From Saccostrea echinata (Eukaryota): a stretch of 64,000 nt of DNA. Positions 1 to 64,000 of this stretch are shown piece by piece (the stretch's first letter is position 1; every line of letters starts with the position of its first letter). The stretch lies in NCBI RefSeq assembly GCF_033153115.1, contig NW_026889811.1:7874001-7938000 (forward strand). The letters run 5' to 3'. The translations under genes and the position numbers were made by a program. The notes below the pieces were generated by a model. It was not told the origin of the DNA and ran no database searches. It saw nothing but the letters and a program-made list of their open reading frames with translations.

Positions 1-121
1 GGTTAGTTATTCATTAAAGACAAAAGAATTGTGCCAAATTTGATTCTCATTAAGCAGTAATTTTCACTGAACACTGATATTCATAGTAACAATATTTACT
101 GAACTGTAATAAACAACTTAC

Positions 122-3100
122 AGTTACAATACAATGGGATTTGATGTTGTCAATCCAGAAGCCATTTTCCACCAAGTTTCCAGTTCTCTTCAGTAACTCC
201 TTCAACTGGTTCAGGGTGAAAGGTCGCACCAGGTTTCTGATGTGTACCACATTGGACACTGGATTTCTGGGAGGAGATGGGCTCCTTCTGGCTGCTGTTG
301 GTTCATCTGGTTCTATCAATGGTTTTGGTCTACTGATTTGTCTAATGATTTTTGGTTCTGTTTCTATCAAAATATAGAAAGCCAAAAAGAATGAAATATT
401 ACTTTCATATGTGAACATATAAATTTACACTTATTATTCTCAATAATTGTTCCTGCACCTATAAGCACAACCATGTGATTTCCAATCTGAAAACAATAAG
501 AGCCCTTCCCAAACACCCAACAGTTGCCAACTTTTCATAAAGCATATGCATTTTTTTTTTCATTTCATCTAAAATTATCCCCTAAGTTAAATTCCCTCTT
601 CTTTTTTAAAAGGCATTGTACTACATGTAAAGATATACAACGAAATCACCAATTTCCATGGGGGTTTAATTTTTGTTGTTTTCAAGGTATGAAAAGACCC
701 ACAAATTTATGTCCACCATGAAATGTAATTTTTCACATATATTATTTTTCATAAATTCTTCATCCACGAAAACAAATTCCAATGAACCTATTTTTTTGGC
801 CTCAAACCACAAAACTCTGACACCAGGAAAATGTGTCATTTTACAGTAAGAGGTTAATAAAATAATGATCCCAAATTTTCCAAGCACCCTGGGCACCTAT
901 TGGAGCAAATAGGTAAAGCTATTCCAGTAAAAACATTTCTACTGAGGTGGATAGCCCCCCTTACTTTTCTCAGGTGAGGATTCCTCTTTTTTCTCCACTT
1001 TCCTCGCCGGCTCCTCCTGGTCACCAGTGCCTTCCCCTTGCTCCTCATCTTCACTCTCCGATTCCTTCTCCTTGTTTTCATCTTCATCCACAACCTCTCC
1101 CTCTGACCGATCATCCCCTTCATCACCCTTCTCCTCATCTTCTCGCACAACCTATTGAGTCAACATCAAAATAAAACAATGGATTTAGAATTTGTTGACA
1201 ATTTAACCTTGCTTACACTGAAGCCACACTTCCTGATTGTTACATTATGCAATGTTTAATGGATGCTTAGAATTGTGATAAACTGAACAGATTTAAGCTT
1301 TTAAGCTCATGGAACTTGATGCTAAGCTTACAATTGTTCTTTGAATTTTAATCTCCTGTGGGTTTTCCTCAGGTTCATTCTCCTGATCTGAGATCCTCTC
1401 ATCTGGAAGATCCAGATCCAGGACTGGCTCGGATATAGGACTGGATTTTATGTCTGGAATCAGCTCCTGTAAAAATTACAGTTTTATAATTTTTAATTCA
1501 AGTGTTTAGCATTTTTTCTTAGGATAATTTTTGATTTACATGCAGAACTCTATGTAAAATGATACTGGTGTATTTTTTCCCCTTTTTTTGAACTAATTTT
1601 TGTTGTTGTTGTTGTTGTTTTAATTAAACAAGGTTTGAAATTTGAATAAAAAGATTCATGTATACTGCTAAACAATAACATATAGAAGGATGAACCTTGA
1701 GTGACTCTGTACTGAACTCTATACTAGACAGCCTTTTATTCTTGGCCTGGGGGGTAGTGTTGCTGCTTGACCTGGCGGATCCCCATTTCCTCTTCCGAGC
1801 CGGCTTCTCATGGGGTTCCTCTTGCTTTTTCTGGTTCTTGTCATCTGCTAATCAGTAAACAATGACATGATTATATATGAATTATGAAGGCATAAGGATC
1901 GAAAACCTGGATCATATACATGCAAGAACTTCATTGTATTTTTTTTAAATGATAAAACATATCAATCATTTTGATCCTAATGACCAAGACCTTTCATCAA
2001 GTCATTGTAAAACTGAAAGTGTCTTTTCTTTATTCAACTTTTATTTCTGTGGTCAATGCACAAGTATGAAAACAAGAAATTGAAAAGAACACAAGATATT
2101 ACAAAACATAAGAACCCTGACAATTATTTCTGTAATCTTGACATTGAAATTGGTTACAATGACCTTAAAAACTAATGATACCTTCCTTTAACATCCTCTA
2201 TCTGTAAAGAGGCTGTGATATCAGAAGCATGTAATGTATGAACCATTATTCCTTTTTCACAATGTCAAACATCTGGTTTTAGAGTAAAATTTTGAAGGAA
2301 CCATTTCAAAAATTAACTGGCACTGTATGCCAATCTAATGATCAATTTATTTTGGCATATACAGTAAAATTTGTCTAATCTCAGTAAACTGAACAATGCT
2401 GGATTCATGAAAATTGGTCCAATTAGACAAATTCTGGATTGGAGGACATTTTGAACAATTGATTTTACTGACAGGGACTTATACTTAACTTCATAATAGA
2501 CAATATTCGATTATACTCAACATCCACATTAGACAAGTTATACTGTTTTTTGTTTTTTGTTTTTTTTTTGTCATAACATTTTCTCAATGTACCAGAAAAT
2601 AAAAAAGCTGTTGAAAACCCACTTTTTTTATTTAAGAAAAAAAAATTATGTGCAAAAACCTGATGAGGGAACTGTTTGTTTTTCACTCTTTTCGTCTGTT
2701 CTCTCTTCCTGTGAAATATAATGAAATGAAATCCAACAATTAATCAAAATCACACAAAATGAATTTTTGTCAAACATGACTTTTTTACTTAAACTATTCC
2801 AAATATTTCTTTGCATATCAATTTAAACTGCCAGAATTCAAGTCATTGAAAATTCATTAACTCTGTATTACTGTGTTGATTATGTCTGGTTAAAAAATTT
2901 ACTTTAATATTAATGTTTTTCTAATTATCTTTTTTTTTAAAATTAGGCTGGTGGTGGCCCCACCAGTCATGCATCAGTGCACACTGTACAAGCATGACTG
3001 ATCATGACCTGGCCTGCTGCAACAAAAACATCACATGATTACTGAAGCAAAAATACCACCAATACTTGAGTGCTGCACTACGACTTCTGAACTATGACCT

Positions 3101-6100
3101 CAGTTAAGGGGTGATGCCAAAACAAACTAGTATTTCCAGCGTCTGATGCTATCTAGTCTACGAGCAATAGGGATGAACGAGAGAAGGGACGTTAAATCGG
3201 TGGATTCCCCCAAAAATAACGATAGTGTCCTGGCTTTGAATGTCTGTTAGACAAAGTGAACAATGATACAGTGGGTCATGTCCCAAAAACTTTACTGCAT
3301 TCACTAGACAAACAATCCAACGAAGACAGGGTCACAAAATGTAGTGTCCCAAATTATCAGTGTCCATAGTTGTTAATAACTATGAACAATCCAACGATGA
3401 CAGTTGTTATTAACTCATCCAACGATGAGACTGATGTATCCACAAAAGAAGTGGAGTTAACCATGAACATTCCAATCCCTGGTGTGGTAGTGGTCCCAAG
3501 GTGTAGCCAAAGGGTCCATAGTTGTTAATAACTATGAACAATCCATCAATGAGGCTGCATTGATCCGAAAAAAGGTGAGTAATGGAGATCACTTAATAAT
3601 CCAAGGATAGTTCACAAAATAAAGTGACAAGGGTTCATAGTTGTTAATAAACTATGAACAATCCATCGATGAGGCTGCAGTGATCCGAAAAAAGGTGAGT
3701 AACGGAGATCACTTAATAATCCAAGGATAGTTCACAAAATAAAGTGACAAGGGTTCATAGTTGTTAATAACTATGAACAATCCAATGATGATTTCAGAAT
3801 TTCTTAATGTTTGCAGTGTTTCTTGAAAATAAACAATCCAATAGCAGATCCAAAATTCATTTCTTGGTTGCTAACCTGGTGGCTTATACTTTAAGTAGAT
3901 GCCAACAAGGCAGTTTAGTACACAGATAATCCTGTATTTTTGTGTTTATGACTGGAACAATGAATAAGAACTTGGTAGAGACTGAGGATTCTGGTACAAT
4001 GAATCCTATTTCACTTTTTTTTTTTAAAAAAAAGTTCACAACATTGAGGTCAATTGCACAACACTCCTTGACTTCTTGGAATAATTTTTTTTAACAGAAA
4101 ATATCCTTCAACAATGTTGGTGTCCAATGTAGAAATCATTTCAGAATAATAAATAAATATAGGAAACTATTTACTGTATAAGGAATAAACGTCCTTCTAT
4201 AAGATTACATACATTCAAGTTTGTAGGATATAGGAATCTCATAGCTTAACTCAATATGGACTGCAAGGAGCTGGAAAATTTACGTCACTGGCTCAACATT
4301 TGGCTTTCGCTGTGATTACTTCAGTTAAAGTGTCAATATTTATTCTGCACATCCTATGACTTCCTGTTATTCAATCTTCCAGCTTTTTAACAACAGACTC
4401 AAAGTTGCATCATAGCATATACTGTTCGAATATGTTCAAAATGTCAGAAGTTACATTTCAATAACAGCAGCAACTTCTGTATGTATCTTGTGTACACCTT
4501 TATACATTACGGAGGTGTAGCCAGACAGTTTAATAACGATGTTGCCATGTGGCTTAAGACGTTGCCAGATCTATGTGGCAATTGGTTCGGAAGGCTGGGG
4601 CACAGGGCAATGGGTGGCTGTTTAACCCTACTAGGGATTTCTTAGTAGACGGCAGCACAGAGAACTGGGTCATCCACACGTCCTTCTTCTCTCAATGTAC
4701 TATGCAGTATAAAATCTTACATCTCAGAAAAAAAGTGTACAAAAAAGGAGCAATTTCCCTTCAATTATCTTACTAGCATAAATCTTCACATACACCAACA
4801 CTTCATTAAGGACCCTCTATACACTAGAGGAAAAGATCTGTTGGACACTGAGAAAATTATAGTGTGTAAAGGTGTAAATATTGAGCTTATCTATAACATT
4901 TTTAACATAGGGTACTTTGCATTTACCCCCAGGGAAAATATTCAAAGACAATTTAGTACTGATGAACAGAAATCACTGTTGTTTACGTTAGTGGGCAAAT
5001 TACCTGCTAATGAAATGTTCAATCTATTCATCTTGGCCTATTAAAATGTTATGAAGGCTTGATTTGATCACAAATTAAGTAATAAATTGTACATTTCAAT
5101 TTATTTTATTCTCAATCAAAGGGCAGCTTACTTTATCTGCATAAAAATACCACAAAATCAGAACGAACTCTTTAATGTGCAGTGTATAGAGGGCTCTTAA
5201 ACGTATATGTGTATTGGCGAAAACAAAATATGAAATCAGGTCTTTATTAAAACTTTAATATCAAAATATTTAAATAAATTAAAATGAATGTTTTCCGGGT
5301 TGTCATCTCTATAAAACTACAAATCTTTAATAGATCTTTTTTTCAGTTATATGTTCTCTGGTTTCAATGATTGAGGTCATAAACAACAGATATTCACAGT
5401 GGACCTTTTAGCTCCTTTTCTGTAGTACTCTAGGACTAATTACAGCGATAACACCTACCTTGTCTGTGGTAGATGACACAGCATCTGACGGGATTTCCCC
5501 CTCTTCCACCTCCATTGATGTATCTCTGTAAAAAAGATAACTCCTACTGAACAAACTGATCTTTTCTCTGTTAAGTAGATTACAGAAGAAGTGTTAATAA
5601 CTTGTAGTGGTAGATAAAGGTCACTTCTACAGAGAAAATTTGCACCTCTTAAGAAATGGTAATTACCATGGACACTATAAAATTAGCAACTTTTACCGGT
5701 AATGCAAATATTTGTCCATAGGAAGGAAACATGGATGGCAGCTTTGGGTATGTACATGTATATTTTTTTTTTTTCTTCCTGTGGTATAACAATAATAAGT
5801 TGGCCTGGTACATTATAAATATGAATTGTTTGTGTGACTTTGCAAAACAATTTTTTTCTTACCCTATCAGCAAGTCAGACACATCTTTTGTCTGTTTATC
5901 CTTTGATGGCTGTTCTTTTGTTGTCTACAATAGAAAAATATGTTTATACAGTGTAAATTGAAATCTTTTATTAAAGTTTCTAGTTATTCCTTGTTATAAC
6001 CAAACTTTGATCCTGAAAAATTTTAACAAAAGAATGTCTGAAAACATTTTCTATCATACACCAAAGTATTTTGTGCAAAATAAAAATCTTGATGATGCCT

Positions 6101-9100
6101 ACATTACATAGTATTCTCTAATAAACAACAAGAATATTTTGCGTCACTTACACAATCTACTTGACAAGCCAAAATTTTTTGGTATTCTCTATCAAACATC
6201 AAGAGTATTTTCCTTCACATATACAATCTTCTTGATAATGCCTAAATCTTGCAAGATCTTTAAATATTTACCTTAACCACAGACACTGTGCTACCTGGCT
6301 GCACGGGAGATGTAGACCGAGACCTGCTCCGGAACTTCTTGGGTGACCTTGACCTAGACCTGTCAGACTCTGAGTAGGATGACCTTGATGATGACCTTGA
6401 GGAGGAACTGGAAGAAGATCCCGATCTAACACTTGAAGAAGAAAAAAGCAATATTTTAAATTGAATACATTAGATGATATTATTTCTGAAACTACAGGTA
6501 TGTATTTGTCCATTTACTTTAACAGGCATGTACAGGTACCTTGATCTTTTCTTTTGCTTTCTCTTTTGATCATCATCCTCAGTGTCTGATCCAGATGATG
6601 AAGAGGATGAAGACTTCTTCCTTGATCTTCCTTCTCTCTTTTCTGAAAATTAAAAAAAAAATTAGCAAATCTTCCTTCTTGTTGAAAATCATACAGATCA
6701 AACAGCAGCGTTTTGAATTTACTTAGAAAATCTTGGTGGAAAGTTTATTCCCAACAGTGAAGAGGACTGTAACAATGATTCCCAGTCAAATAACACTTTT
6801 TGGACTATATGTGTGCGTGTGTGTGGTGTGGGAGGGGGGGTATTTCTTTTTATCTCAATTCTGTTACTGGGAGATGTAGAATTAAGCATACCCCCCCCCC
6901 CCCCCCACCAGGTAGTTTTTGCTGGAATAGCCATCACATCTTTGAGGAGGTTTTACCTTTTCTTATCTCTGCTTGCTCTTTCTCCTTAGTCTCTTTCTCA
7001 TCCTTTTCTTTGGCTACTTTTTCAGTTTTCTTTCTGGCTTCCTCCTTATCTTTAGCTTCTGTTTCAGCCTTTTCTTTTGCTGTCTCATCTGCTTTCTTTT
7101 TTGCTTCTTGTTCTGCTTTTTCATTAGCCTGTTTTTCAGCCTTCTCCTTAGCCTGTTTTTCAGCTTTCTCCTTTGCCTCTTTGTCGGCCTTTTCCTTAGC
7201 TTCTTTTTCAGCTTTTTCCTTAGCCTCTCTTTCAGCTTTTTTCTTTGCTTCTTTTTCCTTAGCCTCTTTTTCAGCCTTCTCTTTAGCCTCTTTTTCAGCC
7301 TTTTCCTTAGCCTCTCTTTCAGCTTTTTTCTTAGCCTCTTTTTCAGCCTTTTCTTTAGCCTCTATTTCAGCCTTTTCCTTAGCCTCTCTTTCAGCTTTTT
7401 TCTTAGCCTCTTTTTCAGCCTTTTCTTTAGCCTCTTTTTCAGCCTTTTCCTTAGCTTCTCTTTCAGCTTTTTTCTTAGCCTCCTTTTCAGCCTTTTCCTT
7501 AGCCTCTTTTTCAGCCTTTTCTTTGGCCTCTTTTTCAGCTTTTTCCTTAGCCTCTCTTTCTGCTTTTTTCTTTGCTTCTTTTTCAGCTTTTTCTTTAGCT
7601 TCTTTTTCTGCTTTTTCCTTGGCCTCCTTTTCAGCTTTTTCCTTAGCCTTTCTTTCAGCTTTTTCTTTTGCCTCCCTCTCAGCTTTTAATTTGGCCTCTC
7701 TTTCAACTTTTTCCTTAGCCTCTTTTTCAGCCTTCTCTTTAGCCTCTTTTTCAGCCTTCTCCTTTGCCTCCTTTTCTGCCTTTCTCTTTTCCTCTTTTTC
7801 TTTTTGGAGCCTTTCTTTTTCTTCCCTTTCAGCTTTTTTCTTTTCTTCCCTCTCCTTTGCTTCTCTGTCTGCTTTCTTTTTGGCCTCTTTTTCTGCTCTC
7901 TCCTTAGCCTCTTTTTCTTTAGCCTCTTTTTCAGCCCTTTCTTTAGCCTCTTTTTCAGCCTTTTCTTTAGCCTCTCTATCGGCTTTATCTTTTGCCTCTT
8001 TCTCAGATTTTTCAATCTCTAATCTCTTTTCTTCTTCTGCCTTTCTCTTTTCTTCTTTCTCTTTTTGTTGTTCCTAGTACCATAATATAAGAAATATCGA
8101 ATTAATATCGAAAATATTCACTGTAGACACACTGTTTATGTCATCATGAATACTAAACAAGCATAAAACCCAACAAACAAGATATATATGTTTCTGACAT
8201 TTTTGGATATTGTTATGAATCAAAAATGAGATATATGTACAGTATCTGATATTTTTTACAATGCTCTTATTAATAAAAACATTATGAGGACAAGTGTTCA
8301 GTAGGAAAATTATTTGTATCAATAAACATATAGTATACAGATTCTCTAAAGTGGATACATATATATACAGAGGGGCGCCATTGCTTCACTGAACTAAGGT
8401 AAGTACATAAATATACATGCACTTAATTTAAATTTTTCTTCTGTTGCCATTCTAAATCTGCTCAACAGTAAGCGTCCCAAACACTAGTCTTGGATGTAGC
8501 TTTTGAGGACCCAGACGGTCACCTAGAGACTATTCTACATCCCAAACTAGAAAAAAGTTTATAGTTGTGCTAATACATTTTTTGTAGAGGAAAGGAGATC
8601 TATTCAATAAAAAATGCATAACTTTGCACAGTTAAAGTCATTTTTTTTTAATTACTAACTGAAAAGTTTTCAATTTGAGTTGTACATATATTTTACTGGT
8701 ATTTTTGAAACATTATATTTGAACAATCCCAATACTTAATTCCTGTATCCACAACTTCCGTTGTTTTCTCACTTTCCTCTACTATTTCTTTAAGGTCTCT
8801 AAAAAAGCACAGCTTTATCTTGTTAATAAGAGTTCTATAAATACCTCTGCTGCAGCCACTTCCTGTGTGGAGTCTCTCGAGTCTCGGGAGGTTTTCCTCC
8901 AGCGTTTGCTTCTGGAACTTCTAGAGGATTCTGGACTTTCCTCAACAGTCTGACTGACATTTGGAGTTGTCTGTAGGGCAAATAATATTAATTTTTATTT
9001 CAAGAAGATTCATCTAGTATCTCAAAGATTGTCTTGTTCATCAATGCTTTAGATCACAAGAGAAATCTTATCGTGAAATTAAGTAATTATTGCATTTCCT

Positions 9101-11493
9101 GAGATGTCCAAATGAAAATAACAATTCACAATGTATAAGTACAGAGAAAAGTGTCTAATCCAACACCTGAGCAATTCATTTCACTGTGAACTCTGACATT
9201 CATTTTCATTCCCATTTTACTATTTTCCATGCTCATTACACTGTGTAATCTGACACCCTGTCTATTCTGACACAAAATTTGTCTACCAGTGCATGTTGGA
9301 TTAGACAGGTTTTACTGTAAAATAATGTAAAGGGAAAGACTCCATCAACAATAATGACATACTACCTTTTCTTTGACATCCCCACCATTGGATGGCTCAC
9401 CCTTCCCAGTCTCTGGAAAGCTTAGTTTGGTAGGTGTCTTTGTCGGACTTGGATCACCAAAACTCTTGGATGGACTTTTCTTGGTTGGACTTGACTCGGA
9501 CTCATCCTGCGAGTTACCAGATTCTTGACTGTCTTCTTCTGAAAACAAGAAAACAAAAAAAATGTCACATCAAAAAATTATACTTTATAGGTCATCTATG
9601 TGGCAGAACACAAGACTTTTACATTAAGAACAAGTTATGTATGCTTTTATGCAAACTTTTTTAAAGCTTTATTTTTACAGTATCAAGCATTGTTCACCTC
9701 ATTACCTGAAAATCTTTTCTTCTGTTCCACAATTAGTTCCCTTTGTTTGGCCAAATATTGTTTGATGAAGTCATTTTCTATTGCTGCACCTTCCTGTATC
9801 TTTTTATAACAATCACTCCATATTAAAACATGGACTTTTTAACATGCAAACAGCACTTTCAGTGGATTATGTAATGAATATATCTGAGATTTCCTTCTTA
9901 TGGGGACATAAACTCTGAGGATAATCATGATTAAGTTTAATGCTTGGAATTCGATCATTATAATTTTTTTTTTTTTTTCCAAAAATAGAGAATAACGGAG
10001 AATACAAAATACCTTTTGGTTTGGAACTTCATCTAAAAAACAAAACAGAATATTGAAGAGTTATAAACCTATTAATTAGAAATATTCATCTCTGTTCAAT
10101 TCATTTGAGTAATTATGGGTAATACTCCCTTAAAAAGAAAACATCCTCTGTAACTGCGGTGAAAATCTAGCACTGTGTACGAAATAGAGGATAAATCTTT
10201 AATTTAAAAAATGGTGAATTTTGGTAATCTTTCTTACCAGTTGTTTCTGCATTCTGTAGTTTCTCAAATTGATAGTGCTGAAAAATATAAATGTAATACA
10301 ATAAAAATCATAATTTATAATTGGTTCAAAAGACTAATAAAAACAAAAATTTTAACAAAATGTTCATTATTACAGTAAAACACATGTACATGTAGTGCAG
10401 CATTTGGGTCAGCGAAATTCACTTTGGTACTGGGCACGGATCCAAATACTTTTAACATACATGCTGTTGCTTTACGTGTGAACTTATTCACCATTTCTCC
10501 TTGGCTTTTTCTAAATATATATTTTTTATTTGACCAACAGCAGTCAGGAATGAGAATCTGAAGATTAATTTTAATTGGCCTTTATAGCCAAATGAAAAAC
10601 CTTCACTTTTTGCACTGTAATTTGAATACCTTTTGAAATATTATATCCCAAACGAGCTTTTATATCCCTTCTGGGCGATTGGTCCCAACCTATATAAATC
10701 AATTTTTACCAGGTTGGGACAACTCGCCCATATGGGATATAATAGCCCATTTGGGGTATAATATCCCAAATAAGATATAAATTTACAGTGCAAAAAAAAA
10801 AAAAAAAAATTATTTTGGCTATAAATATCTAAAATTCGCATCAAGTTACTTATAAAGGAATAACATTTTTAAAGGAATAACACGTTTTTCTGTATGCCCA
10901 CTGTTTAGGAGATTGATCCCGTGGAAGTTCCTAAACTTCTTGGGGATCAATCTAACAAACTGTAGGGGTGCAGAAAAACTTGCTTGCCAAAAGTTATTCC
11001 TTTTAAAGTATTTTGATGCGGATTTATGATATTTATAGCCAAAATAAAAATTTTCATTTTTTTGTACAATAAATTTATATCCCATTTGGGATATTATATC
11101 CCAAATGGGCTATTATATCCCATTCAGGCGAGTGGTCCCAACCTGTTAACGCTTTTCCTTCATAAACTTTTGTTATATTATCAATACCATTGGGGAATTA
11201 TTATATCAAAACCAACTTAAAAATAACTTCTCAATTCCCTAAGTGCACTTTCTACCACAACTACACTTAGACCAGTACTTAACGGTCATAACGCAGACAG
11301 ATCGCACACGTTTCGTTGTGAACCAATTTTACTCTCATGTGTTTTATATTAAACGCACCGCTTTAAGTCTCTCTATTAGGTCTTTCTTTGTTCCATTCTT
11401 AGGAAGCTTATTTTTGTCGCATTCCTTTTTAAGATCAACAACTCTGAGTTCATGTAGCGGTTTTCCTCCAACGGTAAAATCATCGTCCTCCAT
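122..11493 (-). CDS. ACIN1: Apoptotic chromatin condensation inducer in the nucleus (Acinus), spliced; 3' end lies beyond the left edge of the window
   Basis: Phase-consistent GT-AG exons (minus): 11493-11359 (SAP domain [45 protein letters not shown]), 10277-10238, 10032-10013, 9793-9706 ([11 protein letters not shown]), 9538-9366, 8970-8845, 8073-6957 (EK/A repeat), 6642-6540, 6431-6272 (RS-rich), 5924-5863, 5525-5459, 2708-2660, 1847-1696 (RKRKWGS...STESLK), 1466-1332 (ELIPD), 1151-965, 363-122 ([31 protein letters not shown]...[10 protein letters not shown], Acinus RRM). About 952 aa in window. Confidence 0.93.
3066..3157 (-). other. Candidate stop-containing (poison/decoy) cassette exon in ACIN1
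   Basis: Minus strand: TTTAAC branch point, pyrimidine tract GTCCCTTCTCTCGTTCATCCCTATTGCTCGTAG, then ACT AGA TAG (in-frame stop); candidate donor CAA|GTATT at 3066/3065. Confidence 0.45.
3362..3784 (-). repeat. Intronic array of four 32-33-nt palindromic repeats with spacers, in an ACIN1 intron
   Basis: GT(C/T)CATAGTTGTTAATAACTATGAACAATCCA at 3362, 3514, 3633 and 3753; spacers of 120, 87 and 87 nt. Confidence 0.9.
4810..5196. mobile_element. TTAA-flanked MITE (Kolobok-like)
   Basis: TTAA|GGACCCTCTATACACT ... AGTGTATAGAGGGCTC|TTAA; RR...YY termini. Confidence 0.7.
6957..8073 (-). repeat. Coding tandem repeat (EAKEKAEK-type, 24-nt unit) forming one ACIN1 exon
   Basis: On the + strand TTAGCCTCTTTTTCAGCCTTTTCC-like units repeat for ~1 kb; the minus frame is open and E/K/A/R-rich. 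Confidence 0.9.
10710..11144. mobile_element. MITE with ~130-bp TIRs, preceded by an extra terminal copy at ~10583-10692
   Basis: CAGGTTGGGAC...CATCAA (10710-10844) is inverted to TTGATGCG...GTCCCAACCTG (11012-11144); a third copy of the arm lies directly upstream. Confidence 0.7.
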
Positions 11494-11755
11494 GTTTATT
11501 TCCAAGCTTCCTCCGGATTTCGTCGGACTTTTCCGTAGAAAATAGGTAAAAAATTCATTCTTCTGTAAATCCATTCTAATTGCAATTAAATCGCTCTTTG
11601 ATTGATTATGCATCAGATTAATATTTTTTTCTAGTAAATTCTCTGAGTTTCATTATTTTTCTCTTTTATATTTTTCTTCGAGTGTTTCCGGAATTCATCG
11701 GCATTTCTCGGAAGACGGAAGTAGCAGACAGCTGAGACTGAATCAGCCAGGCACG
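11494..11755. promoter_or_regulatory. Bidirectional promoter shared by ACIN1 and VPS9D1
   Basis: Divergent ATGs 262 bp apart. Locally CpG-rich, with ETS-type cores TTCCGGAA (~11686) and tandem CGGAAG (11708-11721). Confidence 0.7.
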
Positions 11756-52300: not shown

Positions 52301-55300
52301 GTCTTAAACAGCCAAGGAAATATTCATCCCTCAGCTCAGAATGCTTTTGCTGTCCAAGTTCTAAACCCGACTTTGACACAGGCAAAGCTACAACAGCCTA
52401 TCTCTGCAAATGAACTTGTAAGTAAACATATTTAATTTTTAAAAAACACATATTTACAAGATTCAAGGAAGACCCTATTAATTTTGAGGTCAAAAGTCAT
52501 ACACTGCATAAATGATATTCAAATGATAAGTTAAAGGGGCCTAGACACAGAAGTTTGTATTTTCTCAAATTTTCTGTATAACATCATGACTTATATAAGT
52601 CATATAATATACAGAAAATTCGAGAAAATATTAACTTCAAATCTGTGGAGACGAAAATTTATATCAAAACTTTCTACAACTTAAACAAGTTCTCTATTGA
52701 TTTTGGGGTCAAATGGCCAAAGGTCAAGGTCAGAAATTCATGTTTTGACTTAAAGAGGACCCATATTTGTTTTGAGGTCAAAGATCAAGTCACAAAGTAT
52801 AAAGTAGTTTCAAGATGAAAGCTTTAGATTTGTTTAAGCTTTTGCAATGAAACCTAAGGTGATGATTTTCTATCATTTTCTAAGGACCCCTATTGATTTG
52901 AGGACAAAAAAATGAAAGGTCAAGGTCAATTCTTCTTTTCCTTCTTGATCTGATGCTGTAAAAGTAGTTATTTACACTGGATGTTAAGTACGCGTTTGTG
53001 ACTGTCAAACATTACGCGTGGGTGTAATATACGCGGTTGCACGAGTTGCCGAGAAAAATTTACGCAGCCATCGTAACTAACATCGAGTTGTTCCCCTTTG
53101 AAAAGGTCAAAAAATTTATACGCATGAATAAGAAAAAATGAATTAGAAATAATAAGAAACAAACTAAACAAAAAGAATTTATACTGTTGGATTGCTAAAT
53201 ATAATGGGCGATCTGCAGTCAAAAGCGGTGAAGTGTGAACAACTGGTGTACGCTGTATTGTAATTATTTATGCAAGCTCAAACTTCAAAGTGGGATCTAT
53301 TCTTACCTGTATCTTAGTAGCGAGTGTTGACATATAATTCAATAGGAATGTTTGTAGTGACTCTGAGTTTGTGTAACATTTTAGGACTAATTATTTGAAA
53401 TTAAGAGGGACGTACACATACATACAAAGGAAATGAAAATGAGTATCGATATTTTGAAGCTCTTTGTTGCGTGACTTTGCTTTAAAATATTTAATACGAT
53501 GATGCCCTTTTCATTGCACATGTACAATTTAGATAAAAAAATTACGATTTCATCACTGTTTGTGATGTAATTATCTACTCATGTGCGTTCAATACATGTA
53601 CCACTATTAATATACATGTACGACTGGTTCGACAGGTCTAACAGTATTAGTAATATTCCCAGAATGATTCCAAAACTTTGAAATTTTGTGACCATTCGCA
53701 CGGGGGTATTTTACGCGGTTCTAAGCTTACCGCGTAAGTAGTGTAAATTTCCCCCACGCTTAAATAACCACTTTTACAGTATTTTAGGTCTTCAGTCCTC
53801 TTGCAGAGAACATTAATTTTATGAATCAGCTTGATATATTTTTACACAAATACTGACAATATTTTCTTCAACATTAAAAGAAACACCATCATATTTGAAA
53901 ATTATCACACTAATGGTAAAATTATTTAATAACCCTTAACTTTGTTGCTTTTTTAAAAACAGATATTACCTACGAATGTTGAGGTTCAAGGCTTTATCCC
54001 AACATTTGTGTCAAATGAATGGGTTATGGGAACAGAGCTACAAGTTCCTACCAACAGCATCAGTATTCCATCAGTTGCTGGAGTGTATGACAAGACTATT
54101 CATCTACCAACCCAAACAATCTATGGGGATGGTAATTACTCACCTGTAATGACACCCACTTGTAATGTAGCAACAACCGGACTATCAGCTGACTATCTCC
54201 AGAGATGTTCTGCTGTACAGCTTGTAAGTTTTTCTATTTTCTATTTTGTTAATGTCTTAATTAATGTATTTGTTGAGCTGAAAGTCAATAACATTGTCAA
54301 CAAAAGAAATATGAAATATTTTTTATATCAGGAATCATGGAGTGTGAGCCCACAGAGTGTACCCACATTTGTGGCACCAATGGAGGCACAAACAAAAACT
54401 AGGCCAAAAAAGTCAAAGAAAAAGACTCCTACAAATGTCTCTCAAAGACAACATGCAAATGCAGAAATGGGAAAACAAACTTCCAACAGTTCAATGGCAA
54501 AAGGTAGTAGAAATCTGTCTAAAATGGAAGTGAGACCCATGCAGCAGACCACTGGGGGACAAATGGAAGCAACACTGCATCAGACTCAGAGTCAGAATTC
54601 TGCCCCAAATTCTGTAACTCAGAAAGGTGGCAAGGTAATTCAAAAGAACATTAAAAATAAATCCTGATTCTTACAAGATTAATTGCGTGGATTTGTGAGT
54701 TGCGCTTTATTTTATAGAAGGGAGTCAAACGCATTGTTGTTCCACCCAAAGTTCAAACAGATCCAGTGGAATATCCTCCATATGTTGCCAGAATTATGAG
54801 GATCCTGAACAGACAAAAACAGGTAGGTGTAATAAATATCTGATATCAATCTATATATTTAATAGAAGTCAAGAAGAATAAATGAGTTTTGAAACCTGTT
54901 TAAATTTTTGTGATGGATGGTTTCAGGGTCATGGGGAATCTACTGATGATAAAAAAGAAAGTGTTGATTCCACTCCAAAACAAATGACCACTGCTGGTAG
55001 AAATGATGAGGACAGAACTGATTTTACTCCTAATCAAGCTACTACTGCTGACAAAAAAGTAATTGACACTGTGAACTCAAGTCTTAAACAAAAGGGACAA
55101 CAAAGTGTTGTATCAAGAACTCCTGTGCCATCAAAGCAGTCTGCCCAGGAACAAAAGGTAAAAAAAAAAACGTAGAAAAAATATAATTTAATGTGTGAAA
55201 GAACATACAATATTTCCAAGATCTTGAAAAAAAAGTAAAATATGTTAAATAATTTCAGCATAAGTCCTTGTCTGGTAGTACTGTCCAGAAGGTCATTGAG

Positions 55301-55709
55301 AAATGTAGCCAGTTGAAATCTGGGTCCAAACAAGAGCCATTGTCTATTAGAAAGGTACTTTAATTTTGCTCACATTTTGTTGAGATAAGATTGTTTATGA
55401 CAGAATTGGCCTGATACTGCTTAAATTCATTATGTGCAAAACTGTCCCAAAATGTATTGCATACATTTTGCTTTTGTTGTTTTTATTAATTATTACAATT
55501 TTCATCTGGGATAAGAAAACTGAATAATTATACAATATGTTTAACAGACACTCCCAGAGAACTACAGACCAGTGGTTAACACAACCCTGTTGTTAGATGA
55601 CTTGTTACCTGACAGTTTTACTCTGTTGGAAGCAGACAATTTCTATGGACCAGAGATTCTTGTCACTTCTGACTCTCACTGCTTTGTGGCGTCTGTGCCT
55701 TTCTTCTAA
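49341..55709 (+). CDS. Uncharacterised ~604-aa Q/S/T/P-rich, probably disordered protein; 11 coding exons
   Basis: Open-frame GT-AG exons 49341-49364, 50353-50460, 50740-50838, 51081-51239, 52151-52417, 53963-54223, 54332-54634, 54718-54822, 54927-55157, 55259-55354, 55548-55709 (TAA). AATAAA at ~56062. No family recognised. Exon 1 is the least certain. Confidence 0.75.
52956..53779. mobile_element. Tc1/mariner-like non-autonomous element in intron 5 of the orphan gene
   Basis: CTGTAAAAGTAGTTATTTA ... TAAATAACCACTTTTACAG|TA. Confidence 0.65.
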
Positions 55710-58700
55710 CTGGACAATAGAGACTTCTGAATGTGGAGAGTGTGGACATTTAGTGATGAAACATTTTCTTAGTGAAATTACAACCGCAGTCTTTCATTAA
55801 AAACTTCTGTGATAATTATTTTGAAAGGACTTTCAATTTATTTTATATTTTTTGATCCCAATTGATTTCAGGCATATGACCTCTATATGGGATCAACATT
55901 TTATTTAAGAGCACATAGGCCATTATAGTATGTGTATTGTAATTCAGTGCTTTTAAATTCCTTTTTTATGATCATGTGCCAAATGTTTTTTTTTTATTTC
56001 TTGAATTTAAAAATTTCTGCATGTTTAAAAATCAATTGTGTTGGTAATTGTTATTTTTGCAAATAAAATTGCATCTTTTTAATATGGTTTTTTTATTGGA
56101 TAGTAGACTTTCATCAAACCTTGGCTGATTCAATATTTCCATCTGTATATAACAATGAAGCCCGAATCTGAAACAAGAGATAGCATGACTGAACTGTAAG
56201 AATGACATTTGTACACATTCTTTATCCCAGGTTTTTAAAAAATGTTATTACATTAAAACACAGAATTAAGTTTTGGTACAATTTCTCATGAGTACTAGTA
56301 ACACTTTATAATGTAAAACAGATTTCTCTTATGCTGAAAAATGACACATTTATAGCAACGAGGACTAATCAAAGAATTTCTATACTTCATACATCCTATG
56401 CAATAACAAAGAACAGTTTGAAAAGAACTCGTATTAAAAATAAATTCAAGGGAATTTTTTTGGGTGGGTTGGTGGTGGTGTCAATATCCAATCAAAAAAT
56501 CAAACTCAGAAATTCTATGACCAGGAAAATAAGGGTAGATATATGTATAATATTTTAGATATTACAGATTAAAGGAAAAATTAAAATTTTTTTAAAAAAA
56601 TCTATTGTGTGTATGTGTGTGTTGTGGGGGGGGGGGGGGGGTCATTATAACAACTTCTTATGTCATACGTACGACTTATACGACTTAGTGTATGTTGTAA
56701 ATACGGCTCATTACTGTATATCGTTGTTGCATTAAAATATCCTTAGTACATGTATCTCATTATAACGACTTAAATTTTTCTATTAAGTGTGTACATTAAT
56801 TAGTATGTATAAACATTAAAAGCAAGGAATTTGATCCATTTTATTCTCTGATTATTAATTTAACTATAATGTTAAACGTTGTTCGTTTTATTGATTGACT
56901 GGGTTTTTCAAGGAAAAACTGTCTTAAATGGCCACTTTCCAAACTTTCCTAAGGTGGCCTCTTAAAACAGGTTTGACTGTACTCAATTTAGTTTAAAATT
57001 ACAAAAAATTCCAATTAAAAATTATATATAATTGAGTTACATGTATGCTCACTCCTCCATGGTACCTGATCCCACCTCTGATGTTTGGAGGTCCGTGTTT
57101 GCTCTGCTCCTATTTTGTATTGTTTAATGGACTTTTGAGCTTGAATACTGTTCGTTATCTCCATATATTTCATGTAGGTTATACAACAAACAGACTGCAG
57201 AATACATAGATCTAGAGATATGTCATGTATAGTAATCAGTTGTTTCGAATTATTTTTTTAGTTGCTTGATACACTTTGTCCAGTTCATGTAGAACAAATA
57301 CCAATGCTGTTTTCAATTTTGATAATCTTCCCTGACTGAAAATAGCTGGAGCAAGCTGATCATGCAGCACGGACCAAGAGTATCAAAGTGCTGTGAAACT
57401 GAAAGAATAGTTTTCGGAAAGAAATATGGTGGATATCAGCGAGTGGGTATGAAACAGGTCCTACAATAATGAATTTATTGAGTATTCAAGAATTTACCAG
57501 CGGAACCAATATCAAGGTTTGATGTCTGTCAGATATTGAAAAGACAGTATCTTCCGATATCAAGCGTATTTTGACCCTTGACATTGTGACCTCAAAATCA
57601 ATAGGAGGTCATCTACTCTTCAGGGGGCATAAGTGTACCAATTATGTCTGTCGAGAAATGGGTTCTCAAGATATTGAGCTGACAACCTTGGGGAGGGGAG
57701 GGGGGGGGGGGCAAAATAGTGGAAAAACCAAAACTGCAGGGTGTAACAGACACAAAGCTGCATAATAAACACAGTCCCAGATAGCAAGACTACATCGGGC
57801 CAACGTTGGTTGATGGTTGGTAGGTTGGTATAGTGTTGGCGTTGGGCGGTAAATGTTGGCCCAACATAGGCCCAACGGATGATATGCTGGCGTGAAAGCT
57901 GGTCCATCGGTGTTGGGTATGCGATGTTGGGCCAATGTTGGTCCATTGTAGTAAATGTTGGCATGAAACGATGACCATTATATGTTGGGCATTTGATGTT
58001 GGCCCAACGTAGGTCCAACCAAGTAGGTGTTGGCTTAAAACAAAGCCACTAGCTGTGTGTTGGGATGTAATGTTGGCCCAACATAGGGTCAACCAAGTAA
58101 TGTTGACATGAAGGCACCGTGTAATTCATGGACTGGAGGCATGGAGTGGAGTTATGGAGTGGAGTTTGGAGTGGAGTTTGGAGTCAAATTTTGGAGTCTG
58201 ATTTTTTTTTAATTTGATTTTTGCTATTTAGAACAAAATTCTTCAGGTGACAACTCTGTAGTCTTATAATTATCCCTTGTTGCTATACAGTACCAGCAAT
58301 TGCAACGTGTAACATAACTCCTGTTACTAAAATTAGGTTACAAGTATCTTGTTGAATCACCTTAAAATCTGTTCAAAAACAGACAAATAATGTTTCTTGC
58401 TACTTTTTTAGATGGTGTCATTCATGCCCGTTTGATACTCCGTAATCCATTTTAAGGTATTTTTCTGCTCCTTTGGCCTGAAATTTTCCAATTGTTTAAG
58501 CAAATATATTCTTTGTTGCAATATCCCCAAAATAAGAGTTACTGAATGTGAGCTTTACGTTGATCAATCTTGGTATAAATATCAGATTTAATTTGTCTTA
58601 CTGATGTATAGAATAAAGATATAAAATTCTTCAGGTGACAACTCTTAAGTATTGTTATATTACCGTGTTGCTATTAGAAGTGATGCGTGTGTTCCTTGGA

Positions 58701-58740
58701 AAAGTGTAGATGAACATTTTAGTTCATATTTCTGTAACTT

Positions 58741-59479
58741 AAAACTAGAAATATTCCATAGGACATGAATGCCCCGTCCAGTGTATATTAGTAATGCAAC
58801 ATGAAAATTTGTATCAGTGTATGAAGTTTGAAGTGAATATCTTGAATAGTTTCTTTAAAATTGAAATTAAAATCTAAAAAAATTGGATATAGATGATAAA
58901 TTCTCACCAAATTATGTATAAGTGCATAAGCTTATGCATAAAAATATCTTAAATGTTTTTTTTAAAACTAAGCAAAATGCAAATTAAAGAAAAGCGAGGT
59001 CAAGGTCACAGGAAAGCCTAAGGTTAAAATATTTCATATAAGTATCAGCATATTAAGTTTGATAAACATATCTTGAATGGTTTATTTAAAATTGAGCTGA
59101 ACATTATTTATAAGAAAAGTGAGGTCAAGGTCAAAAGAAAGGTTAAGGTCAAAAATTGTTAACATCACTATGTATCAGCATATGAAGTTTGATTACACTA
59201 TCTTGAATGGTTTCTTTAAAACTGAGCTAAACACTAATTTAAGAAAAGCAGGTCAAGGTCAAAGAAAAGGTCAAAGTCAACAAATGTTTACACAATTAAA
59301 AAGCTATCACCAATACCTATCAACATATGAAGTTTTATAAAAAAATATCTTGAATAATATTTTTGAAACTGAGCTTTGAACTGAGCTAAATGCAAAGCTT
59401 GACGGAAGGAAAGAAGGACGGAAGACAGACATGACAAACTCAATATGCCCCGGCCATATTCATAGCGGGGCATAAAAAA
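58741..59479 (-). mobile_element. Second-family HINE-like element nested in the MULE
   Basis: AAACTAGA...ATGCCCC end, ~115-bp internal repeats with GGTCAAGGTCA, (GGAA/GGAC)n microsatellite, ATGCCCCG...CGGGGCATAAAAA end. Confidence 0.6.
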
Positions 59480-60631
59480 TATTATGAAGTAGACTAGTGG
59501 TATGCTTTTTTAAATGTTTATTTGAATTATTAAAAAATATCAATTTTGATGATTTTTCATGATACTCATTAATCAAATTTCTTAGTAATATTAATTAGAG
59601 CTTTTTTCACAACCAAATTTATACTTATGAAAGACATTGTATCAGTCGTATTTAAAAGCTTATGTTTTAGGATTTGAGATAATAACAAATATTCATTAAG
59701 ATATTGATTGTTAGAACAAGTCAGTCGAAGATCACATTATCTAGCTATTACCTTAATCTCAGGATTGATATTATATTAATGTTAATCTTTATTTAGACAG
59801 ATTAATCTTCTGGTCCAACTCTTGAAGTTAAATCTTTTCCCTCGCAAATGAATTACCTATAATTAGTGTACTTTAATGAATAACATACTGATGTGAATAA
59901 ATGGGTCTGTTATAATTGCCTAACACTGCCTGCATGCTCTTGTATAAATGACTCTTGACAGATTATGTGGGACATACAGTGGCTGCATCAAATTCCCGCA
60001 AATTTTTTTCAGATAAGGTCATGGGTATTAATTTCACTCTCATTGTCAAAAAGTGTGTTATCTAAAACAGTGACAGTTTATTCTATGTTTTAATCAAATT
60101 TAACTGTTACATAAATGATGATCACCATAGCTTTCAACACATAATTGGAAGGTGATAAAACCCTTTGAATTAAATTTTAGCTTTCTGTCACATCTTTGTT
60201 ATGTCTGCTAAAACGTTTATAGGCTTTTGACCACACAGCTGAACAATGTGGGTTAATATATCGTTACAAGGTTGTTTGTAGAATAAGATTGATGATTTTT
60301 CTCTCTATATAATTAACTGTAGATATGAAACCATCAATTTTGTATCTTGAAATGTGAATTAAAAAAAAGATTATCAATAATTCACATACATTAACTTAAA
60401 TAATTCAATAATATTATGATACTGTAATATGAATACAATACATTGGTGACTCACAATTTTTATCAATTTAGAAGTTAATGGGAAGGAATGCACTGTGATG
60501 CTTAAGTTAAGGGATGATAATATTTGTATAAACTCCCATATGATGCAATGATTTTAATGCACATGCTGTTCAAGTTAATTCAACACTACATCACATACTC
60601 CAAAATTAAAAGGTCATCGTTCACTGTTTAA

Positions 60632-60968
60632 GGACATACGCAACGTACCTTACCTACTGATAATTTTTCAAGATATTCTGAATTTAAGATTATAGTGCCA
60701 TCAGATGTTCATAGACAAAAAATCAGCATGCATTACCAGGGGTTTCGAAAAGATATCAATGAAATTTCTTGTATAATTTAAAGAAAAATATACAAAAATT
60801 ACTAAGCATATATTCTCGGTGTTTTGTTTATCCAAACTTGTTTTAGAAGAAGTGTACAACAGCTAGCATATTTAGACATAAAAATGTAGCAAACAGTTCC
60901 TTCAAGTATTGAAACTCTTCAACTCCAGGAAAAAACACAATAAAGTTCAAACTACGTTACGTATGTCC
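60632..60968. mobile_element. Kolobok-like TTAA MITE (copy 2), nested in the MULE
   Basis: TTAA|GGACATACGCAACGTA ... TACGTTACGTATGTCC|TTAA. Confidence 0.85.
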
Positions 60969-63669
60969 TTAATCAGCATCTCTGAAACTGGGTGTGAGGA
61001 TTCTGGCTTTTCTCTATGAGCCAGTGTAGTCTTACATAGCTTTCACTATCAATTAGAAAACTGACAATTTATTCAATGTTTAATAAAGATAAACTGGAGT
61101 AAAAACAATTAACACATTGCTTTCACTTGAAGTGTGATATGACCCATAATTGATTTGTTGATTTTGAGGGTGAGGGAGTGACAACCAAAGGAAAAGGGAG
61201 AGAGATTAGTATGGTAATTGCTATGTCGCTGAAGTAAGGGAGTGAGTGAACCTTTTAGTACTAACACCATATAATAGTGGTATAAAGTGTGAAACTTATT
61301 TTAAAACTGATTATAATTTCTTTTTTTTTATTTAACATGGAAGTAATGAATAGGTGAGTGTATATACTGATACTTATAAATTGATTTAAACACTGAACCT
61401 AATAGCTCTTGAGAGGTTTGTTAACACATCGAATAAAACTGTAATAAAACAATCAGTAAGACCGACTATATCTGATGATTAATTATATTCAACTGTTTCC
61501 AAACATTTTAAAGAACATGGGTTATCTTGTCAGTATCATGTCTGTCTATTCAATACTGATGTAATTTTCTAAAGTTACAAATACTTACTTAAGTACTTAC
61601 TTACTTAAGTTTCAGAAACTTACAAATTTTAATTAAGTCAAAGTACCTACGAATTTTCTGTTTAGTACAAGACAAGAAACAGCAAACAAATGTACAAAAA
61701 AAAAAGAATTAAAGACTTTCATACTAATGCAATTTCCTGAACATCTTTTTCCATTCATGTTTTGAAAAAAAATATTAGACTCCAAAATTTGACTCCAAAC
61801 TCCACTCCAAACTCCACTCCATAACTCCATTCCATGCCTCCAGTCCATGAATTACACGGTGCCTGACATGAAACACATGAAATGTGTGTTGGGCATGAAA
61901 TGTTGGTCCAATGTTGGCCCAATGTAGTAAATTTTGATTATAATGAGGTATTGATATGGCTTTCAACGTTGGCCCAGCGTTGGTTCAACGGAGTGAATAT
62001 TGGGATAAAATCAATTTTCATTCACATACATGTTGGTGATCTGTTAATTACACATATCAAATTTGTATCTTTTAGAACCAATTAAGCTTCTTTCAATAGA
62101 GACATCTCATCTTTCGTTAAAATATTATGAACAATGGATTATCTTAATAATTTATTAATTTATTAATAATTTACAGTGTATGTGTTAATAAAAATGAAAA
62201 ATTAATCCAGTACCTAATTTATGAAAATAAGATTTTTAATAATTTATGTTTTTAATTTGTGTCCGAGACCATTGCAAATACATGTAGAAAGTTATTCTGC
62301 ATAGTATATAATTTTGTAGATTCTATATTTAGCATCATGGAACTTAAAGTGCTGAATTTTAGAGCTCCAAATAATTAGGTCAGTGGTGAAATCCACTGGC
62401 TCAGCAGGTGACTGGCCGGTTTCCTAGGAAACAGGCATCCTAATCAGCTCTGTTTCGTAAACTCGGAGTGGTCACATCACTTGCAACACTTGAACAAAGC
62501 ATATACATGTGCGTGTCCGTTTTGAATCGCAAGACAGAGAAAATGGATTGTTTTAGCCCTTGAAATGTAAGTATAGTCATTTTAGGTGTGATTGATAGAA
62601 TTTTATCTCTGTGAAAGTTTTAACTTGAGCATATAGTTTGTAAAATTGAACAAGTTATTCAAGAATTGCAATTTTCAAAATATGCATGTATATTTACTAG
62701 TAATCTCTTTAAGTTATAACTTATAAGTAGTAAGTGACATCATTTTTGAACGGATTAAACTGATATATTTTTTCATATCATTTATAGCATCTGGTGGGGA
62801 GAAAACCCTTTGTGTTACAAGACCATTGATGTTTGGAATGTAATGGACAGTGAGTGATTTATCTCAATTATCAGTGTGAGAGACATGGATTTTACAGACA
62901 AAGAAACAATAACATGAACAGGAAAAAAGGAGTGAATGGTTCAGAAGTAATATGGGCAGGAGAACATATCCAAAGTTTCACAAATTTGAACCCTGGGACT
63001 CTTATTCTAGAGGAATATTATATAGTGACTGAAGTGATATGGGGTAGACTTAAGAAAACATTGAACTACCTTTATTTCCCTCTGTTGATTTTATTCCATA
63101 GGAGTGACAAAAAAATAGAACATTTGTTTGAGGAACAAGATAATTTACCATGCAGGATTTATTCAATCAATTGTGTTTTACTCGTAATTATGGAAATAAA
63201 AAAGTTACAGGAATTCATATTGTTGAACTAAAATAATTCAATCGCCGATCATTTCCCAACATGTTTATAGAACGTAGGGCCAACGTTGGTCCAACATTCA
63301 TTCTTAGCTTTTAAAAAACATTGAACCAACATTGGGCCAAGAGGAAGTTAAACGTTGGGCCATTGTTGGGCCAATGCCAGATAACCAACCATGAATGTTG
63401 GCCCAACGTCGAGCCAACATGTTGGCTGAACGTAGGGCCGATGAGCAAGATGATGTTGGGCCAACGCATAAAACTGACAGAGGGCCAACGCAATTTTCAC
63501 CGTTGGGCTTGCGTTGGCCCAACGTAAGCTTGCTATCTGGGGTAATGGATAACACCGAGCCAAAAGACCACAAAATGAGAACCAGTGCGAGTCAACACTT
63601 TTAATTCTAATTGACCTGTTCTTTATGTAATAAATAGGTTTTAAAATGTTTAAGTTTATATTAGTTTAA

Positions 63670-64000
63670 GGACATACGCAACGTACCTTACCTACTGATA
63701 ATTTTCAAGATTATCTTATTGTAATTTAAGATTATAATGCCATCAGATGTTTGTAGACAAAAAATCAGCATGCATTACCAGGGGTTTTGAAAAGATATTA
63801 ATTGATGAAAATTCTTGTATAATTCAAAGAAAAGTATACAAAAATTGCTAAGCATATTTTCTAGATGTTTTGTTTATCCAAACTTGTTTTAGAAGTGTAC
63901 AACAGCATATATAGACATTAAGAGTAGCACACGGGTCCTTCAAGTATCGGAACTCTTCAAATCCAGGGAAAAGACAAAGTTCAAACTACGTTGCGTATGT
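63670..64000. mobile_element. Kolobok-like TTAA MITE (copy 3), cut by the window edge
   Basis: TTAA|GGACATACGCAACGTA ... TACGTTGCGTATGT. Confidence 0.85.

What the first reader, a model, noticed from the sequence alone, without database searches (positions are those of the whole stretch)
3300..3876. Repeat-spacer array of RNA hairpins with a UGGAUUGUU motif cluster inside an ACIN1 intron
Seen: four copies of a 32-nt unit (3362, 3514, 3633, 3753) that fold on the transcribed minus strand as a 10-bp stem with a 6-nt loop (GUUCAUAGUU-AUUAAC-AACUAUGRAC). The main variable stem base is a U-G wobble on the minus strand but a mismatch on the plus strand, consistent with RNA-level constraint. Spacers (120, 87, 87 nt) each hold a second small hairpin with a U-rich loop whose outer stem pairs differ between copies (UCCAC-UUCUUUU-GUGGA at 3439-3455; UCAC-UUUAUUUU-GUGA at 3612 and 3732; a similar one at 3333). 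AACAATCCA (UGGAUUGUU in pre-mRNA) occurs exactly six times in 530 nt. There is no TIR or TSD. The block lies between a donor-like CAG|GTTAG (3876) and a strong acceptor (3158). Established: splicing-regulator genes often autoregulate through intronic elements and decoy or poison exons (SR proteins, SF3B1, OGT). Inference: a multivalent RNA-protein binding platform controlling retention or NMD of Acinus pre-mRNA, or a processed small-RNA array.
Basis: partly seen in the sequence, partly recalled or inferred. Interest (0 to 1): 0.75.

Follow-up and report, generated by a model that had tools for sequence, protein, structure and literature searches.

The report
SR-protein site array in Acinus intron
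An oyster gene for the splicing factor Acinus carries, in a long intron, a locally duplicated cluster of short predicted hairpins and UGGAU motifs that match lab-defined SRSF1 binding sites and likely help set how much working mRNA is made, though binding, splicing effect and conservation are untested and an old neutral repeat is nearly as likely.

Summary
The array is real at the stated coordinates, in the 2,750-nt intron 5458-2709 of a minus-strand ACIN1 gene of an oyster. It is not a repeat-spacer array. Three of the four hairpins lie in one recent 120-nt tandem duplication, and the two 87-nt spacers are near-identical copies. The U-G wobble is one transition shared by two copies; 0 of 10 pairs show a compensatory change. 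No Rfam family matches, and none of four unit 12-mers is in the Pacific oyster satellite list. New: the recurring core is UGGAU (11 copies, unchanged in all 8 module copies). 14 of 17 GGA sites have C at -4 or +6, the two registers found by SELEX for SRSF1; that offset pair ranks first of 100. A weak donor (3876) and a pyrimidine-rich, CpG-retaining acceptor (3158) flank the array. Best reading (0.4): an amplified SR-protein element steering unproductive splicing of Acinus pre-mRNA. Rivals: neutral minisatellite (0.33); functional element read by another protein (0.17). Against: the sites are paralogous, the hairpin buries the +6 register, and no reads or orthologous introns were seen.

The parts
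2709..5458 (-). Host intron of ACIN1, 2,750 nt, phase 0; the longest intron of the gene part that lies in the window
   Evidence: Exon model 8073-965 is open with 0 stops; neighbouring introns 108-812 nt; first intron 1,081 nt
3280..3876 (-). The array: shuffled modules A (UCAUC-NNU-GGAUU), B (10-bp hairpin) and C (CAC-U-rich-GUG hairpin); 20 GGA sites
3510..3791 (.). Recent tandem duplication, period 120, 2.4 copies, 95% matches; holds three of the four hairpins
3753..3778 (-). Hairpin B copy (U-A at the variable pair)
3633..3659 (-). Hairpin B copy with 7-nt loop
3514..3539 (-). Hairpin B copy (U-G wobble; the change also makes a new GGA with C at -4)
3362..3387 (-). Hairpin B copy (U-G wobble); identical to the 3514 copy over about 32 nt, flanks diverged
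3456..3468 (-). Degenerate half copy of hairpin B (5' arm only)
   Evidence: read from the sequence; family D5
3402..3415 (-). Top of hairpin B only (AGUU-AAUAAC-AACU) on a different lower context
   Evidence: (fifth match of the pattern)
3312..3792 (-). Eight module-A 16-mers with 5' ends at 3792, 3731, 3673, 3611, 3553, 3429, 3401 and 3327; UGGAU unchanged in all eight
3773..3788 (-). 15-of-16 match to the double-register SRSF1 RRM1+2 ligand tested by NMR in PMC7813835
3732..3747 (-). Module C hairpin (duplicate at 3612-3627)
3439..3455 (-). Module C hairpin, 5-bp stem
3333..3346 (-). Module C hairpin, 3-bp core
3868..3879 (-). Candidate cryptic donor CAG|GTTAG (intron side starts at 3876)
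   Evidence: score 6.4, 3rd of 166 GT sites; use not shown
3877..3951 (-). Candidate 75-nt cassette exon with an in-frame stop at codon 2
   Evidence: acceptor score 7.2, stop; use not shown
3158..3279 (-). Candidate cryptic acceptor with C-rich pyrimidine tract; CpG observed/expected 0.92 against 0.18 in other ACIN1 introns
   Evidence: use not shown
5459..5525 (-). Upstream coding exon
2660..2708 (-). Downstream coding exon; matches the start of Saccostrea ACIN1-like P0001
1696..1847 (-). Exon with the ACIN1 RKRKWG...STESLK signature
   Evidence: 84% identity to Saccostrea cucullata ACIN1-like protein; signature across orthologues
11359..11493 (-). First coding exon, SAP domain
   Evidence: Pfam PF02037, E 3.7e-11

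Best explanation
The array is a locally duplicated block of UGGAU motifs and small predicted hairpins in an oyster ACIN1 intron, and it likely works as a multivalent landing pad for SRSF1-type SR proteins that would shift the intron between productive splicing and an unproductive outcome (retention, or use of the flanking cryptic donor and acceptor). Shown: host gene, array, motif excess, unchanged core, C at -4/+6, and early stops in every alternative outcome. Inferred: SR proteins with a pseudo-RRM bind the GGA cores; bound just downstream of the weak donor at 3876 and upstream of the acceptor at 3158 they stall or redirect spliceosome assembly; the products are detained or removed by NMD, so Acinus dose follows SR-protein activity. 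The 120-nt duplication would add sites. The hairpins would space or partly mask sites and need not be the recognised element.
For: UGGAU occurs 11 times in 577 nt (9 after dropping one duplicate copy) against shuffle means of 1.7 and 1.5; 0 of 500 shuffles reach it. A mismatch-only scan finds 8 module-A copies, all with UGGAU intact. Among 5 non-reference copies the core has 0 of 25 mismatches against 15 of 55 elsewhere; P 0.018 for any 5-base block being spared. GGA density is 33.5/kb against 10.6 in other ACIN1 introns and 8.4 on the opposite strand. PMC7813835 (passages and section 9) reports SRSF1 RRM2 on GGA with RRM1 on C at -4 or +6. Here 16 of 20 GGA (14 of 17 after collapsing) have one of these, and (-4,+6) ranks first of 100 offset pairs. 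The literature search term (UUGGAU) did not include either C position. The array holds the four top-scoring of 1,268 600-nt windows for such sites. The acceptor region at 3158-3279 keeps 5 CpG where about 1 is expected (P 0.003, or 0.025 on a milder baseline; one of 7 segments looked at). A human ACIN1 intron is retained in a regulated way (0.08-0.24; PMC4737145 Table 2). 16 of 121 ACIN1 proteins fetched (14 named fish records, 2 unnamed contigs) begin in intron-like sequence 27-54 residues before RKRRW, where this intron lies 33 codons before it. Five runs from 2 studies, guessed to be RNA, hold 57-68% of the words of 2900-4000 (weak, kind is a guess).
Against: The GGA sites are paralogous, so the binomial P of 6e-5 is far too strong. 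Outside module A my hand grouping gives 6 of 8 (P 0.02), and merging further gives 4 of 6 or 3 of 5 (P 0.11-0.22). The +6 C is predicted paired in hairpin B (unpaired probability 0.0 at 4 sites in local folding), and most GGA cores are less than half unpaired, whereas SRSF1 was assayed on short single strands. The double-register pattern also occurs twice on the plus strand of the array, and its window-wide count is not above chance (21 against 15.7). C at -7 is as common as C at -4. PMC7813835 itself says the C positions are less clear in eCLIP data. CpG in the array is not clearly raised (0.25-0.35). Early stops follow from almost any intron. No splice junction, read depth or orthologous intron was seen, and I could not place the human retained interval on the protein.
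Confidence: 0.4

Rival explanations
1. Neutral local minisatellite: an old 60-70-nt unit was duplicated, eroded and re-duplicated; palindromic copies are homogenised by template switching or conversion, and motif excess is a by-product of copying.
For: 2.4 copies at 95-98% identity. Another ACIN1 intron holds a 71-nt two-copy duplication at 6111-6247, so local duplications occur here without such motifs. No compensatory changes. Any repeat enriches its own k-mers and is strand-biased for them. CpG in the array is near the intronic level.
Against: UGGAU is spared within diverged module copies (P about 0.02). Modules recur in shuffled order with different linkers. The two best C offsets equal the published SRSF1 registers. 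The block sits between a donor-like and an acceptor-like site in an unusually long intron of a splicing-factor gene.
Confidence: 0.33
2. Functional RNA element read through its structure by another protein: AUUAAC loops by a STAR or branch-point-binding protein (motif recalled, not from a call), or the U-rich loops by Acinus itself as an autoregulatory sensor.
For: Hairpin B is identical over about 32 nt between the two independent lineages while flanks diverge, and its top recurs a fifth time on another base. Local pair probabilities are 0.82-1.0. Human Acinus iCLIP gives a U-rich motif enriched in introns (PMC4986896 passages).
Against: 0 of 10 pairs covary. With a 150-nt span the hairpins drop to 0.1-0.7 because copies pair with each other. 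Folding z-scores are modest (-1.0 to -3.2). U-rich loops are common in this AT-rich DNA.
Confidence: 0.17
3. Relic of a transposable element or dispersed satellite (for example the central repeats of a Helentron).
For: Oyster genomes carry many short tandem arrays in Helentron elements (PMC7492417, PMC8268682; search listing and abstracts).
Against: No second copy in 64 kb. None of four unit 12-mers is in the C. gigas satellite supplement, where the control 14-mer from the window's 166-bp satellite was found twice. The shuffled module order is unlike a homogeneous satellite.
Confidence: 0.06
4. Array processed into small RNAs (snoRNA-, miRNA- or CRISPR-like).
For: Repeated hairpin with intervening sequence in an intron; C-box-like RUGAUGA words occur, but on the non-transcribed strand.
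Against: No Rfam match at gathering threshold and only two chance-level hits, E 2.3 and 4.9. No tRNA. 10-bp stems are far shorter than pre-miRNA stems (established knowledge). Spacers are duplicates, not unique.
Confidence: 0.04

Closest known systems
Poison-exon and detained-intron elements of splicing-factor genes (SRSF6 exon 3, SF3B1, FUS; human ACIN1 retained intron chr14:23537881-23538684 in PMC4737145)
   Same: Host is a splicing regulator; long intron with cryptic donor and acceptor; every alternative outcome gives an early stop; the intron position seems to match a junction where fish ACIN1 models start in intron-like sequence.
   Different: Those elements are mostly single-copy and highly conserved; this one is a modular tandem array with a recent duplication. 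Use in RNA and conservation are not shown, and identity with the human retained intron is not established.
SRSF1 RRM1+2 bipartite site (C at -4 or +6 of GGA; PMC7813835, PMC13036500)
   Same: GGA core with C at exactly these offsets in 14 of 17 sites; one 16-mer differs by one base from the tested double-register RNA.
   Different: Defined in vitro on single short strands of the human protein; here sites are arrayed, intronic and partly buried in predicted stems.
Multi-copy structured regulatory repeats such as the MAT2A hairpins or Xist A-repeat (recalled, not checked in a call)
   Same: Several short hairpin-plus-motif units in one RNA region.
   Different: No sequence relation; those have shown ligands and cross-species conservation.
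Oyster satellite arrays (CgiSat family, Helentron central repeats)
   Same: Short tandem array in an oyster genome.
   Different: Single locus in the window, shuffled modules, no 12-mer match to the C. gigas satellite list.

Membership tests
Poison-exon / detained-intron element of a splicing-factor gene | Host gene encodes a splicing regulator | tested here: met
   SAP domain, ACIN1 signature exon
Poison-exon / detained-intron element of a splicing-factor gene | Alternative outcome introduces a premature stop | tested here: met
   First stop at codon 2-39 for 6 of 6 outcomes modelled; true of most introns, so weak
Poison-exon / detained-intron element of a splicing-factor gene | Retention or cryptic splicing seen in RNA | not tested
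   No reads were laid; five runs of guessed kind hold most words of the stretch
Poison-exon / detained-intron element of a splicing-factor gene | Sequence conserved in the orthologous intron | tested here: inconclusive
   No orthologous locus recovered; only the last 30 nt of the intron are seen to resemble Saccostrea, 7 of 10 translated residues
Poison-exon / detained-intron element of a splicing-factor gene | NMD sensitivity or nuclear detention | not testable with these tools
   Needs experiment
SRSF1-type bipartite site | GGA core with C at -4 or +6 | tested here: met
   14 of 17 after collapsing the duplication; best of 100 offset pairs; sites not independent
SRSF1-type bipartite site | Site accessible as single strand | tested here: inconclusive
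   Predicted unpaired probability of GGA 0.0-0.6; +6 C paired in hairpin B
SRSF1-type bipartite site | Binding by the protein | not testable with these tools
   Needs CLIP or pull-down
Repeat-spacer array (CRISPR-like) | Unique, unrelated spacers of near-constant length | tested here: not met
   Two spacers 98% identical, the third partly homologous at 65-70%
Known structured ncRNA (Rfam) | Match at family threshold | tested here: not met
Conserved RNA structure | Compensatory base-pair changes | tested here: not met
   0 of 10 pairs among five paralogous rows, one of them a poorly aligned half copy; orthologues not available
Oyster satellite / Helentron repeat | Dispersed copies or match to catalogued monomers | tested here: inconclusive
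   None in the window or in the C. gigas list by exact 12-mers; the five-species supplement was unreadable and no genome is held

The most novel reading that the evidence does not exclude
A copy-number-tunable SR-protein sensor: hairpin B buries the +6 register, so folding and SR binding exclude each other, and the array acts as a cooperative switch that couples SR-protein activity to the dose of the EJC-associated factor Acinus. It would sit in an intron that has stayed regulatory from molluscs to vertebrates while its sequence was rebuilt by tandem amplification.
Probability: 0.15. Interest if true: 0.7.

Novelty: new variant of a known kind. Interest (0 to 1): 0.4.

Why it matters
If functional, it is a natural array of the bipartite SRSF1 site so far defined in vitro, and a direct link from SR proteins to Acinus/ASAP dose. 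It would also show a regulatory intron gaining strength by tandem duplication rather than by ultraconservation. It is compact enough to test in one minigene. My searches showed no description of this element or of an ACIN1 poison exon in molluscs, within a library that lacks most subscription papers. If neutral, it is an ordinary intronic minisatellite.

Tried and rejected
No whole genome is held, so genome-wide copy number is unknown. Exact hairpin patterns: 0 matches in metagenome, viral and prokaryote genome contigs. ACIN1 loci in metagenome contigs: 576 pattern matches, none confirmed. Natural stop-to-stop frames through the array used as protein queries, hoping for spurious gene calls on relatives' contigs: none. 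Rfam and tRNA scans: nothing. No reads were laid, so splicing pattern and cross-species conservation stay open. The cluster look-up for names of intron-starting proteins could not be made. A search for the human interval's coordinates, some of them recalled, found only PMC4737145. Supplements not seen that may bear on claims: PMC5932609 file 1, PMC4737145 file 1, PMC11136912 archive. Rejected readings: U1 or U7 snRNA variant (scattered resemblances recalled from memory, no Rfam support); C/D snoRNA (C-like boxes on the non-transcribed strand); a 29-31-nt exon near 2200 that I first guessed (breaks frame; P0001 skips it). Earlier-finding look-ups by place and sequence returned nothing.

Full report
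Setting. The window carries a minus-strand ACIN1 gene. The first coding exon is a SAP domain (PF02037, E 3.7e-11), and the exon at 1847-1696 is 84% identical to a Saccostrea cucullata ACIN1-like protein and has the RKRKWG...STESLK signature seen across orthologues. Nine exons from 8073 to 965 join with 0 stops. With the 166-bp satellite arrays of the window (a 14-mer from them is in CgiSat01b and CgiSat09), this points to an oyster; the species was not determined. The finding lies in the intron 5458-2709, 2,750 nt, against 108-812 nt for its neighbours.

Observation. Two facts change the picture. First, 3510-3791 is a 2.4-copy tandem repeat of period 120, with 98% identity between the two full copies, so three of four hairpins and both 87-nt spacers come from one recent event. 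Second, the 120-nt spacer is partly homologous to the others (65-70% over 37 nt). The block is therefore a modular, eroded tandem array, not repeats with unique spacers. Three modules recur on the pre-mRNA strand in shuffled order: A (UCAUC-NNU-GGAUU, 8 copies), B (the 10-bp hairpin; 4 intact, one half copy, one top only) and C (CAC, U-rich loop, GUG; 4 copies).

Structure. Hairpin B has local pair probabilities of 0.82-1.0, but with a 150-nt span these fall to 0.1-0.7 because the palindromic copies pair with each other; with no practical span limit they are 0.66-0.96. Folding z-scores on the minus strand are -1.0 to -3.2, and the minus strand is more stable than the plus in 2 of 4 paired segments. 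No pair shows a compensatory change (0 of 10); among the four intact copies only one pair varies, U-A to U-G, a single transition shared by two copies. Structural selection is thus neither shown nor excluded. Rfam gives no match at threshold and two chance-level hits.

The motif. A scan that counted only mismatches to one module-A copy found 8 hits, all within 5 mismatches (background 0.14 expected), and all keep UGGAU. In the 5 non-reference copies left after collapsing, the core has 0 of 25 mismatches and the rest 15 of 55; the chance that some 5-base block is spared is 0.018 (copies are related, so this is rough). A literature search for UUGGAU led to SRSF1: its RRM2 binds GGA and RRM1 binds C at -4 or +6 (PMC7813835, passages and section 9 read; PMC13036500, passages). 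In the array 16 of 20 GGA sites, or 14 of 17 after collapsing, have C at one of these offsets, and this pair is the best of 100 offset pairs (next 12). The stretch 3788-3773 differs by one base from the double-register RNA tested by NMR and is the best of 8 window matches within 3 mismatches (chance mean 4.1); the filler uridines of that RNA are probably by design, so only the C and GGA positions count. GGA density is three times that of other ACIN1 introns and above that of its exons (33.5, 10.6 and 27.1 per kb).

Against this reading. The sites are paralogous. Outside module A my grouping by hand gives 6 of 8 (P 0.02), and 4 of 6 or 3 of 5 with further merging (P 0.11-0.22). C at -7 is as frequent as C at -4. 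The +6 C is predicted paired in hairpin B and most cores are less than half unpaired. The double-register pattern also occurs twice on the plus strand of the array and is not enriched window-wide. Another ACIN1 intron has its own small duplication (6111-6247).

Splice signals. The donor at 3876 ranks 3rd of 166 GT sites in the intron. The acceptor at 3158 has the second-richest pyrimidine tract of 153 AG sites but a middling matrix score; acceptors at 3951, 3821, 3243, 3041 and 3016 score higher on a matrix from only 14 sites. The 122 nt before the 3158 acceptor keep 5 CpG (observed/expected 0.92) where other ACIN1 introns have 0.18; the array itself has 0.25-0.35 (seven segments examined). 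All 6 modelled outcomes stop within 2-39 codons.

Context from relatives. No orthologous intron could be fetched and no reads were laid. Five runs from two studies, guessed to be RNA, hold 57-68% of the words of 2900-4000, which fits retention but may be DNA or pre-mRNA. The Saccostrea model P0001 begins in the translated last 30 nt of this intron, 7 of 10 residues alike, including the codons that spell a further UGGAU. 16 of 121 ACIN1 proteins fetched start in intron-like sequence 27-54 residues before RKRRW; the oyster junction is 33 codons before it. Fourteen are fish gene models and two are unnamed assembled contigs, so annotation artefact is possible. A human ACIN1 intron is retained in a maturation-dependent way (PMC4737145, passages, Table 2 and section 15); I could not place it on the protein. 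Human Acinus itself binds U-rich and GAAGAA-like motifs (PMC4986896, passages), and human SRSF1 binds an ACIN1 alternative exon (PMC2556390, passages). PMC8248162, PMC9178013 and PMC5932609 (passages) added nothing on this intron.

Verdict. I commit to an amplified SR-protein element steering unproductive splicing of Acinus pre-mRNA (0.4), ahead of a neutral minisatellite (0.33), a structure-read element with another ligand (0.17), a transposon relic (0.06) and a small-RNA array (0.04). It would work like the poison-exon and detained-intron elements of splicing-factor genes, but membership is not shown because use in RNA and conservation are untested. Novelty: new variant of a known kind, if functional. 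Interest 0.4.

Noticed in passing
window 3573-3582 and 3693-3702: A perfect donor consensus (AG|GTGAGTAA) on the plus strand; on the pre-mRNA strand it reads as an anti-donor, U1-like decamer, predicted in a 15-nt loop in the 3693 copy. It could pair with 8 of 10 bases of the 3876 donor. Both copies come from the recent duplication.
   Followed up: partly
window 3723-3729 and 3603-3609 (minus): TATCCTT, the core of the U12-type donor (consensus recalled), without the proper first base.
   Followed up: no
window 4480-4720 (minus): Second GC-richer block in the same intron (45% against about 30%) with C-rich pyrimidine tracts; candidate further cryptic exon.
   Followed up: partly
window 3243-3009 (minus): Cluster of further acceptor-like sites (3243, 3041, 3016, 3013), some scoring above real acceptors of the gene.
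   Followed up: partly
window 2709-2740 (minus): Last 30 nt of the intron resemble the translated start of Saccostrea P0001 and hold one more UGGAU at 2735.
   Followed up: yes
window 6957-8073 (minus): 1.1-kb coding exon made of a 24-nt repeat encoding a long Lys/Glu/Ala tract in Acinus.
   Followed up: no
window 6111-6247: 71-nt two-copy duplication (81%) in another ACIN1 intron.
   Followed up: no
window 14614-14983, 21177-22009, 30042-32701, 38311-38928, 44388-44946: Arrays of the 166-bp oyster satellite, CgiSat01-like by a shared 14-mer.
   Followed up: partly
P0033, P0059, P0003 (proteins from unnamed contigs): ACIN1 frames that start in intron-like sequence at or near the junction studied and run on through spliced exons; may be retained-intron or internally started transcripts.
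   Followed up: partly
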